This document shows positions 1-64,000 of a stretch of 64,000 bases of DNA, in pieces (within the stretch, counting starts at the first letter, position 1; each line of letters begins with the position of its first letter). This DNA is from Ferroacidibacillus organovorans. GTDB taxonomy: Bacteria; Bacillota; Bacilli; Alicyclobacillales; SLC66. The stretch covers positions 1 to 64,000 of the forward strand of contig NZ_LSUQ01000003.1 of the NCBI RefSeq assembly GCF_001642725.1, written 5' to 3'. The notes under the pieces were generated by a model. That model searched no databases, was not told the DNA's origin, and saw only the letters and a list, made by a program, of their open reading frames with translations. The translations under genes were made by a program, and so were the position numbers.

Positions 1-69
1 TTTTGGGGTGGTCAACTTTTCAGTTGTCAAAGAACGCCCACGTGGTCAACTATTAAGTTATCAAACACA

Positions 70-639
70 ATGAGGAAACTCGTATTGTTCATGCATGTCT
101 CGCTTGACGGGTATGCGTCGGATTCGAACGGAGGATTGGATTGGATTCCGTACAACGAGGAATTCGAGAAATATGCCGAGGAGGTCGTAGCCCAAGTCGG
201 CTCTCCAGTTTACGGACGCACAACATATCGGTTAATGGAGAGCTATTGGCCCACGGTGCTGGACAATCCAAATGCGTCGAAGCACAGTATGGATCATGCC
301 AATTGGCTGCAGGATGTAAAGAAAATCGTCATTTCCGGCACGATGGACGATGCGGAATGGAATAATACGATGCTGATCAAGGACAATATCGCAAAGGAAA
401 TCAATGCACTCAAGGAACAGCCAGGCAAGAATCTCGTCATCTTTGGCAGCCCGGGGGCGGCGAAGACGCTGCTTCAGCTCGGCCTGATCGACGAATTCCT
501 TCTGACGATTTGTCCGGTCGTCTTGGGTGGCGGAAAATCGGTTTTTGACGGCGGCGGCGAGAAAATCAGGCTCAAATTGCTGTCCAGCCGGACGCTCAAG
601 GCAGGCGTTATCGCGGCCCGTTACGACTTGGTAAAGTAG
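70..639 (+). CDS. Dihydrofolate reductase/RibD C-terminal family protein
   Basis: N-terminal MRKLVLFMHVSLDGY, GRTTY, and GLIDEFLLTICPVVLGGG motifs typical of RibD_C proteins. Confidence 0.9.
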   Translation: MRKLVLFMHVSLDGYASDSNGGLDWIPYNEEFEKYAEEVVAQVGSPVYGRTTYRLMESYWPTVLDNPNASKHSMDHANWLQDVKKIVISGTMDDAEWNNTMLIKDNIAKEINALKEQPGKNLVIFGSPGAAKTLLQLGLIDEFLLTICPVVLGGGKSVFDGGGEKIRLKLLSSRTLKAGVIAARYDLVK

Positions 640-849
640 TTGCACCGTTCAACCTGAACGGCCTCTCGCGATAAGGTAAGTCAAAATAGGCGAACAGACC
701 TCCTCAATAACCCGGGGTGAAACGTTCAGCATGCGGTCCATCGTTGAACTAACGGGCACGAAACTGCAAGAAGGTCCTTCTCTCGACTGGATAAAGTGGG
801 ATTATCCGATATTCCCATGGCGTCCAGGTAATCCCCCTGAATTGGAATC

Positions 850-1035
850 AGTATCAATATCCCGGTTGCGGGTTGGGCAGTGAGAAGTCCGTCGAACTGA
901 AGCTGATCGGGTAACTGCCATCGAATTGAAGCTTCAGGTTTTTTAGCACCTGTGAGTCGCCGCTCGAGTCGGGGATGGTGAACTGCGACGAGTGCATCGT
1001 GTGCGACGAGTTCCCCGTGTACGTCATCGTTACTG
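850..1035 (-). pseudogene. Fragment of a secreted/lipoprotein gene (DUF4352-like), paralogous to 3546-3800
   Basis: 882-945 aligns at DNA level with 3577-3645 (GAGAAGTCC...CTGATCGGGTA.CTGCC.TCGA...AAGCTTCAGG); frame disrupted; family call tentative. Confidence 0.5.
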
Positions 1036-1159
1036 GACGATGGAGTGGGTGCCTTTGGCAGTGTCGCTCAGTCCATACGCGATGTCTCCGGCGGACTGGG
1101 CCAAGCTTACGCCGATACGCTTGGCGACGACGTTTTCGCTCCCTTGCGAAGGAGCCTCA

Positions 1160-1491
1160 TCAGACCTGCGAGACCAGCAGGAGAGCGGGAAGCACACCGA
1201 ATAGGCTGATCGAGATGATGATTCCGATGCCGCTGATGAGCAGTAGCAACCCTCCAAGTTTCGCCTTGAACTTGACGACGATCGCGCCGACGATTGCGCC
1301 GACGATTGCGACGACGATTGCGACGACGATTGCGACGACGATTGCCATGGCCGCGAAAACGAACGCTGCGGCGCCGAGTCCGATACGGCCTTGTCGACTG
1401 CGCCGAACGCCAGTGCGAAAAACGTACCGCCGAAACCGAAAATACCGCCTATGAGTCCGAGTACAAATTCTGTCGTGCGGCTCAAAATCAT
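1160..1491 (-). pseudogene. Frameshifted DUF4064-like membrane protein
   Basis: SRTTEFVLGLIGGIFGF in one frame and GLGAAAFVF...VVKFKAKLGGLLLLIS in another; frameshift near 1385. Confidence 0.7.
1277..1348. repeat. 12-bp tandem repeat, about 6 units (GACGATTGCGAC/GACGATTGCGCC)
   Basis: Read directly; encodes (V/G)AIV repeats on the minus strand. Confidence 0.9.
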
Positions 1492-1750
1492 GACCCCAAT
1501 CCTTTTTTTGTTTCGAAGCCACCGGAAAAACGCTGTGGCGTACGGCAACCTCGCGAGAGGCAGAATGCGATGACCGTCGAAGGTCGGCGTCAGGCGGATG
1601 TTCAGCGCAGAGACGCATTAGTCCCTGTCCGTGCCAGAACAACTGGGGCAGGTGACCTTCTTGTCCCCGCCGCGTTTGTGGCATTCGTGTCCGCTCACCT
1701 CGCAAAACCAGTACCACCCCGATGTGGTGAAACTAAATCTCCCTGATGGA

Positions 1751-1832
1751 GGCTAGGTTTTTTGATGCCGAGATGCGCAGGTAGATTGATGTGGTCAGTC
1801 AACGTATAATTTAGGGGAAGGTGTTTCCAGTT
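1751..1832. repeat. Dispersed repeat copy A (3' part)
   Basis: Near-identical to 3929-4010. Confidence 0.9.
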
Positions 1833-1968
1833 CGCGAATGTATTGACAGGCAGTAATCATCAAGAGTGATTTTTCTTTTGTACATAAAGCCACTCCACAA
1901 GTTGGAATGGAATTAAGTGTGGTGTGATGTCTTCCAATTAGATGTACAAGAAGGAGGATGCTTCATAA

Positions 1969-2601
1969 ATGAAGCGATATAAGCAATTTGCAGTAGCGGG
2001 AGTGGCATTGAGTACTGTCGGAGTTCTTGCGGGCTGTGGTACTGTTAACACTACAACGAGTGGAAGTACATCAACAAACACCATTAATCAGGCAGGAACA
2101 TGGAAAACCTACACGAATGATCGTTTTGGTTTCTCGGTTGAGTATCCATCTACTTGGAAGACGGGTCCTCGTTCGAATGATGGGGATGGGAGATACTTCA
2201 CTACCCCTTCCGGCATGGCTTCATTTCACAACGGTTATGGTTTAGGCGTAGCTAAATCAGATGTGATGCTTGTAGCTGTAGGGACTCCCAATGCGGTCAT
2301 GGGCAGCGGGAATGGATACAACTTCAAAAAGATGGTTGCCGCATTCAAGGGGAATATTCCCAATAAACGTAGACAACAAAGATTTATTTCGGAGAGCTAC
2401 ACTGTTGTTCCGAATAAATGGATAGTTGACACCTTAGTTACAAAGCTCGGATACGGTGGAATTCAGTACTCGGAGATGTATATAAGCCTTAACACAAACC
2501 AAACCATCACGATGATTTTCCCTGAAAGCAAATCTAATGTTTATCTACCAATCTGGAATTATGTATCAAAAAAATTCCGACCGGGTAACAAGTCCGGTTA
2601 A
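1969..2601 (+). CDS. Putative lipoprotein with PsbP-like domain
   Basis: RBS AGGAGG; lipobox LAGC; Thr/Ser linker; WKTYTNDRFGFSVEYPSTW motif. Confidence 0.75.
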   Translation: MKRYKQFAVAGVALSTVGVLAGCGTVNTTTSGSTSTNTINQAGTWKTYTNDRFGFSVEYPSTWKTGPRSNDGDGRYFTTPSGMASFHNGYGLGVAKSDVMLVAVGTPNAVMGSGNGYNFKKMVAAFKGNIPNKRRQQRFISESYTVVPNKWIVDTLVTKLGYGGIQYSEMYISLNTNQTITMIFPESKSNVYLPIWNYVSKKFRPGNKSG

Positions 2602-2898
2602 TTCGACTTTGAATTCAAGCCCCCTTCCTCCGTTCGGGAGAACGGCTGTTTTCCACCTAGCACTCCCCTCTGAAACCTCAATAAACCAAATTTATCTCGG
2701 GCGGAAAATGAGATCGACGTTTATTCAGCGGGTGCATTAGCTGTATAACGGTGCCAGTGCATTGCATGATGATCCGGCGCATCGTTGTTGCCTTTTTGGC
2801 GCTCAAGGGCAGTAATCCTGAATTAGATCGGGTGTTTTGTTATAGCAGGAATTTTGAATAAAATGGAACCGGACCTCTGCGAGCTGGAGGAAGAATCA

Positions 2899-3197
2899 AT
2901 GGGTCAATACGATGCCTTTGCGAAGGAATACGACCAGGCCGTTAGCCATCGACGCCAGTAATCATGGGTAAGAATTCAGTACTCTTACAGATCCTACGAT
3001 AATGATCGCTTATGGTATGGTGCCGGAATAGGGTGTTGCTGGCGCAAGAATTCATTCGCTTCGTCGGTCGGATTATGAATAATGAAGAGAATCTTGTGAG
3101 CCATGATGTGTTGCCAATTGTGATTCAAAGAACGCTTACGTCACTTTTTCAGGGAGACATCCAATGGGTTAGTTCATTTGAGGTACAAGACCCGTAA
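2899..3197 (+). pseudogene. Degenerate gene remnant, possibly a methyltransferase N-terminus
   Basis: RBS GGAGG then MGQYDAFAKEYDQAV followed by an early stop. Confidence 0.3.
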
Positions 3198-3304
3198 TCT
3201 TTACTGATCAACGGACATAAGTGTTCAGTAACATGCTTTCTTTTTTATGGAGATATAATGAGAAATGTGATATTTCTTCAGTGACATCGATGGGAGTAGC
3301 AAGA

Positions 3305-3545
3305 ATGGATGTAACGATACGGAGAGCTACAAGGGATGAAGCCAGCACGTTGACTTCGATCGTATTAGCATCAAAAGCTGTTTGGGGCTATGATGAATCG
3401 TTTATGGAGAAGTGTCGTGAGGAACTTACGATAACCATTGGTTACACATACGGTCATGTGAAGTCTTTGTCGCTGTGCTCGATGAGCAAATTGCTGGATT
3501 CTACGGACTGACTGTAGAAGAGCCGAATGGGGTGGTGGTTTATCT
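3305..3545 (+). pseudogene. Frameshifted, truncated GNAT acetyltransferase
   Basis: MDVTIRRA...LASKAVWGYDESFMEKCREELTIT is a typical GNAT N-terminus; frame breaks near 3450 and the gene abuts the fragment at 3546. Confidence 0.65.
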
Positions 3546-3800
3546 CTATGTGTCCTCCGACTGCAGGTTTGGCTGCGAGAAGTCCACGGAGCTGAAACTG
3601 ATCGGGTAGCTGCCGTCGACCTTAAGCTTCAGGTTCTTCAGCCCCGGCGGGATGCCAAAGTCGATGTAGCCGATCTCGGACACTCCCGGATTGAGCTGAT
3701 CGAGGCTGAAGCTCGAACCGCTGCTGTTCATGTCGATCGTCTCGGATGAGGAAGCGCTGTCCTCAACTGTGAGCGTATTTTGCGCTACAAACCGTTGCAC
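3546..3800 (-). pseudogene. Fragment of a secreted/lipoprotein gene (DUF4352-like)
   Basis: Higher-GC fragment, LNPGVSEIGYIDFGIPPG; no credible start; paralog remnant at 850-1035. Confidence 0.5.
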
Positions 3801-3857
3801 TGTCGATCTACACTGAAAACTGACCGCATAACCTCCATGGAAAAATTAGGTTATGTA

Positions 3858-4010
3858 TACGATCGCTTAGCGAGCCACCTTTTGAATATCAATGTGATAA
3901 ACAAAGATGGTGCTAAAGATCAGGCGGGGGCTGGGTTTTTTGATGCCGAGGTGCGCAGGTAGATCGATGTGGTCAGTCAACGTATAATTTAAGGGAAGGT
4001 GTTCCCAGTT
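3858..4010. repeat. Dispersed repeat copy B (longest, about 150 bp)
   Basis: 5' part matches 5391-5480, 3' part matches 1751-1832. Confidence 0.9.
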
Positions 4011-4131
4011 TACTATTGTATTAACGGTCAAGAATTCGTGATAGGTTTGCTGAATCATGCTTCCGTTTATGAACCGTTTTTTAAGCGAATCAGCATGCGA
4101 AGAGCGCTTGATCCACAAGGAGGTATGGGAC

Positions 4132-4569
4132 ATGAAAATCCATCGAATCGATCATGTGAGTGTAAACGTAAATGATCTTTCAGCAGCTAAAGCATTTTTT
4201 CTCGATTTGGGACTTGAAGTGCATGGGGAATGGGAAATGGAAGGAGAGTGGTTGGGTCGGGTAATTGGACTTACTGACGTTAAAACGGCATGTGTTGGAT
4301 TGCGAACGCCAGATGGTCAGGCATGGATAGAGCTAGTCAAATTTTACACGCCATCAGATGAACAAGATATTCAGATACCCTTTGCAAATACGCTGGGTAT
4401 CCGACATATTGCATTTGCTGTTGAAGATATTGAAGCCATTGTTGCCAAATTGAAAAAGAAGGGCACGGAAATCTTTAGTGAGATACAGCAATATGAAGAA
4501 AGTTATAAGTTATGCTACGTTCGTGGACCAGAGGGAATTATTTTGGAGTTGGCGGAGCAAATCAAATAA
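4132..4569 (+). CDS. VOC/glyoxalase family protein
   Basis: RBS AAGGAGG before ATG 4132; IDHVSVNV, GIRHIAFAV, GPEGIILELAE. Confidence 0.9.
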   Translation: MKIHRIDHVSVNVNDLSAAKAFFLDLGLEVHGEWEMEGEWLGRVIGLTDVKTACVGLRTPDGQAWIELVKFYTPSDEQDIQIPFANTLGIRHIAFAVEDIEAIVAKLKKKGTEIFSEIQQYEESYKLCYVRGPEGIILELAEQIK

Positions 4570-4686
4570 AAAGATGATATGCTGACACACATAGAGAAAC
4601 ACTTTCGGTTGTCTCAATCACACTGTATATCCTTCAACTGGACGATTGCTGCGTTAGCGGGCAGATTAACGACATACGGAGAATAG

Positions 4687-4744
4687 AAAGAGCCCACAGC
4701 GACGTGGGGGGACTGGTCTGACCCCATGGCGCTGTGGGCTCTTT
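4687..4744. terminator. Bidirectional terminator-like hairpin
   Basis: AAAGAGCCCACAGCG / CGCTGTGGGCTCTTT between convergent genes. Confidence 0.75.
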
Positions 4745-4761
4745 GTATCGGTTGATTGCCC

Positions 4762-4974
4762 TTATTGAGCAATATGACCTAAGTGCATTTTTACAACTGC
4801 TATGCTGTTGGCATTTAGGATGTATTGGGCATCAGGTGCACTAAACTTGATGATGTTCTTTTGAATGTCGAATTGTACATTATCCCCTCCGTGAATCTCA
4901 AAGGTAGACCCACCAACAGTTATGATCAATTCTCCCCAACGTTTTAGTTCTTCTTGAAGAAAAGATACATCCAT
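4762..4974 (-). CDS. Small hypothetical protein (70 aa)
   Basis: RBS GGAGG upstream; protein-like composition. Confidence 0.7.
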   Translation of the reverse strand: MDVSFLQEELKRWGELIITVGGSTFEIHGGDNVQFDIQKNIIKFSAPDAQYILNANSIAVVKMHLGHIAQ

Positions 4975-5058
4975 TTTGAAATCGCCTCCGTAAATCAGTA
5001 TGACCGACTAGGAATTTATCTATTCACAAGGGAATGCTGTAATCGTGTGTAAAGTATA

Positions 5059-5380
5059 TTGAGAATCGGTGTAGCTGAATTTATGGTTCCGTTCGCATTA
5101 GCTGCCGGCTTATCAGGAACGGTATCTCAAACTTCTTTAAGTAGTGATTCCTGGGATGTCCGAAATAGTCGCAGGCTGTACTCCCATAGGATTGGGCGGA
5201 TATCTCCCTGCCAATACGGTCCTCGTGATTTCCGTGATAATTACATTGATAGCCTTGTTTATTTTCGAATTTGTGAGAGGCAGATTCGCAGGGGTCAATC
5301 AATTCAAGAGTGCAATTCAAACATTGCTGGTGGGCGGCATTGCTGCTGCCGCTGCTTTTGCGGTACGGATACAAAAATAG
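5059..5380 (+). pseudogene. VIT1/CCC1 transporter remnant
   Basis: VPFALAAGLSG and KSAIQTLLVGGIAAAAAF in different frames; middle of the protein missing. Confidence 0.7.
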
Positions 5381-5390
5381 CTGATAAGAT

Positions 5391-5489
5391 TACGATCGCT
5401 TAGCGAGCCACCTTTTGAATATCGATGTGATAAACAAAAATGGAGCTAAAGATCAGGCAGGGCTGGTTTTTTGATGCCGGGGTGGTCAG
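5391..5489. repeat. Dispersed repeat copy C (5' part)
   Basis: TACGATCGCTTAGCGAGCCACCTTTTGAATATC... shared with 3858. Confidence 0.9.
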
Positions 5490-5725
5490 ACAATGGAAAT
5501 GCATGATCTTATGTCAAAAGCGAGCAGATAAACTTAAACGGATGGTATCATTCTATGCAGAGTGATTCATCGGAGGCTGTGAAATGAAACTTATGGGCAA
5601 TGAAATTTACAATTCATCATGTGCAAGAGCTGTTATGCGTTAAAATCATGATCAGACACAAGCTCAGTTGGTACAGGCAAAAAAACGTTTCAATCATAAA
5701 AAACGCATGCCTGAGGAGGATGTCG

Positions 5726-6097
5726 ATGGGTATTCATTTGAAACGAGTCTATGAAGCACCCGCTGAGGAGGATGGACAGAGGATTCTGGTGGACAGGCTT
5801 TGGCCGCGGGGACTGACGAAAGAGACTGCCCGAATCGATGTGTGGATGAAGGATGTCGCTCCGAGTCACGAACTACGGAAGTGGTTTCACCACGATTCAT
5901 CACGCTGGGAAGCGTTTGTCGAGCGATACTGCGTGGAACTGGTCGATCGTCCCGAGGCCGCCGCGTGCATCAAAACGTTGCGCGAGGCTGCTGCTGCAGG
6001 TGCTTTGACCCTGGTGTTTAGTGCAAAAGATGTAGACAGGAACAATGCGACGGTGCTTCGTGACGTGTTGCAACAAAATCGAGTCACGGATGATTAA
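5726..6097 (+). CDS. DUF488/YeaO family protein
   Basis: LKRVYE...RILVDRLWPRG...APSHELRKWF; RBS GAGGAGG. Confidence 0.9.
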   Translation: MGIHLKRVYEAPAEEDGQRILVDRLWPRGLTKETARIDVWMKDVAPSHELRKWFHHDSSRWEAFVERYCVELVDRPEAAACIKTLREAAAAGALTLVFSAKDVDRNNATVLRDVLQQNRVTDD

Positions 6098-6351
6098 GAC
6101 CAGCACGGGGCTCTGTGAATAAAAGTGTCTGTTCACTCACGATCATGCAGGTTAAAGAGGGGCGACTCGTCCATCGCAGCGAGAATTCATCTTCCTTGCG
6201 AGGCCTTATTTTGACGGAATGGGACGTGGACTACGCAATGGGATCGGCGTATAATTGAAACAGATGGTTTTGTTTTTCTAATACAGTTTTGGACAGAAAC
6301 CTTGAATAAGGAAGCCGTGCTGACTCTTTTTCCAATCATTAGAGTATAAGG

Positions 6352-7863
6352 ATGGTTATGATGAACAACTCACAGAAGAAAACAGACGTCATCTTAATCG
6401 GTGCCGGAATCATGAGCGCGACGTTGGGATCACTGCTAAAAGAATTGGCGCCGGATTGGACCATCAAGGTGTTTGAGAAACTCGACGACGCGGGAGAAGA
6501 GAGCTCAAACGAATGGAACAACGCAGGTACTGGACACTCGGCATTGTGTGAACTCAATTATACCCCTGAAGATTCCGATGGATCGATCGATATAAGTAAA
6601 GCGATAAAAATTAATGAACAGTTTCAGCTTTCAAGACAGTTTTGGTCGCATCTTGTAAAATGCAATTTGATTCGTAACCCGCGTGACTTTATCAGACCCA
6701 TTCCTCATATGAGTTTGGTACAAACGGAGAGCGATGTAGCATTTTTGAAAAAACGGTTTGAGGCACTGTCTGGCAATCCGTTGTTTCAAGGGATGGAATT
6801 TTCCGATGACCCGGAGAAACTGAAGGATTGGATTCCGCTTATCATGGAAGGCCGTTCATCGAAAGAACCGATTGCGGCAACTAAAATGGACTCTGGAACG
6901 GATGTCAATTTCGGCGCTTTAACGCGCATGATGTTTGATCATTTGAAAGACAAGGGTGTAGAGATAAATTATAGGCATCGTGTTGACGACATAAAACGCA
7001 CTGACGACGGGTCGTGGGAAGTAAAGGTGAGTGATCTCGGCAGTGGTAAAAATGATTGCCATTCTGCAAAATTCATTTTTATCGGCGGCGGAGGAAGCAG
7101 CCTGCTTCTGCTTCAAAAAACGGGTATTCCAGAATCAAAACACATTGGGGGATTCCCGGTAAGTGGACTCTTTATGGTTTGTAATAACCCCAAAGTGGTG
7201 GCACGTCATCACGCGAAGGTATATGGCAAGGCCAAGGTTGGCGCTCCGCCAATGTCTGTTCCGCATCTTGACACAAGATACATCGACAATAAAGAGACAT
7301 TGCTGTTTGGACCGTTTGCCGGTTTCTCGCCAAAATTTTTAAAGACAGGATCGAATTTTGATCTGATCGACTCTGTAAAACCGAATAATGTCTTTACGAT
7401 GTTGGCGGCAGGTGTGAAAGAGAGGGCATTGACGAAATACCTGATTCAACAGGTAATGTTATCGCATGAACAGCGTATGGAATTGTTGCGCGAGTTTATC
7501 CCGACCGCCAAAAGCGAGGATTGGGACATCGCACAGTCGGGTACGCGCGTGCAAGTGATCAAAGATACGCAGACCAGCGGTAAAGGTACGCTTCAATTCG
7601 GCACAGAAGTGATTTGTGCCTCAGATGGATCGATCGCGGCGTTGCTCGGCGCTTCACCTGGCGCCTCTACGGCTGTTTACGTCATGCTTGAGGTATTAGA
7701 AAAGTGTTTCCCAGAGCAAATGAAAGCGTGGGAATCCAAAATAAAAGAAATGATTCCAACGTTTGGTGTTTCGCTTTTAGAGAATGTAGCGCTGTTTCAA
7801 GAAATACAAACGACAACCGCGCAGACGCTTGGTTTGAATGAAAAGAAGCCGGTCTTTAGTTAA
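6352..7863 (+). CDS. mqo: Malate:quinone oxidoreductase
   Basis: [54 protein letters not shown]. Confidence 0.97.
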
Positions 7864-8083
7864 TTCACTCTGGGGCTTCCTTAGACTGAGGTGCTGCAAC
7901 CTTCGGTTCCTGCGTGGTTTTACACAATCTAAGAATTGCTGAACGGGCTCATCCGGCCAGAGGCGAAAATGACACTCTCAATGATGGTGAGACGACAGTC
8001 GCAATGAGCCCTAACATGGATTCTGTTACTCATGTGTTTGGTGATTGCCTCGCGGATGCCCGCGCAGGGCGTTCAATTAACGC

Positions 8084-8344
8084 TCACAGCTTCATCACGC
8101 GCAACCGCCAGTGTCCAGGCTCAACCTCTGCTACCGCCACGCGAAGTCCCAGACCTTCAAGGGCTGCAATGAGCGGGCCAGTCCGGTGTGGCACATAAAC
8201 TTCGCACAGTGTTCCGCGAGGGGACTCGTCGACCAGTTTTAGAATTTCGTGTCTTGGATGAAACCCCTTCCGAATCGCATCGCGGGCGTCAATCGTCAGG
8301 CGTGCATCCCCACGTTCGACCGTCAACAGATCCATCAGGTCCAT
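8084..8344 (-). CDS. Small conserved protein, DUF2249/TusA-like fold
   Basis: IDAR...HPRHEIL...VPHRTGPLI...EPGHWRL pattern; RBS AAGGAGG. Confidence 0.6.
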   Translation of the reverse strand: MDLMDLLTVERGDARLTIDARDAIRKGFHPRHEILKLVDESPRGTLCEVYVPHRTGPLIAALEGLGLRVAVAEVEPGHWRLRVMKL

Positions 8345-8365
8345 GTTGATGCCTCCTTATTGGAA

Positions 8366-8704
8366 TTACGCAGGGTGCTTACTTTGCGCTTCTTGTTTTG
8401 CGGTATTGTACAGCGCTGCCATTCCGCCATAGAGCGTATAGAAAAAGGCGTCCGGCGCGTCAAGAGAGAACGAGTTGTAATTTCTCGGATCCATACCGAG
8501 CACGAATTCAAACAGCTTAGCGCTGTCGTATGCGTAAAAGCAGAAATTCGTATAGTCAAATGCGGGCATTTTCTCATAGATGGTGACAATGTCCGACGAG
8601 TACGTCAGAATATCTCGTGCGGCTTCATCAACCATTTTCACGGCATCCACGAGTTCAACTGAGATCCGGATGGTTTTCTCATTCACGATATCTATTTTCG
8701 CCAC
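8366..8704 (-). CDS. Conserved hypothetical protein
   Basis: GTG start with RBS AAGGGG; co-oriented in a tight operon. Confidence 0.75.
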   Translation of the reverse strand: MAKIDIVNEKTIRISVELVDAVKMVDEAARDILTYSSDIVTIYEKMPAFDYTNFCFYAYDSAKLFEFVLGMDPRNYNSFSLDAPDAFFYTLYGGMAALYNTAKQEAQSKHPA

Positions 8705-8728
8705 AGTGATCCCCTTTCGCGCTACCGT

Positions 8729-9094
8729 CTAATAAGAGAAGACAAAAACGCCTACCCGCAGCGCCTCCTGATAGGCGGTTAGAGATATCAACTCATCTTT
8801 CATCGGCTCTAGTGGCCGGATCTGAAGATATCCGTCGTCTGCTGTGTCCAGATTCGCAGCGCCAAGTAATGTCCCTTTTGCTACAAGCGAGACAATCACA
8901 GATAATCCCCACCATAGCGCCGGATCCTCTACACCCTCGACTCCAGCCATTTCTTTCACGCGAAACACCCATTCATACGGCATGTGGGCTAAATTGATCA
9001 CATGCCGCAATTTCTGGTTTTGCTTGATGACAAACACACGACGATAGCCGTGCGGCACGTGGCCTACTGGCAGCCACTCGACGCTGGCTGTCAT
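8729..9094 (-). CDS. Hypothetical protein
   Basis: ATGA overlap with the upstream DUF2249 gene (translational coupling). Confidence 0.7.
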   Translation of the reverse strand: MTASVEWLPVGHVPHGYRRVFVIKQNQKLRHVINLAHMPYEWVFRVKEMAGVEGVEDPALWWGLSVIVSLVAKGTLLGAANLDTADDGYLQIRPLEPMKDELISLTAYQEALRVGVFVFSY

Positions 9095-9330
9095 GCGCCG
9101 ACACGACCGATGTGAATGCGAAAGGTCTCGGGTCCGCGCTCAATGTACTCCCATGAGAATATTCCTGAGCGTTCCAATTCAAACTGATAACGCAACGGTT
9201 GCGGATCGTGGTCATTGATCAGGAGCATCGCTTCTCCTGGTTTCAGGCTGTCGAATGTTTCAAAGATCACCTTGTGTTTCTGGTGCGGAGGATATTCTGT
9301 CGCATTGACTGTCGCTTGGAACTCACTCAT
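9091..9330 (-). CDS. DUF2249 domain protein
   Basis: KHKVIFETFDSLKPGE...LINDHDPQPL...WEYIERGPE; RBS GGAGG. Confidence 0.9.
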   Translation of the reverse strand: MSEFQATVNATEYPPHQKHKVIFETFDSLKPGEAMLLINDHDPQPLRYQFELERSGIFSWEYIERGPETFRIHIGRVGA

Positions 9331-9399
9331 GGGTAATTCCCTCCTGAATAGAAAGTTGACTTCACAACTCGCATTTTACGTCACCTGATGGACCAGGAT

Positions 9400-9415
9400 C
9401 GTGATTCATATCACA
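9400..9415. promoter_or_regulatory. Fnr/Crp-type box
   Basis: CGTGA-TTCATA-TCACA versus consensus TGTGA-N6-TCACA. Confidence 0.6.
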
Positions 9416-9480
9416 CAGTGACATTTTGGAATGAGGTGGCGTCAAAGCCTCAACTCAGGCGAATGCGGAGGCATAGGGGG

Positions 9481-9496
9481 TGTGACTCAAAGCACA
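9481..9496. promoter_or_regulatory. Second Fnr/Crp-type box
   Basis: TGTGA-CTCAAA-GCACA. Confidence 0.45.
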
Positions 9497-9609
9497 ATCT
9501 GCTGAGTCGACATGTGTTAGTCTGACCGCATAGGAGAATTATCTTCGCGGAACGTCACAGCAGAGAAGAAATTCTCATGGGTAGAGAGAAGAGAGCGAGG
9601 CGGTGAGTC

Positions 9610-10884
9610 GTGGCACTTCGCGCGATGCGTAGAAGGGTGCAGATCCTTCAACTGGCCATCCACCTGTATAAGACCTACAGGCAAATTCTACGATTGCAGG
9701 AGCATGGGGGTGCACAGGGGGAAATTGACAGACACTTTGCTGCGGCTGGACGTGAGATCAGGGAAACGGCAAATGGCCTGTACGGTGCGATGGTTAAGGC
9801 GGGACAATTTCTCAGTCTTCGCGAGGATTTGTTTCCGGAGGCATTTATAAAAGAACTCCAACAACTTCAGGACAAAGTTCCGTCTGTCGCGTTTTCCGAT
9901 GTGAGAGATGCCATTTTAGAAGCGTGCCGACAGCCGATGGATCCTATTTTCAATTCTATTGATCCGATTCCTGTTGCGTCGGGATCGGTTGCACAGGTGC
10001 ACCATGCCAAGTTCACGAGTGGACAGACCGCTGCCATCAAGGTGCTAAGGCCTGACATCGAGCGCCTTGTAGCGGTCGATCTCGCTACGCTCCGTCACGT
10101 TGCGCGCATTACCGACCGAATTTCTACGGTGCGCAATCGCCTGGATTTGATTGCGCTGCACAAGGCGTTTGCGGCGACGCTCACACGGGAGATGGATATG
10201 CGCGCGGAGGCAGGACACATGAAGAGGTTGCGGCAGACGCTGGCGAGTGATGAGCGGATCGTGATTCCGAAGGCGTTTGAAGCTTACACGACAACTCGCG
10301 TGTTGGTGATGGAGTGGATCGAAGGAACAAGTATCCGGGACACTGCACAACTTCAAGCTTGGCGTGTGGATCGGCAGGCTGTTCGGGATGCCTTGCTGGG
10401 TGCATACGTAAAACAGCTCTTGGTGACGGGCTTTGTCCATCTGGATCCGCATCCTGGAAATCTGGCCATACTTCCTGACGGAAACCTGGCCTTGCTCGAT
10501 TTTGGCATGGTCGCAGAGTATACCTCTGACGAGCGGGCTGCTTTTCGCGATCTGTTGCAGCGCGCATATTTGCGAGACATGGATGGTGTGGTGAGAATCC
10601 TGCAGAACCTCGGTTTTCTGCAATCAACATCGAATGCGGAAGAACTGGCCCGAGGGCTGCAGGGGTTAAGTAAACACTTCACTGTCGCAGATCTTCGCGA
10701 TTTGTTTCAGAAACATGGTTTTCGGTTGGAGGCGAGGTTTATGCTGCTGATCCGCTGTCTGGGAATGATGAAGACGGCAATGACCACATTGACACCGGAT
10801 GAAACCAATTGGCTTGAAGTCCTGTCTGAGCATGTGTTTCCCATCATGCTATCCGAAGCGAATGGCTCAATCGCCTCAGTGTGA
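9610..10884 (+). CDS. AarF/ABC1/UbiB family kinase
   Basis: KAGQFLS, ASGSVAQVH, AIKV, HLDPHPGN, LLDFGM. Confidence 0.93.
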   Translation: MALRAMRRRVQILQLAIHLYKTYRQILRLQEHGGAQGEIDRHFAAAGREIRETANGLYGAMVKAGQFLSLREDLFPEAFIKELQQLQDKVPSVAFSDVRDAILEACRQPMDPIFNSIDPIPVASGSVAQVHHAKFTSGQTAAIKVLRPDIERLVAVDLATLRHVARITDRISTVRNRLDLIALHKAFAATLTREMDMRAEAGHMKRLRQTLASDERIVIPKAFEAYTTTRVLVMEWIEGTSIRDTAQLQAWRVDRQAVRDALLGAYVKQLLVTGFVHLDPHPGNLAILPDGNLALLDFGMVAEYTSDERAAFRDLLQRAYLRDMDGVVRILQNLGFLQSTSNAEELARGLQGLSKHFTVADLRDLFQKHGFRLEARFMLLIRCLGMMKTAMTTLTPDETNWLEVLSEHVFPIMLSEANGSIASV

Positions 10885-10890
10885 CGGGGT

Positions 10891-11724
10891 TCACCATACC
10901 AGGGAGGGTGTCAATTCTGGCGATGTTTCAGGCATCTGAGATCGCTGAGCCGACAAGAGTACGACCTCGTAGTGCATCGTGAACCCGTTTGGGTGTCCCT
11001 GGTCGATTGCGCTTATCATTTCCGCCTTGGTGTCTTCTGGCGCGTAATCAAGCAAATGGAACAATTCGCTGAAGAAATCCAGTACCGCCTGACCGCTTTC
11101 AAAGTGAAAGGGCAATCGGGTTCGCACTTCTTCGAGCTTTCCAAAACCGGCTGCGGCCATGGCATTTGGCAACACCTCCGCCTGTGTGAATTTGCTTTGA
11201 AAGGGTTTTGCCATCATGGCCATATCTCCGAGAACGAGAGTGGTGACATCGAAGAATTCTTCCCATGTCCGTCTTCCAGGCACAGTGAAAAAAACCGTTC
11301 CACCAGGTCGAACAACTTCATGCACTTCGCGCATGCTGTCAAAAGGATGCGAAAAAAACGGAAAGGCGAGATTGCATAGAACCAGATCATACCCTTCAGG
11401 CTCAAGATCGATCTTTTCTGCGCCCATGGTCCGAAAATCGATATTGCTGAGGTTTTGTTTGGCGGCCTCTTCTTGTCCCAGGGCGATCATCGAGTTGGAT
11501 GAATCCACGGCAGTCACCATAAGCTGTGGGTACTGTGCTGCGATGGACAAGCTCAACACACCTGGACCGCAGCCGAGGTCGAGCACGTTGCGACGAGTGG
11601 GCGATGTTTCATACGGGGCAATGCGGGATAGAATGACTTGCGCAACGCGCGGGGAGATCAGTCGCCCAACCGTATTTTTGTATAGGATGCTTCCTTCCTC
11701 AGATTTGAAGTTTGGAATGCGCAT
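10891..11724 (-). CDS. Class I SAM-dependent methyltransferase
   Basis: VLDLGCGPG motif I; YDLVLCN; VRPGG. Confidence 0.9.
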   Translation of the reverse strand: MRIPNFKSEEGSILYKNTVGRLISPRVAQVILSRIAPYETSPTRRNVLDLGCGPGVLSLSIAAQYPQLMVTAVDSSNSMIALGQEEAAKQNLSNIDFRTMGAEKIDLEPEGYDLVLCNLAFPFFSHPFDSMREVHEVVRPGGTVFFTVPGRRTWEEFFDVTTLVLGDMAMMAKPFQSKFTQAEVLPNAMAAAGFGKLEEVRTRLPFHFESGQAVLDFFSELFHLLDYAPEDTKAEMISAIDQGHPNGFTMHYEVVLLSAQRSQMPETSPELTPSLVW

Positions 11725-12020
11725 AGCGCGTAACCTCCTGGTTAAACAGGGATCTGAAACCTAGCGACTCAGGGATCAACCCCTGAAATTCATGGTGCTT
11801 TGTTTAGCGCTTCATTTAAACCATACCGAGATTGGGCAAGATCGGGTGTGCGCTGCATCACGTTTTGCGGGACTGCTGGTGGCGGATTGCCAAAGGAGAA
11901 TCAGGATGAACGAGGAGATGTGATCTCTTGTGGAGGATCACATCGAGGTATGCAAGATGCTTGAGTCTGTGACGCGAACATCGAATCAAGATGGATTGTG
12001 AAAGAGACAGGGCCCAGAAA

Positions 12021-12434
12021 CTAGCTATATCGTCGCTCTGATTCATCAATGGGATAGTCGTTTGCGCTCATGTCCCGGCGCTGCATAAGTCCTTCGTCGT
12101 TGAATTCCCAGTGCTCATTCCCGTGAGTGCGCATCCACTGATCGGTGTCTGCGTCACGCCACTCGTATTCAAAGCGCACGGAGATACGATTGTCGGTATA
12201 ACACCAAAGCTCTTTCATCAATTTGTAGTCGAGTTCTTTGGCCCATTTGCGCCGCAGGAATTCTTTGATCGCCTCTCTCCCTTTAAAAAATTCGGTGCGG
12301 TTTCTCCACTCAGAGTCAGGCGTATACGCCAAAGCGACGATTTCCGGGTCGCGCGTATTCCAGGCGTTCTCTGCCGCTTTGACTTTGGCGCGCGCGGTTT
12401 CTTCTGTAAAGGGAGGTTTGATGGGTGACGACAT
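12021..12434 (-). CDS. DUF1348 / NTF2-like family protein
   Basis: PPFTEETA...AWNTRDP...WRNR...GNEHWEF. Confidence 0.92.
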
Positions 12435-12877
12435 TCTGATCGCTCCTCTGGATTCATTTTATTTTTATGATACTTGAGTTGACGGTTGAGCGCCAGAATC
12501 GACGCATTGCTTTATGACAAAGTGTGCAGGATTCAAGTCTCATTGTTCATGCCCATCTTCTTTGGCGAGGTTGCCTTGGTTCCCATCACGTCTCCTGTCG
12601 CAGAGCAGGGTATCTTTTTTTAAAATCTGCTTTATGATGAGAATGCCTCCTGTCATTTTGCGATTGGAAATGCGTATCCCACAAGAATCGTAAATGGCCA
12701 GCATATGGATCCAGAAGAGCTTGTGAAGCGTGGATAGAATCATAGCATGGCGCATGTCGATTTTAAATGTCGATGGCGAGACAATGGACGGACGGCGAGT
12801 GCCCATCCTGCGCGCAGGAAAGTGGGTTTTAGCGGGTGAATCCAGTAAGTCGTAGGATTGTGAAAGAAGGAATGTGA

Positions 12878-14152
12878 TTGATCCGCTCATTTTTTCATGC
12901 TTTTGCGTTTCGCGAATATCGATGGCTATGGTTGCTTACGACACTGACCAATTCTGCTTCTTGGACGTTTACACTGGTGGTCACGTGGCAAGCCTACGCG
13001 CTCACGCACTCTTCTTCGTGGTCTGGCGCTGTCATGTTTGCGACACTCATTCCTAACATTATGGGGGCGCCGATTGCCGGTGTATTGGCAGACGTCATGG
13101 ATCGAAGGATACTCATGGTTTCAGCGTGTGGGATTGAAATTGTGATCACTGTTTTGCTCAGCGTTTTGTCGCGATTCCATTTGGAGACGCCTGCCTTGCT
13201 TGTGATCTTGTCCTTGCTCTTTGGATTTGCGTCAAGTGGCTTGAGCGTCATGCTCAGTTCTCTTGTTCCGTCCGTTGTGCCGCAAGAGACGTTATTCAAC
13301 GCGTTGTCCTTACAGGCTGTGGCACAAAGGGGCACCGAATTTGTCGGACCAGCGCTTGCAAGCCCTCTGCTGATCTTATTCGGCCCAGGCATGGCCTACT
13401 TGCTAGCCACCTTCTTTTATGCATTTGCCGGGACACTTGTCTTTTTTCTCGCGAACGTGCACATTGAGAGCCTGGCCGACGAGGATTTGCGGAGGCGTAC
13501 GATTTTTGCCCCGTTCCTTGATGGCTTCATCTATGTTCGCAAGAATCCCACGATCGGTCTCATGGTGTCGCTTGTAGGGTTTCACTGTGCCCTGACAATG
13601 GCGTATATGGGCATGTTGCCTCAATTCGTAAAAACATCCCTGCATGGCTCGACCGCCTTTTATGGTTTGGTTGTGAGTGCGATCGGTCTTGGATCGATTT
13701 TTGGAACGCTTCTTTTGGCGGGTGTAAAAGGTGTCCGGCTTCGAGGGGGATTGTACTGGATGACAGCGGTCATCAGCGGTGCATCTTTAACGCTTTTTGC
13801 ACTGAGCGAAACGCCTGTACTGGCGATGCTGGCGATCATCTTGGTAGGCGCATCGCAGGCGATTTTTATGACGCTTAGTCTTGGATACATTCAGCACATG
13901 TCGGTGAAACAGATGACAGGACGAGTGACCAGCCTTTACTTAGTGTTAGCTGGCGGATTCATGTCATTGGCAAATTTGGGGTATGACACATTGAGCAATG
14001 TTATTGCTCCGGGGTGGATCATGCGTTCTACTGGCGTTTTGTTTATGCTCATCGTGGGCATCTATGGACTCTTCTCCGCACAGTTTCGAACCGTTTCGAA
14101 ATTTGGCACCTTTTTGTCGCACGATAACGAAGTACAATCCGTTCGTGGATAA
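12878..14152 (+). CDS. MFS transporter
   Basis: About 12 hydrophobic segments; AGVLADVMDRR motif A. Confidence 0.9.
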   Translation: MIRSFFHAFAFREYRWLWLLTTLTNSASWTFTLVVTWQAYALTHSSSWSGAVMFATLIPNIMGAPIAGVLADVMDRRILMVSACGIEIVITVLLSVLSRFHLETPALLVILSLLFGFASSGLSVMLSSLVPSVVPQETLFNALSLQAVAQRGTEFVGPALASPLLILFGPGMAYLLATFFYAFAGTLVFFLANVHIESLADEDLRRRTIFAPFLDGFIYVRKNPTIGLMVSLVGFHCALTMAYMGMLPQFVKTSLHGSTAFYGLVVSAIGLGSIFGTLLLAGVKGVRLRGGLYWMTAVISGASLTLFALSETPVLAMLAIILVGASQAIFMTLSLGYIQHMSVKQMTGRVTSLYLVLAGGFMSLANLGYDTLSNVIAPGWIMRSTGVLFMLIVGIYGLFSAQFRTVSKFGTFLSHDNEVQSVRG

Positions 14153-14171
14153 AGCTCGATCCTGAGACTCG

Positions 14172-15623
14172 CTATACCACCTGAACGGTTCCGCGCAGTG
14201 AAACAGTAATCACACCGCGTCGCTCAATAAACTGGCGCATCGCGTCAATCGCTGAACAAGTAAGGTTTTTTCGGTTTATTCCATATTTTTCAGGCACGCC
14301 CTGCATCGTCACGAACGCCGCACGGTATGTGCGATCCAGGGTGACTGGCCGATCATTGACAAAGAGATTCTGGATGCGCGTTCCCGCTGGGTTCTCAATT
14401 TTGATAAACATTCTCATGCCAAGGCAGCGTTTTACATAACCGCCCATCTGACCGTACGGATTACGGGCAAACGTCTTTTCTAAATTCTCTTCCAACATTT
14501 CCATCAGTTCCCGCCCCGTGATCTCGACGGTTGAAACAGGGGGATTGGTGGGGATGATGTTCCACAGGTCATTGAGTGTAATCGGCCCCGGCGGGATGGG
14601 CGCCCCGTATCGCCAGCCATTCGAGAACGCGAGCTCTGTCTCGGCAACCTCAAGGATTGATTCCAACAGCAGATTGTCCATCGTCGTCTCGAGTTGTGCG
14701 TAGCGGTGGAGCGCCGTTTCCGTCTGCCCCACGATCGCTTGGAGCATTTCTTGATGCGGCAGAAGCGCCTGCTCTACAAGAGCTGCCACCTCGCGGTCGG
14801 GCGGGATGCTCTGCGCCACCTCGATGAGCGTGTGGCGATAATCGCGAATTTTGCCGTCTTCTATCTCCAACTCCAACTGCCCCATAAAAGAACCGTGACA
14901 ACCGGATTGGATGAGAATGGTGTCGTTGATGCTGACGGGATGATAGAGGCGGTTGTGCGTGTGGGCACTCAGTAAGACATCAATGCCATCGATCTCGGCT
15001 GCCATCTCTGCCTCAAGTGGAAATCCGAGGTGAGAGAGGACAACGACGAGATCGACCTGCTCTTCATTTCGCAGTGCAGCAATTTGGGCTGGTAATTCAT
15101 CCTTGCCCATCGTAAATCGAATGCCAGTAGAAAAGTGGGGCGGCATCGTCTTGTCGATGATGTGACAGGCGATTCCGATGATACCGATCTTTAGGCCAGC
15201 GCGCTCGATCACGGTATGGGATGGGAAGACACGTTGATTGCTTTCTTTGGCGTAACAGTTGTTTGCAAGGACGGGATAGTGAAGTCGCTCCGACAATGTT
15301 TGGAATTGGCTTGGACCATAGGCGAAATCCCAGTGTGCTGTCATTCCGTCTATCAAAAGTGCATTGAGAATCGGGACGAGCGCTTCCCCTTTGCTTGCGA
15401 CTGCAGGGTAGGTGCCGTGAAACGTGTCACCGTTGTCAAGGACAAGCACCCCGTCTGGATTTTGCGCTCGCGCGGCTTGAATCAGCGTGGCAATTCTGGC
15501 GTAGCCTCCGACATTTCGATAGTGAGCAATGCCAGAATCCTCGAGGAACATTTCTTTGTGCAGGTCAATGTATGCGTGAATGTCGTTCAATTGCAGAATG
15601 GTAAGACGGGTGGTTTCACTCAT
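14172..15623 (-). CDS. 5'-nucleotidase/SoxB-like metallophosphoesterase, no signal peptide
   Basis: DIH, DNGDTFHG, AHWDF, LSH, AHTH, SNGWRYG; ATG 15623 with RBS GAGGGG. Confidence 0.85.
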   Translation of the reverse strand: MSETTRLTILQLNDIHAYIDLHKEMFLEDSGIAHYRNVGGYARIATLIQAARAQNPDGVLVLDNGDTFHGTYPAVASKGEALVPILNALLIDGMTAHWDFAYGPSQFQTLSERLHYPVLANNCYAKESNQRVFPSHTVIERAGLKIGIIGIACHIIDKTMPPHFSTGIRFTMGKDELPAQIAALRNEEQVDLVVVLSHLGFPLEAEMAAEIDGIDVLLSAHTHNRLYHPVSINDTILIQSGCHGSFMGQLELEIEDGKIRDYRHTLIEVAQSIPPDREVAALVEQALLPHQEMLQAIVGQTETALHRYAQLETTMDNLLLESILEVAETELAFSNGWRYGAPIPPGPITLNDLWNIIPTNPPVSTVEITGRELMEMLEENLEKTFARNPYGQMGGYVKRCLGMRMFIKIENPAGTRIQNLFVNDRPVTLDRTYRAAFVTMQGVPEKYGINRKNLTCSAIDAMRQFIERRGVITVSLRGTVQVV

Positions 15624-15743
15624 TTCAATGTCCCCTCGAATGAAATTGCCAAACGGATTATGGGTCAGGCAATGAAAGCTAGACCTAACTTGTCCATGTG
15701 AGTGAAAATTACACATGGATTGCGCAAGGTTGACGGCTCCTGT

Positions 15744-15762
15744 ATACTGTTTTACACAGTAT
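15744..15762. promoter_or_regulatory. Palindromic operator ATACTGT-N5-ACAGTAT
   Basis: Perfect 7-bp inverted repeat in the divergent intergenic region; near-identical copy at 36642-36660. Confidence 0.65.
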
Positions 15763-15834
15763 CATGTCGTATAACTTGTGTCGATTCATGACGGTTGAGG
15801 TTAATTGTATAAACAGCATCGTGGGGGCGAGGTA

Positions 15835-17274
15835 ATGATCCATCCGCGCTTGTGGCAGATGCGCCACTCAGAGAAGGCTTGGTATCGCTGGCTTGTGTTT
15901 TCGACCGCCGTGACGGGGACGTTCATGGTGAATGTGGATAGCAGCGTGATGAACGTAGCCTTGCCTGTCTTAGAGCGAGAATTTCACGCAGGGCCACAGG
16001 TTTTGCAGTGGGTCATTTCTGCGTATTTACTGGTGATCACGGGGATTTTGCCGATTGTCGGGAGTCTATCCGATCGGATGAACCGAAAGCTCGTGTTCAT
16101 CACAGGGGTTGTCATCTTTACAGGTGGATCGATGCTCTGTGCGTTCTCGGACAGCATCACGCAACTCATCCTGTTTCGCATCGTCCAATCAATAGGCGGC
16201 TCGATCATCATGGGAAACGTCATGTCGATTGTCTCCTATATCTTTCCGGCCGGTCAGCGCGGCCGACCGCTTGGACTTGTTGGAAGCGTTGTGGCGGCGG
16301 GAACGATCGTCGGACCTTCGGTTGGTGGCGTGCTCATTGCGGCGTACGGGTGGCGCTCGATTTTCTGGGTGAATGTTCCAATTGGGATCGTATCGGTTGT
16401 CGCTTCCGTTTTGGTCATGATGCCGATTCGCTCCGATAGACCCGCGCGAAGATTTGATGTTATGGGTTCGATCCTGTTTTTTGTGGGGATTGTCAGTCTC
16501 ATGCTGTTTATCTCTGAAGGACAGACCTGGGGCTGGATGAATCTTCGGAGTTTGACTGCGTTCATTCTGAGCGTCGCGATGCTGTCAGCCTTTGTATGGC
16601 AGGAGTTAACGTCGAAGAGTCCTGTGATCGAATTGTCGCTGTTTCGATTGCCCAGATTTGTCCTCGGAAATCTAACAGGCTTCTTGTCGTATGTGATGAT
16701 CATGTTCCCTGGCTTTCTTTTGCCACTCTATATGCATGATGTGTTGCGTATCCCCACGGTGCACATTGGTCTTTTACTCACGCCGCAGGCGATTAGCATG
16801 ATTTTGTTTTCACCTGTGGGAGGCTGGCTGGCGGATCGATTTGGCACGAATTGGCCTGCAGCCATCGGACTGTTTCTCGGCACACTCGGATTAACGCTCA
16901 TGGCGTTTTTAAATTCGGCTTCGTCTTACACGGACATTGTGGTTGCCCTGTCCGTGTTTGGACTCGGGATGGGGCTCTTCACGTCTCCCAATAATGTGTC
17001 TGTCCTCGAGAGTGTACCGATTGAAAAATCCGGACTCACCGGGAGTTTGATCGCGACAGTCAGAAACTTTGGCCGCGTAGTGGGTGTGGCGCTCACCGTA
17101 TTGTTTCTCCAAATATCGGGGAATGATTTGCAGTCAAGCGCTGGCTTTGCACACGCGTCTTCCTTTGCATTTCGAATGGGGGTGATCATTGGGATCGCAG
17201 GCACGGTGTTAACGATGACACGGTTTCTTGTGCGTTTAAAGAAATTGCGTGTTGCGCATGAAACGAGTCGCTGA
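15835..17274 (+). CDS. DHA2-type MFS transporter (14 TMS)
   Basis: DSSVMNVALP, WVISAYLL, GSLSDRMNRK, GWRSIFWVNVPIG. Confidence 0.92.
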   Translation: MIHPRLWQMRHSEKAWYRWLVFSTAVTGTFMVNVDSSVMNVALPVLEREFHAGPQVLQWVISAYLLVITGILPIVGSLSDRMNRKLVFITGVVIFTGGSMLCAFSDSITQLILFRIVQSIGGSIIMGNVMSIVSYIFPAGQRGRPLGLVGSVVAAGTIVGPSVGGVLIAAYGWRSIFWVNVPIGIVSVVASVLVMMPIRSDRPARRFDVMGSILFFVGIVSLMLFISEGQTWGWMNLRSLTAFILSVAMLSAFVWQELTSKSPVIELSLFRLPRFVLGNLTGFLSYVMIMFPGFLLPLYMHDVLRIPTVHIGLLLTPQAISMILFSPVGGWLADRFGTNWPAAIGLFLGTLGLTLMAFLNSASSYTDIVVALSVFGLGMGLFTSPNNVSVLESVPIEKSGLTGSLIATVRNFGRVVGVALTVLFLQISGNDLQSSAGFAHASSFAFRMGVIIGIAGTVLTMTRFLVRLKKLRVAHETSR

Positions 17275-17362
17275 AGGGATCGCGGTAACATGTTGCAATG
17301 GGATGTTGCGAGCGGATTTGCTGTATACTTGTAGCACATCATTTCATCCTGGGGGAATTGAC

Positions 17363-17701
17363 ATGGCAAAGTTGGCATTTTGGATTACAGCAGGACCAGA
17401 ACTAGAGGCAAAAGCGCTCTCTGGTATCGTACTAGCCAGTCGTTTGAAGAAGAATCGCGGACAAGATGTGGAGGTGTACTTCTTTGGGCCTGGCGTGGCA
17501 CTGGTCGGTAAGCCTAGTCCAAAAGTGGCAGAGGCGCTCGCGATGCTCCGAGATGCAGAAGTGCACGGCGGGTATTGCCCGTTTAATGCGGAGCAATTTG
17601 GCGTTGAGGAGGCAGTATCTGGCGCAGGCTTACATGGAGAGGCGGCCGGAGAAGCGCTCATTCGGTTAGTGGAAGATGGGTATCAGGTTGTCGGCTATTA
17701 A
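17363..17701 (+). CDS. DsrE family protein
   Basis: VEVYFFGPGV, single Cys (YCPFNA), C-terminal GYQVVGY; RBS GGGGGA. Confidence 0.8.
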   Translation: MAKLAFWITAGPELEAKALSGIVLASRLKKNRGQDVEVYFFGPGVALVGKPSPKVAEALAMLRDAEVHGGYCPFNAEQFGVEEAVSGAGLHGEAAGEALIRLVEDGYQVVGY

Positions 17702-17732
17702 GAATGAGAGACAGCGACGCGCGGAGGCCGAC

Positions 17733-18344
17733 ATGAAATTTAAATTCAGGATCTACTCGGACTACATCTGACCGTTTTGCCACATCGGCAACGGGATTGT
17801 CGAAGCGTTAAAAAAAGAATTCGAGATTGAAGATGAATGGGTCAGCTATGAGATTCATCCCGAGACGCCAAAAGAAGGTGTGCGGCTTGAGGAGCGATTT
17901 CCGGCTGCGTCATTAGAGCAGATGCAGGGAAGGCTCAGGGCATCGGGGAAAGCGTTGGGACTCTCTTTTGGGAATTTGGAGCTTTTGTCAAATTCGAGGT
18001 TGGCGCTTATGGCCAGTGAGTTTGCGCGCGATAAGGGTGTGTTCCACGATTTCCACCAGCGAATCTTTGACGCGTATTTTCGCGCGTGTGAAGATATCGG
18101 GAAATTGGAAGTGTTGCTCTCCATGGCGGGTCAGTGCGGCCTTGATCCTGATGAATTGAAAACTGCACTGGCGGATCTCCGCTATATGCCAAGACTTGAG
18201 CAGGCACAGCGTGAAGGCGCAAAGCAGGGTGTGACCGGAACACCGACGTTCATCATCAATGACACGTATAAAGTGGTGGGGGCGCAACCTTTTGAGGTAT
18301 TCCGCAACGCTCTCCATAAAATTTCGGAAGGGCATGTGGAGTGA
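17733..18344 (+). CDS. DsbA/FrnE-family thiol-disulfide oxidoreductase, putative selenoprotein (UPFC)
   Basis: RBS GGAGG; ATG 17733 in frame with ORF 17880; YSDYI-TGA(17769-17771)-PFC; YEIHPETP; GVTGTPTFII; GAQP. Confidence 0.85.
17785..17803 (+). promoter_or_regulatory. Candidate bacterial SECIS hairpin
   Basis: Stem TCGGCAA/TTGTCGA with loop CGGGA starting 21 nt after the UGA. Confidence 0.55.
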
Positions 18345-18362
18345 AAGCTGTGACAATAGGTT

Positions 18363-18408
18363 GTCGTGACACGCCGAAGAGCGGTTGTGTCGCGGCAATC
18401 TTTTTTTA
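18363..18408 (+). terminator. Intrinsic terminator after the DsbA-like gene
   Basis: GTCGTGACAC...GTGTCGCGGC followed by a T-tract. Confidence 0.65.
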
Positions 18409-18418
18409 TACGCAGAAA

Positions 18419-18486
18419 TTGACGAGAGCGTGGATGTGTATGTAAAATAGACCGTGATGTTAGCACTCCCTTGCGTTGAGTGCTAA
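18419..18486 (+). promoter_or_regulatory. sigA promoter and CIRCE (HrcA operator)
   Basis: TTGACG (18419) and TAAAAT (18443); perfect TTAGCACTC-N9-GAGTGCTAA at 18460-18486. Confidence 0.95.
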
Positions 18487-18551
18487 CGCGTGGTGTATCC
18501 CCACGACAAAGGATAAAAACCCCATGGGGACGAATGAAAGGAGTCATTTTT

Positions 18552-20432
18552 ATGCAAAAAACAGAGTTTAAAGCGGAGTCAAAGCGGTTATTAGAAATGA
18601 TGATTCACTCGATTTATTCTAATCGAGAAATTTTCTTGAGGGAATTGATTTCAAACGCGAGTGACGCGATTGATAAAATTTACTACAAAGCGCTGACGGA
18701 TAGCAACCTAACGTTTGCTAAGGAAGATTATTATATCAAGGTGGAAATCGATAAAGACACTCGCACATTGTCGATTGTGGATACCGGGATTGGCATGACG
18801 CGGGATGAACTGGAAAACAATTTGGGCGTGATCGCTCAGAGTGGATCGCTGTCCTTTAAGCGTGAAAATGAGGCAAAAGATGGGCATGACATTATCGGGC
18901 AGTTTGGCGTCGGGTTTTACTCAGCGTTTATGGTTGCCGAGGAAGTCACGGTTATCACACGGGCGCTTGGGAGCGATTCTGCATACGTTTGGAAATCTGC
19001 GGGTGTGGATGGATACACGATTGAATCAGGACAAAAGGCTACGGTTGGCACAGAAATCCTTTTAAAGATCAAGGAAAACACAGAGGATGAGAATTACGAG
19101 GATTATCTGGATGAGTATCGTGTGCGGTCGATCATAAAAAAATACTCCGATTTCATCCGCTATCCAATCAAGATGGAAGTGACGCGGCAGCGGCCAAAGG
19201 AAGGCAGCGAAGGGGAGTTTGAAGAATACCGGGAAGAACAAACGATCAACAGCATGGTTCCGATTTGGAGAAAGAATAAAAACGAGCTCACCGATGAGGA
19301 CTATGAAGCTTTCTATATGGAGAAGCACTACGGCTTTGACAAGCCGTTAAAGCATATGCACATCAGCGTCGACGGCGCTGTGAGCTATAACGCCATTTTG
19401 TATCTGCCGGAGACGACCCCTTTTGACTTTTATACAAAGGAGTATGAAAAAGGTTTAGAGCTCTACTCGAATGGTGTGCTCATCATGAGCAAAGCGCCTG
19501 ACCTACTCCCGGACTATTATCGCTTCGTCAAAGGGATGGTTGACTCAGAGGACCTGTCGCTCAACATTTCTAGAGAGATTTTGCAGCAAAACCGGCAACT
19601 CCAGTTGATTGCTAAAAACATCAAGAGCAAAATTACCAGTCAACTGCAGAACATGTTGAAAGATGAGAGAGACAAATACGAAGTGTTTTATAAGTCGTTT
19701 GGTACACAGTTGAAGTATGGCGTTTACAGTGACTATGGGAGCAACAAAGACACGCTCCAGGATCTTTTGCTGTTTTACTCATTAAAAGAAGAGAAAATGA
19801 TCACGCTGGATGAATACGTTTCGAGTATGCCAGAAGATCAGAAATACATTTATTATGCGACAGGCGAAACGTATGAGAGAATTGAGAAATTGCCGCAGAC
19901 AGAGCTTGTGGTGGATAAAGGGTATGACATTCTCTGCTTTATTGAAGAAATCGACGAGTTTGCGATCAAAATGTTGATGAACTATAAAGAGAAAGAGTTC
20001 AAGTCGGTCGCGAGCGGCGATTTGGGGATCGAAGCGGACGAGGACAAGGAACAGACGGAACAAGAGGCGCAGGAGAATAAGGCGCTGTTTGACGAGATGA
20101 AAAAAATTCTGGGTGACAAGGTGAAAGCGGTCCGCATCTCCAAGCGGCTGAAAAATCATCCGGTTTGTCTCACGGCGGACGGCGATTTGACGATCGAAAT
20201 GGAAAAAGTGCTGAATGCGATGCCGAACAGTCAACAAGTGAAGGCGGAAAAGGTGCTGGAAATCAACAGCAATCACAGTGTGTTTCAATCGTTGCGCGCA
20301 GCGCTTGAGCAGGATCAGGAGAAATTGAGCCTCTATACCAACCTGCTGTACCATCAAGCGTTACTCATTGAGGGACTGCCGATTCAGGATCCGGTGGACT
20401 TTACAAACGATATTTGTAAGATCATGGTGTGA
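18552..20432 (+). CDS. htpG: Hsp90 chaperone HtpG
   Basis: [52 protein letters not shown]. Confidence 0.97.
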
Positions 20433-20453
20433 GATAAGTTCATAGAATCGCGC

Positions 20454-20495
20454 AAAACCATCGTCTTTGGGTGAAAATCCAGGGACGATGGTTTT
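20454..20495. terminator. Terminator after htpG
   Basis: AAAACCATCGTC...GACGATGGTTTT. Confidence 0.75.
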
Positions 20496-20529
20496 AAGAT
20501 GATCGAAGCGGTAAAGAGGGGCACATGAA

Positions 20530-20904
20530 ATGAACAGCTCAAAAATGGCGCACCAGGTGAGCAATTTTGTCCGCGAGGTTCGCAAGCAGCATGTGGGCAA
20601 GGGGCCGGAGCACGTTACCACGCGGTTTTTGGATGCCTGGGCGATCTGTGAGCTCAAGGGCAATCTCACGACTGTCGAGCGGTTTGCGGTAAACACGGAG
20701 GAAGGCAAGCGAATGGTTCGCGAACTGCGGACGACGTACATCAAGAAGGTGTACGAGGATGCGGCGACCCGCTCGGAAATCGAGCGCATTGTTGGCGCCA
20801 AACTTGTCACACTTTTGAGTGACTTTGATGTGGATTTGGATCTGGCAGTAACGGTCTTTGTCTTTGATCGCCCACTTTTAGTTGTCGAAGTGGATGAAGT
20901 TTGA
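20530..20904 (+). CDS. DUF2294 (MpsC-family) protein
   Basis: GKGPE...GNLTTVERF...VRELR...LSDFD. Confidence 0.85.
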   Translation: MNSSKMAHQVSNFVREVRKQHVGKGPEHVTTRFLDAWAICELKGNLTTVERFAVNTEEGKRMVRELRTTYIKKVYEDAATRSEIERIVGAKLVTLLSDFDVDLDLAVTVFVFDRPLLVVEVDEV

Positions 20905-21070
20905 TATTCTCATAGGTAGATAGCTTTTGGATTGGCAAAAAGTACACGAGGTGCTTTGAACTACTCCGCAAAAGCAAATTTCTTCTCACAATGCCATGCG
21001 GTGAGGAAGATTTGGTTTTGTGGGGTAGTTTTTATTTTTCATAATTGATGGAATAAGGGGACGTCAAGGC

Positions 21071-24028
21071 ATGGGCCATGTTCAGTTCAATCTTGATGGA
21101 GAGTTACGGCAAGTGCCAGAAGGTACGCGAATCCTAGATTATCTGATCGCTCAAGGCATTGAGCACCCGCATATTTGTTACTCAGAGGTGCTGGGACCGA
21201 TTCAGAGTTGCGACACCTGCATGTGCGAAGTCAACGGACAAACGGTGCGGGCTTGCGCGACAGTTCTAGAGGATGGCATGAAGGTACGCCTTGCTTCCGC
21301 GCAAGCGAAAGAGGCGCAGCGCGATGCGATGGATCGCATCTTGGAAAATCACCTGTTGTATTGTACCGTGTGCGACAACAACAATGGAAATTGCCGTGTC
21401 CACAACACGGCAGAAATGTTGGACGTGAGTCACCAAACGCGCCCATTTCGCCCCAAAGGGTATGACGTGGACATGTCGAATCCATTTTATCGCTATGATC
21501 CTGATCAGTGCATCCTCTGTGGGCGCTGTGTGGAGGCGTGCCAAGATCTGCAAGTCAATGAGACGCTCAGCATCTCGTGGGAAGACGACATGCCGCGCGT
21601 GTTGTGGGACGGTGGAAAACCGATTGACGAGTCGTCATGCGTCTCTTGTGGCCACTGTGTTACGGTGTGTCCTTGCAATGCGCTGATGGAGAAATCGATG
21701 CTTGGCGAAGCGGGTTACATGACAGGGATGTCGGACGAATTGTTACATCCGATGATTCAACTGGTCAAAGAGGTTGAGCCTGATTATAAGACCATTTTTG
21801 CAGTGTCTGAAGTTGAGGCGGCCATGCGCGAAACGCGGACGAAAAAAACGAAGACGGTCTGCACGTTTTGTGGTGTCGGCTGTAGTTTTGAAGTGTGGAC
21901 GAAGGGGCGCGAAATTCTCAAGATTGAGCCCGTAGAGCAGGCGCCTGTCAACAGTATCTCTACATGCATTAAAGGTAAATTTGGCTGGGATTTTGTGAAT
22001 TCGAACCAGCGACTCACGTCGCCCCTGATTCGCAAGGGGGATGCATTTGTTGAAGCGTCCTGGGACGAGGCGCTTGACTTGATCGCAAAAAAGATGGGAC
22101 AGATCAGAGATACGCATGGCTCGAATGCGCTTGGCTTTATCTCTTCTTCTAAAATGACGAATGAAGAGAATTACCTGATGCAAAAGCTGGCAAGGCAAGT
22201 GTTTGGAACGAACAACGTGGATAACTGTTCGCGCTACTGCCAGTCTCCCGCCTCTTGGGGGTTACAACAGACGGGTGGAATAGGCGGCGACTCGGGAACG
22301 ATTGAGGATATCGCTGCTGCGGGGTTGGTCATTCTCGTTGGCTGTTCACCGGCAGAAGGCCATCCGGTATTGGCAACGCGCATCAAGCGCGCGCACAAAT
22401 TGCACGGGCAAAAACTGGTTACGTTTGATCTTCGGAAACACGAAATGGCGGAGCGCTCGGATCTTTTTGTGCGGCCAAAGCAAGGCACGGATTATGTATG
22501 GTTAGCGGCTGTCACGAAGTACATCATCGATCAAGGTTGGCATGATGAAGCGTTTATTCATCAGCACGTCAATGGATTTGATGCGTATTCGGAACTGCTG
22601 GAGTCCTTTACACTCGAATTTGCCGAAAAGGAAACGGGTATTTCAAAAGAAACGCTCATTCAGGTTGCGACAATGGTTCATGAAGCGGACGGAACGGCGA
22701 TCTGTTGGGGCATGGGCGTTACGCAAAATGTGGCGGGTTCGCATACGTCTGGCGCGATTGCAAATTTGCTGCTTGTGACGGGCAACATGGCGCGCAAAGG
22801 CGCAGGCGCTTTTCCACTGCGCGGACACAACAATGTTCAAGGCGCGAGTGACATGGGAACGATGCCGAATATTTTCCCGGGGTATCAACCGGTGACGGAT
22901 GGCGATATCAGGGCGAAATTCGAAAAAGCGTACGGGGTGTCGATTCAGGCTCAACCAGGGTATGACAACATCCAAATGCTAGAGGCCATCGAGCGCGGTG
23001 AGCTTAGAGGAATGTACATTGCAGGGGAAGACATGGCGTGGGTTGACGCGAACTCGAATCATACGCAAGAGATGCTTAAGAACGTCGAGTTCTTGGTTGT
23101 CCAGGAAATCTTCTTGACGACGACCGCGCAGTTTGCAGACGTGATTCTTCCGGGGACGCCATCCCTTGAAAAGGATGGAACATTCACCAACACAGAGCGG
23201 CGTGTTCAACGCTTGTACAAAGCGCTGGAACCGCTCGGTGACAGCAAGCCAGACTGGGAGATCTTTATGGAACTGGCGCGTCGCTTGGGGTTTGCTTGGA
23301 ACTACGCGCATCCGCGTGAAATTTTTGCGGAAATGGCCAGTTTGACACCGTTTTTCTCGGGATGCAATTACGATGGATTGGCGGACTGGGGAAGTTTTCA
23401 CTGGGGATCGCCTGATGGGGAAAATACACCTGTTCTGTATTTGAACGGATTCAATTTTCCTGACAAAAAGGCGCGCTTTGCATTGTTCGAGTATGTTGCG
23501 CCTGTAGAGTTCCCGGAAGAGTTTGATCTTACGCTTGACAATGGGCGTCTTCTCGAGCAATTTCATGAGGGCAACCTTACGGGCAAAGTGGCTGGTATTC
23601 AAGATAAACTGCCTGAGGTTTTTGTGGAGATCTCGCGCGAGCTGGCGGAGCAACGCGGTGTTGAAACAGGAACGTTTGTACGGCTTGAGTCACCGTATGG
23701 GGCGGTCAAATTAAAAGCGATTGTCACGGATCGCGTACAAGGCCAGACGGTGTATATGCCGATGCACTCGTCCAGCCACGAAACGGCCGTCAATATGTTG
23801 ACGGGGAACATCTTTGATGTGAAGACGCACACGCCAGCGTATAAACAGGCGAAGGTGCGGATGCAGGTGTTAAAGGCAAAAGGGGACAGTCCACTGCCGC
23901 GCAACAATCCGCGCAATGCCGTGCGAAAGCCACAGATGGGTGTGCAGGTTGAGCGGAAGTGGGCGCGTGCCGACTATCAGCCGATTGCGGATGTCAATGT
24001 ACCCGATTCTTATAAGGGGGCGCGTTAA
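21071..24028 (+). CDS. fdhF: Formate dehydrogenase alpha subunit-like molybdoenzyme (YjgC/YrhE type) with fused Fe-S domains
   Basis: N-terminal 2Fe-2S and 4Fe-4S Cys motifs, CTFCGVGC, SRYCQSP, LRGHNNVQG, EKDGTFTNTERR. Confidence 0.92.
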   Translation: MGHVQFNLDGELRQVPEGTRILDYLIAQGIEHPHICYSEVLGPIQSCDTCMCEVNGQTVRACATVLEDGMKVRLASAQAKEAQRDAMDRILENHLLYCTVCDNNNGNCRVHNTAEMLDVSHQTRPFRPKGYDVDMSNPFYRYDPDQCILCGRCVEACQDLQVNETLSISWEDDMPRVLWDGGKPIDESSCVSCGHCVTVCPCNALMEKSMLGEAGYMTGMSDELLHPMIQLVKEVEPDYKTIFAVSEVEAAMRETRTKKTKTVCTFCGVGCSFEVWTKGREILKIEPVEQAPVNSISTCIKGKFGWDFVNSNQRLTSPLIRKGDAFVEASWDEALDLIAKKMGQIRDTHGSNALGFISSSKMTNEENYLMQKLARQVFGTNNVDNCSRYCQSPASWGLQQTGGIGGDSGTIEDIAAAGLVILVGCSPAEGHPVLATRIKRAHKLHGQKLVTFDLRKHEMAERSDLFVRPKQGTDYVWLAAVTKYIIDQGWHDEAFIHQHVNGFDAYSELLESFTLEFAEKETGISKETLIQVATMVHEADGTAICWGMGVTQNVAGSHTSGAIANLLLVTGNMARKGAGAFPLRGHNNVQGASDMGTMPNIFPGYQPVTDGDIRAKFEKAYGVSIQAQPGYDNIQMLEAIERGELRGMYIAGEDMAWVDANSNHTQEMLKNVEFLVVQEIFLTTTAQFADVILPGTPSLEKDGTFTNTERRVQRLYKALEPLGDSKPDWEIFMELARRLGFAWNYAHPREIFAEMASLTPFFSGCNYDGLADWGSFHWGSPDGENTPVLYLNGFNFPDKKARFALFEYVAPVEFPEEFDLTLDNGRLLEQFHEGNLTGKVAGIQDKLPEVFVEISRELAEQRGVETGTFVRLESPYGAVKLKAIVTDRVQGQTVYMPMHSSSHETAVNMLTGNIFDVKTHTPAYKQAKVRMQVLKAKGDSPLPRNNPRNAVRKPQMGVQVERKWARADYQPIADVNVPDSYKGAR

Positions 24029-24508
24029 ATGGCGGCGCCGATTCAGAAGATTTCGCGTGCGGTGAAAACGGAGCAGCCTACAGACGTTAAATCGCTTGAA
24101 AGCCTCCTCTCTGCGGTAGCGGATAAGAATGAGAGTCTTGAACAGGCGATGAATTTGCTTCAAGAGCTGTACGATAGTGGTATTCTCGAAGCGTTGACAG
24201 CGATGGTTGTCGCGAAAGAAAAGATCGCGAAAATCGCCGTCGAGCAGGCGTTGCGCCCGGAAGCCACGACGCTCATCAACAATATGATGAGCGCCTTAGG
24301 CGGATTGACCAAACTCGACCCGGAGATGACGGGCACGTTGTTAAGCGGGCTTGCGCAAGGATTGGAAGATGGAAAACAATCCTTGCAAAACTCGAAAAAA
24401 ATTGGCGTGTTAGACCTCGGAAGGGCGTTAAATGATCCTGATGTAAACCGAACACTCAAATTCGCGATGGGCTTTTTGAAGGGATTCGGGAAATCGATGA
24501 TGGATTAG
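24029..24508 (+). CDS. DUF1641 (YjgD-like) protein
   Basis: MAAPI start, ALNDPDVNRTL C-terminal motif, adjacent to the Fdh gene. Confidence 0.88.
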   Translation: MAAPIQKISRAVKTEQPTDVKSLESLLSAVADKNESLEQAMNLLQELYDSGILEALTAMVVAKEKIAKIAVEQALRPEATTLINNMMSALGGLTKLDPEMTGTLLSGLAQGLEDGKQSLQNSKKIGVLDLGRALNDPDVNRTLKFAMGFLKGFGKSMMD

Positions 24509-25241
24509 GGCGCAAGGGTTCTGGAAGGGATTGTAAAACAAGATACGCTAAGGTGGCAAAGAGGCAAGAGACAACGGACACGTGAATCAAAAAACCGAAA
24601 AGTGAAAGATTAGTGAGGATTAGATATGCACCACTGAGAATTTGTCCCGCGACCAAAAGTATAGTGAGGAGCGCCCCTCGATAGAGATCGGGGCGCTCTA
24701 ATCGCCAGCGATATGCAAAAATGAAAAGACGGATGATGAGAAGGAAGAGCCCTATGGCAATTCCGCGATGAAGAAAATCAAAATACACATTGAAACCTGC
24801 TTGATGGTACGTTTCACTCGGAAATGGGTAACCACGAAAACTGTCTGAAATGTTGCTCTTTGCAAGATAGGCGCCTACATACATTGCAATAAAGGTGTAA
24901 CCCAATGTGAAAAGCGTCCACTTTGTAAAATTTTTAGGTAGTTCATTTGCGCGTAGACGATGCGGATCTCCTGATCCGAAGGGGTGTTGGCGTTGAATTT
25001 GTGCGAGCACAATAGTTACTAGGATATTTCCTGCAAAGGAGATGAGGGAGACTCCCAGAGTAACGGCTAAAATTGCCGGGGAGACAGATGGTAAAAGCAC
25101 AGCGATTGCGCCAACGACAGATTCCAAAATGACAAAACCCATGCTGATCCAAACCAACACGCGCACCTCAAGCCATGAGCTGTATCTACGCCACAAGAAT
25201 CGCGTAGGGCTGAGGAGTTCCATTATACCTATTTGGCGCAT
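24456..25241 (-). pseudogene. N-terminally truncated heme A synthase (CtaA/Cox15) homolog
   Basis: LGVSLISFA, FLHR and IHVS match the CtaA middle and C-terminal parts; N-terminal Cys loop and EWSHR motif absent. Confidence 0.65.
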
Positions 25242-25452
25242 AGTTCATTCGTGCTAGGTAAAGGAGGGTGTCAATACGTTTGGCGGAGACTTCGAATTTT
25301 TTTGGTGACTTTACTTTTTTAGTGCCGCGAATTTCTACGGTTTTTACACGTTTACGCGTTGTGGAACGATAAATTCGAGTCATTTTGGATCGTATAAGAC
25401 GAAAATAGAATACGATATAACTATAGATACGAATCTTACGTGGAGGTGTCAT

Positions 25453-26259
25453 GTGCGAAAACGGAATATAATGTGGGGTGCAGGCGCCGTCGTTTGCAGT
25501 GCTGCACTCATTGTAACGCTCATCTCGCATGTCTCAAGAGGAGCGACGACGAGTTCAAATCCTACTGGTCAGAGCGTGCGTCACGCCCGTGAAACCTCAC
25601 CGTCAACCACGAGTGCTTTTACAAAGGGTAAATCCACTTCATCGCAAACATTAACGGTGATGGCAATCGGTGGGTCGAGCGCGCAAGGGTATGATGCGCC
25701 TAAGCTTGACGGCTATCTTACGAGGGCAATGCAAACGGTCTCTTCAAAGTTGAATCTTCACATCAACTTTGTAAATAAGGCTGTGAGTGGCGGTATCCCT
25801 ACCATGCTGGCTCCACAATACGACCCGCTCCTTTATCAAGTCAAACCAAATGTCGTGTTGATTGCTTGGGGACTTTTAAATGATATTGCCCGAAAGACAC
25901 CGCAAGCGATGTTTGAGAGGGTCATAAAAGATGAGGTTTCTATGGCTGTCGCGTACGGCGCGGATGTTTGGATCGTCACTCCGCCAGTTACCCCTGCGAC
26001 GTATGTTGGCCATGACGTAAAGCTTGAACAGGTGTACACGAACTTGGAAGTCGCAGGCGCTCGCGAAGTACACAGCTCACATGTGCACGTCTTTGACCTT
26101 TTAAGCGCCATGAAAAGTTATTTGAAGGTGCATCATCTGTCCTACAAGCCTTATGCATCCAACAATTGGCATATGAATCTGGCTGGACATATCCTTGCGG
26201 GACAGATTCTTGCAAATGAAATTTTGACGAAATCAAAAGCGATCGGCCTTGTGGCTTGA
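25453..26259 (+). CDS. Secreted or membrane-anchored SGNH/GDSL hydrolase
   Basis: N-terminal hydrophobic segment; IGGSSAQG, NKAVSG, WGLLND, NNWHMN. Confidence 0.8.
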   Translation: MRKRNIMWGAGAVVCSAALIVTLISHVSRGATTSSNPTGQSVRHARETSPSTTSAFTKGKSTSSQTLTVMAIGGSSAQGYDAPKLDGYLTRAMQTVSSKLNLHINFVNKAVSGGIPTMLAPQYDPLLYQVKPNVVLIAWGLLNDIARKTPQAMFERVIKDEVSMAVAYGADVWIVTPPVTPATYVGHDVKLEQVYTNLEVAGAREVHSSHVHVFDLLSAMKSYLKVHHLSYKPYASNNWHMNLAGHILAGQILANEILTKSKAIGLVA

Positions 26260-26281
26260 TTTGCGCAAAACGGTGTTCGAC

Positions 26282-26314
26282 AACCCAGTTGCCCTTGTGG
26301 TAACTGGGTTTTTT
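26282..26314. terminator. Terminator between convergent genes
   Basis: AACCCAGTTGCC...GGTAACTGGGTT then a T-tract. Confidence 0.75.
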
Positions 26315-26366
26315 CGGTTCTACGATCTTGACAAGATTGGGCGATGTAATTTGGAGCGATCCTCAC

Positions 26367-27533
26367 TCATTTTGATTCAACAAGGAGCGCGCGGTTGAGG
26401 TCGCGAACAGCCCGCTGCCCAGATAATGCCATCGTGATGTCAACATCCGCAATCAAATGTTGCAGTACCGTCTTTACACCTCTCTCACCCGCGACCGCGA
26501 GACCATACATGCAAGGGCGTCCGATAAGCGTGGCCTTCGCTCCGAGCGCGATCGCTTTGACGAGATCGGATCCCCTTCGGATCCCACTGTCCATCAGCAC
26601 TGGAATGCGATCCGAAACGGTGTCACAGATCACCGGTAACGCATCAAGCGCGCCGATCGCGCCGTCGACTTGACGCCCGCCGTGATTGGATACGATGATT
26701 CCGTCTACACCGTGATCCAGCGCGCGCCTTGCATCGTCAGGATGCAAGATTCCCTTCAATAGAATGGGCAGCTTCGTATGCTCCCTCAAAAAAGCTATGT
26801 CCTGCCAAGTCAGGCTCATGTTACCGAAAATCTGCGCCCAATAGGCGATTGCGGCGGTTGGATCTTCCTGTGGAGATTTTGGCAAATTTGCGCAGAACGC
26901 AGGATCTGTCACATAGTTGCCGATGCCTTCGCCGATTAAAAAAGGGAGATACACATTTTTTAGGTCAAACTCCCGCCACGCCATCATCGGTGTGTCGAGC
27001 GTGACGACGATGGCAGAATACCCGGACGCTTCAGCTCTTTGCAGGAAGCTGGCGGCGATGTCCGGATTTTTGCTCCAATACAGTTGAAACCAGCGCGGGG
27101 CGTCGCCCATAGTACGCGCGATGTCTTCCATTGAATGGGTGGAGGCAGAACTCGCGATGTACGGGACGCCAAGCGCTGCGCAGGCCTGCGCGGAGGCGAG
27201 TTCGCCGGCGGGATGAATGATGGATTGTACTCCGATTGGCGCGTGAAAAACAGGAAATGCAAAGGTTTGGCCAAGGATTTCAACGGATAGGTCGCGTTCT
27301 TCTACATTTTGTAACATGCGGGGTACAATCTTCCAACGGTCAAATGCTTGCAGGTTCGCCTTCATCGTGCGCTCACCGCCGGCGCCTCCTGCGACATAAT
27401 AAAAGGGGCCATCCTGCAGCACTTCACGCGCGCGCGATTCCCACTCTTCGTAGACGACGGGGAGGCGGTCCGGATCGGGATGGGCCATGGTTTTGTACAC
27501 ATCAAATTGGACGTGATTTCCGAAGTTCGGCAT
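26367..27533 (-). CDS. FMN-dependent alpha-hydroxy acid oxidase / lactate 2-monooxygenase
   Basis: WFQLYW, VTLDTP, SNHGGRQVDG, DSGIRRG. Confidence 0.93.
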   Translation of the reverse strand: MPNFGNHVQFDVYKTMAHPDPDRLPVVYEEWESRAREVLQDGPFYYVAGGAGGERTMKANLQAFDRWKIVPRMLQNVEERDLSVEILGQTFAFPVFHAPIGVQSIIHPAGELASAQACAALGVPYIASSASTHSMEDIARTMGDAPRWFQLYWSKNPDIAASFLQRAEASGYSAIVVTLDTPMMAWREFDLKNVYLPFLIGEGIGNYVTDPAFCANLPKSPQEDPTAAIAYWAQIFGNMSLTWQDIAFLREHTKLPILLKGILHPDDARRALDHGVDGIIVSNHGGRQVDGAIGALDALPVICDTVSDRIPVLMDSGIRRGSDLVKAIALGAKATLIGRPCMYGLAVAGERGVKTVLQHLIADVDITMALSGQRAVRDLNRALLVESK

Positions 27534-27693
27534 GAGAACGCTCCTTTTGGGGGATGGATGAGTTTAACGTTTCAGGTGCCATTTCATATGAATACTACCA
27601 TTCTTTCATCCGTTTCTGTGGCGTCTCGTGCTCTTTACACTGGCATTTTCCGATGAGATACTTGGCTAAAAAGACATGGGCGAGGTGTGCGCG

Positions 27694-28974
27694 ATGACGG
27701 ATCGTATACAAGAAATCATGAAAGCTGTCCGGGTCCATCCGGACGTGGAGCGCGCGCTCGCATGGATTCACGCGGATGTGGAGCGAACGATCGAAGAGCA
27801 GATCGAACTCACAGAGATTGCGGCGCCGTCGTTTCAGGAGGATCTGCGCGGAGAGCGATTTAAGGAGAAACTTGAAGCGCTTTTGCTCGAAGATGTCCGC
27901 GTCGATCGGGTGGGAAATGTGACCGGAATACGCCGCGGGGTAGGGGATGGACCAACCTTGCTGATCTGTGCGCACCTTGACACGGTGTTTCCGGCGGGGA
28001 CAGACGTGTCGGTAAAGCGGCGCGCGGGGCGTCTCTTTGCGCCAGGGATTGCGGACGACGGCAGAGGGTTGGCTACCGTGCTGGGGCTGGCGCGTGCGCT
28101 TCAAGAGAGCGGGATCAAAACGCGCGGAGATATCCTTTTTGGGGCGACCGTTGGGGAAGAAGGACTCGGTGATCTGCGCGGTGTCAAGGCGCTGTTTCGT
28201 GATCAAGCGCGAACGGATGTGGCTTCATCAGATCATGTTCCGCGGATTGACGGCTTTGTCTCCATGGAGCCGGGATCCCCAGCGCGCACCACCTATCTCG
28301 CCACGGGCAGTCGCCGTTACCGCATCACGTTTTACGGCCCGGGAGGGCACAGTTTTGGGGATTTTGGGACGCCGAGCGCGATTCACGCGTTAGGGCGCGC
28401 GATTGCAAAGATTGCTGATCTTCGTCCGCCGAGCCATCCGAAAACCACGTTTAACGTGGGAGGGGTGTCTGGCGGAACGTCTGTGAACACGATTGCCCAG
28501 AGCGCCAGCATGCTGCTCGATCTTCGCTCTAATGACGTGGCAGAGCTCGGCGCGCTGGAAGATCAGGCGCTTCACGCAGTTCACGCGGCGTGTGAAGAGG
28601 AGAATCACGGCATTGAACGTCCTCATCTTCGCGTCGAGATTGAAAAGATTGGAGATCGCCCGGCGGGGGAGCAGTCACCGGATGCTCCTATTGTGCGCGC
28701 GTCTCTTGCGGCGGCGCGCGTGCTCGGTCTTGAACCTGTTCTCGATCAGGCGCAGAGCACAGACGCAAACGTCCCCATCCATCTCGGTATTCCATCCGTC
28801 ACGCTCGGCGGCGGCGGAGATTGCGGCGGCATGCACACGCTTGAGGAGTTTTTTGATCCCAGCGGAAGCCACATTGGAGTACAACACGCATTTTTGACCA
28901 TGCTAGCGCTTGTGGGTGTGCGAGATGCGTGGGAGCCCATCCTTGAGAAACGTTCTGCAAAAACCACTCTTTAA
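27694..28974 (+). CDS. M20/M25/M40 family metallopeptidase
   Basis: AHLDTV, GIADD, GEEG, STDAN, GMHT. Confidence 0.9.
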   Translation: MTDRIQEIMKAVRVHPDVERALAWIHADVERTIEEQIELTEIAAPSFQEDLRGERFKEKLEALLLEDVRVDRVGNVTGIRRGVGDGPTLLICAHLDTVFPAGTDVSVKRRAGRLFAPGIADDGRGLATVLGLARALQESGIKTRGDILFGATVGEEGLGDLRGVKALFRDQARTDVASSDHVPRIDGFVSMEPGSPARTTYLATGSRRYRITFYGPGGHSFGDFGTPSAIHALGRAIAKIADLRPPSHPKTTFNVGGVSGGTSVNTIAQSASMLLDLRSNDVAELGALEDQALHAVHAACEEENHGIERPHLRVEIEKIGDRPAGEQSPDAPIVRASLAAARVLGLEPVLDQAQSTDANVPIHLGIPSVTLGGGGDCGGMHTLEEFFDPSGSHIGVQHAFLTMLALVGVRDAWEPILEKRSAKTTL

Positions 28975-29021
28975 TCGAATCGTGGCGCGGACGAAACATC
29001 ACTTCTAGGAGAACAACCGCC

Positions 29022-31172
29022 ATGAAGCGAAGAGAAATTCCCGCATTGCTTGATCTCATCATGTCGCATGATCGTTCTTCACTCCACGTCCAAGCGGGGT
29101 TGCGCAATGCGCTCGGGATTGCGCTGCCGCTTGCCGTAGGACTCATCAGCGGACAAGTGCAAACCTCCATCGTTGTGGCCATTGGCGCACTCGTCACCGG
29201 GTTTGCCGGCGTCACAGGAACATCGCGCTTGCGCTTGCGCACGATGCTCCTGGCCTTTGGCTGGCTTGGCGTCGCCACCTTCATCGGCACACTAAGCGGC
29301 CACTTCCTGATCGCATCAGGCGTATTGCTGATGGCGAACGGTTTTTTTGCTGGCATTCTGGTCGCGGTGAGTCCCGCCGCGGCGCAGGTTGGCATGCTTG
29401 CCACGCAGAGCATGATTATTTTCATGGCCTTCCCCGCCGCTCCGTTGCACGCACTTTTTCAGGCGCTGCTTGTCATGTTGGGCAGTTTCACGCAAATCTC
29501 ACTGATGTGGGTTCAGGATCGCTTTGCTCCACTACGTGAAGAGAGCATCGGTGTGTCGCGCGTGTTTCGTGCAGTCGGGCACTTTGTGGCATCGCGTACC
29601 CGCATATCGGAGCTTGCGGTCGTGCAGGCGCTCGTCTATGCGGAGACGCAATTGAACGATTCGCGTTTACCCGGGTCATCGTGGCGAAAACTAAGGATTT
29701 TATTAGATGAAATTGAGCATGTTCGCAACGCTGTTGTCGCGCTGAATCGCTCTTTTCGATTGCTTGAGGAAGGCGATCCGAAAGCGATGCGCGATGCAGG
29801 TTTGTGGCGTTCATCTTTTTACTCTGAGTTGAGCGCTTCGATCGATGCATTTGCCGAAGCGGTTCTCAATCGTCAGATGCTGCCTGAGCACTCGCTCGCT
29901 CAGGCAATTTTTGCAGAAGATCTCTACACACGATTTGAACATAGAGCGACGGAGGTTGGGGACCGTACGATCGAGCGCGTCATCGCGCAACTAATCGAGC
30001 ATATAAGCGCATGCTTGGAGCGCATCGATGCTGTCATGCGGCAAGGCGCACCGCAAAATCTGAACGCCAAACTTCCGACATCACACCCCACCTTTTGGCA
30101 GCCCATTCGCACTTTGTTTGCGACGGTGCGCGCAAACTTTACGTGGCAATCCGCCGCACTGCGTCACGCGATCCGCGTTTCGTGCACGCTTGGCATCGCG
30201 TTTGTCTTCTATCGACTGATTCCACTTCCGCGCGGCTATTGGGTGCCGCTCACCGCGCTGCTCATCTTGAAACCTGATTTTTTTTCGACCGTCAGCAGAA
30301 GCCTTGCGCGAGTGGTGGGCACTGCGATCGGGGTCGTCGTCACGACAGCGCTTATCGCCATTCCTCAACCTGCGCCTTTTTTCAGCGTCATTTGGATCAT
30401 CGTATTTGCAGTACTTTTATACACCGTGTTCAACTATAACTACCTCCTTTTTTCTGTATTCATCACCTCGGAGATTGTGGTACTCCTCTCGTTTTTCGAA
30501 CATATGGCGCCAATACTCGCGGTGCGTGATCGACTGCTTGATACGATGATTGGGAGTGCGTTTGCGCTGATCGCTTTTTCGCTTTGGCCAACTTGGCAAC
30601 TCACAAATGTTCCGAATGCGTTGGGCAATTTTTTGCGCGCCGATAGGCGTTATTTGCGCGCGGTGTTTCAGCAGATGAGAGATAGAGATGACAACCGTCT
30701 CTTGACATCAGACGCTCGCAAAGCAGTGCGTTTGGCGCGTACTAATGCGATGGCCGTCGTTGAGCAGATGGTCAATGAGCCACGGCGCGGCGTGCTCGAT
30801 CGCGCTTCGGTCAGCGGTTTCTTGATGGCTCTGCATCGTTTTGTCGACAACCTGCTGGCGCTTGAGACAGGCATGCGCGCGTTGCGAAGTGAGAACCATT
30901 CAAAGAGCGATTTATCGCTTATTCATCAGGATTTTGGCGATTTTCTTGTCGTGATCATGGAGGACATGGAAGTCTTGGTACGCGCGTCTTTGTCCGCGCA
31001 ACCGGACCGAGAAGACGTGCTTTCAATGATGGCGCAAAGACTCGCGTTCGCTTCGCCTCAGTGGATTGAACAGGAATGGCAAGACCCTTATCTGCGAAAC
31101 ATCGCTCAGAGGCTCCTTGGAAACGTGGGCACCATGATACGCATGATGCCACTCGATCAGGCGAGTGAGTAA
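29022..31172 (+). CDS. FUSC (YccS-like) family membrane protein
   Basis: RHAIR, RGYWVPLT...LKPD, RLLDTMIG. Confidence 0.9.
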   Translation: MKRREIPALLDLIMSHDRSSLHVQAGLRNALGIALPLAVGLISGQVQTSIVVAIGALVTGFAGVTGTSRLRLRTMLLAFGWLGVATFIGTLSGHFLIASGVLLMANGFFAGILVAVSPAAAQVGMLATQSMIIFMAFPAAPLHALFQALLVMLGSFTQISLMWVQDRFAPLREESIGVSRVFRAVGHFVASRTRISELAVVQALVYAETQLNDSRLPGSSWRKLRILLDEIEHVRNAVVALNRSFRLLEEGDPKAMRDAGLWRSSFYSELSASIDAFAEAVLNRQMLPEHSLAQAIFAEDLYTRFEHRATEVGDRTIERVIAQLIEHISACLERIDAVMRQGAPQNLNAKLPTSHPTFWQPIRTLFATVRANFTWQSAALRHAIRVSCTLGIAFVFYRLIPLPRGYWVPLTALLILKPDFFSTVSRSLARVVGTAIGVVVTTALIAIPQPAPFFSVIWIIVFAVLLYTVFNYNYLLFSVFITSEIVVLLSFFEHMAPILAVRDRLLDTMIGSAFALIAFSLWPTWQLTNVPNALGNFLRADRRYLRAVFQQMRDRDDNRLLTSDARKAVRLARTNAMAVVEQMVNEPRRGVLDRASVSGFLMALHRFVDNLLALETGMRALRSENHSKSDLSLIHQDFGDFLVVIMEDMEVLVRASLSAQPDREDVLSMMAQRLAFASPQWIEQEWQDPYLRNIAQRLLGNVGTMIRMMPLDQASE

Positions 31173-31510
31173 GGTTTTGCGCAGGTGGGGGTGACAACAT
31201 CGCACAAGTTTTTGACAAGAATGGACAATTTCCCTGGAAATCATCTTCAATTGTCGATCGTTTGTAGAATACGGCGATGATTGTAAATGATGATTGTAAG
31301 CGGAGCGCATTTGCGCTATAGTTATCATTATATCATTTGATCGGAGGTATCCAATTTACACGCCATGCAATTCTCCTTGTCGCTCCAGTAATTGTAATTT
31401 CGGGACGATGCTCGATATAGGGCGGATAGGGAGAGGCGTGTCCATTTTTGGATGCCGTTTGTAAGTTGTATGGGGCGGGCAGTGTCCGACTCATGACTCC
31501 TTTTCGCGCT

Positions 31511-31541
31511 ATACACGGGGAGAATCGCCCGTGTATTTTTT
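31511..31541 (+). terminator. Leader terminator (attenuator) upstream of the ABC-F gene
   Basis: ATACACGGG/CCCGTGTAT plus T-tract ending 20 nt before ATG 31561. Confidence 0.7.
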
Positions 31542-31560
31542 ATGTGCGGAGGAATGCGTG

Positions 31561-33230
31561 ATGGCCGTGTTAAGAGTGGACGGAATTAGTAAAGAGATTC
31601 AGGGACGTCGTATTTTTTCGAACGTTTGTTTGGAGGTACATTCCGGTGAGAGGGTTGCGCTCATCGGGCGAAACGGGGTTGGAAAAACAACGCTGTTGAA
31701 GTGCTTGATGGGAAACCTAGACGTGGACAAAGGGAGCATTCATCGCGGAATCGGGCTCTCTGACTATGGAATGATGGAACAACACGCAGAAATTCCGGAG
31801 TACATGTCCCTCTTTGACTATGTGTTTAGTGCAAAGCACGACTTGTATGAGGCAAAACAATCACTTCTTGGACTTGAGAAGCGAGTTGCAGAATCGTCGA
31901 CTCATGAGAGCTTGTTTTCTGCGTATGCAGAGGCGTTGAATCATTATCTGAAACTGGACGGTTATGGACAAGAAGTCGATGCGGGAAATGTGCTGCGACG
32001 GATGCAGTTTCCTGAATCATCATGGACGCAACCCTACGTGACTCTGAGTGGAGGAGAAAAAACGCGTGCACAACTCGCACGTCTCATGGTATTGCGACCC
32101 AAGTTTCTGTTGCTTGATGAACCGACTAATCATTTAGATGCAGAGATGCTTGACTGGGTGGAGGCGTGGGTACGCCAATATCGCGGAACTGTACTGTTTG
32201 TATCGCACGATCGTCACTTCATCGATGCCGTGGCAACATCTACGTATGAGTTAACGGATGCAGGACTTAATTACGCGCGCGGCGGTTACACTGCTTATCG
32301 TGTAAAACAAAATTCTTTGGAGCAATCACGTCAGGCGATCTATGACAAACAGGAAAAGGAACGCCAAGCTTTGATTTCCGCGATTCAGCGCTATAGAGAA
32401 TGGTTTCAAAAAGGACACGACGCTGCCAGTGAGCGGGATCCGTATGCTAAAAAACGCGCAGCAAAGAATGCGAACCGATTTCAGGCTAAGACTCGCGCAT
32501 TAAAGCAACTTGAAGAACGGAGTATCGAGAAACCTAAAAAGGAGATGAATGCGCGAATTGATTTTCGGGATGGGCAGTTTAATGCGAAACACATGATCAC
32601 ACTTGATCATGTCTCTTTCTCGTTTGAGGCAGATCACTTATACTTCTCTCTCTTGAATCTTTCAGTAAATCGAGGCGATCGAATCGCTGTAATGGGTCAA
32701 AACGGCGCAGGAAAATCTACGCTGTTGCGACTCTTGATCGCTGATTTGACTCCGGATTGTGGTCACATCTTGCGTCATCCTGAGCTTCGTGTAGGATACT
32801 TCGCACAACAGGTTGATGTTCTGCCTATGGATCGAAGCATTTTAGCGTGCATGCTTGAACTCCCTGGGATCACACAGTCGTTGGCACGAGAGAGCGAATG
32901 GAAGTGGCTCTCGCTGCATATCCCGGAAGCGTGATTCTCGTGTCACATGATCGCTATTTGGTGCAAAAAGTGGCGAATCGCATTTGGGAGATTCAAGAGG
33001 GTGTCGTACGCGACTTTCACGGTACGCTTGATGCGTATAGGGTGAACTTAGAAACAGGAACGGATCGCCGTGATGACCCAGAGCGGGATAATGAAATACG
33101 CAAGTTACGGTATGAGCTTGCGCTTTATTTATCGGGTGATGAGCCGACGAATGAGGATGCAAAAATACAATGGTGGGCAGATCTTCACGAGCGAAGAAGG
33201 CGATTGCGCGAGTTGGCAGGGAAAGAATAA
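31561..33230 (+). pseudogene. Ribosome-protection-like ABC-F ATPase disrupted by an internal deletion and frameshift
   Basis: NBD1 complete; NBD2 keeps Walker A but lacks signature and Walker B; continues in another frame as (RE)RMEVALAAYPGSVILVSHDRY from about 32890. Confidence 0.85.
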
Positions 33231-33260
33231 AGGTGGAGCGGGGAACCGCCCCATCTTCAT

Positions 33261-33311
33261 GACAATAGCTCACTTATCCGATTGACAAACTCGGATAAGT
33301 GAGCTATTGTC
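33261..33311. repeat. Perfect 21-bp inverted repeat with TTGACA in its 9-nt spacer
   Basis: GACAATAGCTCACTTATCCGA-TTGACAAAC-TCGGATAAGTGAGCTATTGTC. Confidence 0.95.
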
Positions 33312-33354
33312 GGTTTATCTACAGTAAACCGATGCAAATAAGGGGTATGGTGTC

Positions 33355-34995
33355 ATGCTATTTCTTGCCTTGATTCTCGTCTATACGTTGTTTTTGCTTC
33401 TCATAAGCCAGTATTCGAAACGTCGGACAAAAAACGTTGGCCATTTTTTCGATGGCGGGAGATCCTTTGGCATTTGGCACGTCTTTGTGATGATGACGGC
33501 GATGTGGGGATCTTCCATGTTCGCCGTGGAGCTTGATTCAGGGTATCTAACAGGGTTATCCGCGATTTGGTATGGATTTTCGGTGATCGTCTCGTCACTA
33601 CTCGTTGCAAGCGTGTTACTTCGACCGTTTCGCGGTATCGGTTATCTGACAAACTCGAACCTCCTGGGTCGCGTCTACGGTAAAAAGGCGCGCGATTTGG
33701 CCGCACTTGTGATCGGACTCACGTTTCCAATTTTCGCGATGAAAAACGTGTTGGCGGCGGCCACCTATTTTCATGTCATGTTAGGTTGGAACCTTGCCGT
33801 CGTCTTGATTTTGACGACACTGTTGGTCATTTTGTATGTGTCTCTCGGCGGTCTCTGGTCACTCGCGTATGTGCAGATCGCAAACCTCGCCTTGTTCACA
33901 GTCGGACTGGCGGTGGCAGCCTACTACAGCCTTCACGGTCACGCCGTTTTCACGACGCCCGTGCCCAAGCAGCCACACTTTCAAGGCTTGGCGGGCGGCG
34001 GTTTGGCGATGATTCTGGTGTGGTTTGGGATGAACATCCTGAACTCTGTCAGCGCGCAGGCAGAGTTTCAGACCATCTCCTCAGCCAAGAGTGTTCGCAA
34101 AGGAAAACTCGGCGTCTATGTCTCTTCCATCGTTCTCATCGGTTTTGCCATCGTCCCCACCCTTCTTGGCATGGCGGCGCGAACCCACCACATCGTGATG
34201 AAGAGTGGTCTGCTCGCCTTTCCAACCTACTTGCGCATGGTCGCGCCGCACTGGGCTGTGCTGCTCGTCGGACTAGGGTTTTGGGCGGCGGCGCTGATCT
34301 GGTGTGCACCGCTGATGTTTTCTGGCGCGTCAAGTTTTGGTCTTGATTTGTTCAATCGCAAACAACAATCGCATGACACATCCTCCGTACGTCGCTTTAC
34401 ACGGCTGTCGATGCTCATTCAGGGTGCACTCATTGTGATTTATGCATTGGTGAGGCCAGGAGAACTCGCCTGGTGGGCTGTGTTTGGCTTGACACTTCGA
34501 AATGCAGCGATTGTCGGACCGACGCTGACCTTTTTGCTCTGGCCGGCTGTTCGCGAGCGAACGGTGATCGCATCGATGATCATAGGGGTTGCGAGTGGTC
34601 TCGGCTGGAACGCCCTCACGGGCTTCTCGGCGACCGCCTTCGCATTTGATATCAATCCAATGTGGGTGGGAACTGGACTGTCGATGATCGTCATCATCTT
34701 CGGGACCTTGCTTGAAAATCACGGGGCTTTGCAGTGGAACAAACATCCTTGGAAACGCAACGTGGGCTATGCACTCGGAGTGATCGGATTGCTCTTGATC
34801 ATCGCGAGTCCGCTGCTGATGAAGACGGCGTTCCGCTCGCTCCTTGGCGTCGACCTGTTTCTCGGCATCTTGTTCCTCTTTTTTACTGCGATGCTCTCCA
34901 CGGAATTGCGGGAGCACGCGAACGAAGTGTCAACATCGATCACGCAAGAATCAAAGAGAGATCCAGACGTTCGGGCTATCGCTCACACGAACTAG
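33355..34995 (+). CDS. Sodium:solute symporter family protein
   Basis: FFDGGRS, YVSLGGLWS, many transmembrane segments. Confidence 0.88.
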   Translation: MLFLALILVYTLFLLLISQYSKRRTKNVGHFFDGGRSFGIWHVFVMMTAMWGSSMFAVELDSGYLTGLSAIWYGFSVIVSSLLVASVLLRPFRGIGYLTNSNLLGRVYGKKARDLAALVIGLTFPIFAMKNVLAAATYFHVMLGWNLAVVLILTTLLVILYVSLGGLWSLAYVQIANLALFTVGLAVAAYYSLHGHAVFTTPVPKQPHFQGLAGGGLAMILVWFGMNILNSVSAQAEFQTISSAKSVRKGKLGVYVSSIVLIGFAIVPTLLGMAARTHHIVMKSGLLAFPTYLRMVAPHWAVLLVGLGFWAAALIWCAPLMFSGASSFGLDLFNRKQQSHDTSSVRRFTRLSMLIQGALIVIYALVRPGELAWWAVFGLTLRNAAIVGPTLTFLLWPAVRERTVIASMIIGVASGLGWNALTGFSATAFAFDINPMWVGTGLSMIVIIFGTLLENHGALQWNKHPWKRNVGYALGVIGLLLIIASPLLMKTAFRSLLGVDLFLGILFLFFTAMLSTELREHANEVSTSITQESKRDPDVRAIAHTN

Positions 34996-35167
34996 GTCAA
35001 CGGAACCACTTGCGCTTCGTTGAACGCAATACAAGAGAGGATTTTCTGAACTTTTGTCGAATTATTTTTTTGTCAACTGTATTGAGGTGAGGATGAAACA
35101 GACGGTGCTGCGTTGCTAGCACCGTTTGTGTTTATGAATCGATTTCGCGTGATAAGGGGGAGCGCAG

Positions 35168-36535
35168 GTGAAACCGTGGAAGGAAATCGTATCAAGGCAA
35201 GTTCCGACAGCCGTTGCGACGCTTCAACGCTATTGTCAGCAGCCGAGTATTGCGGCCCAGCAGATCGGGATCAATGAAACGGTGCAACTCGTCACAGCGA
35301 TGGTGAGGCAGGCGGGTGGCGTTGTGAGTGTGCTCGATGATTGTGGAGGCAATCCTGTGATCTGTGCAGAATTCGCAGCGGGTCCCCACGGAAATCCTGA
35401 CAAGACGCTGCTTTTTTATAACCACTACGATGTTCAACCGCCGGAGCCCCTCGCTGAGTGGACGTACCCACCTTTTGGGGCAGAGATTCATGACGGAAAA
35501 ATTTACGCGAGAGGCGCCGCTGATAACAAAGGTGATTTGACGGTTCGCTTGCAGGCCATCACGGTCTTGAGAGAGAACGGGGGTCTTCCCTGTAACGTGA
35601 AGTTTTTGATTGAAGGTGAGGAAGAGATCGGTTCGCCGGCGCTTCCTGCATACTTGAAAAGGTACGCGGAGCGCTTCCGGGCGGATGCATGCATTTGGGA
35701 GTTTGGCGGTAAAAATGTGCAGGGTCACCCGCAAATGGTCGCGGGAATCAAGGGAATGTGTTATCTCCAACTATGGTGTCACGGCGCGGACGTGGATCTT
35801 CACTCCTCCAATGGCGCCATCGTCGACAATGCCGCGTGGCGCTTGGTGCAGGCGCTCGCCTCCATGAAAAGTGCAGATCATCGCATCTTGGTGGACGGTT
35901 TTTATGAGGATGTCGCGCCACTTACACCCGAACTGATCCAGTACGCTGAACAGCAACCGTTTCACGCGGAGCAACTGAAGGAACAATTGGGGCTTCGCCG
36001 GCCTCTGATCTGTGCTGATGAGAATCCGAATGTCCATTTGTGGTATGTGCCCACGATGACGATCTGTGGCATCGAGAGCGGTTATACCGGCGAAGGCAGC
36101 AAAACGGTTCTACCGCGCAGGGCGCAGGCGAAGCTTGACTGTCGTCTCGTTCCCAATCAAGACCCTGATGACATTCTGGAAAAGGTGCAACGGCATTTGA
36201 TTCGCCACGGCTTTACAGATGTGGAAGTGAGTCTTGTGAATGGGGAGCGCGCGTATCGCTCGGATATGCATCATCCGTTTGTGAAGATGGTCGAAGAGAC
36301 AGCGAAGGAGGCGTACGGCGTGGACGCCGTGCTATCGCCAAACTCTGCGGGGACAGGGCCGATGTACCCGTTTGGGGAGTACCTCGGGCTTTCTTTACCC
36401 ATTGTTTCGACAGGGTGTGGGTGGTGGAATTCGCGTGCGCACGCGCCTGATGAATCGATCCGCATTGAGGATTTTGAGCAGGCGATGCTGCATATGGTGT
36501 TGCTCCTGAATCGCTTTGGTGAAACGCAGGGGTAG
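35168..36535 (+). CDS. M20 family peptidase/dipeptidase
   Basis: YNHYDVQP, RGAADNKG, EGEEEIGS, AHAPDE. Confidence 0.93.
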   Translation: MKPWKEIVSRQVPTAVATLQRYCQQPSIAAQQIGINETVQLVTAMVRQAGGVVSVLDDCGGNPVICAEFAAGPHGNPDKTLLFYNHYDVQPPEPLAEWTYPPFGAEIHDGKIYARGAADNKGDLTVRLQAITVLRENGGLPCNVKFLIEGEEEIGSPALPAYLKRYAERFRADACIWEFGGKNVQGHPQMVAGIKGMCYLQLWCHGADVDLHSSNGAIVDNAAWRLVQALASMKSADHRILVDGFYEDVAPLTPELIQYAEQQPFHAEQLKEQLGLRRPLICADENPNVHLWYVPTMTICGIESGYTGEGSKTVLPRRAQAKLDCRLVPNQDPDDILEKVQRHLIRHGFTDVEVSLVNGERAYRSDMHHPFVKMVEETAKEAYGVDAVLSPNSAGTGPMYPFGEYLGLSLPIVSTGCGWWNSRAHAPDESIRIEDFEQAMLHMVLLLNRFGETQG

Positions 36536-36635
36536 AGTGCGGTTGATCGGAGACGGCCGACGGTGCGTTTGACGGCGGCTGCCTCCGTTGCTGGAATTTT
36601 CCCCCTTAAAGCTTTTGCTTTGCTCAGGAATCTAC

Positions 36636-36663
36636 TTGCGCATCCTGTAAAACACAGTATAAT
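36636..36663 (+). promoter_or_regulatory. sigA promoter of the padR-family gene with operator ATCCTGT-N5-ACAGTAT
   Basis: TTGCGC-16-TATAAT; palindrome 36642-36660 overlaps the -10. Confidence 0.7.
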
Positions 36664-36712
36664 GGCGGTATTGTCTTCGAGACCCTTCATTCATGGCAAG
36701 GAGAAATTTAGG

Positions 36713-37081
36713 ATGGCGAAAGAACGTGGTGTTCCCGGGAAACAAAATCGGCACTTGCCCGCGTTTCTCTTGTTGTTTTTAACGGAGCGTGATGCTCACG
36801 GCGGGGCGCTCTGGAATCAAATTTCAGCAATCATGCCGGAACACTGGGAAATCGACAGTGGGGCTGTCTACCGGGTCCTGCGCGACTTGGAAGAGCGAGG
36901 GTGTGTCTCCTCGTATTGGAACACGGATGATGCAGGGCCTGCAAAGCGGCTCTATCATTTGACAGATGCTGGACAGAGCGAACTACTCTTATGGTATGAA
37001 GATATTAAAATTCGTAAAAGAAATCTTGAGTTTTTTATCCATAAATACGATACGTATGCAAACGGAAGAGCGCACACCTAA
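36713..37081 (+). CDS. PadR family transcriptional regulator
   Basis: HG, DSGAVYRVLRDLE, GPAKRLYHLTDAG; RBS AAGGAG. Confidence 0.9.
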   Translation: MAKERGVPGKQNRHLPAFLLLFLTERDAHGGALWNQISAIMPEHWEIDSGAVYRVLRDLEERGCVSSYWNTDDAGPAKRLYHLTDAGQSELLLWYEDIKIRKRNLEFFIHKYDTYANGRAHT

Positions 37082-37764
37082 TTCTCGTGGTTTTCCAATT
37101 TTAATCTAAACATCTTCGCGATTTGGGAAGGAAATTTGAGGTGGTTTTCAATTTTTGGATGATCGAGATGGGAAGAATCTAACCACTTTCGCGCGATGGT
37201 TGCCCACGCCTCCGTTGCAAATCCTGAAGTGAGTGCGATCAATGCGGTCAATGCGCCAGATTTCGCGCCGTTTGAAACATACATCGCCAAGATGGAGATC
37301 GTGTTGAGCATGGAGAGACTGATTCGCAAAGGAATGCGCAAACGCCTACACAATACTTGGCCGATCGCTGTGTAGCCTCCCGTCGAATAGCCTTTTGATA
37401 CAAGGAGGCCAATGGGGAACTTTGAGAATAACAGGATAAGTCCAAAGGCAAGCCATTTTGGCCAAGTGATATAGAGTGGGATCATTTCAAAGAGCCACAT
37501 GCAAAGACCCGTGAGAACTGCGCCGACCATGGTCCATAGCGCGATGGATCTGCCCCCGAATATGAGAATAATGGTAAAGATGACTCCTTTAATCCACAGA
37601 TTGACAAACCCGACGTTCAGATGCATGATGTCTGAAATTCCGATGCAAAGACCGCTTACGCCACCAGAGGAAATATGTGATTGTTTTTCTAAGAATACGG
37701 AAATGGCTGCGAGAAAGATACACCCGATAAAATAGCGAGTGGGTGGAATTTTTTTTATGCCCAG
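37078..37764 (-). CDS. YitT family membrane protein, probable CTG start
   Basis: Frame open upstream of ATG 37626 encoding ISSGGVSGL; STGG motif later; AGAAGGGA 7 nt before CTG 37764. Confidence 0.7.
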   Translation of the reverse strand: MGIKKIPPTRYFIGCIFLAAISVFLEKQSHISSGGVSGLCIGISDIMHLNVGFVNLWIKGVIFTIILIFGGRSIALWTMVGAVLTGLCMWLFEMIPLYITWPKWLAFGLILLFSKFPIGLLVSKGYSTGGYTAIGQVLCRRLRIPLRISLSMLNTISILAMYVSNGAKSGALTALIALTSGFATEAWATIARKWLDSSHLDHPKIENHLKFPSQIAKMFRLKLENHEN

Positions 37765-37996
37765 ATGAAAATCCCTTCTTTCTCTGTTTATGTTTCAGTT
37801 TAAAGATGACAAGCGGTTGCCCTTTGAATGTCGCACAGGGTACTATTTCTAAGTGTTGGCAAGGAAGCACGATCGCAAACATCGAGCAGGAGACACAAGT
37901 GTTACCTCATGGTGACTACGAAACATGTTATGATTGAAGGATCAGTATATTGGAATCATTGTTGCTTTACTCGTTTCTACAGGAGGGGGCGTAAGA

Positions 37997-38653
37997 ATGG
38001 AGATACGCGTTCTGGTGACGGGATTTGAGCCGTTTGGTGGAGAGACAATCAATCCAGCTTTAGAAGTGATCGAGGCGTTGTCCGATCGCGCACTTGATGG
38101 TCATGACAGTGTTCGCATTTTCACGGCGAAGATTCCCACAGTGTTTGGCCAGGCGATCGACGTTTTGGAAAAAGAAATGGAGAAGATTTCACCCTCCGTT
38201 GTGATTTGTATTGGACAGGCAGGCGGTCGCTGTCACATCACACCTGAACGCGTTGCAATTAATATCGATGACGCACGCATACCTGACAATGCGGGGAATG
38301 CGCCCGTGGATGTTCCTGTCGTGACGGGCGGCCCGGTGGCCTATTTGAGTGATTTGCCGATTAAGCGAATGGTTCAAGCGATGCAGGAAGCTGGGATACC
38401 AGCCACTGTCTCTAATTCGGCGGGTACGTTTGTATGCAACCATCTGTTCTATGGATTGATGCATCTTTTGAAAACAAAGTATAAACGGATACGTGGCGGA
38501 TTTGTCCATATCCCCTATTTGCCGAGCCAAGTCGTACAGCGTGAGCTTCCTGCAATGAATTTGAGCGACATGGTGCGCGGATTGGAAATCTGTGTGCGCG
38601 TCGCGGTTGAACATGCGCTGGATGTACCTCTGACGGCTGGCAAAGAGTGCTAA
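37997..38653 (+). CDS. pcp: Pyroglutamyl-peptidase I
   Basis: LVTGFEPFGG, ERVAIN, SAGTFVCN, GFVHIP; RBS AGGAGG. Confidence 0.95.
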   Translation: MEIRVLVTGFEPFGGETINPALEVIEALSDRALDGHDSVRIFTAKIPTVFGQAIDVLEKEMEKISPSVVICIGQAGGRCHITPERVAINIDDARIPDNAGNAPVDVPVVTGGPVAYLSDLPIKRMVQAMQEAGIPATVSNSAGTFVCNHLFYGLMHLLKTKYKRIRGGFVHIPYLPSQVVQRELPAMNLSDMVRGLEICVRVAVEHALDVPLTAGKEC

Positions 38654-38777
38654 AACGTTTTCAATACAACCTCTCTTTCCGCATATGGAGTGGTATCGTT
38701 ATTCGGCTTTTCGTGGTACGCTGTGTGAGCAATTCGATGAATTGCCAAGCGGTGAATGTGAAGGGAAGAGGAAGATC

Positions 38778-39782
38778 ATTTCAGAAGAACAGAACCATTG
38801 GAAAAAGGATCTTGTTCCATTTCAACAGTCAGATCTAAAGAAGAGTCTTTGGCAGATCGTGAATACAGTGGCTCCCTATTTTATGTTATGGGCTGCGGCT
38901 TATTGGAGCTTATCTGTCTCCTACTGGATAACCCTATGCTTTGTGATCCTTGCGGCGGGATTTGCTGTGAGGATGTTTATTATATTTCACGACTGTTGTC
39001 ACGACTCGTTTTTTGGAAATCGCAATGCGAATCTTATCGTTGGCGTGTTTACAGGGCTAATGACATTTTTTCCTTATTATCAGTGGAAACATGAGCACGC
39101 AATGCATCACGCGACCAGCAGTAACCTGAGTCGAAGAGGTATCGGCGATATCTGGACACTCACGGTGGATGAATACCTTGCGCTATCGACGTTTCGGAAA
39201 ATGGGTTATCGATTGTATAGAAATCCATTGATTATGTTTGGTCTTGGTCCGCTGTATCTCTTTTTCGTCGTCTATCGCGTGAACCACAAACGTGCAGGAC
39301 GAAAAGAGCGTTGGAACACCTATGCCACCAATCTGGGACTGGCGGGTATCGTCAGTCTTTTGTGTTGGTGGCTTGGGTGGAAATCGGTTCTCTTGATTCA
39401 GGGTCCTATTCTTTATCTTTCAGGAATAGCGGGCATTTGGCTGTTTTACGTTCAACACCAATTTGAGGAGACCTATTATGAGAAAGAAGACGTTTGGAAT
39501 TTTGTGAGTGCTGCGATGGAGGGAAGCTCCTATTACAAATTGCCGAAACTGTTGCAATGGATGACAGGAAATATCGGATTTCATCACATTCATCACCTCA
39601 GCTCAAGAATCCCCAACTACTATTTACAACAGGTGTGCCAGCGCAATGCGTATATGCACAATGTTTCGTCCATCGATCTGCGTACCAGCTTGCGCTCGCT
39701 CCGCTATCGCGTTTGGGACGAAGAAAAGAAGAGATTTGTCGGATTTTCTGACCTCTCGATCAGAAAAACAGAAAAATGTTGA
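38778..39782 (+). CDS. des: Membrane fatty acid desaturase (Des-like); start uncertain (ATT 38778 or ATG 38685)
   Basis: His boxes HDCCH, HAMHH, HHIHH; YVQHQFE. Confidence 0.92.
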   Translation: MSEEQNHWKKDLVPFQQSDLKKSLWQIVNTVAPYFMLWAAAYWSLSVSYWITLCFVILAAGFAVRMFIIFHDCCHDSFFGNRNANLIVGVFTGLMTFFPYYQWKHEHAMHHATSSNLSRRGIGDIWTLTVDEYLALSTFRKMGYRLYRNPLIMFGLGPLYLFFVVYRVNHKRAGRKERWNTYATNLGLAGIVSLLCWWLGWKSVLLIQGPILYLSGIAGIWLFYVQHQFEETYYEKEDVWNFVSAAMEGSSYYKLPKLLQWMTGNIGFHHIHHLSSRIPNYYLQQVCQRNAYMHNVSSIDLRTSLRSLRYRVWDEEKKRFVGFSDLSIRKTEKC

Positions 39783-39857
39783 ATCATTTATCGTGTTTGG
39801 CTAGAAAATGCAGGAATTTTGTCGAGCTTTATCGAAACTAATTTTGTGTATAAAAAG

Positions 39858-39936
39858 AATCGTCGGCAAAACTGTGGAAACGCAGTGGCGCAAAGCTATA
39901 GGGGCTTCGGCAAATTGCCATGCTAGCCAGTTGCAA
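39858..39936 (+). ncRNA. c-di-GMP-I (GEMM) riboswitch
   Basis: GGCAAAACTGT-GGAAAC-GCAGT-GGCGCAAAGCTATAGGGGCT...ATGCTAGCCAGTTGC; upstream of a GGDEF/EAL gene. Confidence 0.9.
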
Positions 39937-39946
39937 GTTACCGGAC

Positions 39947-39980
39947 ACCCCTCTATGGCTTTAGACGAGAGGGGTTTTTT
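39947..39980 (+). terminator. Riboswitch expression-platform terminator
   Basis: ACCCCTCT...AGAGGGGT plus T-tract before the RBS. Confidence 0.85.
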
Positions 39981-40003
39981 GCTTTGAATGGAGGGGATGC
40001 ATC

Positions 40004-41758
40004 GTGCTTGGAATCACTCTGAATGAACGCCTACAGATCGCATCTTCAAAAATGTTGACGATGTTGAGTCAAATGATTGATGTGAATACATTATTTGTGG
40101 CAATCCATGATGAACAGACGAATGAGATTATCAAGGTGTACAACCGGACTGAGGCATTGATGCAAGAAGGGGCGATGCCTTTTCGCGAGAGTTATTGTCA
40201 TCATGTCTGCAAGTCGACAGCAGATGTACTCATCATCCCCGACACAACGCTCGATGAGCGGACAGCCACAATGACGATCACATCCAAGCTCGGTGCGACA
40301 TCGTTTATCGGTGTGCCGATCGTTTTGAAACACGGGTGGAAGGTTGGCACAATTTGTGGCATGGATCGAACCGATCATGCATTTAGCGAGAAGGAGATTG
40401 AGGCGCTGCACGTTGCCGCTGTGTTCGTCGGTTACGTGATTGAATTAGAGCGAATGGCCTATGTGGATGATGTGACGGGGGTGTTTACTAGGAAGTTTTT
40501 GCAGGAATCCTTTCAGGGGCTCGCCAATCAGCACTCGGTGGTCTGCATGTTTGTGCTGGACATTGACCATTTTAAGATGATTAACGATCGCCAGGGACAC
40601 GAGTTTGGAGACAAGGTACTTCGTGTGATCGCAAAGCGCATTCACGACGCTCTGTACTCTACAGGAATCTTGTTTCGCTTAGGTGGCGACGAGTTTGCGC
40701 TGATGTCTTCTGATCCCACAAACCGCAAAGAGGCGTTGACGCTTGCGCAACAGGTGCTTGATCTCTTTTCTTCTCCGTTTGCGGTGGACGGAATGAGCCT
40801 CTTTGTCACGGCGAGCATCGGGGTTTCCTGGTATCCAGAATGTGGTGTTCAATTGCAGGAGCTTCTTCGCTATGCAGATATGGCGATGTACAGCGCAAAG
40901 CATGCCGGGGGCAATTGCATCAAGTGTTATGATCCGCAGCAGGAAGCTGCGATGAGGGAACGGCTTGACTTGGAGGAACGGTTGCGTTATGCGTTGGAAC
41001 ATGAGGAATTAGAAATTCACTATCAGCCCAAAATTTTAGTAAAGGATGGTTCAATTCAGTCCATCGAAGCGCTTACACGCTGGCGAGACGCATCGGGTGC
41101 ATGGATCTCACCTGAACGATTCATTTCGATTGCCGAAGAGAGTGCGTTGATTGTTATGCTAGGGCGATGGGTGCTGCTTAAAGCGTGTCGACAGTTTGTA
41201 ACATGGGAAGAAAAAGGGAAAGCCCCGGCGCTTTTGTCTGTCAACGTATCCCCGAAGCAATTTCAACTCGGGAACATGGTGCAAACGATTCGAGAAGTGA
41301 TTCAGGAAACGGGAATGGACCCGCAGTGCTTGGCGATTGAAATCACAGAGGGTCTTTTGATGCACAATTCCATGGAAATCGCGGAAGAGCTTCGGGTCAT
41401 TCGCTCTCTCGGTGTAAAGATCGCAATTGATGATTTTGGAAAAGGGTTTTCTTCGCTTTCATATCTTCACTTATTTCAACCCACCCACCTAAAAATCGAT
41501 AAATCATTTATTGATCATATGTTGCACGATCCAGGTCAAATGTCGATCGTATCTGCGGTGATTCATCTCGCGCATAATCTCAATATGTCAGTCATTGCGG
41601 AGGGTGTTGAGAATATGGAGCAGTTCAATCGCCTAAAAGCAGAAGGGTGTGACTATGTGCAGGGATATCTCTTTGCAAAACCCCTTCCCGCAGAGGAAAT
41701 TGAACGTTTTGCCAGCAGCTATTTAAAACATGGTGACAAGCGATTTAGGGTGGGGTGA
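40004..41758 (+). CDS. GAF-GGDEF-EAL c-di-GMP turnover protein
   Basis: N-terminal GAF; intact GGDEF; EAL and DDFGKGFSSL. Confidence 0.93.
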   Translation: MLGITLNERLQIASSKMLTMLSQMIDVNTLFVAIHDEQTNEIIKVYNRTEALMQEGAMPFRESYCHHVCKSTADVLIIPDTTLDERTATMTITSKLGATSFIGVPIVLKHGWKVGTICGMDRTDHAFSEKEIEALHVAAVFVGYVIELERMAYVDDVTGVFTRKFLQESFQGLANQHSVVCMFVLDIDHFKMINDRQGHEFGDKVLRVIAKRIHDALYSTGILFRLGGDEFALMSSDPTNRKEALTLAQQVLDLFSSPFAVDGMSLFVTASIGVSWYPECGVQLQELLRYADMAMYSAKHAGGNCIKCYDPQQEAAMRERLDLEERLRYALEHEELEIHYQPKILVKDGSIQSIEALTRWRDASGAWISPERFISIAEESALIVMLGRWVLLKACRQFVTWEEKGKAPALLSVNVSPKQFQLGNMVQTIREVIQETGMDPQCLAIEITEGLLMHNSMEIAEELRVIRSLGVKIAIDDFGKGFSSLSYLHLFQPTHLKIDKSFIDHMLHDPGQMSIVSAVIHLAHNLNMSVIAEGVENMEQFNRLKAEGCDYVQGYLFAKPLPAEEIERFASSYLKHGDKRFRVG

Positions 41759-41814
41759 CGCGTTGAATCGAAGGCGGGAACGATCGAACGCACTTTTCTA
41801 AATCTACCAAGAAC

Positions 41815-41842
41815 CTCAGGATCATCGTAAGGTATACGTAAG
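41815..41842 (+). promoter_or_regulatory. 11-bp-period direct repeats (OmpR-family-like site)
   Basis: CTCAGG-N5-CGTAAG-N5-CGTAAG. Confidence 0.4.
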
Positions 41843-41917
41843 TTTTCACTGTTAAGCTATCCCCAAGTTAAAGCCAATGAAAAAATAGAAGCTTTGAACT
41901 TGGGAGGTTGTTTTAAC

Positions 41918-42559
41918 TTGGCGAAAATAGGAAAACGCCTGATGAGTGTTTTTGGAATGGCCGTTACGGCTGTGTATGCCGCAGGGTACATTTACACCAT
42001 GCCTTCAGCGCAGGCGAATACGAGTAGTATCCCCGGTTTGAATCCGACGACACCAACCCCGTCACAATCTACACCTGGTGCGGCCGCCAAAGCGTATAAC
42101 AGCAAACCGCAATCTTCTACAAAAAAATCTTCGTCATCCCACCATGCGACGTCAACGACCGCGAGCAAGAAGTCAACGCCGACGCATCACGCACCATCGA
42201 CGGCCGCGTCGACAAGCAGTACCGCTAAAAAAGGGAACACAAAATCTTCAACATCAACCAACACCGCAAAAAAACCAGCTGCGAAGGCAGCTCAATACAA
42301 AGACGGCGTGTTTACAGGCGTTGCGAGCAATCCGTATGGCGGACTCTCGCTTGCGGTCACGATTGCTCACGGGAAAATTGCAGCGGTCAAGATCACGTCG
42401 TATACCATGCACTATCCCCAATCGGTGATTGATCCTCAGCTCCCACAAGAGGCTGTTCAGATGCAGACGTGGAGAATCTATATTGTATCAGGCGCCACAG
42501 CGAGTACGTACAACTTTGCGGAGGCAATGTACCAGGCCCTGAATAAAGCCAAGGCTTGA
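41918..42559 (+). CDS. Secreted or membrane-anchored FMN-binding protein
   Basis: N-terminal TM, Ser/Thr/Lys linker, YKDGVFTG, VSGATAST flavinylation motif; RBS GGGAGG. Confidence 0.9.
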   Translation: MAKIGKRLMSVFGMAVTAVYAAGYIYTMPSAQANTSSIPGLNPTTPTPSQSTPGAAAKAYNSKPQSSTKKSSSSHHATSTTASKKSTPTHHAPSTAASTSSTAKKGNTKSSTSTNTAKKPAAKAAQYKDGVFTGVASNPYGGLSLAVTIAHGKIAAVKITSYTMHYPQSVIDPQLPQEAVQMQTWRIYIVSGATASTYNFAEAMYQALNKAKA

Positions 42560-42572
42560 GGAGTGCGTAAAG

Positions 42573-43493
42573 ATGGTGTCCCAACATAGTGAAGAAACTC
42601 GCCTGCTCTTGGGAACGGTCGTTTCGATTCATCTCGTTGGATCGACTACGATAAAAGACCGTGAGCAGGCACTCGAACGCGCGTTTTCTGCGATGCGTTT
42701 TGTCGAGGAAACCTGCAGTCGATTTGATGAAACAAGCGCGTTGCGCGAACTCTGCCGTCACCCTGGGGTGTGGATGACGGTGCCGGACATCCTGTTTGAG
42801 TCGGTGCGTGTTGCGCTTGAAATGAGTGAACTCACGGCTGGACGGTTTGACCCGACGATTGGCGGGACGCTTGTAAGACACGGATTTACTAGACACTACG
42901 CGACAGGGGAACAGGTGCATGTTGCGGATGACGCGATGGACGAGACGGTAACATACCGTGATCTCGAACTTGATGAGACGATGCGCGCCATTCGCCTGCG
43001 AAAGCCACTCCTGCTTGACTTGGGTGCGGTTGCTAAAGGGCTTGCCGTGGATTTGGCGGCGCGTGAACTGAATGATTTTTCAGGGTTTGCGATTGATGCG
43101 GGGGGAGACGTTTACGTGCATGGCGTCGATCCGCAGGGGGATCTCTGGACGATAGGCATTCAGCACCCAACGGTCAAAGGGGAACAAATCGCGTGGCTAA
43201 AAACAACGGATGTCGCAGTTTGCACGTCGGGAAGCTATGAGCGGCGCAGCCCGCTCGATCCGGAGATTCATCACATTGTGGATCCGGGACGCGGAGTTTC
43301 TGAATCGAGTCTGCTGAGTTGCACGGTCATTGCGCCACTTGCCATGCTGGCGGATGCGGTGTCAACCGCCGCATTCTTACTCGGGGCAGAGCGAGCGCAG
43401 GAGTTTGTGGATGACGTTGAGCTTGCAGGCCTGTTTATCAGTGACACGCTTGAGATCACGATGACCGAATCTGCGAGGGGGTATATGAAATGA
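42573..43493 (+). CDS. apbE: FAD:protein FMN transferase (ApbE family)
   Basis: FDPTIG, DLGAVAKG, DAGGD, TSGSYER, HHIVDP, ADAVSTA. Confidence 0.93.
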   Translation: MVSQHSEETRLLLGTVVSIHLVGSTTIKDREQALERAFSAMRFVEETCSRFDETSALRELCRHPGVWMTVPDILFESVRVALEMSELTAGRFDPTIGGTLVRHGFTRHYATGEQVHVADDAMDETVTYRDLELDETMRAIRLRKPLLLDLGAVAKGLAVDLAARELNDFSGFAIDAGGDVYVHGVDPQGDLWTIGIQHPTVKGEQIAWLKTTDVAVCTSGSYERRSPLDPEIHHIVDPGRGVSESSLLSCTVIAPLAMLADAVSTAAFLLGAERAQEFVDDVELAGLFISDTLEITMTESARGYMK

Positions 43494-44374
43494 GTGAAAT
43501 AGAACGCGAGAGGCGTGCGCCACAGCCTTCATTTGAGCGATTTATAAAGACGCCAAAAGGTACCGTGATGGCGATTTTAGTGGGGATGACGATGATCGCG
43601 GCGCTTCGTCCGCAGGATCACTTTGGACTCGTCAACGCGCTCGTCGCTGCACTGACAGGCGTAGTGGTGGATGGCGCCGTCGCACTTATCATGAAACGCG
43701 GGAAATGGTTCTCAGACGGCGGGATCATTACAGGTTTGATCGTCGCGGATGTTCTCAGCCAGACGACGCCACTCCCCTGGATCGTCGCGATTACGGCGAT
43801 TGCGCTGCTTTCGAAGCATCTCTTGAAAATGGGGCGCAAACCACTGTTCAATCCGGCGGCGTTTGGTCTCCTCATCGCAACGTTTATCCTCCAATCAGGA
43901 CAGAGTTGGTGGGGAAGTCTCGCGCTGATGCCTACGTGGCTCACGTTTGTGGTCATCATCGCGGGAATCTTTATGACGATTCGCGTCAATAAGTTTCCGC
44001 AGGTTGCGGCGTACTTGGGAACGTACTTTGGGTTGCTCTTTATCATGGCGATCTTTCATCTCGGATTGCCGAATGATACACCGGCTGACGCCTTGCGTGT
44101 GCCGTTTGTAAACACAGCGCTGTTTTTAGCGTTTTTTATGGTGACCGATCCGCCGACATCCCCTGCGTCGTATGGACAACAGGTGGTCTTTGGCGTCGTG
44201 ACGGCCGTGGTGGGAACGATCATTTTTGCGACGGTTGGAGGCCTGGCGTATCCGCTGATTGGGTTGCTTGTTGCGAATGTGTGGAAGGCGATCTGGAGTT
44301 TGCGCAGTAGCCGTCAAAAAGATGCCAGTCGCGCAAAGGGTCGCGCGTATGCACCGCAAGCGTCGAACTCTTAA
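43490..44374 (+). CDS. NqrB/RnfD-like membrane protein
   Basis: FNPAAFG and FFMVTDPPTSP motifs; ATGA coupling to apbE. Confidence 0.88.
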   Translation: MSEIERERRAPQPSFERFIKTPKGTVMAILVGMTMIAALRPQDHFGLVNALVAALTGVVVDGAVALIMKRGKWFSDGGIITGLIVADVLSQTTPLPWIVAITAIALLSKHLLKMGRKPLFNPAAFGLLIATFILQSGQSWWGSLALMPTWLTFVVIIAGIFMTIRVNKFPQVAAYLGTYFGLLFIMAIFHLGLPNDTPADALRVPFVNTALFLAFFMVTDPPTSPASYGQQVVFGVVTAVVGTIIFATVGGLAYPLIGLLVANVWKAIWSLRSSRQKDASRAKGRAYAPQASNS

Positions 44375-44475
44375 TGGGATTTGATTGAAAATCAAAGGTT
44401 ATTTCCATTTGCTCGCAACCTAGGTTCGTGGGCGGTATACTCGGAAGAGAGCATTTGATGGAGGCGGATCATAGC

Positions 44476-44922
44476 ATGGCGGATTTGACGTTTAAGGCGG
44501 ATCTAAAATGGCGCGGCGTTGGTAAAGAAGGGGAAGGCGCGGCGACGATTGCTAAAGACATCACGGTTCGCTATTCAGCGCCGAGTGAGATGGGTGGTAA
44601 AGGGGTCGGGACGAGTCCAGAGGAGCTGCTGATTGCGGCGGTCGCGGCATGCTATAGTGGAACCCTTTTTCGTATGCTGCAAAAACGCGGGCTCGCGGTG
44701 AATGATTTGCAGATTCGCGCAGTCGGTACGGTGACGGGATATCCGCTGAATGGAAAATTTGCGAAGCTCACCGTAAATCCGAGGATCTACGGTGGGGACA
44801 CTTCACAGCGTGTCGACTATCAACAGGTCGCCGAGGCGGCGCGCGACGCGTGCTTTATCGGGAAGGCGATCATCGGGAATGTCGAGTATCTTGTGGGGGA
44901 TGTAACATTTGCAGATGAGTGA
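44476..44922 (+). CDS. OsmC/Ohr family protein
   Basis: GTSPEELLIAAVAACY and a second Cys in ACFI. Confidence 0.88.
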   Translation: MADLTFKADLKWRGVGKEGEGAATIAKDITVRYSAPSEMGGKGVGTSPEELLIAAVAACYSGTLFRMLQKRGLAVNDLQIRAVGTVTGYPLNGKFAKLTVNPRIYGGDTSQRVDYQQVAEAARDACFIGKAIIGNVEYLVGDVTFADE

Positions 44923-44971
44923 AAAAGCAGAAAGAAGCGTCCGAGCCGATCGGATGCTTCTTTCTGCTTTT
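44923..44971. terminator. Bidirectional terminator
   Basis: AAAAGCAGAAAGAAGCGTCCGA...TCGGATGCTTCTTTCTGCTTTT. Confidence 0.85.
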
Positions 44972-44976
44972 GTGGA

Positions 44977-45876
44977 TTACAAACCGATGGGGTTGTTGCG
45001 CGTCTGCACCCAATTCGTTCCGAAGTTGAAGTAGACAGATTTCCCCTGCATCGAGTTTGGGTCAATTCCTGAACCTGTAGGTGGTCTTAGGTCGAAACCA
45101 ACTGTGAAGGCAAGTAACGTTGATTGGCCTGGGTGAATTACATCATTGAACGTATTGACATTGTACGGTGACTGATTGACAAAATTTGAGGTTTGATCAT
45201 TGAACATTTGCGTTACAGCGACCGAATCAGTACTCACCGTCTGCCCATTCGATACCGCAGTAAGATTGTTGATGCTGTGAAGTAGACCGTTGTTCACTGC
45301 GGTCAAAAGTTGCTGCCCTGTGTAGCCCATTCCTCCGTACATTTGATAGAAATGGTTCACCGCATCAAGGCATTCTTCGATTTGGGTGGATGTTTCTTGA
45401 TTGGACCATTGGTCGTCGTTTCCGGTCGCTGTAGAAACAGGAACGAGCTCCCATACGGTCACGTTGGATTGATTGGAGAAAGTAGCATCGTTTTGAAGAT
45501 TAACTTGATTTGCCGAAGGATTTGAAGCGGTTAATCCATTGGCATCTACGGGTGTGGCTGCAATGGAGGATAGTCTTGCGGTCAATGTTCCTGTGTTTTC
45601 AAGAAACAGGCCGCGTGTGTGTTTATCGCCAGGAGCCCACAGCCCTGTGGGAACAACCCCCGCCTGAGGCGACGTAGTACTTGTGTAGAACATGGGCCCA
45701 GTTTGCGGAATGTCATCGCGCTCAGGGGTGACATTCAATGTTCCGGCTGTGAACGTGTTGGTTGTATTTTGTGAACTGCTTGTGAAGAGTGCGAACGTTC
45801 CGCCTCCGACAAGCGTACTGAGCGTAAGAATCCCTGCTACAGATAGAAGCGGTATCTTCGTCGAGAGTTTCAACAT
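44977..45876 (-). CDS. TasA/CalY family biofilm matrix protein (paralog 2)
   Basis: SipW-type signal GGTFALFTS, NTFTAGTL, WAPGD, NTGTL, NSMQG. Confidence 0.85.
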   Translation of the reverse strand: MLKLSTKIPLLSVAGILTLSTLVGGGTFALFTSSSQNTTNTFTAGTLNVTPERDDIPQTGPMFYTSTTSPQAGVVPTGLWAPGDKHTRGLFLENTGTLTARLSSIAATPVDANGLTASNPSANQVNLQNDATFSNQSNVTVWELVPVSTATGNDDQWSNQETSTQIEECLDAVNHFYQMYGGMGYTGQQLLTAVNNGLLHSINNLTAVSNGQTVSTDSVAVTQMFNDQTSNFVNQSPYNVNTFNDVIHPGQSTLLAFTVGFDLRPPTGSGIDPNSMQGKSVYFNFGTNWVQTRNNPIGL

Positions 45877-45905
45877 CCTACCTCCTTGGGAAATGGCTGC
45901 GGTTT

Positions 45906-45933
45906 AAAAAAGGTGGTGTTTTCACACCACCTT
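45906..45933 (-). terminator. Terminator between the two TasA-like genes
   Basis: AGGTGGTG/CACCACCT hairpin followed by a T-tract on the minus strand. Confidence 0.65.
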
Positions 45934-45966
45934 GAATGGAATCGACGTTATGAAGCGGATGACTGA

Positions 45967-46581
45967 TTAGCTCCAGCTTTGAGGTCCGACAGCGCCTGTG
46001 TAAGGGTAAGAAACTGGGTTCTTACTGCTGTCGATCGAGTTGTTCCGCGCTTGAATGGCTTCGACGGTGATCGTTGCAGAACCGGTCTGACCTTGGTAGA
46101 AGTTGTTTGCGGCAAGCGGCAATGAATAGTTGATCGCGATGGTCGTACTGGAGCCTGGCGCAAGTAAATAGCCAGTATCTCCAGCCGTCATGTTGGCATT
46201 AGGTGTCAAAACAAGCGGCTGATCATTGGCTGCGGTGTTTGTGATACCGTTCATGTCTGTGGTCGTTGCGTCAAAAATACCGCCAGTCGTTACAATTCCC
46301 GTAGAAGGAATGACGACCCACTCAGAAAGTGATCCCGTGTTGTGTACGGTCAGGTTGACGATTCCCGAATCTCCGGGCGCCATGTTCTGGAAGTTGTAGG
46401 ATGTCGACGTGAATGCGGGTTGGTTGCCATTTGATGCATCCACGTTGACCGTGCCAGCCGCGAACGTGTTGTCTGTGTTCGTTGCGCTTGATGTGAACAA
46501 CGCGAACGATCCGCCCGCCAACATTGCTGCACCTACTGCGGATGATGCCATTGCCAAAGCTACTTTTGATGCGATTGCCAT
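45967..46581 (-). CDS. TasA/CalY family biofilm matrix protein (paralog 1)
   Basis: GGSFALFTS, NTFAAGTV, NMAPGD, NTGSL, NFYQG; RBS GGGAGG. Confidence 0.9.
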   Translation of the reverse strand: MAIASKVALAMASSAVGAAMLAGGSFALFTSSATNTDNTFAAGTVNVDASNGNQPAFTSTSYNFQNMAPGDSGIVNLTVHNTGSLSEWVVIPSTGIVTTGGIFDATTTDMNGITNTAANDQPLVLTPNANMTAGDTGYLLAPGSSTTIAINYSLPLAANNFYQGQTGSATITVEAIQARNNSIDSSKNPVSYPYTGAVGPQSWS

Positions 46582-46701
46582 TTGAATTTCCTCCCTAGAT
46601 CCCCTATTGGGTTATGTTTGTTTCAAACTTCTCGCGGTATTGGATGGATAAGTCCATGCATAGCCCGTCGAGAAGGTCTCAACCGAATGGAAGCAATGCT
46701 T

Positions 46702-47304
46702 TCACACTTCGGATTTAGTGGGGGCTACTTCTTTTGCCCGCAGCTCTTTCCGAAGCGAACGCGTGAGACTGACCATTTGAGAGATGATCAGGAGTGCCCC
46801 TGGAATGATCAGTGTGAGCGCCATTCCAAGCTTTGTTTTTACAAATTCGAGGTAGTAACCGACATAGGGAACGGTAAAGTTGTCATACTGCGCAACCACG
46901 TTTTGGGATGGAACAAGGAAGAAATCGGCGACTTTGTTTGCGTCGCCTTTCGTGTGAAACAAGAGCTGGTTACCGCGATGAATCACCTGAATGATGCGGT
47001 GCGTAATCAGCATATTTTGGGTGTATGGTGCTTTGAATGTAATCATTTCGCCGACTTTTAACGTGGCTGGGTTTATGTGTGGCGTGTCAAATATGACGGA
47101 ACCGACTTGAAATGTAGGCACCATTGAGCCGGAGAGGACGACGTACATCTCGTGTCCAAAAATCGTCGGCGGTCCACCAGCGATGCGACTGGAAACACCT
47201 AAGTAGAGTATCAGCGCAAAAAATGCGAGAAGGAGATAGGTGACCACTCTGCCTGCCCATTTCAGTGTTGCTTTCATTCGCTTGATCGCCTTCCTCTTCA
47301 TCAT
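46702..47304 (-). CDS. sipW: Signal peptidase I, SipW (ER-type)
   Basis: VLSGSMVP, ITHRI, TKGDAN. Confidence 0.92.
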   Translation of the reverse strand: MMKRKAIKRMKATLKWAGRVVTYLLLAFFALILYLGVSSRIAGGPPTIFGHEMYVVLSGSMVPTFQVGSVIFDTPHINPATLKVGEMITFKAPYTQNMLITHRIIQVIHRGNQLLFHTKGDANKVADFFLVPSQNVVAQYDNFTVPYVGYYLEFVKTKLGMALTLIIPGALLIISQMVSLTRSLRKELRAKEVAPTKSEV

Positions 47305-48057
47305 CTAGTTGGAACTCGGTTTGTTGTATACATCGCTCACGACACTCGCAGGTGCTTGTGGCGCGTCGCTGCCTGCGTGATTCGTAGTGGCTTTTGCATC
47401 AGGTTGATCGGATTTTTTGTCATGTTTCACAAACGATGCGACAACACTTGTGCATGTCTGCATGTCATCTTGCATACGACTGAGATAGGAGGTGGCCGTG
47501 GACAAGGCGGTTTGTCCCCACGAAGCAACGCGTGCGAAAGATTCGATCACTGGTTGCGTATCTTTTTGTGCAATGGCGTTTTGATAATTCGTCTCATCTG
47601 TCGCCGCAGCTTGCGAAATGATCTCGAATGTGGCGTTTGCGTTTTGGATGAGTGACGCTTCCTGTGAAACCATCCCGTTAAGATGCGAGAGAATCTTTTC
47701 TTGATCCGTTTTCTTTTTCTCGTCCTCTTTATCTGAACGAATCCCTGCCCGATGGCTGATCCGCTGTGTGAGCGAGTCAGACTGCTGTGCATCGCCTGCC
47801 AGTTGCCCGACCAATTGCGCATACCACGACGGAAAGTGATCGGCAGATTGGAAGACGGCTGTCATTTGCTTTGACGATGTGAGCAGCGCCTCGGTGTTTC
47901 TCACAAACAGGTCTGAGCTTATCGCCGAAGCGGGTGTGAGCATCGCCGCCAGAACGAGAAGTGTGCGATACGGTTTTTTTTGACGGTTCACACGCATGGC
48001 ACGACTCCGTTCTTTTCGCGATAAAAAGTGGTTTTGCGAATTTGTCACATCACTCAA
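47305..48057 (-). CDS. Secreted accessory protein in the TapA position
   Basis: First gene of the sipW-tasA operon; basic N-terminus, hydrophobic segment, TEALLTS SipW-like cleavage motif. Confidence 0.65.
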   Translation of the reverse strand: MSDVTNSQNHFLSRKERSRAMRVNRQKKPYRTLLVLAAMLTPASAISSDLFVRNTEALLTSSKQMTAVFQSADHFPSWYAQLVGQLAGDAQQSDSLTQRISHRAGIRSDKEDEKKKTDQEKILSHLNGMVSQEASLIQNANATFEIISQAAATDETNYQNAIAQKDTQPVIESFARVASWGQTALSTATSYLSRMQDDMQTCTSVVASFVKHDKKSDQPDAKATTNHAGSDAPQAPASVVSDVYNKPSSN

Positions 48058-48078
48058 GACTGTATCGCCTCGCCGGTT

Positions 48079-48134
48079 GTTCTTTAAAACGAACGTTTAT
48101 GTGTTCATTATAACGAACGATCGTAGTGTGTCAA
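48079..48134 (-). promoter_or_regulatory. sigA promoter of the matrix operon with two SinR-type boxes
   Basis: Minus-strand TTGACA (48134-48129) and TATAAT (48112-48107); GTTCTTTAAAACGAAC 48079-48094 and GTTCATTATAACGAAC 48103-48118. Confidence 0.8.
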
Positions 48135-48314
48135 GAGATTGATATAAAGATTTTCCACGATATTTTCATCTTCATTCATTAGTGACGAAACTGTGCGGAT
48201 ATAATTTCGACGGAGAACGACATATGATCATAAGAAGAAAGTTTGGCGCATAGAATGATCGTCGACGCCGTCGATTGCTCACGAAAAACGTCGGAATTGC
48301 GTGGAAATATTCCC

Positions 48315-48343
48315 TTGTCGGCATAGGAGATAGCGTTTACGAT
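48315..48343 (+). promoter_or_regulatory. Candidate sigA promoter for the riboswitch-sinI-sinR transcript
   Basis: TTGTCG-17-TACGAT. Confidence 0.55.
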
Positions 48344-48359
48344 ATACATAGCACGAACC

Positions 48360-48446
48360 CGAAATCGCAAACCCGTTTGAAATGCGGGGACGCAAAGTCT
48401 CAGTTCTAAGGCTGACCTCAAATCGGCTATGAAGGCTGGACCGCAG
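48360..48446 (+). ncRNA. c-di-GMP-I (GEMM) riboswitch upstream of sinI
   Basis: CGCAAACCCGT-TTGAAA-TGCGGGGACGCAAAG...CTAA...ATG..GGCTGGACCGC matches the GEMM layout. Confidence 0.8.
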
Positions 48447-48483
48447 AAGGTTCCTATCGATTCGGTGGGAGGCAAAGGTCTTC

Positions 48484-48669
48484 ATGTCAAATGCTGAGCT
48501 GATTCAGTCTGAAGGCGTTGATGTCGGGTGGATTTCTTTAATGAAGGAAGCGAAGACACTTGGACTGAGCCTTGAAGAGGTACGCATCTTTCTTTACAGT
48601 AAAAGAGATGTGGTGTATGATTCTTCTTTAAGAACAACAGATACAATCGATCTTAATCAAGAACGATAA
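48484..48669 (+). CDS. sinI: SinI-family anti-repressor
   Basis: WISLMKEAKTLGLSLEEVRIFL helical-hook motif; directly upstream of sinR. Confidence 0.8.
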   Translation: MSNAELIQSEGVDVGWISLMKEAKTLGLSLEEVRIFLYSKRDVVYDSSLRTTDTIDLNQER

Positions 48670-48738
48670 TCGTTCGCTGATGAGATATGTATAGGGGATT
48701 TGCGTTAGGGTTTTGCGATGAATGTAAGGAGGATCACC

Positions 48739-49068
48739 ATGATCGGAGAAAGGATTCGTTCGCTTCGCATAGAGAGGAATCTCTCGCTCTCCGAATTGGC
48801 CGAACGAGCGGATATCGCAAAGTCCTACTTGAGTGCAATCGAAAGAAATATTCAGCACAACCCTTCGATTCAAGTGATTGAGAAATTGGCAAACGTCTTT
48901 GAACTGCCGATTCAACAGTTATTGCCGGACGAGACGATCAACGCGTTTGGCGAACTCGATTCCGAATGGCTGCAATTGGCCAAAGAAGCGGCAGACTCAG
49001 GAATTAGCAAAGAAGAGTTCAGTCAGTTTCTGGAGTATCAAAAATGGCGGTTGCAGCAGCCGAAGTGA
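48739..49068 (+). CDS. sinR: SinR transcriptional repressor
   Basis: MIGERI...SLSELAERA...AKSYLSAIERN...NPSIQ; C-terminal LDSEW...GISKEEF; RBS AAGGAGG. Confidence 0.92.
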   Translation: MIGERIRSLRIERNLSLSELAERADIAKSYLSAIERNIQHNPSIQVIEKLANVFELPIQQLLPDETINAFGELDSEWLQLAKEAADSGISKEEFSQFLEYQKWRLQQPK

Positions 49069-49169
49069 ACGGTGCCGGCGAAGTGAATTAGGAAGGGAAA
49101 ATTTCATGACCATTCGATGATAATGCGCGAATGGTATTTTTTTGCGAAGAAAACGAGCTGCCCAGGGGA

Positions 49170-49961
49170 TTAGAGGGCAGATCGTTTTCCATTTCCCTTT
49201 TTAAGGGTCTGTTCGGTGTGAAGGGTTTCCTCGCGGTTTCTGCGACGGCGTTCGTTTCCTTTGAGCGTAATCCGGGATACGGCGATGCTAACTTCATACA
49301 GGATGATCATCGGCACGGCGACGCTGAGATGTGACACAATTTCTGGCGGACTGATGATCGATGCGACGACAATAATCATCATGTAGGCGTATTTTCGCAG
49401 TCCGTGCAACCGTGCGGGCGTCAAGATCCCAAGTTGCGTGAGAAACATGACAACAACTGGCATTTCAAAAATGAGACCGAATGGCAACAGGATGTTTACC
49501 ATAAAGGAAAAGTAATTCTGAGCGGTGATCATCACGACAAAGTTTTGGCTTGCGAGTGTCATGAGAAAGTGCAAAAGAATTGGAAAGACAATGCGATAGG
49601 AAAACAAGACGCCGATGACAAACATGATGAACACGAGCGGGATAAGCTGTAGAGCAATCTTGCGTTCATGGGATTCCAGGGCAGGCTTTAAAAAAAGCCA
49701 GAGTTGAAAGAGCAAGAAGGGCAGAGTTACGCCGAGAGCGCTGAATCCGGCGATCATAAAGTAAATGTGAATCACATCGCCTGGCCCCAAAATCGCCAGG
49801 CGAATCCCTCCAATCGGGAGTGTGAGGGTGTGGTAGATGCGTGTGACAAACGTCAGGGATGCGGCAAACGCAGTCAACAGTGCGATCAATGAGATTATGA
49901 GACGCTTGCGAAGTTCCCCCAGGTGTTCCTGCCAGCGTTTTACCTCAATCGCTGAATTCAT
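49170..49961 (-). CDS. tatC: Twin-arginine translocase TatC
   Basis: [33 protein letters not shown]. Confidence 0.93.
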
Positions 49962-50206
49962 GACACGTGGTCGACCGGCGTGGTTTTTTGAAGGAGGTCC
50001 AACCCCGCGACCGGTTTTACGTCATCGAGCGGAATAGGGTTGCTCGGCGTGGCAAGATCGCTTGTCAATTCTTTTGTCGCCGATTTGAATTCTTTGAGCG
50101 TTTTTCCGACCGCTTTGCCGAGTTCAGGAAGTTTTGATGGACCAAAGAAAATTAGCGCAAAAATACCGATCAAGAGAATTCCGGGTAAACCAATGTTTGA
50201 AAACAC
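49958..50206 (-). CDS. tatA: Twin-arginine translocase TatA
   Basis: [21 protein letters not shown]. Confidence 0.95.
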
Positions 50207-50284
50207 AGGACAACACTCCTTGGCTTGATTTTTTAGGTGAGACGGGGTGTGATCAGACGTATCACACCCCGCAACGGCGGTTTA

Positions 50285-51055
50285 TTATCCGTTTTGATTC
50301 TGGAACATCGTCAGTGTTTTTGTGGTGTTTGGATCCCACCCGCTGTTGCTCCCGACAGCCGCCTGCACCTGCGCTTTGCTTGGCATGGAAAGCGGGCCTG
50401 TTGTGCCACCTGCAAACTGGTTGGGGAGAACGAACGGCGCGAGCCCCTTGGCGATGGCAGCGACGGATGTGCCACCCGCTTCTTCAAGGTAGAAATCATT
50501 CGGGACATTCAATCCGGCGATCTGGTGACCCATCACGCGATGTTCGCACTCGACGCCGAGGATCTCGCCTGCGAGTTGTGCGAGCGCAGGTTGTTTGAGC
50601 GGGCCTCCGAATTGGTAAATCGCCGCAAGGTATGCTTTGATAAAGGTGACCTCGAGCGCCTGTAGGAGATTGAGATAGCTTTTGCTGTCCTTAAAGGTGT
50701 CAGCGGGAAAGTAGAAGGATGTATACGGGGACTTTGCGCCTGCCCCTTGCAACAATTCAACGTGATAGAACTCAGCGCCGAGTGCACCTTGAAGATACGG
50801 TTTGTTGCCGGCGTTTACGACGGACCCTATGGGAGAATGAAGTCCCGTATAGTAGAATGTAGTCGCGAGACGCTCTGCAGTGAGTGCCGCGCCGATGATG
50901 CTTGCGACAGTGTCTTCGCTCGTGGCGGCAAATGCGCTCGCATCGACGCCCGCGAGTCCGCCGAGTGCGACGGTGGCGCTGAGTAGTCCGACGTTTTTGA
51001 TAAACTGTCTGCGCGTGGTTCCTTGCTGATTTTGTTCCTGATTCAATTTGATCAC
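50285..51055 (-). CDS. Tat-exported ferritin-like domain protein
   Basis: TRRQFIK Tat motif with AFA cleavage site; E / ExxH / E / ExxH di-metal ligands. Confidence 0.85.
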   Translation of the reverse strand: MIKLNQEQNQQGTTRRQFIKNVGLLSATVALGGLAGVDASAFAATSEDTVASIIGAALTAERLATTFYYTGLHSPIGSVVNAGNKPYLQGALGAEFYHVELLQGAGAKSPYTSFYFPADTFKDSKSYLNLLQALEVTFIKAYLAAIYQFGGPLKQPALAQLAGEILGVECEHRVMGHQIAGLNVPNDFYLEEAGGTSVAAIAKGLAPFVLPNQFAGGTTGPLSMPSKAQVQAAVGSNSGWDPNTTKTLTMFQNQNG

Positions 51056-51084
51056 CTCGTTGTTTTTTGTGTTTCACCCCCTAA

Positions 51085-51110
51085 TACGTGAGCTCGCAAA
51101 AGCTGGATCA
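51085..51110 (-). promoter_or_regulatory. Candidate ECF sigma promoter TGATCC-N16-CGTA
   Basis: Minus strand, just upstream of the ferritin-like gene RBS. Confidence 0.6.
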
Positions 51111-51160
51111 CTCACATCGAAATTTTTTTGCATTTTTTTTTTGAACAATAGCGAAACGCG

Positions 51161-51748
51161 GTGATTGGATACGTGTCGGAGTTGCAGTCGGATGAGTTTT
51201 TATTAGAAGGCATTGCTCGCCGGGAACAGGCGGCGCTGGAAACGTTCTATGATCGCCATGAGCGAATGGTCTTCAGCTTTGCCCTGCGCTGTGTGGCTGA
51301 CCGTTCTCTCGCGGAAGAAGTCGTGCAGGATGTTTTCACTCGATTGTGGCGATCTGCGGAACGGTATGATGGACAGAAAGCCAAAGTGTCGACGTGGCTT
51401 CTGACGATTACGCGTAGAATCGCGATCGATCATCACCGCAAATCCATGCGAAACGTTCCAGTGCAAAGCGACGTGGATGACAGGTTGCAGCAGTTGGAAG
51501 AGTCAGACCCAGGTCCACCTGAGCAAGTTGAGGCGAATGAAATGAAGGATCTCGTGCGATCTGCGTTAAATCGCTTGCCGAATGATCAACGTGAGGCGAT
51601 TGAACGTATGTATTATCAAGGTCAGACGCAAAAAGAGATTGCGGAAGCGATTCGCGTGCCACTCGGCACGGTAAAAGGAAGGATTCGCCTCGGTCTGGCG
51701 CGATTGCGCGAACAGATCGACGTCCACGGATGGGGGGATACAACATGA
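51161..51748 (+). CDS. ECF sigma factor (SigK-like)
   Basis: AEEVVQDVF, WLLTITRRIAID, VPLGTVKGRIR. Confidence 0.92.
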   Translation: MIGYVSELQSDEFLLEGIARREQAALETFYDRHERMVFSFALRCVADRSLAEEVVQDVFTRLWRSAERYDGQKAKVSTWLLTITRRIAIDHHRKSMRNVPVQSDVDDRLQQLEESDPGPPEQVEANEMKDLVRSALNRLPNDQREAIERMYYQGQTQKEIAEAIRVPLGTVKGRIRLGLARLREQIDVHGWGDTT

Positions 51749-52551
51749 TTGAACAGGAGACGTTGTGTTCTCTGCGCGAGATGTACGTTCTTGGGGGATT
51801 ATCTGAAAAGGAGCAAGGCGCGTTCGAACGCCATCTTTTGACGTGTTCTTCGTGCCAAGTCGAGGTGCGCTCGCTGCGCGAGGTAGAGGCGTGGCTCCTC
51901 GAAGACTATGCATCGATTGATCCGCCGAGTGGGATGAAAGAGCGCGTGCTCCATCACGTATTTGCTGACACGGTGGATAGTGCATGGGAAAAGGCTGTTC
52001 CTTTTGTGGACGTTTCAAAAGAGAAGCGAAGCGATCTTATACAAGCGTCCCCCCGCCTTAAAACGGTGCGCAGCGGATTGATGTATCGCAAAGTTTCCGC
52101 GTGGCAATCGCTTTTGGCATCCGCCGCGATCGCCGTAATTGCGGTCTTTGTCACGCTGCAGAGCGTGCGCGCGCCGATTTCGCCGTCACTGCCGATGCTT
52201 GGGCGTGTACAACAGTCGCTCACACTAAAATCGACATCCTTTATTCCGCTGGCACAAGCGCGCGTCATGATCACGCAGATGGGCTCGCAAAAACAGCTCT
52301 ACATTTCACTTTCTCATCTGGCGCCTGTGACAGGAACAGAGGCATACCAAGTGTGGCTTGTGCAACCGCGCGGGCGTGGGCTCGCGGTTCACTCGTTAGG
52401 CGTATTTTTGCCAATGAAAAATGGATCGGCAGCTTTTGCCAGTACGATTCCGACGGGGAACTACTCCATGATCGCCATTACCCTTGAACCGCGAACCATC
52501 AATAAAACACCACAGGGGCCTAAAGTTTTGATGGGCACCGCGAACGTCTAA
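51745..52551 (+). CDS. Anti-sigma factor (zinc-binding HxxxCxxC, TM, RskA-like domain)
   Basis: HLLTCSSC, YQVWL, AITLEP...TPQGP; ATGA overlap. Confidence 0.88.
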   Translation: MIEQETLCSLREMYVLGGLSEKEQGAFERHLLTCSSCQVEVRSLREVEAWLLEDYASIDPPSGMKERVLHHVFADTVDSAWEKAVPFVDVSKEKRSDLIQASPRLKTVRSGLMYRKVSAWQSLLASAAIAVIAVFVTLQSVRAPISPSLPMLGRVQQSLTLKSTSFIPLAQARVMITQMGSQKQLYISLSHLAPVTGTEAYQVWLVQPRGRGLAVHSLGVFLPMKNGSAAFASTIPTGNYSMIAITLEPRTINKTPQGPKVLMGTANV

Positions 52552-52569
52552 TGAATTCGTCACTACCAT

Positions 52570-52614
52570 AAAAGCGCGTTTCTCACACGTGGTTGTGTGA
52601 GAAACGCGCTTTTT
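52570..52614. terminator. Bidirectional terminator
   Basis: AAAAGCGCGTTTCTCACAC / GTGTGAGAAACGCGCTTTT. Confidence 0.85.
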
Positions 52615-52658
52615 CATGTCTGGGTTGAGGAGCGTTTCAACATGTCAATAAGGCGATG

Positions 52659-52742
52659 TCAGACGGCCGTCATAAGAAGGAACGCGGCCATACCGATAAA
52701 GAGACTGGCCATGGTGCCATTCTTGCGAAAGAATTCGAACAT
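52659..52742 (-). CDS. Small hydrophobic peptide, 27 aa (MFEFFRKNGTMASLFIGMAAFLLMTAV)
   Basis: RBS AAGGAG 8 nt upstream; one TM-like stretch; followed by a terminator. Confidence 0.55.
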   Translation of the reverse strand: MFEFFRKNGTMASLFIGMAAFLLMTAV

Positions 52743-52813
52743 GTAAGCATCTCCTTAAGGGTTTTTGATTGTCACATCCTATATATAGTTTCGACACAAA
52801 TCGTTCATAACCT

Positions 52814-53767
52814 TCAAGGGCTTGAAATTTTTTTTGACGGGTTGGATAAGCTGTGTAGAACCATGCCGAGAACGACAAAACAAAGACCGATTGAATCCCA
52901 AAGTGTAAGGAGGGTACCTGGAAGAAGCCACTTCTCTCCGAGAACGGTGAAAAAAACTTCACCAGCCTGGGTAGCTTCTACGGAAGCCAGATGTTTAGGA
53001 TTTTCACGCGCCGAATCAGTGGCAGAAAAAAAGAGAACGGTGGCAATGACCCCTGAAGATACGGCGACGATGAGCGCTTGTGCCACTTGCGCGCCTGATG
53101 GTGGACCCGTATGTACCCACTGGATCAGCGCGAGTACAAGCCATAATGGAAGGCTGGCAATCGTCATACCGAGTGTGCGCTGATACGCGTTTAGCCTTCC
53201 CTCACACGCCATCATCATCTTTCGATTTCCGAGTGGATAGGCAAAGGATGCGATCAAGACGGGTATAAATCCTCGCAGGAGTTCGACCATAGAGACGTGG
53301 CCAGCCTGAGAGAAGGTCATAACGGCAACGCCAAACACGATCCATAGCGACAGCCCGATTTCTTTATATGTGATGGTATTGTGATCAACCCCTAGTTGAA
53401 GAGTGTTGTGCTTGTGTCTGTTTGTCAAAAGGGAAAGCAACGGCCCTACGATCACCGTGATTTGCCATGTGCCTGCCACAAGCCACGCCGGACTATACAC
53501 AGAAGCGTAGCAGAGGGGGACATAAAAGAGGCCAAACCCGAGATGGCTCCATAGAAGCCACGTTCCGGGATGGCTTTTCATCTCATCAACAAGAGGGCGC
53601 ACCTGCCGCTTGGCGGCGACGAGCAAGACGAGAAGGGGAAGCATGAAGAGATAGCGAAGCGATGCGCTCCACAGGTAACTTCCTCCCTGGAGATTGATCC
53701 AGCGATTGAGCACAAATGTGAACGCAAAAAAGAAAGAAGCGAGAATGCCTAATCCGATGGCCTTCAT
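52814..53767 (-). CDS. YjlA-like DMT/EamA transporter
   Basis: FFAFTFVLNR, WSASLRY, AYPLGNRKMM, VEATQAGEV. Confidence 0.9.
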   Translation of the reverse strand: MKAIGLGILASFFFAFTFVLNRWINLQGGSYLWSASLRYLFMLPLLVLLVAAKRQVRPLVDEMKSHPGTWLLWSHLGFGLFYVPLCYASVYSPAWLVAGTWQITVIVGPLLSLLTNRHKHNTLQLGVDHNTITYKEIGLSLWIVFGVAVMTFSQAGHVSMVELLRGFIPVLIASFAYPLGNRKMMMACEGRLNAYQRTLGMTIASLPLWLVLALIQWVHTGPPSGAQVAQALIVAVSSGVIATVLFFSATDSARENPKHLASVEATQAGEVFFTVLGEKWLLPGTLLTLWDSIGLCFVVLGMVLHSLSNPSKKISSP

Positions 53768-53979
53768 AAAAAACTCCCCGTTTACTCCTGGTGCATTGCG
53801 GAATGTTTTAAATCATACGATTCTCTCGGTGATTTGTGATGTGATCTTTCAAGAACATTATAAGTAAAGAGGGTTTCGATTGCTGTGGAGTGTAGTGCAA
53901 GCTCAGAAATGAGTAATTTAATGTATGCTATACTTAGATGATCAAGTGAGGGTTTCCGCTTATAACGATAGGGAATGGG

Positions 53980-55443
53980 TTGGAGGGATACTCGTTGTTG
54001 CGCGAAACGTTGTCGCAATTAGAACACTCCATCAAAGAGCTCGCGGATATTGATATGGCGCTTGACGCGGCGTCGATCGTCGCGGTAACGGATCAAACCG
54101 GAAGAATAACGTTTGTCAACGATAAATTTTGCGAGATTTCTCAATATACACGTGATGAGCTGCTCGGACAGAATCACCGAATTATCAACTCAGGCTATCA
54201 CCCCAAAAACTTTTTTAGAACAATGTGGCGAACCATTGCGCAAGGGGAAATCTGGCGCGGGGAGATCAAAAATAAGACCAAAGACGGCTCTTATTATTGG
54301 GTTGACACGATTATCGTTCCGTTTTTAAATGAAAACGGGAAACCGTATAAATATGTTTCCTTTCGCATTGATATCTCACGGCGAAAACGTGTGGAAGAAA
54401 CGCTTGATACGCTTATCACAACCTTGCCTGACCTCACCATTTTTAAAGATGGGCAGGGTCGTTGGTTGCGCGCGAACGATGCAGCCCTCACCTTTTTCGG
54501 ATTGCAAGAAGAAATGTATCAGGGAAAGACGGACAAAGAATTGGCAGATGCTGTCCCAACTGCACAGCGGCTTTTGGAACAGCTTAGCGATCAGGATGAG
54601 CCGACGTGGCAAAAGCGCGATGAGATGCAGGTTGAGAGAACGTGGAATTTGCCGGGGGGTGGGCAGGCGCGGATCATTCACGAGACGCGCGTTCCTGTGT
54701 TTCAAGATAACGGGTTGCGCAGTGGCATGATCTTTCTTGGACAGGATTACACAGAGCGCAGGCAAACGGAATCCTTCCTTCGCCGCGTCGACAAAATCAC
54801 CGCAGCGGGTCAATTGGCGTCAGGCGTCGCGCATGAAGTAAGAAATCCGCTCGCCGCCATCAAGTGGTCAATTTTGCGCCTTCAGTCCACATACCAAGAT
54901 GAGGCGTTGTTTAGCTTGATCCTGTCGGAGATCGACCGGATTGACGGGACGGTTGAACAGTTGCTCTCCCTCTCGCGCGAGAAGCTGACGGCGTCTGCGA
55001 ATATTGATGTAAAGGCATTACTTGAAGGAATTCTGCCACTCATGCAAGTTTCTGCGAAACGGCAAGACGTTGAGATCATTTTTGCGGCGAGTGAGGACTT
55101 GCCTACGGTTTTTGGCGATGAGAATCAACTTAAGCAAGTGTTTGTAAACATTCTAAAAAATGCGCTTGAGGCCATGGCCACGAATGGTAAGATCACGGTG
55201 TCCCTGGGTGTGCATAACGCTTCACAACTTGAGATTCGCATTGTGGATCAAGGAAACGGAATGCCAGATGAACTTCTGACACGCGTCGGAGAACCCTTTT
55301 TTACAACGAAAGATACTGGGACGGGACTCGGTCTCATGATGTCTCACCAAATCATTCGCGAACACAAGGGTCACCTCACTCTGGCGAGTGTGCCGGGTGT
55401 GGGGACAACGGTGACAATCTATTTGCCGATTGCGGGCGCGTAG
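53980..55443 (+). CDS. Cytoplasmic PAS-PAS histidine kinase
   Basis: Two PAS domains, AHEVRNPL, NILKNA, DQGNG, GTGLGL. Confidence 0.93.
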   Translation: MEGYSLLRETLSQLEHSIKELADIDMALDAASIVAVTDQTGRITFVNDKFCEISQYTRDELLGQNHRIINSGYHPKNFFRTMWRTIAQGEIWRGEIKNKTKDGSYYWVDTIIVPFLNENGKPYKYVSFRIDISRRKRVEETLDTLITTLPDLTIFKDGQGRWLRANDAALTFFGLQEEMYQGKTDKELADAVPTAQRLLEQLSDQDEPTWQKRDEMQVERTWNLPGGGQARIIHETRVPVFQDNGLRSGMIFLGQDYTERRQTESFLRRVDKITAAGQLASGVAHEVRNPLAAIKWSILRLQSTYQDEALFSLILSEIDRIDGTVEQLLSLSREKLTASANIDVKALLEGILPLMQVSAKRQDVEIIFAASEDLPTVFGDENQLKQVFVNILKNALEAMATNGKITVSLGVHNASQLEIRIVDQGNGMPDELLTRVGEPFFTTKDTGTGLGLMMSHQIIREHKGHLTLASVPGVGTTVTIYLPIAGA

Positions 55444-55595
55444 CTTGGTGTGACAGATAAGGATACATGATTAAAAAGGACTAGACACAGGTAGTTCCCT
55501 TGTGTCTGTTTTTGTTCTGTGTATTTTGGCATTCTAAGAGAAACAGGGAGAAACGTTGGCCCTGTCGCGCAGTTCGTAAAGCGAGGGCGATCGAC

Positions 55596-56237
55596 TTGAA
55601 ACCGTGGGTCAAACGCGCGCGCAGCGCGCAAGACGAATGGGATTATCAATTTGTTACGTGGGTTTCTCGCCACGTCGATTTCTTTTTGGCGCTGACATGC
55701 ACCACGGAACTTTTCTATGGTATTGCGCGATCACAGTACAGTTTGGTTATCTCGATTGTACTCGTTGGCGCCATCAGTTTTTTTGTCGGTTTGGTCGAAT
55801 CAATCGCCATCACACTACTAATGCTTCTCTTCGTGTTTTTCCACAACGTTCTCGTTTATCACACATTGAACGTTCCTTTTCTCGTCGCCGCATCCGCAGG
55901 ATGGCTTTGTGTATCGTGGCTCGGGTTTCATCACCGTGAGGAGCAAAAAAATCAAAAAAAGCGCTTACTGAGCGTGGAGTGGGGTCACGATCAAACGGCG
56001 TCTGTACTGCCTTGGGCTGTCAGCAATGAGATTCGCACGTCACTCGCGGCTGTTCGCTTTTTGCTGTTTCCCCTTCAAAGCGAAGAGATCATCGATGATT
56101 CTGCCCGTGAAATGCCAATTGCCAAGGCGACCCATGAGCTTCAACGTCTAGAAAATCTGTTTATGGATTACGAAGAGATTATCCAAGAGAAGACGATCCA
56201 CCATGGAAAGGTGAATCAGTCTTCACGCAAGGTGTAG
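55596..56237 (+). CDS. Membrane protein with a degenerate HisKA (DHp) domain and no ATPase domain
   Basis: About 4 TM segments then SNEIRTSLAAV...ELQRLE; start uncertain. Confidence 0.65.
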   Translation: MKPWVKRARSAQDEWDYQFVTWVSRHVDFFLALTCTTELFYGIARSQYSLVISIVLVGAISFFVGLVESIAITLLMLLFVFFHNVLVYHTLNVPFLVAASAGWLCVSWLGFHHREEQKNQKKRLLSVEWGHDQTASVLPWAVSNEIRTSLAAVRFLLFPLQSEEIIDDSAREMPIAKATHELQRLENLFMDYEEIIQEKTIHHGKVNQSSRKV

Positions 56238-56893
56238 CCTTCGCGTAGCGCATAGGTGGCCGCCTGAACGCGATTGCTGAGATGGAGTTTTTCCAAAATG
56301 TTGCGCACGTGATTGCGTACAGTGTTTTCACTGATATAGAGAGCACTTGCGATATCGCGATTGCTCGACCCTGTGCTCAAGTGGCGCAGGACATCGATTT
56401 CGCGCTCTGTGAGGGGATCGATTTCTTGCGCTTTCTTTGCGGTTGACGCGGAAAGTTCGTGAATGATCTTTACGGCCAGGTTTCCTGGAATGACCGGTTC
56501 CCCTGAGAATACGCGTTGCACGCTGTCAATGACCGTTTGGGGGCTTGCATTCTTTAAGATGTACCCGGAAGCGCCCGCTTTTACCGCTTCAAAGAGCGCC
56601 TGCTCCGCATCGGAAACCGTCAGGATGAGAATACGCGCCTCACTGTTTTTTTCACGCATGAGCCGGGTCGCTTCAAGACCCGTCATGATCGGCATGTTGA
56701 TGTCCATAATGACAACGTCAGGCGTAAGTTCCGTAAATTGCGATACGGCTTCCTGTCCGTTGCTCGCTTCACCGACCACTTCAATCGCCGGATGCCTGCT
56801 GATCATGGCGCTTACACCTTGGCGGAACAATTCGTGATCGTCGACAATCAGTACGCGGATCGTGTTGCTGTTCGCGTTTTCGCTGTCACTCAT
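56216..56893 (-). CDS. NarL/LuxR family response regulator
   Basis: IVDDH, MDINMP, LTEREIDVL...ISENTVRNH. Confidence 0.95.
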   Translation of the reverse strand: MSDSENANSNTIRVLIVDDHELFRQGVSAMISRHPAIEVVGEASNGQEAVSQFTELTPDVVIMDINMPIMTGLEATRLMREKNSEARILILTVSDAEQALFEAVKAGASGYILKNASPQTVIDSVQRVFSGEPVIPGNLAVKIIHELSASTAKKAQEIDPLTEREIDVLRHLSTGSSNRDIASALYISENTVRNHVRNILEKLHLSNRVQAATYALREGYTLRED

Positions 56894-57036
56894 TGGCTCA
56901 ACATCCCTTTCGAACGGATCACGTCCATTTAATGATACTATAGCGAATTTTGAGGTGCAGAAGATCACCCGTTAGGACTATTTTCACACGCGTTGACAAA
57001 TGATCGACGTCACGCAAGAATAGCAGACAAGACTGA

Positions 57037-57453
57037 ATGAAAATGGTGAAGTGTACGATGAGTCACGTTCGGCTGACCCCAAAGCGCCAGATCGTTTATG
57101 ACACGGTTGTTCAATTGGCAAACCATCCATCTGCCGTCGAGATCATGGCGTCGCTACAGGCGAGCGGGAAGAAGCTTGCCTACGCGACGGTCTATAATTC
57201 ACTGCGCTACCTAACGGATGTGGGCCTTCTTCAGGAACTTACCGTGGGTGGCACGTACTCCCGCTATGACGCGCGCGTGGAGAACCATCACCACGTGATC
57301 TGTCAAGCGTGCGGTCGAGTTGATGAAGTCGCGCGTGAGATTCCACTCCCTTTTTTACGCGCGATTGAACAGGAGTCGGGGTATGATATAAAACTGGCAG
57401 ATCTCGTGATCAAAGGAATTTGCCCTGCATGTAGACGTCAACAAGAAATGTGA
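57037..57453 (+). CDS. perR: Fur family regulator, PerR-like
   Basis: HPSA, ATVYNSL, HHHVICQAC, GICPAC; upstream of catalase. Confidence 0.8.
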   Translation: MKMVKCTMSHVRLTPKRQIVYDTVVQLANHPSAVEIMASLQASGKKLAYATVYNSLRYLTDVGLLQELTVGGTYSRYDARVENHHHVICQACGRVDEVAREIPLPFLRAIEQESGYDIKLADLVIKGICPACRRQQEM

Positions 57454-57489
57454 CATAAAAGCAGGGATTGCATGTTTTCATCCACCTAT

Positions 57490-57504
57490 TTATACTTAGT
57501 ATAA
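57490..57504. promoter_or_regulatory. Per box-like 7-1-7 palindrome
   Basis: TTATACT-T-AGTATAA versus consensus TTATAAT-N-ATTATAA. Confidence 0.8.
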
Positions 57505-57529
57505 ATCTAAGTGATTGGGAGGATGAGCA

Positions 57530-58975
57530 GTGACGGAGTTTAAGCGTCTAACCACGACAACAGGGTCTCCAGTTCATGACAATCAGAATTCACAAACCGC
57601 AGGTCAGCGGGGGCCTGTTCTATTGCAGGATTTCCATCTTATTGAGAAATTAGCCCACTTCAACCGTGAACGGATCCCAGAACGCGTGGTTCACGCAAAA
57701 GGTGCAGGCGCGCACGGCGTTTTTGAGGTGACGCACGATGTTCATCATCTTACAAAAGCAAAGTTTCTCTCGGAAGTTGGAAAGAAAACGCCAGTCTTTA
57801 TCCGCTTCTCGACGGTTGCAGGCGAGCGCGGTTCTGCTGACACAGATCGCGATCCGCGCGGTACAGCCATCAAGTTTTATACAGAGGATGGAAACTACGA
57901 CATCGTTGGCAACAACACCCCAGTGTTTTTTATTCGCGATCCACTCAAATTTCCCGACTTTATCCATACACAAAAGCGTAATCCACAGACAAATTTGAAG
58001 GATCCACAAGCGATTTGGGATTTTTGGTCACTCTCTCCGGAAGCGCTTCATCAAATCACTACGCTCTTTTCAAACCGTGGAACGCCTAAAGGGTATCGCC
58101 ACATGCATATGTTTGGGAGCCATACGTTTCAGTGGATTTCTGAGGATGGACAGACTGTGTGGGTAAAGTACCACTTTAAATCGGAACAAGGCATTGCCAA
58201 TATGAGAAGTGATGAAGCGCGGCATATGGCGAGTGTTGATCCGGATTTTGCAACGCGCGATTTATTTGAAGCCATTGACAGGGGCCAGTTTCCTGCTTGG
58301 AGGCTGTTTGTTCAAATCATGCCACTCGAAGACGCGCACTCGTATCGCTTTGATCCGTTTGATGTGACGAAGGTTTGGTCACAAAAGGATTATCCATTGA
58401 TTCCGGTGGGTAGGCTCGTCTTGAATCGCAACCCAGAAAATTATTTCGCAGAGGTTGAACAGTCCGCATTTTCACCGGCGAATATTGTCCCCGGAATTGG
58501 CTTCTCTCCGGATAAAATGCTTCAAGGAAGACTGTTTGCCTACGCAGACGCACACCGTTATCGCGTGGGGACAAACCACAACGCGTTGCCGATCAATCAA
58601 CCGCAAAGCCCAGTGCATCACTATCAACGAGATGGCGCGATGCGCTTTGACGGCAATGGGGGATCAGCGATCAACTATGAGCCGAACAGTGCGAACGGGC
58701 CAAAAGAAGATGGAGATGCGAAACTCGGCAATTACGAGGTGAGTGGAGCATGGGGCAGTTACGCCTATCCTGATGATGATCACTATACGCAAGCGGGAGA
58801 TCTCTTTCGCCTGTTGCCGCCCAATGAGCAGGATGATCTCATTGATAACATTGTGGATGCGATGCGCCCTGTGACACGCGATGTTCAACTCCGTCAAGTG
58901 GAGCATTTTAAAAAGGCGGACATCGACTATGGCAGAAGGGTGGCGCAAGGGCTGGGACTGGTCGTCGAGAACTGA
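57530..58975 (+). CDS. katA: Monofunctional heme catalase
   Basis: [27 protein letters not shown]. Confidence 0.97.
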
Positions 58976-58997
58976 CTTTGTAAAGTGAACGGGATTG

Positions 58998-59042
58998 GGA
59001 CATCAGCCTTTTTGCGAAACGGCCGATGTCCGTTTTTTTTTT
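58998..59042 (+). terminator. Terminator after catalase
   Basis: GGACATC...GATGTCC plus long T-tract. Confidence 0.8.
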
Positions 59043-59199
59043 GTTTTAAGATAGCGGTCACTTGGGCTGTCATTTCTAGGCAATCATGCTGTAAAATGAG
59101 GTGTGTAGATTGTCAAATAAATAGATAGAGGAAGCGTGGTGTGCCTTGGATGACACCTTCTGATCCACGGCAAACTTTTTCAATAGGGGCTGTTTTGCA

Positions 59200-60075
59200 T
59201 TGAGTAATGAGTTGTTGCGTATGGTTGTTGAACCAGGACTCTCTGAAGATGCATACGCATCCGTTCGCGATTTGGCAAAGCGTTGTCAGGAACACGATGG
59301 CTTGACGCTAAAATTGAACGAGACGTTTCTGCGGACGCGACCTGCCTATGAAGTGAATGACCTCCTCTATTACGCGGGAGACCGCTTGGTGGGCTACCTC
59401 GGGTTACACCAGTTTCAGATGCACGAGGTGGAATTGACTGGCATGGTCGACCCGGCGTATCGGAGAAGGGGTATTTTTTCTGCGTTGGTGGCTGAAGCTC
59501 GACAGGAAATCGATGACCGCGGAGCGTCTGTACTCATCTTCATAAGTCCACAGGAGTCGAATTCAGGAAAGTGCTGTCTGCAGTCGCTAGGCGCTTCCTA
59601 TTCGTTTTCAGAGTATCATATGCTGTGGGATGGGCGCACGCGTAAAGCGACTGCCTCAAATGTGACATTGCGCGCCGCAGAGCGCGAAGAAGATCTTCAT
59701 CGCGTTGCGCTCATGACAGCGGAGTGTTTTGAGATGGAGGAAGAGGATGTACATTCCTCGATCACAGAGGCGCGTCTTCCCGGTATGAAGCGCTACCTCA
59801 TCGAAATGGGAGAAGAGGCAATCGGCACCATCGCGGTCAATGAAATCGATCAGCGTGAAGCATTTCTCTTCGGGTTTTGTGTTCTAGAAGCGTTTCGCGG
59901 GAAAGGATGGGGGCGGGCGGCGCTCACAGCGATGATCGGAATGTTGTCCGAACGAGGGTTTAGCTCCATCGCGCTCGAGGTAGCGGCAGAGAATCGGCAC
60001 GCGCTATCGCTCTACGAGGGGTGTGGATTTTCCATCCTACGTGCAAACGACTATTTTAAGCAGTCACTCGAATAA
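59200..60075 (+). CDS. Tandem-domain GNAT acetyltransferase
   Basis: VDPAYRRRGI and FRGKGWG acetyl-CoA motifs. Confidence 0.9.
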   Translation: MSNELLRMVVEPGLSEDAYASVRDLAKRCQEHDGLTLKLNETFLRTRPAYEVNDLLYYAGDRLVGYLGLHQFQMHEVELTGMVDPAYRRRGIFSALVAEARQEIDDRGASVLIFISPQESNSGKCCLQSLGASYSFSEYHMLWDGRTRKATASNVTLRAAEREEDLHRVALMTAECFEMEEEDVHSSITEARLPGMKRYLIEMGEEAIGTIAVNEIDQREAFLFGFCVLEAFRGKGWGRAALTAMIGMLSERGFSSIALEVAAENRHALSLYEGCGFSILRANDYFKQSLE

Positions 60076-60098
60076 CAGATGAACAAGGGGGAAACCGT

Positions 60099-60287
60099 AT
60101 GCCACGCGCAGAGAATCGCAAGCGACCGCCAGGGTCACAGGGAACCGGATTTGGGGGCAGCCATACTGATAAAGCATCATCTCATCAGCATGGTGTAGAA
60201 CAGAAACAGCGTATGGATAAGAAGCAGGAACTGATTGAGAAGATGCGCAAGATCCAAAAGGGTAAGTCGAGCGATGATGTAAACTAA
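60099..60287 (+). CDS. Small basic hypothetical protein
   Basis: RBS AAGGGGG; fills the gap between co-oriented genes. Confidence 0.55.
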   Translation: MPRAENRKRPPGSQGTGFGGSHTDKASSHQHGVEQKQRMDKKQELIEKMRKIQKGKSSDDVN

Positions 60288-60290
60288 AGG

Positions 60291-61538
60291 ATGTGCCATG
60301 TGGCTGTTGAATCTACCGGGATGCGATCCCTTGTTAAAAATCGCTTTCTCGTCACCATTCTGATGTCAGGGCTGTTTGTGCAAATTGGAATATGGGTTCG
60401 AAACTTCGGCGTCCTTCTTTATGTCATGGATCGGACGCACGGAAATGCATATGCCGTTTCGATGATCTCTGTCGCTGAGTTTGCACCGATTTTTATTTTC
60501 TCCTTTATTGGTGGGACGTTTGCAGATCGCTGGCCGCCCAAGCGAACGATGGTGTTTTCTGACCTGTTCAGCGGCCTCGCGCTATCGGTGATCTTGGGAT
60601 TCCTTTCCGGTGGCGCTTGGCAGGCGGTCTTTTTTGCCACGCTCGCCTCGTCCATTCTGTCGCAATTCTCGCAGCCTTCGGGAATGCGCCTTTTTAAACT
60701 GCATGTTCCAGAAGAACACATGCAGGCGGGCATGTCGATTTATCAGACAATGTTTGCGATGTTCATGATCATCGGACCTGTCATCGGCACATTTGTGTAC
60801 CAACACTTCGGCATCATTGTGTGCATTATCGTGACAGGAGTCTCCTTTCTCTTTTCTGCGGGGACGCTCCTCTTTCTGCCGCGCGATCACGTCGAGGCGC
60901 AGACGGTGGAGAAAACGTCGCTTCTCTTTGACATGCGCGAGGGCATTCGCTATGTCCTCTCAAAACGCGTATTGTCAGCGCTTGGAGGATGCTTTTTATC
61001 GGCTGGTTTGGCGATTGGCCTGATTCAACCTTTGGGGATCTTCATTGTGACCCAGCGGCTGCACCTTCCGCAGACCGACCTTCAGTGGTTTACCGGAATC
61101 AACGGTTTGGCGATGGTGATCGGCGGCGTTTTATCCATGATGCTTTCAAAGCGAACTGCCCCGCACATCGCTCTTTTGATCGGAATGGCCGTCTCCTCAT
61201 TGACCATCGCTTTGATCGGCGTATCGACCCTCGTGTGGCTCAGCCTACTCGCACAGTTTCTTGGCGGTCTCGTCATGCCAGCCGTCCAGATCAGCATCAA
61301 CACGATGATCTTGAGCCATACCGAAAATGCGTATGTCGGGCGCGTCAACGGTATCTTAAATCCGCTTTTTATGGGCGGCATGATCCTAACGATGATGGTG
61401 GCCGGGGCGCTCGTTCAATGGACGTCCATCGTCTTGGTGTATATTCTCTCTGGTGTTTTCTTTGCGATCGGAATGGCAGCGCTTATTCCTATTTTTCGGA
61501 GAGATGCGGACGCGCTTGGGACAGAACTCGGTTCGTAA
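60291..61538 (+). CDS. MFS transporter (DHA3-like)
   Basis: GGTFADRWPPKR, FSQPS, GRVNG. Confidence 0.9.
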   Translation: MCHVAVESTGMRSLVKNRFLVTILMSGLFVQIGIWVRNFGVLLYVMDRTHGNAYAVSMISVAEFAPIFIFSFIGGTFADRWPPKRTMVFSDLFSGLALSVILGFLSGGAWQAVFFATLASSILSQFSQPSGMRLFKLHVPEEHMQAGMSIYQTMFAMFMIIGPVIGTFVYQHFGIIVCIIVTGVSFLFSAGTLLFLPRDHVEAQTVEKTSLLFDMREGIRYVLSKRVLSALGGCFLSAGLAIGLIQPLGIFIVTQRLHLPQTDLQWFTGINGLAMVIGGVLSMMLSKRTAPHIALLIGMAVSSLTIALIGVSTLVWLSLLAQFLGGLVMPAVQISINTMILSHTENAYVGRVNGILNPLFMGGMILTMMVAGALVQWTSIVLVYILSGVFFAIGMAALIPIFRRDADALGTELGS

Positions 61539-61618
61539 ATCGAGGGTGGACATGGAGTGATGGAGCAAAGCCTTTACGCTCCCAATCTGGGTCTAGTCGC
61601 AAAGCAGAAGTGGTGTGT

Positions 61619-62815
61619 TCAGAGCTTCTCACGTTGTGACAAAGGCGAAATTAAAGGATGCGCCCGCCGAAATTTTTCTTCATACATTCTCGCATCTGCG
61701 AGCTGCAATGTCTCCTCAATTGAAGGGGTGTCAACGGGCGCGGTGGCCATGCCCATGCTGACCTCAAGGCGCAGGTTTTGGATCCCTCTGTCTTGACTTA
61801 CCTGTTTGAGTTTATCGCGAATGGAATCCATGACTTCTTCGCTCAGCGATTTAGGAGAATACGCGATAAATTCGTCGCCGCCATAGCGGAAGTGGCGTGC
61901 AGGGCTTGGCAAACTGGAGACGAGCGCAGCCGCGACGTCGCGCAATACTTCGTCGCCGGTGATATGGCCAAACTGGTCATTCACCAATTTGAAATGATCG
62001 ACATCGACGACGATCAGACTACCTGAAAAAGGTGTGCGCTCATGCGCTTGGAGCAGGGATTTCCAGGCGTGCCGATTCTCGATTCCGGTGAGGCCATCTG
62101 TCCATGCCGATTTTTGAAGCGATTTAACCTTGTTGTAGTCATTGATCGCACCAAAGATGCCCACTTGAATCGCACTTGTCAAAAAGACGGCGATCATGGG
62201 GAATTGTCGGGAGAGCAGTGCGCCCATGAAGACGAGTAGATAAGAGTTTAGATAGCCCCAATGCAGCTCCTTAACTGTGAGACGGAGTTGATCAAGAATG
62301 GAGCGCTCTTCACGTTTGGCGACGATCATGGCAGAGATGAAACGGTTGATGAGCAAATGCAGCATCAGTGTCGTCAAGATGGAGATGAAAAGCGCAGGGG
62401 ATGAGCCGCCCAGGCGGTTTTGAAGGTATGAATAGGCGCTCGCGCTAATGAAGAGGCCAAGCGCCACATGGGCAAACGTTTCCAAGTATTTTGTAAAGCG
62501 GCTGTGCGCCCGTGCAGTGATCCAAATCAATCCTGGCAAAGGGATTAACATGGCGAGTTCTCGCGGCAGCGTATAGATACCAAGCATCAACAGCGGAATG
62601 CCTGGTCGCCACGAGGCACCGCTTGGCATGCGAATCGACCAAGGCGCGAGCATTGTGCAGAGAACACTGATTTCGATCATGAGCAGCGCATTGTGGTACG
62701 TCAAATGATGAAAGAGAAAAACAATGCTGAAGAGAAGGAGCACATTTCCAAACAGAGTAAGGAGAAAAAGGACGAGATGTAATGGCCGTTTGGCGAGCGT
62801 GATCATGATGGACAC
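61619..62815 (-). CDS. Membrane-bound diguanylate cyclase
   Basis: Multi-TM N-terminus; TDGLTG, DVDHFK.VND.FGH, RYGGDEF. Confidence 0.92.
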   Translation of the reverse strand: MSIMITLAKRPLHLVLFLLTLFGNVLLLFSIVFLFHHLTYHNALLMIEISVLCTMLAPWSIRMPSGASWRPGIPLLMLGIYTLPRELAMLIPLPGLIWITARAHSRFTKYLETFAHVALGLFISASAYSYLQNRLGGSSPALFISILTTLMLHLLINRFISAMIVAKREERSILDQLRLTVKELHWGYLNSYLLVFMGALLSRQFPMIAVFLTSAIQVGIFGAINDYNKVKSLQKSAWTDGLTGIENRHAWKSLLQAHERTPFSGSLIVVDVDHFKLVNDQFGHITGDEVLRDVAAALVSSLPSPARHFRYGGDEFIAYSPKSLSEEVMDSIRDKLKQVSQDRGIQNLRLEVSMGMATAPVDTPSIEETLQLADARMYEEKFRRAHPLISPLSQREKL

Positions 62816-62920
62816 CGTCCAAAACAGAAGTTACTCCCTTTATACCTTAAGCCTACCTGGGAAACAAGCGATTGCATACTAGAATCAGGGAAGGCGCGCG
62901 GCCCACCCAGGTAAATGTTA

Positions 62921-64000
62921 TCAAAAAACTTTTGTGGTGAACTGCTCACCATTCCACACAGCAGTGACGAGCGTTTCATAAAAATCAGGCTCGTGACTGA
63001 TCAATAGAATGCTCCCCCGATACGCGCGCAACGCTTGATAGAGAGAGGCTTTAGCGTCCACGTCAAGATGGTTCGTTGGCTCATCGAGCAGGAGGAGGTT
63101 GCTCGGTTTGTTCATCAGCTTGCAGAGGCGCACTTTCGCTTTTTCGCCCCCGCTCAAAACGCGCACCTGACTCTCAATGTGTTTGGTCGTCAGTCCGCAC
63201 TTGGCGAGTGCGGCGCGAATCTCATGCTGTCCCATGTGCGGAAACGCTTCCCAAACCTCTTCGATACACGTTCGTGTGTTGTGTTCATCCGCTTCTTGCT
63301 CGAAGTATCCAATGTGCAAATAATCGCCTCGCTCTACGTCTCCCGAAAACGCAGGAATCATTCCGAGCAAGCTCTTTAACAGCGTCGTCTTGCCGATGCC
63401 GTTGGCGCCGACGAGCGCAATCTTTTGACCGCGCTCCATGCGCAGATCGAGCGGTTTTGAGAGCGCCGAATCGTAGCCGATGACCAAGTCACGCGTTTCA
63501 AAAATTGTCTTGTCGGATGTGCGCGCCTCAAGAAAGGAGAACTGTGGCTTTGGTTTTTCCTTTTCGAGTTCAATCACGTCCATCTTGTCCAGTTTCTTTT
63601 GGCGTGACATGGCCATGTTGCGCGTTGATACGCGCGCCTTGTTGCGGGCGACAAAATCTTCTAATTCGGCAATTTCCTGCTGTTGGCGTTTGAAGGCAGA
63701 CTCCTGTTGCTGTTTTTTCATCTCAAACGCCTGCAAAAAGTTGTCATAGTTTCCGACATAGCGGTTTAACTCGCGATTGTGCATGTGATAGATAAGGTTG
63801 ATCACCTGATTGAGAAATGGGATATCGTGTGAGATGAGAATGAATGCATTTTCGTAATTCTGAAGATAGCGCGTCAACCAAGCGATATGCTCTACATCAA
63901 GGTAGTTCGTCGGTTCATCAAGCAGCAAGATATCCGGTTTCTCGAGAAGCAGTTTGGCAAGCAGGACTTTTGTGCGTTGACCGCCGCTCATCTCGTCGAC
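62921..64000 (-). CDS. ABC-F family ATPase (5' end outside the window)
   Basis: SGGQ, two LDEPTN motifs, GANGIGKT, no TM domain. Confidence 0.93.
   Translation of the reverse strand, partial: VDEMSGGQRTKVLLAKLLLEKPDILLLDEPTNYLDVEHIAWLTRYLQNYENAFILISHDIPFLNQVINLIYHMHNRELNRYVGNYDNFLQAFEMKKQQQESAFKRQQQEIAELEDFVARNKARVSTRNMAMSRQKKLDKMDVIELEKEKPKPQFSFLEARTSDKTIFETRDLVIGYDSALSKPLDLRMERGQKIALVGANGIGKTTLLKSLLGMIPAFSGDVERGDYLHIGYFEQEADEHNTRTCIEEVWEAFPHMGQHEIRAALAKCGLTTKHIESQVRVLSGGEKAKVRLCKLMNKPSNLLLLDEPTNHLDVDAKASLYQALRAYRGSILLISHEPDFYETLVTAVWNGEQFTTKVF

Follow-up and report, generated by a model that had tools for sequence, protein, structure and literature searches.

The cst operon of Staphylococcus comprises CstR, CstA (a rhodanese-TusA-DsrE protein), CstB (a dioxygenase-rhodanese), and TauE, and we know of no SoxB-like member of the operon as described. 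SoxB hydrolyzes trithionate and binds a one-atom-shorter sulfonate adduct poorly (PMC5336275). In Erythrobacter flavus 21-3, a SoxB-like gene clustered with tsdA and a persulfide dioxygenase-rhodanese gene is required for the conversion of tetrathionate to sulfate and sulfur, and the SoxB-like "5'-nucleotidase" genes of this organism act without SoxXAYZ; the essential gene is D0Y83_01365, and two paralogues are dispensable (PMC7608252). The compartment is not discussed in the text of that paper, in which "cytoplasm" and "signal peptide" occur 0 times each. In Metallosphaera cuprina, reaction of DsrE3A with tetrathionate yields a Cys-S-thiosulfonate (PMC4175335). DsbA-like selenoproteins have been listed as a family (PMC1794560; also PMC1088965), and the members given in the 2006 survey come from Deltaproteobacteria and Clostridia (PMC1794560).

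Gene layout and conservation of the locus

The window, i.e., the whole 64,000-nucleotide stretch of Ferroacidibacillus organovorans DNA analyzed here, contains the five genes considered here. The initial annotation described a signal-less SoxB-fold enzyme, a converging MFS gene, and a diverging MFS-DsrE-DsbA(U) operon, and an ORF and profile check confirmed this layout, finding all five genes where they had been placed (Table 1). The hydrolase gene is convergent with the first MFS gene at a gap of 19 bp, and the DHA2 MFS gene is divergent from it.

Table 1 Features of the locus, with positions counted from the first letter of the window
Feature	Position	Strand	Length	Basis or remarks
MFS_3 transporter (EntS-like, "transmembrane secretion effector")	12878-14152	+	424 aa	PF05977, 114.5 bits
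SoxB-like binuclear metallohydrolase, signal-less	14172-15623	-	483 aa	PF00149 and PF02872
Palindrome, candidate operator	15744-15762	no strand		ATACTGT-N5-ACAGTAT, perfect; divergent intergenic region
DHA2 (EmrB/QacA-type) efflux MFS	15805-17274	+	489 aa	TIGR00711, 285.9 bits
DsrE-like small protein	17363-17701	+	112 aa	PF02635, 25.8 bits
DsbA-like selenoprotein, cytoplasmic (predicted)	17733-18344	+	203 aa	PF01323, 99.3 bits, TGA read through
In-frame TGA, selenocysteine (predicted)	17769-17771	+		Alignment with Cys homologues
SECIS-like hairpin	17785-17803	+		Consensus structure of 8 TGA-bearing genes

The five genes had been treated as a unit, but they are not co-conserved. The set is kept only in one other genome of the genus, in which all five genes are syntenic, the TGA of the DsbA-like gene is retained, and the hydrolase gene has lost 1 base near codon 40. 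That genome is also the only other one in which the right-hand operon adjoins the hydrolase gene, the only one with synteny of the first MFS gene, and the only one to pair the hydrolase with the window's DsrE subfamily, Sec-DsbA, and both efflux-type MFS genes. When the window proteins were searched by tblastn against 80 loci of the hydrolase family, matches numbered 0 for DsrE and 1 each for DsbA, MFS_3, and DHA2 (the last weak, at 49 bits). The window's own gene set is a local arrangement.

Both MFS proteins belong to efflux-type families, with no pointer to transport of thiosulfate or tetrathionate, which argues against the suggestion that the pair move thiosulfate, tetrathionate, or a product. 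The first scored 114.6 bits with the NCBIfam EntS model, below its cut-off of 324; the second, for which an alternative ATG start at 15835 is possible, exceeded the TIGR00711 cut-off of 230.2 bits and scored 187.5 bits with PF07690. The palindrome between the divergent genes has 2 matches in the window, versus 0.01 expected by chance; the other copy, at 36642-36660 and with 1 mismatch, overlaps the -10 region preceding a PadR-family gene. The same-genus genome retains the intergenic site in altered form. Judged from the sequence, it is a candidate operator that may be common to the hydrolase gene and the divergent operon.

Family placement of the hydrolase and its genomic neighbors

Against the SoxB model TIGR04486, the hydrolase scored 345.5 bits, below the cut-off of 550, and matched profile positions 109 to 553 of 556, the first 108 positions having no counterpart in the protein. 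This score is three times the best obtained with a nucleotidase model (117 bits or less in every case), and the cut-offs of the curated nucleotidase models were not reached (UshA, 97.3 of 600 bits; NadN, 81 of 436; cyclic phosphodiesterase, 30 of 486 or less). The domains of the 5'-nucleotidase family scored above their cut-offs (PF00149, 35.5 bits; PF02872, 71.5 bits). The best match by sequence among solved chains in the PDB was SoxB of Thermus thermophilus (2wdc, 165 bits), followed by the Escherichia coli c4898 nucleotidase, solved with uridine (127 bits); of E. coli UshA, the N-terminal domain alone aligned. In a fold search with an AF2 model of the hydrolase (pLDDT, 91), the top 7 chains were all SoxB (TMq, 0.90 to 0.91), and nucleotidase folds followed closely (0.83 to 0.86). 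These profile scores and the best solved relative bear out the original view of a SoxB-related enzyme rather than an ordinary UshA-type nucleotidase. Residues D14, H16, D63, D66, H97, H198, H221, and H223 were the same in all 20 family members compared, and we take them to be metal ligands from general metallophosphoesterase motifs. H97 and W98, the latter likewise invariant in 20/20, fall in an H-W-[DE] motif common to the hydrolase and SoxB ("SHWEW" in the 2wdc alignment), which replaces the usual metallophosphoesterase motif, G-N-H-[ED].

The enzyme is nevertheless not a canonical SoxB: it falls below the equivalog cut-off, has no Tat leader, and occurs in a genome without SoxYZ. No signal peptide was found in the hydrolase, in which metallophosphoesterase motif I (LNDIH) starts at residue 13, and neither a hydrophobic nor a twin-arginine stretch occurs in the 31 residues by which the ORF might extend upstream. 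SoxY and SoxZ (PF13501 and PF08770) had 0 matches in the window's own genome, which is 96.8% complete; the T. thermophilus control gave both. Elsewhere in this genome, contig C5 carries an operon for a CsoR-type repressor, rhodanese, TauE, DsrE, TusA-rhodanese, and thioredoxin, with the SoxB-like gene neither in nor near it. Persulfide dioxygenase-rhodanese homologues likewise lie away from the locus, and an HMM built from Pontibacter-type genes found no TsdA-like match in the genome.

The hydrolase belongs to a tightly conserved clade (about 482 residues, 52 to 76% identity) present in both bacteria and archaea, in at least 583 species genomes, among them those of methanogens and other anaerobes without known sulfur oxidation. 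In a quick tree, 25 family rows formed one clade (SH-aLRT, 89) within a larger group that included canonical SoxB (94), with the nucleotidase-like outgroup outside; the phylogeny called for at the outset thus set the enzyme in a clade of its own on the SoxB side. Two genomes (G429 and G432) also encode canonical SoxB, at 905 and 822 bits and with RREFL twin-arginine leaders, whereas their family members score 338 to 356 bits and start directly at motif I. The canonical proteins in loci L100 and L101 begin MSLSRREFLQ and MALTRREFLW. On these comparisons, SoxB-related dimetal hydrolases predicted to be cytoplasmic form a clade distinct from periplasmic SoxB and from UshA-type nucleotidases.

Neighborhoods were compared at the best 80 of at least 583 relatives' loci, counting within 3 kb eight neighbor families built from the same 80 loci. 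At least one of these families was found in 47/80 loci, from 8 of 10 broad taxon groups. DsrE lay within 3 kb of the family gene in 26 loci and abutted it (≤300 bp, same strand) in 18; persulfide dioxygenase-rhodanese was within 3 kb in 18, YeeE halves in 7, TauE in 6, and tandem rhodanese in 4. As an internal control, the nearest DsrE was beyond 3 kb in only 2 of the 28 DsrE-bearing loci, and the nearest dioxygenase was beyond it in 3 of 21. Given the sulfur-gene neighbors in 47 loci and the 18 abutting DsrE genes, the association of the SoxB-like enzyme with a DsrE carrier is a genuine one at the family level. The number of independent pairing events is small, since 14 of the 18 abutting cases come from one archaeal group (Methanomicrobiales-like); the others are from Chloroflexota (L011), Thermoplasmatota (L026 and L038), and Paludibacter (L037). 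The DsrE genes of the Pontibacter and Rufibacter loci have signal-like N termini and so probably serve exported SoxB-like paralogues there. At the two nearest loci from named Bacilli (L001 and L005), Pfam scans found cst-like operons adjoining the family gene, and in L006 they found TauE directly upstream of it. None of the eight families was within 3 kb in 33/80 loci; in the 28 of these that were Pfam scanned, no sulfur-transfer domain was found within 2.6 kb beyond a PALP enzyme (L051) and ThiS (L076). Neighborhood conservation, a further check proposed for the locus, therefore holds for the family beside DsrE and other sulfur genes across phyla and fails for the window's five-gene set. The enzyme type is widespread and often stands beside sulfur-carrier genes in other microbes; its function is putative. 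As to what had been named as telling against the proposed system, lack of co-conservation was what we found, and an ordinary nucleotidase is somewhat unlikely, the enzyme being related to SoxB by profile, sequence, and fold.

The DsrE-like protein and the predicted selenoprotein

The DsrE-like protein is a weak member of PF02635 (cut-off, 22.7 bits) and was missed by a one-genome search for the family, and its nearest Atlas clusters are DsrE (score, 0.94). Its single cysteine, Cys72 (motif GYCPFN), is invariant in 7/7 orthologues. An HMM of the SoxB-abutting DsrE subfamily (cluster c2) did not match it by hmmsearch even at an E value of 10. Alignment with that subfamily by hhalign was weak (E value, 0.013; probability, 3.3%), with Cys72 opposite the subfamily's conserved cysteine. 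By sequence, the protein belongs to a subfamily other than the one that accompanies SoxB-like enzymes. Within 1.5 kb of the orthologues in 5 related genomes (59 to 84% identity), the other four genes of the locus are all absent.

The DsbA-like ORF is open only if its TGA is read through, giving a U-P-F-C redox motif. The TGA aligns with the first cysteine of CPFC in homologues that carry Cys there (SDYI*PFC versus SDYICPFC). Among the 9 nearest homologues in other Bacilli, 6 likewise have TGA and 3 have Cys; this alignment and recurrence argue that it is not there by chance. The genome encodes tRNA-SeC, SelB (372.5 bits), SelA (567.4 bits), and SelD (387.9 bits). A SECIS-like hairpin (U-CGGCAA, loop CGGGA, UUGUCG-A) begins 13 nt after the UGA and represents the consensus of 8 TGA-bearing genes, 6 of which have CG at one pair where the other 2 have GC, a compensatory change; in 3/3 Cys homologues, codon choice breaks the stem. 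Folded alone, the window's hairpin region was no better than shuffled sequences (z, -0.53), and it matched no Rfam family. The gene is a predicted selenoprotein gene with a real in-frame TGA read as Sec, as the initial annotation had it. The Sec homologues found here are from Bacilli, have no signal peptide, and often adjoin an MFS gene; 29 loci of DsbA homologues contained no DsrE, DHA2, or SoxB-like match.

Possible functions and comparison with described systems

We assign a probability of about 0.5 to the reading that the enzyme is a cytoplasmic hydrolase releasing sulfate from thiosulfonate adducts or polythionates, encoded next to an operon for thiol redox and efflux with which it is only loosely associated. 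Its substrate would be a thiosulfonate or sulfonate adduct, and cleavage of the terminal S-SO3 bond would yield sulfate and a persulfide or thiol. The adduct might be Cys-S-S-SO3 or Cys-S-SO3 on a DsrE-, TusA-, or rhodanese-type carrier, or such a group could be borne by a small thiol; a polythionate, e.g., tetrathionate or trithionate, is another candidate. The ability of a DsrE-family cysteine to carry -S-S-SO3, as reported for DsrE3A (PMC4175335), provides a chemical basis for pairing DsrE with a SoxB-like enzyme. The wiring of the gene elsewhere to DsrE, persulfide dioxygenase-rhodanese, YeeE, and TauE suggests cytoplasmic handling of sulfane sulfur or thiosulfate. The MFS/DsrE/DsbA operon may be a module for efflux and for thiol or sulfane redox chemistry, perhaps under one operator with the hydrolase gene, in which the DsrE-like protein would be a candidate carrier and Sec-DsbA might reduce the persulfide or mixed disulfide that results. 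This reading is weakened by the missed SoxB cut-off, the close nucleotidase folds, the 33/80 loci without the eight families, and the operon's tie by adjacency only.

An ordinary cytoplasmic nucleotide phosphoesterase (a 5'-nucleotidase, cyclic phosphodiesterase, or APS/PAPS/pAp hydrolase) whose sulfur-gene neighbors reflect a loose or nucleotide-level link is somewhat unlikely. Such an enzyme would account for the two Pfam domains, the c4898 match, the nearby folds, and occurrence in methanogens and other anaerobes not known as sulfur oxidizers, and public records mostly name the relatives "bifunctional metallophosphatase/5'-nucleotidase." Nucleotide-metabolism neighbors, however, occur in just 3/80 loci (nucleoside deoxyribosyltransferase in L003, phosphoribosyltransferase in L009, and a PF06189 5'-nucleotidase in L006), with sulfur carriers enriched instead, and the threefold-higher SoxB-model score, the wide shortfall at every nucleotidase cut-off, and the SoxB-type H-W-[DE] motif all point away from a nucleotidase. 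We consider it unlikely that the five genes form one cytoplasmic system, as first proposed, with DsrE replacing SoxYZ as thiosulfonate carrier, Sec-DsbA recycling it, and the MFS pair moving thiosulfate, tetrathionate, or a product. The contiguity of the genes, their synteny and retained TGA in the same-genus genome, and the invariant Cys72 at the conserved position (in a weak alignment) fit that scheme, as does a distant Lentimicrobiaceae locus (L048) with DsrE, MFS_3, P-type ATPase, and SoxB-like genes on one strand; the DsbA-like fragment adjoining the SoxB-like gene in L001 fits less well, as its ORF lacks the CxxC part. Set against it are the near-empty tblastn search of the 80 loci, the DsrE orthologues and 29 DsbA-homologue loci that stand apart from the other genes, and the efflux families of both MFS proteins.

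A special case of the preferred reading, with a small-molecule substrate, is improbable: an S-sulfocysteine or S-sulfo-thiol hydrolase whose role would be to assimilate thiosulfate or to repair thiols damaged by sulfite rather than to oxidize sulfur. Thiosulfate-using cysteine synthases make S-sulfocysteine, and PALP (cysteine-synthase-type) genes flank the family gene in L006 (two) and L051 (one), but these are the only such cases in 34 Pfam-scanned loci. Frequent TauE and YeeE neighbors and a wide spread in strict anaerobes would suit assimilation or repair better than respiration, whereas a protein-bound substrate is indicated by the DsrE genes that abut the family gene, and the shorter adduct is one that SoxB binds poorly (PMC5336275).

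Like periplasmic SoxB (TIGR04486; T. thermophilus 2WDC-2WDF and 4UWQ), the hydrolase has a two-domain dimetal architecture with an H-W-[DE] motif; it differs in having no Tat leader, and its clade coexists with true SoxB in two genomes. The UshA/5'-nucleotidase family has the same overall fold (PF00149 and PF02872). L001 and L005 carry the domain sets of cst-type sulfide-stress operons next to their SoxB-like genes, and contig C5 carries them as well. In the DsrE3A/TusA system of M. cuprina, a cytoplasmic DsrE cysteine carries -S-S-SO3, the group that SoxB removes from SoxY; that system has no hydrolase part (PMC4175335), and the window DsrE is a weak, distinct PF02635 member. Our DsbA-like protein shares with the listed selenoprotein family the PF01323 fold, Sec for the first Cys of CxxC, and Sec and Cys forms in close relatives, and differs from the members in the 2006 survey in coming from Bacilli and being signal-less. 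The initial annotation knew of no description of this combination; SoxB-like enzymes outside Sox (PMC7608252) and DsbA-like selenoproteins (PMC1794560) are already described, so that the statement is true only in part. The E. flavus cluster has tsdA, with no match to the Pontibacter-type TsdA HMM in the window's genome, and the likeness to its TsdA-SoxB pathway, the nearest printed precedent, is one of cluster makeup. The same cast appears in Pontibacter L117 (three SoxB-like genes, a TsdA-like cytochrome, and dioxygenase-rhodanese), where the one signal-less SoxB-like protein is the member of the hydrolase family.

Gene layout and the SoxB-like hydrolase

All five genes that the initial annotation had described in the locus were present; their coordinates are collected in the table together with those of the other window features discussed here. 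We scanned 42 of the 67 non-overlapping window ORFs of at least 80 residues, covering ~10 kb on each side, and found no further sulfur genes; the scanned ORFs encode housekeeping functions usual in Bacillales, among them malate:quinone oxidoreductase, HtpG, and a formate-dehydrogenase-like oxidoreductase. The formate-dehydrogenase-like protein contains no in-frame TGA, though the genome decodes selenocysteine. Rfam gave no matches in 12000-19000, and a promoter/terminator scan of 12400-18600 returned the same counts as shuffled sequence.

Coordinates of the locus genes and other features of the window
Feature	Coordinates	Strand	Remarks
MFS_3-type transporter	12878-14152	+	
Two-domain metallophosphatase/5'-nucleotidase-fold enzyme (SoxB-like hydrolase)	14172-15623	-	converges on MFS_3 gene
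Palindrome ATACTGT-N5-ACAGTAT	15744-15762		perfect; between SoxB-like and DHA2 genes
DHA2/EmrB-type MFS	15805-17274	+	divergent from hydrolase; spacer 181 bp
DsrE-like protein	17363-17701	+	112 residues
DsbA-like protein	17733-18344	+	frame open only with TGA 17769-17771 read through, giving U-P-F-C
Hairpin in DsbA-like gene	17785-17803		13 nt past UGA
Formate-dehydrogenase-like molybdopterin oxidoreductase, then DUF1641 protein	21071-24508		985 residues, N-terminal Fe-S domains
One-mismatch copy of palindrome	36642-36660		overlaps TATAAT (-10) box
PadR-family gene	~36714-37081		~55 bp downstream of the palindrome copy

Motif I (LNDIH) of the hydrolase begins at residue 13, so there is no room for a signal peptide. 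Against the NCBIfam SoxB model the protein scored 345.5 bits (cutoff, 550), aligning with profile positions 109 to 553 of 556, and no NCBIfam nucleotidase model exceeded 117 bits (UshA, 97 bits; cutoff, 600). Its best sequence match among solved structures was Thermus thermophilus SoxB (165 bits), followed by the Escherichia coli c4898 nucleotidase (127 bits), a Thermus 5'-nucleotidase (84 bits), and CD73 (~64 bits). Judged by these scores, the hydrolase is related to SoxB yet is not SoxB itself. An AlphaFold2 model (mean pLDDT, 91; alignment of 20 family members) had SoxB as its seven top PDB chains (TMq, 0.90 to 0.91); since nucleotidases score close behind (0.83 to 0.86), the fold fits this placement without settling the question. 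SoxY and SoxZ were absent from the genome (96.8% complete), and a control search recovered both in Thermus.

The predicted cytoplasmic SoxB-like clade and its gene neighbors

Sequence comparison places the hydrolase in a large, tightly conserved clade that is predicted to be cytoplasmic. A protein search in which 8,000 candidates were scored yielded 3,243 relatives at an E value of ≤1e-10; the best 120 of these are 458 to 516 residues long, share 56 to 100% identity, and carry public names that range from "bifunctional metallophosphatase/5'-nucleotidase" to "sulfur-oxidizing protein SoxB." On contigs representing one genome per species, at least 583 relatives were encoded among the at least 601 pattern matches listed. 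The best 80 of these 583 or more loci (52 to 67% identity) come from Bacilli, Chloroflexota, Bacteroidota, Proteobacteria, Methanoculleus and other Methanomicrobiales, Methanosarcina, Thermoplasmatota, Bathyarchaeia, and others. Two genomes, those of Thermithiobacillus tepidarius and a Nitrospirae MAG, encode a canonical SoxB that has an RREFL twin-arginine leader (905 and 822 bits) beside a clade member (338 to 356 bits) whose N terminus starts directly at motif I. Further SoxB-like paralogues in both genomes scored 190 to 287 bits, and the N termini inspected show lipoprotein, Sec, or Tat leaders. The 25 clade members in a quick maximum-likelihood tree (37 rows) grouped together (SH-aLRT, 89), with signal-less Bacilli paralogues as their nearest neighbors. 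The clade, these paralogues, and canonical SoxB fell into one group (94) that excluded a nucleotidase-like protein and one group of exported paralogues; the root region of this tree is unreliable on account of two long branches.

The hydrolase gene is rare in Bacilli. Among 100 relatives, the one with an orthologue was the same-genus genome (92% identity), and eight others had paralogues at 33 to 39%; a single orthologue (53% identity) was found in 400 other genomes sampled across the class, and no sulfur neighbors were detected within 1.5 kb of it. In the same-genus copy, one base of a GG run is missing near codon 40 (~9894 of locus L084, on contig C53, equivalent to window ~15505), a loss that may be a frameshift or a draft-assembly error.

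The window proteins themselves were nearly undetectable by tblastn in the best 80 loci (DsrE, 0 loci; DsbA, 1 [L001]; MFS_3, 1 [L048]; DHA2, 1, a weak match of 49 bits), and neighbors were therefore clustered de novo. ORFs were called in the 80 loci and clustered, 20 cluster representatives were named with Pfam, and HMMs were built from the clusters. DsrE-family genes lay within 3 kb of the SoxB-like gene in 26 of the 80 loci, 18 of them within 300 bp and on the same strand; kinship inflates these counts, 14 of the 18 abutting genes being from Methanomicrobiales-like genomes and the remaining four from Anaerolineales (L011), Thermoplasmatota (L026 and L038), and Paludibacter (L037). At the same distance we found metallo-beta-lactamase plus rhodanese proteins of the persulfide-dioxygenase type (18 loci), YeeE/YedE halves (7 loci), TauE (6 loci, 5 of them abutting), tandem rhodaneses (4 loci), and pyridine-nucleotide disulfide reductases and TsdA/SoxA-like cytochromes (3 loci each). 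Any of the eight neighbor families was present within 3 kb in 47 of the 80 loci, a total that partly reflects selection because the families were picked from the very loci counted. The closest match lay beyond 3 kb in 2 of 28 loci for DsrE and in 3 of 21 for the dioxygenase, despite the larger size of the outer zone. Eight of the 10 broad taxon groups to which record titles assign the best 80 loci show such neighbors; none was seen in the four Clostridia/Erysipelotrichia loci or in the single Methanosarcina locus. In Pontibacter and Rufibacter, the DsrE N termini are signal-like, so these proteins are probably partners of exported paralogues.

A Pfam scan of 36 of the 48 ORFs in loci lacking HMM matches revealed cst-like operons adjoining the SoxB-like gene in L001 (TauE, rhodanese-MBL, DsrE, TusA-rhodanese, and rhodanese) and L005 (CsoR-type repressor, rhodanese-TusA-DsrE, and MBL-rhodanese) and TauE immediately upstream of it in L006. 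Scanning of all 132 ORFs in the 28 loci left over gave no sulfur-transfer domains within 2.6 kb, save a PALP enzyme (L051) and ThiS (L076), whereas P-type cation ATPases recurred in these loci. Nucleotide-metabolism neighbors occurred in three loci (L003, L006, and L009). P-type cation ATPases were encoded within 3 kb in 6 of the 80 loci (L004, L027, L031, L048 [two copies], L073, and L077), and as a guess they might supply metal for the dimetal site; DUF202 membrane proteins were likewise recurrent neighbors (6 of 80 loci).

The window's DsrE, predicted selenoprotein, and candidate operator

The initial annotation had joined the SoxB-like enzyme, DsrE, the DsbA-like protein, and the transporters in one sulfur-handling system. 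The tie between SoxB-like and DsrE proteins stood at the family level, as the neighbor counts indicate, and fell for the five genes together: their order is kept, with the TGA, in the same-genus genome and they are otherwise not co-conserved, so the set is not a conserved unit. Orthologues of the window DsrE (59 to 84% identity) occur in five related genomes, where the neighbors are unrelated genes for methyltransferases, nitronate monooxygenase, FMN reductase, and thioredoxin-reductase-like proteins (27 of 38 flanking ORFs scanned); none of the five has an MFS, DsbA, or SoxB-like gene at a distance of up to 1.5 kb. The protein passes PF02635 narrowly (25.8 bits; cutoff, 22.7), is placed among DsrE clusters by a language-model search (score, 0.94), and has a cysteine, Cys72, that is invariant in seven orthologues. 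The HMM of the DsrE subfamily that abuts SoxB-like genes did not match it, and the alignment of the two was weak (hhalign E value, 0.013; probability, 3.3%), with Cys on Cys. By profile, then, the window DsrE is a different DsrE from that subfamily. A predicted complex of the hydrolase with the window DsrE, run without controls, scored 0.00 (mark, 0.32), which speaks neither for nor against an interaction.

A better-matching DsrE is encoded elsewhere in the genome, in a classical cst-like operon on contig C5 (11300-15400; L151 5832-9870) with a CsoR-type repressor, rhodanese, TauE, DsrE/DrsE_2, TusA-rhodanese, thioredoxin, and further DrsE_2 pieces. Together with the persulfide dioxygenase-rhodanese homologues also present in this genome, the operon implies that sulfane sulfur and thiosulfate are handled in the cytoplasm of this organism. 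The SoxB-like gene has no linkage to this operon.

As the initial annotation had proposed, the DsbA-like protein is a predicted selenoprotein. Its kind is known: DsbA-like selenoproteins have been listed in reports from 2005-2006 onward (PMC1088965 and PMC1794560). Among 400 other Bacilli genomes, its nine closest homologues share 50 to 60% identity, and six of them have one in-frame TGA and three have none; in the alignment, the TGA falls precisely on the leading Cys of CPFC. The hairpin past the UGA is common to eight TGA-bearing genes, with one pair being C-G in six and G-C in two, and in three Cys genes the stem is broken by synonymous or near-synonymous codons. Folding of the 65 nt downstream of the UGA was no better than that of shuffles (z, -0.53). 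Another hairpin, directly after the UGA, was dropped as a SECIS candidate because it is weakened in the same-genus genome; the hairpin in the table is the one shared by all Sec genes. tRNA-Sec, SelA, SelB, and SelD are all encoded in the genome. On contig C34 (7351-9679), selA is followed by selD, and one in-frame TGA within the selD match makes selenophosphate synthetase look like a selenoprotein too. In L001 (2596-6677; a Sporolactobacillaceae MAG), the SoxB-like gene is directly preceded by selB, a selD-like gene, and a DsbA-like ORF missing its CxxC part, and the cst-like operon lies downstream.

The palindrome in the divergent spacer was first spotted by eye (7-bp arms) and tested afterwards, the chance expectation in the window being 0.01 matches; no inverted repeats with 10-bp arms were found in the intergenic region. 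With two mismatches allowed, the palindrome pattern was no commoner than its control pattern (6 versus 8). The palindrome and its copy before the PadR-family gene make a possible PadR regulon, and PadR-type control of this candidate operator would fit an efflux/detoxification operon. A third copy, also with one mismatch (contig C5, 8896-8914), lies between aldolase and chemotaxis-receptor genes. It was rejected as a tie to the cst-like operon, which lies 2.8 kb further on and has its own CsoR-type repressor; the flanking genes are unrelated.

Proposed function and published precedents

We hypothesize, with a probability of roughly 0.5, that the hydrolase acts in the cytoplasm and would release sulfate from a sulfur-bound terminal sulfonate, the substrate being a carrier-bound thiosulfonate, an S-sulfo-thiol, or a polythionate. 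This reading draws on the SoxB relationship, the neighbor statistics, the absence of SoxYZ, and three published facts. Two of the reports state that SoxB hydrolyzes trithionate (PMC5336275) and that DsrE3A reacts with tetrathionate to give a Cys-S-thiosulfonate (PMC4175335); the third concerns Erythrobacter flavus.

That the window's own DsrE is the carrier and the Sec-DsbA its recycler, as initially proposed, has adjacency as its one argument, and we consider it distinctly improbable. None of 29 loci of DsbA homologues contains DsrE, DHA2, or SoxB-like genes, and five of the nine closest homologues (L120, L124, L126, L127, and L128; 24 ORFs scanned) abut a codirectional transporter of another MFS family, MFS_1, of 12-helix size, the stop of one gene often overlapping the start of the other. 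DsbA-like plus MFS thus looks like a recurrent pair in Bacilli, the recurrent DsbA partner being an MFS pump rather than DsrE. For the right-hand operon, the simplest reading is a module for thiol redox and efflux that came to lie beside the hydrolase gene in this genus. A wider proposal, somewhat less doubtful though still more likely wrong than right, is that a SoxYZ-independent cytoplasmic module of a DsrE carrier and a SoxB-like hydrolase is widespread in bacteria and archaea (methanogens, Thermoplasmatota, and Bathyarchaeia included), would convert a thiosulfonate-loaded carrier Cys to persulfide and sulfate intracellularly, and would supply a cytoplasmic branch that has been missing from the metabolism of thiosulfate, tetrathionate, and sulfane sulfur. 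This Bacillus-like genus would have recruited for it another DsrE and, as reductase, a DsbA-like protein with selenocysteine.

SoxB serves as a marker for thiosulfate oxidation that is periplasmic and depends on SoxYZ, and in public records clade members are already named "SoxB" by metagenome pipelines. Should clade members prove to be cytoplasmic hydrolases with different partners, such labels overstate Sox-type sulfur oxidation in anaerobic and archaeal genomes, and there would be an unstudied route from cytoplasmic thiosulfonate or polythionate to sulfate, for which the abutting DsrE genes offer a concrete candidate substrate. The yield of the window itself is smaller: a Sec-DsbA in Bacilli, which is well supported, and a gene arrangement specific to the genus.

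We found no description of the cytoplasmic SoxB-like clade, or of its pairing with DsrE, in the open-access papers searched. The nearest published precedent is the pathway of E. flavus 21-3, in which a SoxB-like gene found without SoxXAYZ and clustered with tsdA and a dioxygenase-rhodanese gene is reported to be required for conversion of tetrathionate to sulfate and sulfur (PMC7608252). A 19-kb sulfur island of Pontibacter (L117; genome G433, contig C1, 458000-477000) encodes a dioxygenase-rhodanese, YeeE halves, three DsrE-type genes, a TsdA-like cytochrome, and one signal-less and two lipoprotein-type SoxB-like genes. It has the same gene cast as the E. flavus cluster, and the clade is represented by its one signal-less member. 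What is new here is a SoxB relative that is predicted to have another compartment and other partners.

Follow-up and report, generated by a model that had tools for sequence, protein, structure and literature searches.

This locus raises the question of what happens at a TGA lying 12 codons into an otherwise open reading frame, in a 64,000-nucleotide stretch of Ferroacidibacillus organovorans DNA that we call the window. On the plus strand, a GGAGG that reads as a ribosome-binding site (17723 to 17727) stands 5 bases before an ATG at 17733, and from there the frame passes through MKFKFRIYSDYI (12 sense codons), the TGA at 17769 to 17771, and PFCHIG, remaining open until a TGA stop at 18342 to 18344. 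Under translation table 11 the only ORF listed here is the downstream portion, a plus-strand frame from a GTG at 17880 to 18344 that encodes 154 amino acids without the redox center. When the internal TGA is translated as U, the full coding sequence (17733 to 18344) specifies 203 residues with Sec predicted at residue 13 and the second TGA as terminator. The original prediction had proposed this arrangement, from the ribosome-binding site to the continuation into the downstream ORF, as a hidden DsbA/FrnE-like selenoprotein gene, and every element of it is present in the sequence.

The read-through product belongs to the DsbA fold along almost its entire length. Pfam DSBA (PF01323) matches residues 7 to 194 over profile positions 4 to 190 of 191 (E = 3.2e-28, 99.3 bits against a cut-off of 25.6), and among solved structures FrnE of Deinococcus radiodurans (5cnw and 5cp1; E = 5.7e-16) comes closest, with residues 2 to 197 of the product aligned to FrnE 11 to 218. 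In this alignment U13-P-F-C16 falls on the C-P-W-C of 5cnw, which puts the TGA exactly where the CP(W/F)C redox center has its nucleophilic first Cys, the place at which the interruption had been said to lie. The TGC at 17778 to 17780 supplies Cys16, the resolving Cys of U-P-F-C, and is invariant in all class-level and wider orthologs aligned. Farther along, GVTGTPTFII aligns with the GITGVPFFVL of FrnE, a G-x-P loop that is the predicted cis-Pro loop of the thioredoxin fold, its Thr170-Pro171 pair encoded at 18240 to 18245. As the FrnE alignment begins at residue 2, there is no room for a signal peptide, and the protein would probably be cytoplasmic. None of the NCBIfam selenoprotein models reached its cut-off with this protein; the best, NF041057 (Rcas_1661 thioredoxin-like (seleno)lipoprotein), scored 50 bits against a cut-off of 190 and covered residues 82 to 195 only.

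A Sec codon is of use only to a cell able to read it, and the genome encodes the apparatus. The search for selA, selB, selC, and selD proposed along with the selenoprotein reading, made in an assembly of 98 contigs (3.03 Mb, 96.8% completeness), recovered selA (567 bits against a curated cut-off of 268 in the profile search), selB (372 against 242), selD (388 against 125), and a tRNA-Sec (Rfam 63 bits against a gathering score of 47), the last also called tRNA-SeC with anticodon TCA by ARAGORN. The window itself was correctly described as lacking sel genes: selA and selD lie on contig C34, selB on C4, and the tRNA-Sec on C21, with no above-cut-off match on C3. The selD gene directly follows selA and contains one in-frame TGA, spanned by its NCBIfam match and reading LTDKSG-U-GCKIGP, which makes selD itself a predicted selenoprotein gene.

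One premise of the original prediction did not hold, namely, that Sec use would be uncommon for such organisms. In this lineage selA is present in 16 of the 18 genomes of the organism's own family, and the two genomes without it are 60% and 65% complete. Across 61 related genomes selA scored above its cut-off in 29, and a TGA-containing ortholog of the gene occurred in 9 of these 29 and in 0 of the 32 selA-negative genomes, figures that we give as counts rather than as a test since related genomes are not independent.

Those nine orthologs, 55 to 100% identical and drawn from six genera in two families, each carry exactly one TGA within the match, and a script check placed it at the same codon in 9/9, within S-D-Y-I-U-P-F-C. 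Conservation of TGA versus Cys in orthologs had been named as a check on the reading, and no close ortholog has TGC or TGT. A tenth sequence (G013), a 55%-identical fragment cut off by the end of its contig, does not cover the site and was kept outside the nine, and the weaker matches among the 61 genomes (39% identity or less) contain no in-frame stop.

Wider sampling gave the same picture. Species-representative genomes yielded 21 loci, one of which (L073) was a weak partial match and was set aside; TGA occupies the same codon in 17 of the 20 examined. These 17 loci span Bacillota, Desulfobacterota, and Actinomycetota, and their carriers include Alicyclobacillus tolerans, Tumebacillus lacus, and Pseudalkalibacillus caeni, as well as Smithella, Syntrophaceae, Sedimentibacter, Gaiellales, and other actinomycetotal metagenome-assembled genomes. 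Two of the other loci have a Cys codon (TGC in L062, TGT in L072), and the third, L064, on a 1.5-kb contig of a metagenome-assembled genome, has TGA followed by a one-base insertion and is the sole damaged locus. Among 401 genomes of the class, ten matched at an E value of 1e-40 or better, seven with TGA (the window's genome included) and three with Cys; TGA is found in three of the six class-level matches that went beyond the earlier sets. One genus (g100) holds both states. Once loci duplicated by contig coordinates were merged (L053 with L025, and L074 with L054), the totals came to 27 distinct TGA loci across three phyla and 5 Cys loci (L062, L072, and L077 to L079). Full-length Cys forms also occur in the protein database, for example, P0011 (Smithella) and P0017 (Tumebacillus algifaecis). 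Such Cys forms are expected of a family in which Sec and Cys alternate.

The hairpin that had been noted after the UGA, with a 7-bp stem, a CGGGA loop, and a start 14 nucleotides downstream, proved to be as described, at 17785 to 17803. Its arms, TCGGCAA (17785 to 17791) and TTGTCGA (17797 to 17803), enclose the 5-nucleotide apical loop CGGGA (17792 to 17796); 13 bases separate the UGA from the first stem base, so that the stem starts at the 14th, a spacing in keeping with bacterial SECIS geometry. Folded as a single sequence, the window hairpin is not outstanding (z = -0.74 over 62 nucleotides) and another pairing is favored in the minimum-energy structure, so thermodynamics alone does not single it out.

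Comparison across orthologs is more informative. RNAalifold, applied to 25 distinct Sec-form sequences over 66 nucleotides from the TGA, returned a single helix, the 7-bp stem (columns 17 to 23 with 29 to 35), in which 97.7% of cells are paired, versus 20 to 47% when the 3' partners are slid by one to three columns. Five of the seven pairs are invariant, one changes on a single side, and one covaries: columns 18 and 34 are C-G in 19 sequences, G-C in 2, U-G in 2, and unpaired in 2. The two compensatory sequences (L029 and L031) come from the same family and could go back to one event. Within columns 4 to 36 the only third-codon positions invariant in 25/25 sequences are 21, 30, and 33, all of them in the stem; the fourth such position of the stem, column 18, is the covarying one, and those of the loop and flanks vary. 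The loop GG (columns 25 and 26) is invariant as well.

The Cys forms serve as a control. Among 28 Sec rows, 24 keep all seven pairs and 4 keep six, and the five Cys forms keep 7, 6, 5, 5, and 3 of 7, the stem being degraded in four of the five, in part through purely synonymous changes (CTT to CTG and GTC to GTT). The Cys form with an intact stem, L062 from Smithella, sits among near-identical Sec forms and is probably a recent Sec-to-Cys change; it indicates that the stem can persist without the UGA. Conservation of the stem is partly a matter of protein sequence, as it overlaps the conserved codons for I-G-N/K-G-I/L-V-E/D and five pairs are invariant. Taken with the covarying pair and the degraded Cys forms, the conservation points to additional constraint at the RNA level, and we treat the hairpin as a candidate SECIS element.

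We consider it very probable, on the strength of these comparisons, that the locus encodes a 203-residue FrnE/COG2761-type thiol-disulfide oxidoreductase of the DsbA fold, with a Sec13-Pro-Phe-Cys16 redox center and UGA decoded as Sec. The selenoprotein reading with which the work began is thus strongly supported by the machinery, the TGA of the orthologs, and the conserved hairpin. According to this model, translation would begin at the ATG at 17733, and at the UGA (17769 to 17771) the hairpin at 17785 to 17803 would recruit SelB loaded with Sec-tRNA(Sec); the genes for these two, like those for SelA and for a SelD that itself presumably contains Sec, lie in other parts of the genome. Sec would then be inserted in place of termination, and the terminal UGA (18342 to 18344), which has no such element, would serve as the stop. 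The mature protein would cycle between a selenol/thiol state and a selenenylsulfide state. By analogy with FrnE of Deinococcus, it would most likely reduce or isomerize disulfides in the cytoplasm under oxidative or metal stress.

One possibility is that the UGA is instead decoded as Cys or Trp by near-cognate or suppressor reading, giving an ordinary CxxC or WxxC DsbA-like protein. Elsewhere the family functions with Cys, and two metagenome protein records (P0005 and P0006) do have W at the site, but these come from contigs of about 1 kb and their W is most simply explained as gene-caller output under a code in which TGA means Trp. TGA ends genes in this genome, this gene at 18342 to 18344 among them. 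Untargeted readthrough would moreover have no need of selA, whereas TGA orthologs are restricted to selA-positive genomes. The Sec machinery of this genome is also complete, and a SECIS-type hairpin is conserved at a suitable spacing from the UGA. We regard decoding as Cys or Trp as improbable.

It could also be that the real product is the 154-amino-acid protein started at the GTG at 17880, with the upstream 49 codons forming an untranslated leader. Gene callers give this form in Ferroacidibacillus organovorans as in the window's genome, yet the opening strand and helix of the fold are missing from it, as is the entire redox center, and the Pfam domain starts at residue 7 of the long form. 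Codons on both sides of the TGA (12 before and 36 after) conserve the protein sequence and vary at synonymous sites, and such conservation upstream of the TGA indicates that translation runs across it. With GGAGG standing before the ATG at 17733 as well, the short product is, in our estimate, slightly less probable still than decoding as Cys or Trp.

The least credible alternative, in which the gene is a pseudogene with a nonsense mutation or the TGA an error of assembly or sequencing, has the appeal, as long as a single sequence is judged, that a stop 12 codons in looks like a fresh nonsense mutation, but it is already refuted by the conservation data, with TGA in 27 distinct loci of three phyla, the frame intact on either side, damage confined to L064, and the same TGA in contigs of three independent studies. 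The possibility of a sequencing error had been raised at the outset, and these contigs settle it: assembled from three public runs (X5, X6, and X9) of three other studies, they cover 17769 to 17771 with no difference listed. X5 differs one base upstream, with a C-to-T change at 17768 that is synonymous in the Ile codon preceding the TGA. A further run, X7, has no coverage from 17745 to 17860 and is uninformative about the TGA.

Selenoproteins of the preferred kind have precedents, as the original prediction had noted (PMC1088965, PMC5029168). A 'DsbA-like protein' (COG2761, UXXC, nine sequences) entered the list of selenoprotein families with the Sargasso Sea study (PMC1088965), and tables in PMC1794560 place DsbA-like selenoproteins in Anaeromyxobacter, Desulfovibrio, and Desulfotomaculum. 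A 2016 survey of more than 5,200 genomes lists 45 DsbA-like genes in 41 organisms, among the top 20 bacterial families, and describes Sec use as about equally common in aerobes and anaerobes (PMC5029168). A 2026 review has an entry for a 'DsbA-like protein form 1' with PF01323 and UxxC (PMC13188914). DsbA-like has thus been catalogued as a selenoprotein family since 2005, and the locus adds a new member to it.

The assignment to this family, made at the level of sequence, draws on domain, motif, and the COG-type naming of close relatives, whose JGI names ('predicted DsbA family dithiol-disulfide isomerase') agree with the COG2761 description. The family as described in the sources cited above has in common with the present gene the PF01323 domain, a UxxC whose Sec replaces the first Cys, and coexisting Cys homologs, and both have a SECIS hairpin, a candidate in our case, just downstream with guanosines in its apical loop. 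Where the two differ is in the organisms, with Deltaproteobacteria, Clostridia, marine metagenomes, and Asgard archaea being named for the family in those sources and an acidophilic member of the Bacillota found here. The DxxUP motif of the review's 'form 2' would fit D-Y-I-U-P too, but form 2 is described as a crotonase-family protein (PMC13188914), and the protein predicted here is a stand-alone domain of 203 residues. A full-text search found no paper on selenoproteins of Alicyclobacillaceae-type acidophiles or Ferroacidibacillus, the Ferroacidibacillus part having been judged by titles and the starts of abstracts.

FrnE itself, according to PMC8945050, is a disulfide reductase/isomerase of the cytoplasm that has a CP(W/F)C center and is induced by cadmium, radiation, and desiccation; a C-terminal CxxxxC (residues 239 to 244) helps to regenerate its active site, and the same source notes that this tail is missing from FrnE of S. 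roseofulvus and of D. maricopensis. The protein resembles FrnE (DR_0659) in its SD-x-x-C/U-P-W/F-C-x-IG context, in the G-x-P loop, and in having no signal peptide, and it carries the CP(W/F)C-type center (as U-P-F-C) in a DsbA-like domain that marks the FrnE subfamily (cd03024), whose cytoplasmic location it would probably share. In contrast, FrnE has Cys where this protein would have Sec, and its chain of 260 residues includes the CxxxxC tail, whereas the 203-residue protein ends at the equivalent of FrnE 218, is tail-less, and contains no Cys after residue 135, so the tail found in many, though not all, members of the FrnE subfamily is absent. Periplasmic DsbA and BdbD oxidases share the fold superfamily and gave weak sequence matches (E = 1e-4 to 7e-4) covering the C-terminal half only; these are exported proteins with signal peptides and DsbB or BdbC partners, whereas the protein at this locus starts directly at the first strand of the fold.

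Genomic context adds little about function. No conserved operon was seen around the orthologs, and neighbors from the window recur only at L024, in a genome of the same genus (MFS and DsrE-like), and at L025 (HtpG). An MFS neighbor in L066 was a weak match at 28% identity and was not counted as shared context. The terminator scan called no plus-strand terminator between the gene's stop and htpG, and promoter-like and terminator-like sites were as numerous as in shuffled sequence.

The genome was also scanned for in-frame TGA codons with open, coding-like sequence on both sides. The scan produced 12,763 raw candidates, which a Cys-motif filter reduced to 43, comprising 2 positive controls (the DsbA-like gene and selD) and 41 others, 20 of which were put through Pfam. 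In four of the 20 a domain spans the TGA, in eight the domains start after it or end before it, and seven had no match; the one other, a serine recombinase candidate, looks like a pseudogene and was rejected. The four with spanning domains are an AhpC/TSA protein (GTW-U-PNC; C53, 13635 to 14168; E = 6e-27), a thioredoxin (DW-U-PGC; C11, 33621 to 33929; E = 1e-23), a protein with two thioredoxin-like domains (TPT-U-PYCP; C76, 8341 to 9024; E = 1e-23), and a glutaredoxin (QAT-U-VRC; C24, 6584 to 6829, minus strand; E = 7e-7). In relatives, the orthologs of all four have a TGA somewhere within the match.

These four sites, the DsbA-like gene, and selD share a hairpin of 5 to 7 bp that starts 11 to 17 nucleotides after the UGA and has a GGN apical loop, which on opening by one pair becomes NGGNN and fits the CGGGA of the DsbA-like gene. 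The pattern follows 860 of the 118,234 TGA trinucleotides in the genome (0.73%), a frequency from which any significance or joint probability would be overstated, as the pattern was defined after the six sites had been seen. Used as the sole filter, it keeps 95 of 12,760 raw candidates, and the six sites fall within the top 13 by local coding score; four other high-ranking candidates selected in this way had no domain across the TGA. The scan covered sites with a Cys motif or the same hairpin form, with 24 candidates tested against Pfam, and its yield is not exhaustive.

Formate dehydrogenase is not among the predicted Sec enzymes of this genome. The window's own formate dehydrogenase alpha gene (21071 to 24028) has no in-frame stop and reads CSRYCQSP at the presumed Sec position, in line with the earlier remark that this enzyme uses Cys, and all five molybdopterin-oxidoreductase genes in the genome are free of in-frame stops. 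The genome therefore appears to encode six selenoproteins, all of them thiol oxidoreductases except SelD, and no Sec formate dehydrogenase. From this a broader proposal can be drawn, to which we give serious thought while leaning slightly against it: that the lineage around Ferroacidibacillus keeps the Sec apparatus only for SelD and a cytoplasmic thiol-redox network, made up of DsbA/FrnE-like, thioredoxin, Prx-like, AhpF-N/Grx-like, and NrdH/Grx-like proteins, which would serve redox defense in metal-rich acid and whose genes would be invisible to standard annotation, while its formate dehydrogenases and other molybdoenzymes would all use Cys. If this is true, selenium would be a redox-defense strategy here, unlike the usual formate dehydrogenase-centered trait.

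For the DsbA/FrnE-like gene, the annotation problem is plain. Database records of the window's protein and its relatives are truncated forms of 154, 179, 183, and 186 amino acids that begin after the TGA (P0002, P0003, P0014, P0036, and P0043), since gene callers read the Sec codon as a stop. P0003, for example, is the 154-amino-acid 'hypothetical protein ATW55_04380 [Ferroacidibacillus organovorans]', to which, by eye, the final 154 residues of the ortholog in the same-genus genome G001 correspond, and the records from this species, Alicyclobacillus ferrooxydans, and Alicyclobacillus sp. SO9 are called 'hypothetical' or 'DsbA family' and lack the active site. Functional or comparative analyses built on such records would be wrong for this gene, and the compact, easily recognized SECIS consensus could serve re-annotation across the clade. 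The gene changes neither what is known of the mechanism of Sec insertion nor the list of protein families that use Sec; its value lies in well-supported Sec use by a lineage of spore formers from acidic habitats rich in metals, where the selenoproteome is apparently independent of formate dehydrogenase, and the more interesting by-product is a small selenoproteome apparently dedicated to thiol oxidoreductases. As to where such DNA occurs, near-identical sequence is present in mine-drainage and related metagenomes.

Beyond the DsbA/FrnE-like gene of the window, four additional genes elsewhere in the same genome assembly (G000; loci L080, L081, L082 and L084) are, judging from their sequences, likely to encode selenoproteins. 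A Pfam domain extends across an in-frame TGA in a Prx-like AhpC/TSA protein (C53:13635-14168, plus strand; motif W-U-P-N-C), a thioredoxin (C11:33621-33929, plus strand; W-U-P-G-C), a double Trx-like AhpF-N/Grx-like protein (C76:8341-9024, plus strand; T-U-P-Y-C-P), and a small glutaredoxin/NrdH-like protein (C24:6584-6829, minus strand; T-U-V-R-C). Each carries a GGN-loop hairpin 11 to 17 nt 3' of the TGA, and in related genomes the matching stretch of the ortholog likewise includes a TGA. The selD gene, directly 3' of selA (C34:8759-9679; locus L011:1441-2560), is itself Sec encoding, with an in-frame TGA in the motif SG-U-GCK and a GGC-loop hairpin that starts 12 nt after the UGA. A serine recombinase gene with Resolvase and Recombinase domains (C59:12195-12980, minus strand; locus L087) has a TGA within the Recombinase domain at a non-Cys position, and its frame stops after 261 residues. 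Most likely this gene is the decayed remnant of a mobile element and does not encode a selenoprotein.

No in-frame stop was present in the Fdh alpha gene (window positions 21071-24028, plus strand) or in any of the four other molybdopterin-oxidoreductase genes of the assembly (on contigs C84, C9, C30, and C6), from which it seems that this Sec-using organism has only Cys-type formate dehydrogenases. Such a repertoire is unusual for a Sec user, because FdhA is described in PMC5029168 as the bacterial selenoprotein of widest occurrence.

An ortholog of the DsbA/FrnE-like gene from a Smithella MAG (L062) encodes Cys (TGC) with the SECIS hairpin still intact, and looks like a recent Sec-to-Cys replacement. 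In the ortholog on an Ignavibacterium-labeled MAG contig (L064), one extra base after the TGA puts the rest of the sequence out of frame, which reflects either misassembly or a copy in decay. Two metagenome protein records, P0005 and P0006, are full-length orthologs with W at the Sec position, apparently because gene callers read TGA as Trp on short contigs; such calling is a second route by which this selenoprotein is misrecorded.

Upstream of the selenoprotein gene, a DsrE/DsrF-like ORF (17249-17701, plus strand; Pfam E value, 3e-5) ends 31 bases 5' of that gene's start codon. Farther upstream, on the opposite strand, lies a SoxB-like metallophosphoesterase/5'-nucleotidase gene (14172-15716, minus strand), whose match to TIGR04486 scores 345 bits, below the cutoff of 550. 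Together these genes point to sulfur-compound metabolism being encoded nearby. When ortholog neighborhoods were compared, the DsrE-like neighbor was kept only in the same-genus genome. Downstream comes the gene for HtpG, an Hsp90-family chaperone (18480-20432, plus strand; NF003555, 714 bits), which has its own promoter-like site at 18419-18448 and also adjoins the Alicyclobacillus tolerans ortholog of the selenoprotein gene.

Follow-up and report, generated by a model that had tools for sequence, protein, structure and literature searches.

How is sinI controlled in a bacterium whose sinI leader appears to carry a sensor for a second messenger? In B. subtilis, sinI is driven by Spo0A. For the stretch of DNA analyzed here, the first 64,000 nucleotides of contig NZ_LSUQ01000003.1 of Ferroacidibacillus organovorans (hereafter the window), the initial annotation proposed that a c-di-GMP riboswitch tunes the translation of SinI, which titrates SinR and thereby releases the matrix genes. 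If the ribosome site of sinI carries such a sensor, c-di-GMP would have a direct route to the master switch of biofilm formation in spore-forming Bacilli.

A c-di-GMP-I aptamer precedes sinI and sinR

A covariance search with Rfam model RF01051 places a c-di-GMP-I (GEMM-I) aptamer at 48356-48448 on the forward strand, with a score of 56.7 bits (E 2e-08) against a gathering cut-off of 35 bits and with a match that spans the whole model (positions 1-87); the aptamer previously drawn at 48360-48446 lies inside this match and thus passes the Rfam check. It ends 35 nt before the ATG of sinI (48484-48669, +), which encodes a 61-aa antirepressor-type protein consisting of a stand-alone SinI domain (PF08671, 38.9 bits versus a cut-off of 31.4) adjoining sinR, and which matches the SinR C-terminus at 47% over 30 aa. 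The NCBIfam equivalog for Bacillus-type SinI (NF046031) is not reached (26.9 versus a cut-off of 80), and by these scores the protein is SinI-type and not a close orthologue of B. subtilis SinI. The 109-aa repressor SinR (48739-49068, +) has an N-terminal HTH_3 domain, a C-terminal SinI domain, and a full-length match to the solved B. subtilis SinR (PDB 1b0n, E 3.6e-32), so that the order of sinI and then sinR 3' of the aptamer, as first annotated, is borne out by the Pfam domains and by the match to solved SinR. The riboswitch-sinI-sinR arrangement is therefore confirmed as an observation. Within sinI there is a candidate internal sinR promoter (48593-48621, +, 10/12), and just 3' of it lie one-mismatch SinR-type half sites (48623-48664), for which SinR autoregulation is a possible role. 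Converging on sinR are tatC, tatA, and a gene for a ferritin-like protein whose leader is of the twin-arginine type (49170-51055, -).

The pocket of the window aptamer contains C20 (48366), A47 (48394), and C92 (48444), the residue roles being those described for c-di-GMP-I aptamers in the available parts of PMC3764141 and PMC4744006, and the interhelical pair C44-G83 is kept (C48391/G48435). It departs from the consensus at four places: C48366 stands where G20 is expected, C90 creates an A49.C90 mismatch, A93 removes the G-C93 pair from a P1 helix that otherwise closes the junction, and a U.U pair lies under the GAAA loop. This aptamer is the lowest scoring of the eight c-di-GMP-I aptamers in the genome. 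Because PMC9049102 describes G20 as conserved less strictly than A47, and aptamers with C20 pass Rfam, the missing G20 dents the claim of affinity more than the claim of family membership.

A divergent matrix operon carries SinR-type operators

Upstream of the sinI leader, a sigma-A promoter matching the consensus at 12/12 positions (48107-48134, -) reads away from sinI, and it is accompanied by two inverted operators (48079-48094 and 48103-48118), recognized by a motif that we take to be the SinR operator and kept in the congeneric genome G001. The second box overlaps the -10 element. Only eight such paired boxes occur in the 3.03-Mb genome, two of them at this promoter, and pairs of this type are present in 8/17 order-level loci. 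The operon encodes a 230-aa protein (47305-47997, -), a SipW-type signal peptidase (46702-47304, -; above the cut-off of TIGR02228, and at 178.7 bits versus a cut-off of 190 for NF046067), and two TasA/CalY-like proteins matching PF12389 and TIGR04088 (45967-46581, -, with a SipW-type signal; 44977-45876, -), which fall short of the TasA equivalog cut-off (35 versus 450). The boxes, the promoter, and the sipW/tasA-type genes together uphold the earlier reading that sinI is divergent from a SinR-boxed matrix operon. The 230-aa protein has no Pfam match, has homologues in nine loci, and resembles DUF4047 clusters at 0.90 by language-model features, a resemblance that serves as a lead only. The portion of PMC13082335 available to us describes CapP, a DUF4047 protein of B. 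cereus, as restricted to the B. cereus group, and on this lead the 230-aa protein is possibly a distant CapP analogue.

The aptamer tracks sinI in many Bacilli

Conservation in relatives, which the initial annotation had named as a check, was assessed in three sets of genomes that are related and hence not independent, with spread counted per locus or per genome. Among 60 order-level relatives, 28 have SinI domains, and the Rfam scan of 29 of their loci, each about 3 kb long, finds the aptamer directly 5' of sinI on the same strand in 16, covering 10 genera and two families; several of the 13 aptamer-less loci have no sinI or are broken off by a contig end. In a named set made up of the best 80 of 583 SinR loci by SinR alignment, which is not a random sample, the aptamer ends 44-100 nt 5' of a SinI domain in 44 loci. 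Altogether these best 80 loci (494 kb) contain 46 c-di-GMP-I-clan matches in 45 loci, of which 45/46 are directly before sinI. What follows the lone exception (L047:2737-2841, -) is a sinI remnant that retains just the C-terminal half of the SinI domain, and here sinI seems to have been deleted beside its riboswitch. A second SinI-domain match is found in 71/80 loci, 27 of which are without the aptamer, and among these best 80 the aptamer was not found at the sinI genes of Paenibacillus, Brevibacillus, or Halalkalibacter. Of 20 genomes from a further family (f17), six have SinI domains, and the aptamer lies before the small ORF in all six.

The layout of the locus varies between co-linear, convergent (L043), and paralogous (L060, L115), and the aptamer stays with sinI in each, so that it tracks sinI and not the locus. 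Duplicated sinI paralogues occur with an aptamer on each copy (L115:2643-2734 and 4714-4807) or on one alone (L060:5078-5160). RF01051 is absent from all 14 control genomes, B. subtilis included, which agrees with the statement that B. subtilis sinI is without a riboswitch. The idea that degenerate aptamers are hidden at aptamer-less loci was set aside, as a sequence model gave a single match in 49 loci, namely the known L047, and none at the other 48. Among viral contigs, 25 pattern matches yielded no SinR relative. A group I intron match is present near sinR in the Bacillus songklensis locus (L045:177-673).

P1 may compete with an anti-Shine-Dalgarno hairpin

We compared 57 non-redundant copies of the sinI aptamer after dropping five duplicates and L047. 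The pocket is G20-A47-C92 in 52/57, with A20 in two, C20 in two (the window genome and G001), and U92 in one. The start codon follows C92 at a distance of 22-51 nt, too near for a terminator, so control is most likely translational, and a terminator scan of 47500-49500 of the window returned no terminator-like site. In the P1 register of the window, 8/8 pairs vary on both sides over the 17 order-level copies and 61.8% of cells are paired, as judged against shuffles that ignore relatedness; across the whole set, the 5' P1 strand fits its own 3' strand better than those of other copies in 53/57. Many copies form a hairpin that runs from C92 onward into the Shine-Dalgarno sequence (SD), and this hairpin beats linker shuffles in 23/57. 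A gain in SD access upon P1 formation, as expected of an ON switch, exceeds linker shuffles at p<=0.05 in 12/57 copies (about 3 expected), mostly of the Bacillaceae type and the window copy not among them, and lies above the shuffle mean in 33/57 (median 1.7 versus 1.3). An earlier count of 50/57 ON-type copies from constrained folds was biased by the constraints and was dropped in favor of the shuffles. The modeled ON direction thus has good support in a subgroup and is plausible for the remaining copies, and that a working ON switch operates in the family is likely. Eight matches that score best with the model RF03167 (c-di-GMP-I-GGC) have G20-A47-C92 and represent model overlap and not a variant.

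The sinI leader of the window

In the window copy, the P1 strands lie at 48355-48360 and 48446-48453 (+), the predicted fold pairing 48355-48359 with 48449-48453, and the 5' strand prefers its own partner over those of other copies (rank 0.05). The three bases 48451-48453 are common to P1 and to an anti-SD hairpin (48451-48471, +) in which 48451-48459 pairs with 48463-48471 and masks GGGAG of the SD GGGAGG (48467-48472, +), located 11 nt 5' of the ATG; a weaker alternative SD is found at 48474-48478. The hairpin that the initial annotation had placed over the ribosome-binding site at 48452-48470 is therefore present, though by itself it does not exceed chance expectation (48440-48500, z -0.8; linker shuffle p 0.11), and folding of the whole region is uninformative (z -0.57 and -0.44). 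The anti-SD register usual in the family is lost here (rank 0.58). P1 formation is predicted to lower the cost of opening the whole ribosome-binding site from 8.9-9.9 to 6.1-7.7 kcal/mol, and the SD core is not freed (4.9-5.1 kcal/mol in the free state versus 5.0-6.7 in the bound). The linker shuffle test gives -2.0 kcal/mol (p 0.98, against ON), in a setup that blocked C92 to +5 and thus missed the P1 strand of this copy. The switching direction of the window copy consequently leans toward ON by homology.

Taken together, these features suggest a model in which, in the absence of ligand, the stretch immediately 3' of the pocket would form the hairpin that hides the SD, and binding of c-di-GMP would stabilize P1, which takes the hairpin bases and loosens the ribosome site. 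The SinI so made would bind SinR, by extension from B. subtilis, and free the SinR-boxed promoter, allowing expression of the divergent capP-like/sipW/tasA-like operon. We give this full mechanism, a translational ON switch of class I on the sinI leader of the window that frees the matrix operon, a little better than an even chance.

Two alternatives bear directly on this copy. One is that the family works and the copy of this genus is weakened or vestigial, with sinI translation governed by a hairpin that persists in the free and the bound state. The combination of C20, C90, A93, and the U.U pair, the lowest score among the aptamers of the genome, the SD core that is not freed, and the loss of the aptamer in other family relatives (L019, L022, L040) fit such decay, but G001 has kept its copy with the same P1 and a compensated hairpin pair (U-G in the window, U-A in G001), P1 is specific to its own partner, A47, C92, and C44-G83 are intact, and C20 recurs naturally, with 20/20 hand-picked C20 loci passing Rfam. 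We regard a vestigial copy as unlikely. Similarly improbable is a c-di-GMP-binding aptamer that turns sinI off, or that works by way of mRNA stability or Rho and not through SD access. Once P1 has formed, the SD can pair downstream into a second hairpin with 48478-48483, and the local shuffle test leans negative, which would suit an OFF switch; the cost of opening the whole ribosome-binding site nonetheless drops by 2-4 kcal/mol with P1, and the relatives with a clear signal are of the ON type. High c-di-GMP favors the biofilm state, a rule that the ON direction fits and that counts against an OFF switch.

The C20 pocket and its ligand

The G20U variant of the Vc2 aptamer is quoted as binding 30,000-fold more weakly in the text of PMC4744006 available to us, and because wild-type Vc2 has a Kd of 0.011 nM (PMC4744006, PMC9049102), such a loss would still leave sub-micromolar binding. 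The literature searched yielded no affinity datum for G20C, for which the genus supplies a natural pocket. A C20 pattern scan returned 121 metagenome loci, and C20 is a natural state that recurs in many unrelated records (L119-L244), some in tandem with other aptamers and several in tandem arrays (L143, L154, L156, L167); 4/400 other Bacilli genomes also match the pattern. C20 as a sinI-specific class was rejected, as among 117 distinct pattern matches a SinI domain lies downstream only at that of the window. From these sequence features, the best reading of the window aptamer is a lower-affinity c-di-GMP sensor, and the C20/C90/A93 pocket of the genus probably has a reduced affinity for c-di-GMP, which would set a higher threshold.

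A different ligand specificity, in which the C20 pocket favors a dinucleotide other than c-di-GMP, for instance 3',3'-cGAMP, or needs a protonated C20 or A49 to accept c-di-GMP, appears quite unlikely. Position 20 sets ligand specificity within this class, and in the available part of PMC6140456 cGAMP switches can bind c-di-GMP when A20 is protonated; sequencing runs of the same study as our genome are labelled mine drainage. However, the known cGAMP-sensing variant (GEMM-Ib) has A20 and not C20, orthologous copies have G20 in 52/57, and the records of the C20 aptamers are not limited to acid habitats. All 10 GGDEF domains of the genome also keep the aspartate at what we take to be the guanine-site position, and no hybrid GGDEF synthase without this residue is found, which argues against cGAMP. 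A combined reading would have a c-di-GMP-to-SinI translational ON switch, ANDed with Spo0A, as the usual way into biofilm across the Bacilli and lost in B. subtilis, with a genus-specific pocket (C20, A49.C90) that needs protonation. We consider this very doubtful as a whole, and its pH gate would be an inference by analogy with PMC6140456, as far as that source was available; if true, sinI would report on both c-di-GMP and cytoplasmic pH in a genus of acid habitats.

Transcription of sinI and possible sources of the signal

The candidate sigma-A promoter of sinI (48315-48343, +) reads TTGTCG-17-TACGAT, with a predicted start near 48350. It matches at 8/12 positions and scores under the threshold of the promoter scanner, and the same site is present in G001. 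Sites of at least 8/12 lie 21-28 nt 5' of aptamer position 20 in 12/17 order-level copies, and across all 57 copies the enrichment is modest (33 observed versus 19.9 expected). The promoter proposed by the initial annotation hence gains from its conserved placement and loses from its score. That the aptamer lies off the sinI mRNA, as a separate small RNA or an antisense RNA, with sinI transcribed from a closer start, has a very slight chance, as the 8/12 promoter would allow it, as would PMC9943018, where an element of this kind is taken to act antisense to a SinR-like gene, but the gap from aptamer to ATG is short (35 nt), sense and distance to sinI stay constant with sinR co-linear, convergent, or far away, and the sinI 5'-UTR of B. 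methanolicus has been mapped (PMC4342826, in its available part).

The genome also encodes Spo0A. A perfect match to what is presumably the Spo0A box lies at 48183-48189 (+), 183 nt 5' of position 20, and no perfect box is found in G001. Within 450 nt, perfect boxes occur at 23/43 aptamer-bearing sinI genes versus 9/38 other small SinI ORFs, against a background of 0.31 per 450 nt and in a tally that misclassed two loci as SinR-like; 21/32 boxes sit 50-149 nt 5' of aptamer position 20. We rejected the idea that the riboswitch replaces Spo0A, as the boxes are commoner at aptamer-bearing sinI. By their sequence pattern, the Spo0A input was probably kept alongside the riboswitch, and Spo0A probably still acts on the sinI promoter in many species, which would make the input AND-like.

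As candidate sources of the signal, the initial annotation had pointed to a diguanylate cyclase and a riboswitch-preceded GGDEF-EAL gene in the same window, and both are present. The first is a membrane GGDEF protein encoded at 61619-62815. The second, a GAF-GGDEF-EAL gene (39855-41758 with its leader, +), follows an aptamer at 39855-39938 (RF01051, 61.5 bits) with G20-A47-C92. In this leader the aptamer is followed by a terminator-like hairpin and a T-run, and the modeled fold pairs P3 with the 5' arm of the terminator, hinting at a transcriptional OFF switch. A GAF-GGDEF-EAL paralogue with an aptamer of its own is found elsewhere in the genome (G000:C2:112625). A local diguanylate cyclase dedicated to the sinI switch is unsupported, as the genome has 10 GGDEF domains.

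Discussion

The claim that c-di-GMP tunes SinI translation, titrates SinR, and releases the matrix genes holds best in its wiring, which is strongly backed because it is conserved across dozens of genera with a short distance from aptamer to start codon, and which also has the mapped B. methanolicus 5'-UTR on its side; the ligand and direction of the window copy stand on homology. That this wiring represents a working, widespread c-di-GMP-to-SinI switch is moderately probable. Roughly half of the SinR loci that we looked at carry it, records of Peribacillus, Metabacillus, Heyndrickxia, Neobacillus, Virgibacillus, and Alicyclobacillus among them, which suggests that the B. subtilis model is the exception.

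The initial annotation knew of no description of this wiring, which does not hold. Table 4 of Irla 2015 (PMC4342826) lists "(c-di-GMP)-sinI" for BMMGA3_08510 of B. methanolicus MGA3, with an Rfam match in a mapped 5'-UTR longer than 100 nt that is labelled "control of biofilm formation", and this entry supports an aptamer on the sinI mRNA while ending any claim to a first report. The available text of PMC7793685 cites unpublished data that sinI is up at high c-di-GMP in B. thuringiensis, and in that text no riboswitch is marked at B. thuringiensis sinI. The literature searched, in which subscription papers are sparse, contained no functional study of the wiring and no statement of its spread, and supplements on GEMM gene context and regulon databases may already list SinI. 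The riboswitch class and the regulator pair are thus known, and the wiring has been listed once and otherwise appears functionally unstudied; new here are its breadth, a concrete ON model of P1 versus the anti-SD hairpin, the C20 pocket, and a re-reading of a published antisense case.

That case is an "antisense-acting" c-di-GMP-I riboswitch in Paenibacillus sp. FSL P4-0081, for which PMC9943018, in the part available, gives an 85-nt aptamer on the + strand 329 nt from the stop of the SinR-like gene P40081_02330 on the - strand. In genus g39, 5/5 genomes have an aptamer of 85-86 nt located 271-391 nt from a convergent sinR, and the gap holds, 32 nt past C92, a sinI of 50-51 aa together with an anti-SD hairpin. 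A convergent sinI-sinR pair with the aptamer before sinI, as in the f17 loci L245-L250, likewise fits the published case. By analogy with the geometry of the five g39 genomes, the Paenibacillus element is probably a sense switch for an unannotated sinI, which offers a simpler reading, and some of the 152 antisense c-di-GMP cases of PMC9943018 may hide small unannotated genes.

The closest comparator is the B. methanolicus entry, which has the same putative riboswitch in a sinI 5'-UTR and in the available text amounts to one sentence and one table row without test, mechanism, or spread, whereas the window copy belongs to a distant order-level lineage and has C20. With the c-di-GMP-I riboswitches Vc2, Vc1, and B. 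thuringiensis Bc1 and Bc2, the window aptamer shares the fold, A47, C92, C44-G83, the GNRA loop, and the receptor helix, but it has C at position 20, and its target is the antagonist of a master regulator and not a structural or chemotaxis gene. Bc1, in the account available, has terminators, whereas the window leader is a short translational platform. In common with the SinI/SinR systems of B. subtilis and B. cereus, as far as PMC13082335 was available, there are a SinI-domain antirepressor, a full-length SinR, and inverted SinR boxes at a sipW/tasA-type promoter, with the differences from B. subtilis that sinI here is equipped with an RNA sensor and that the first matrix gene is DUF4047/CapP-like by its features and not TapA.
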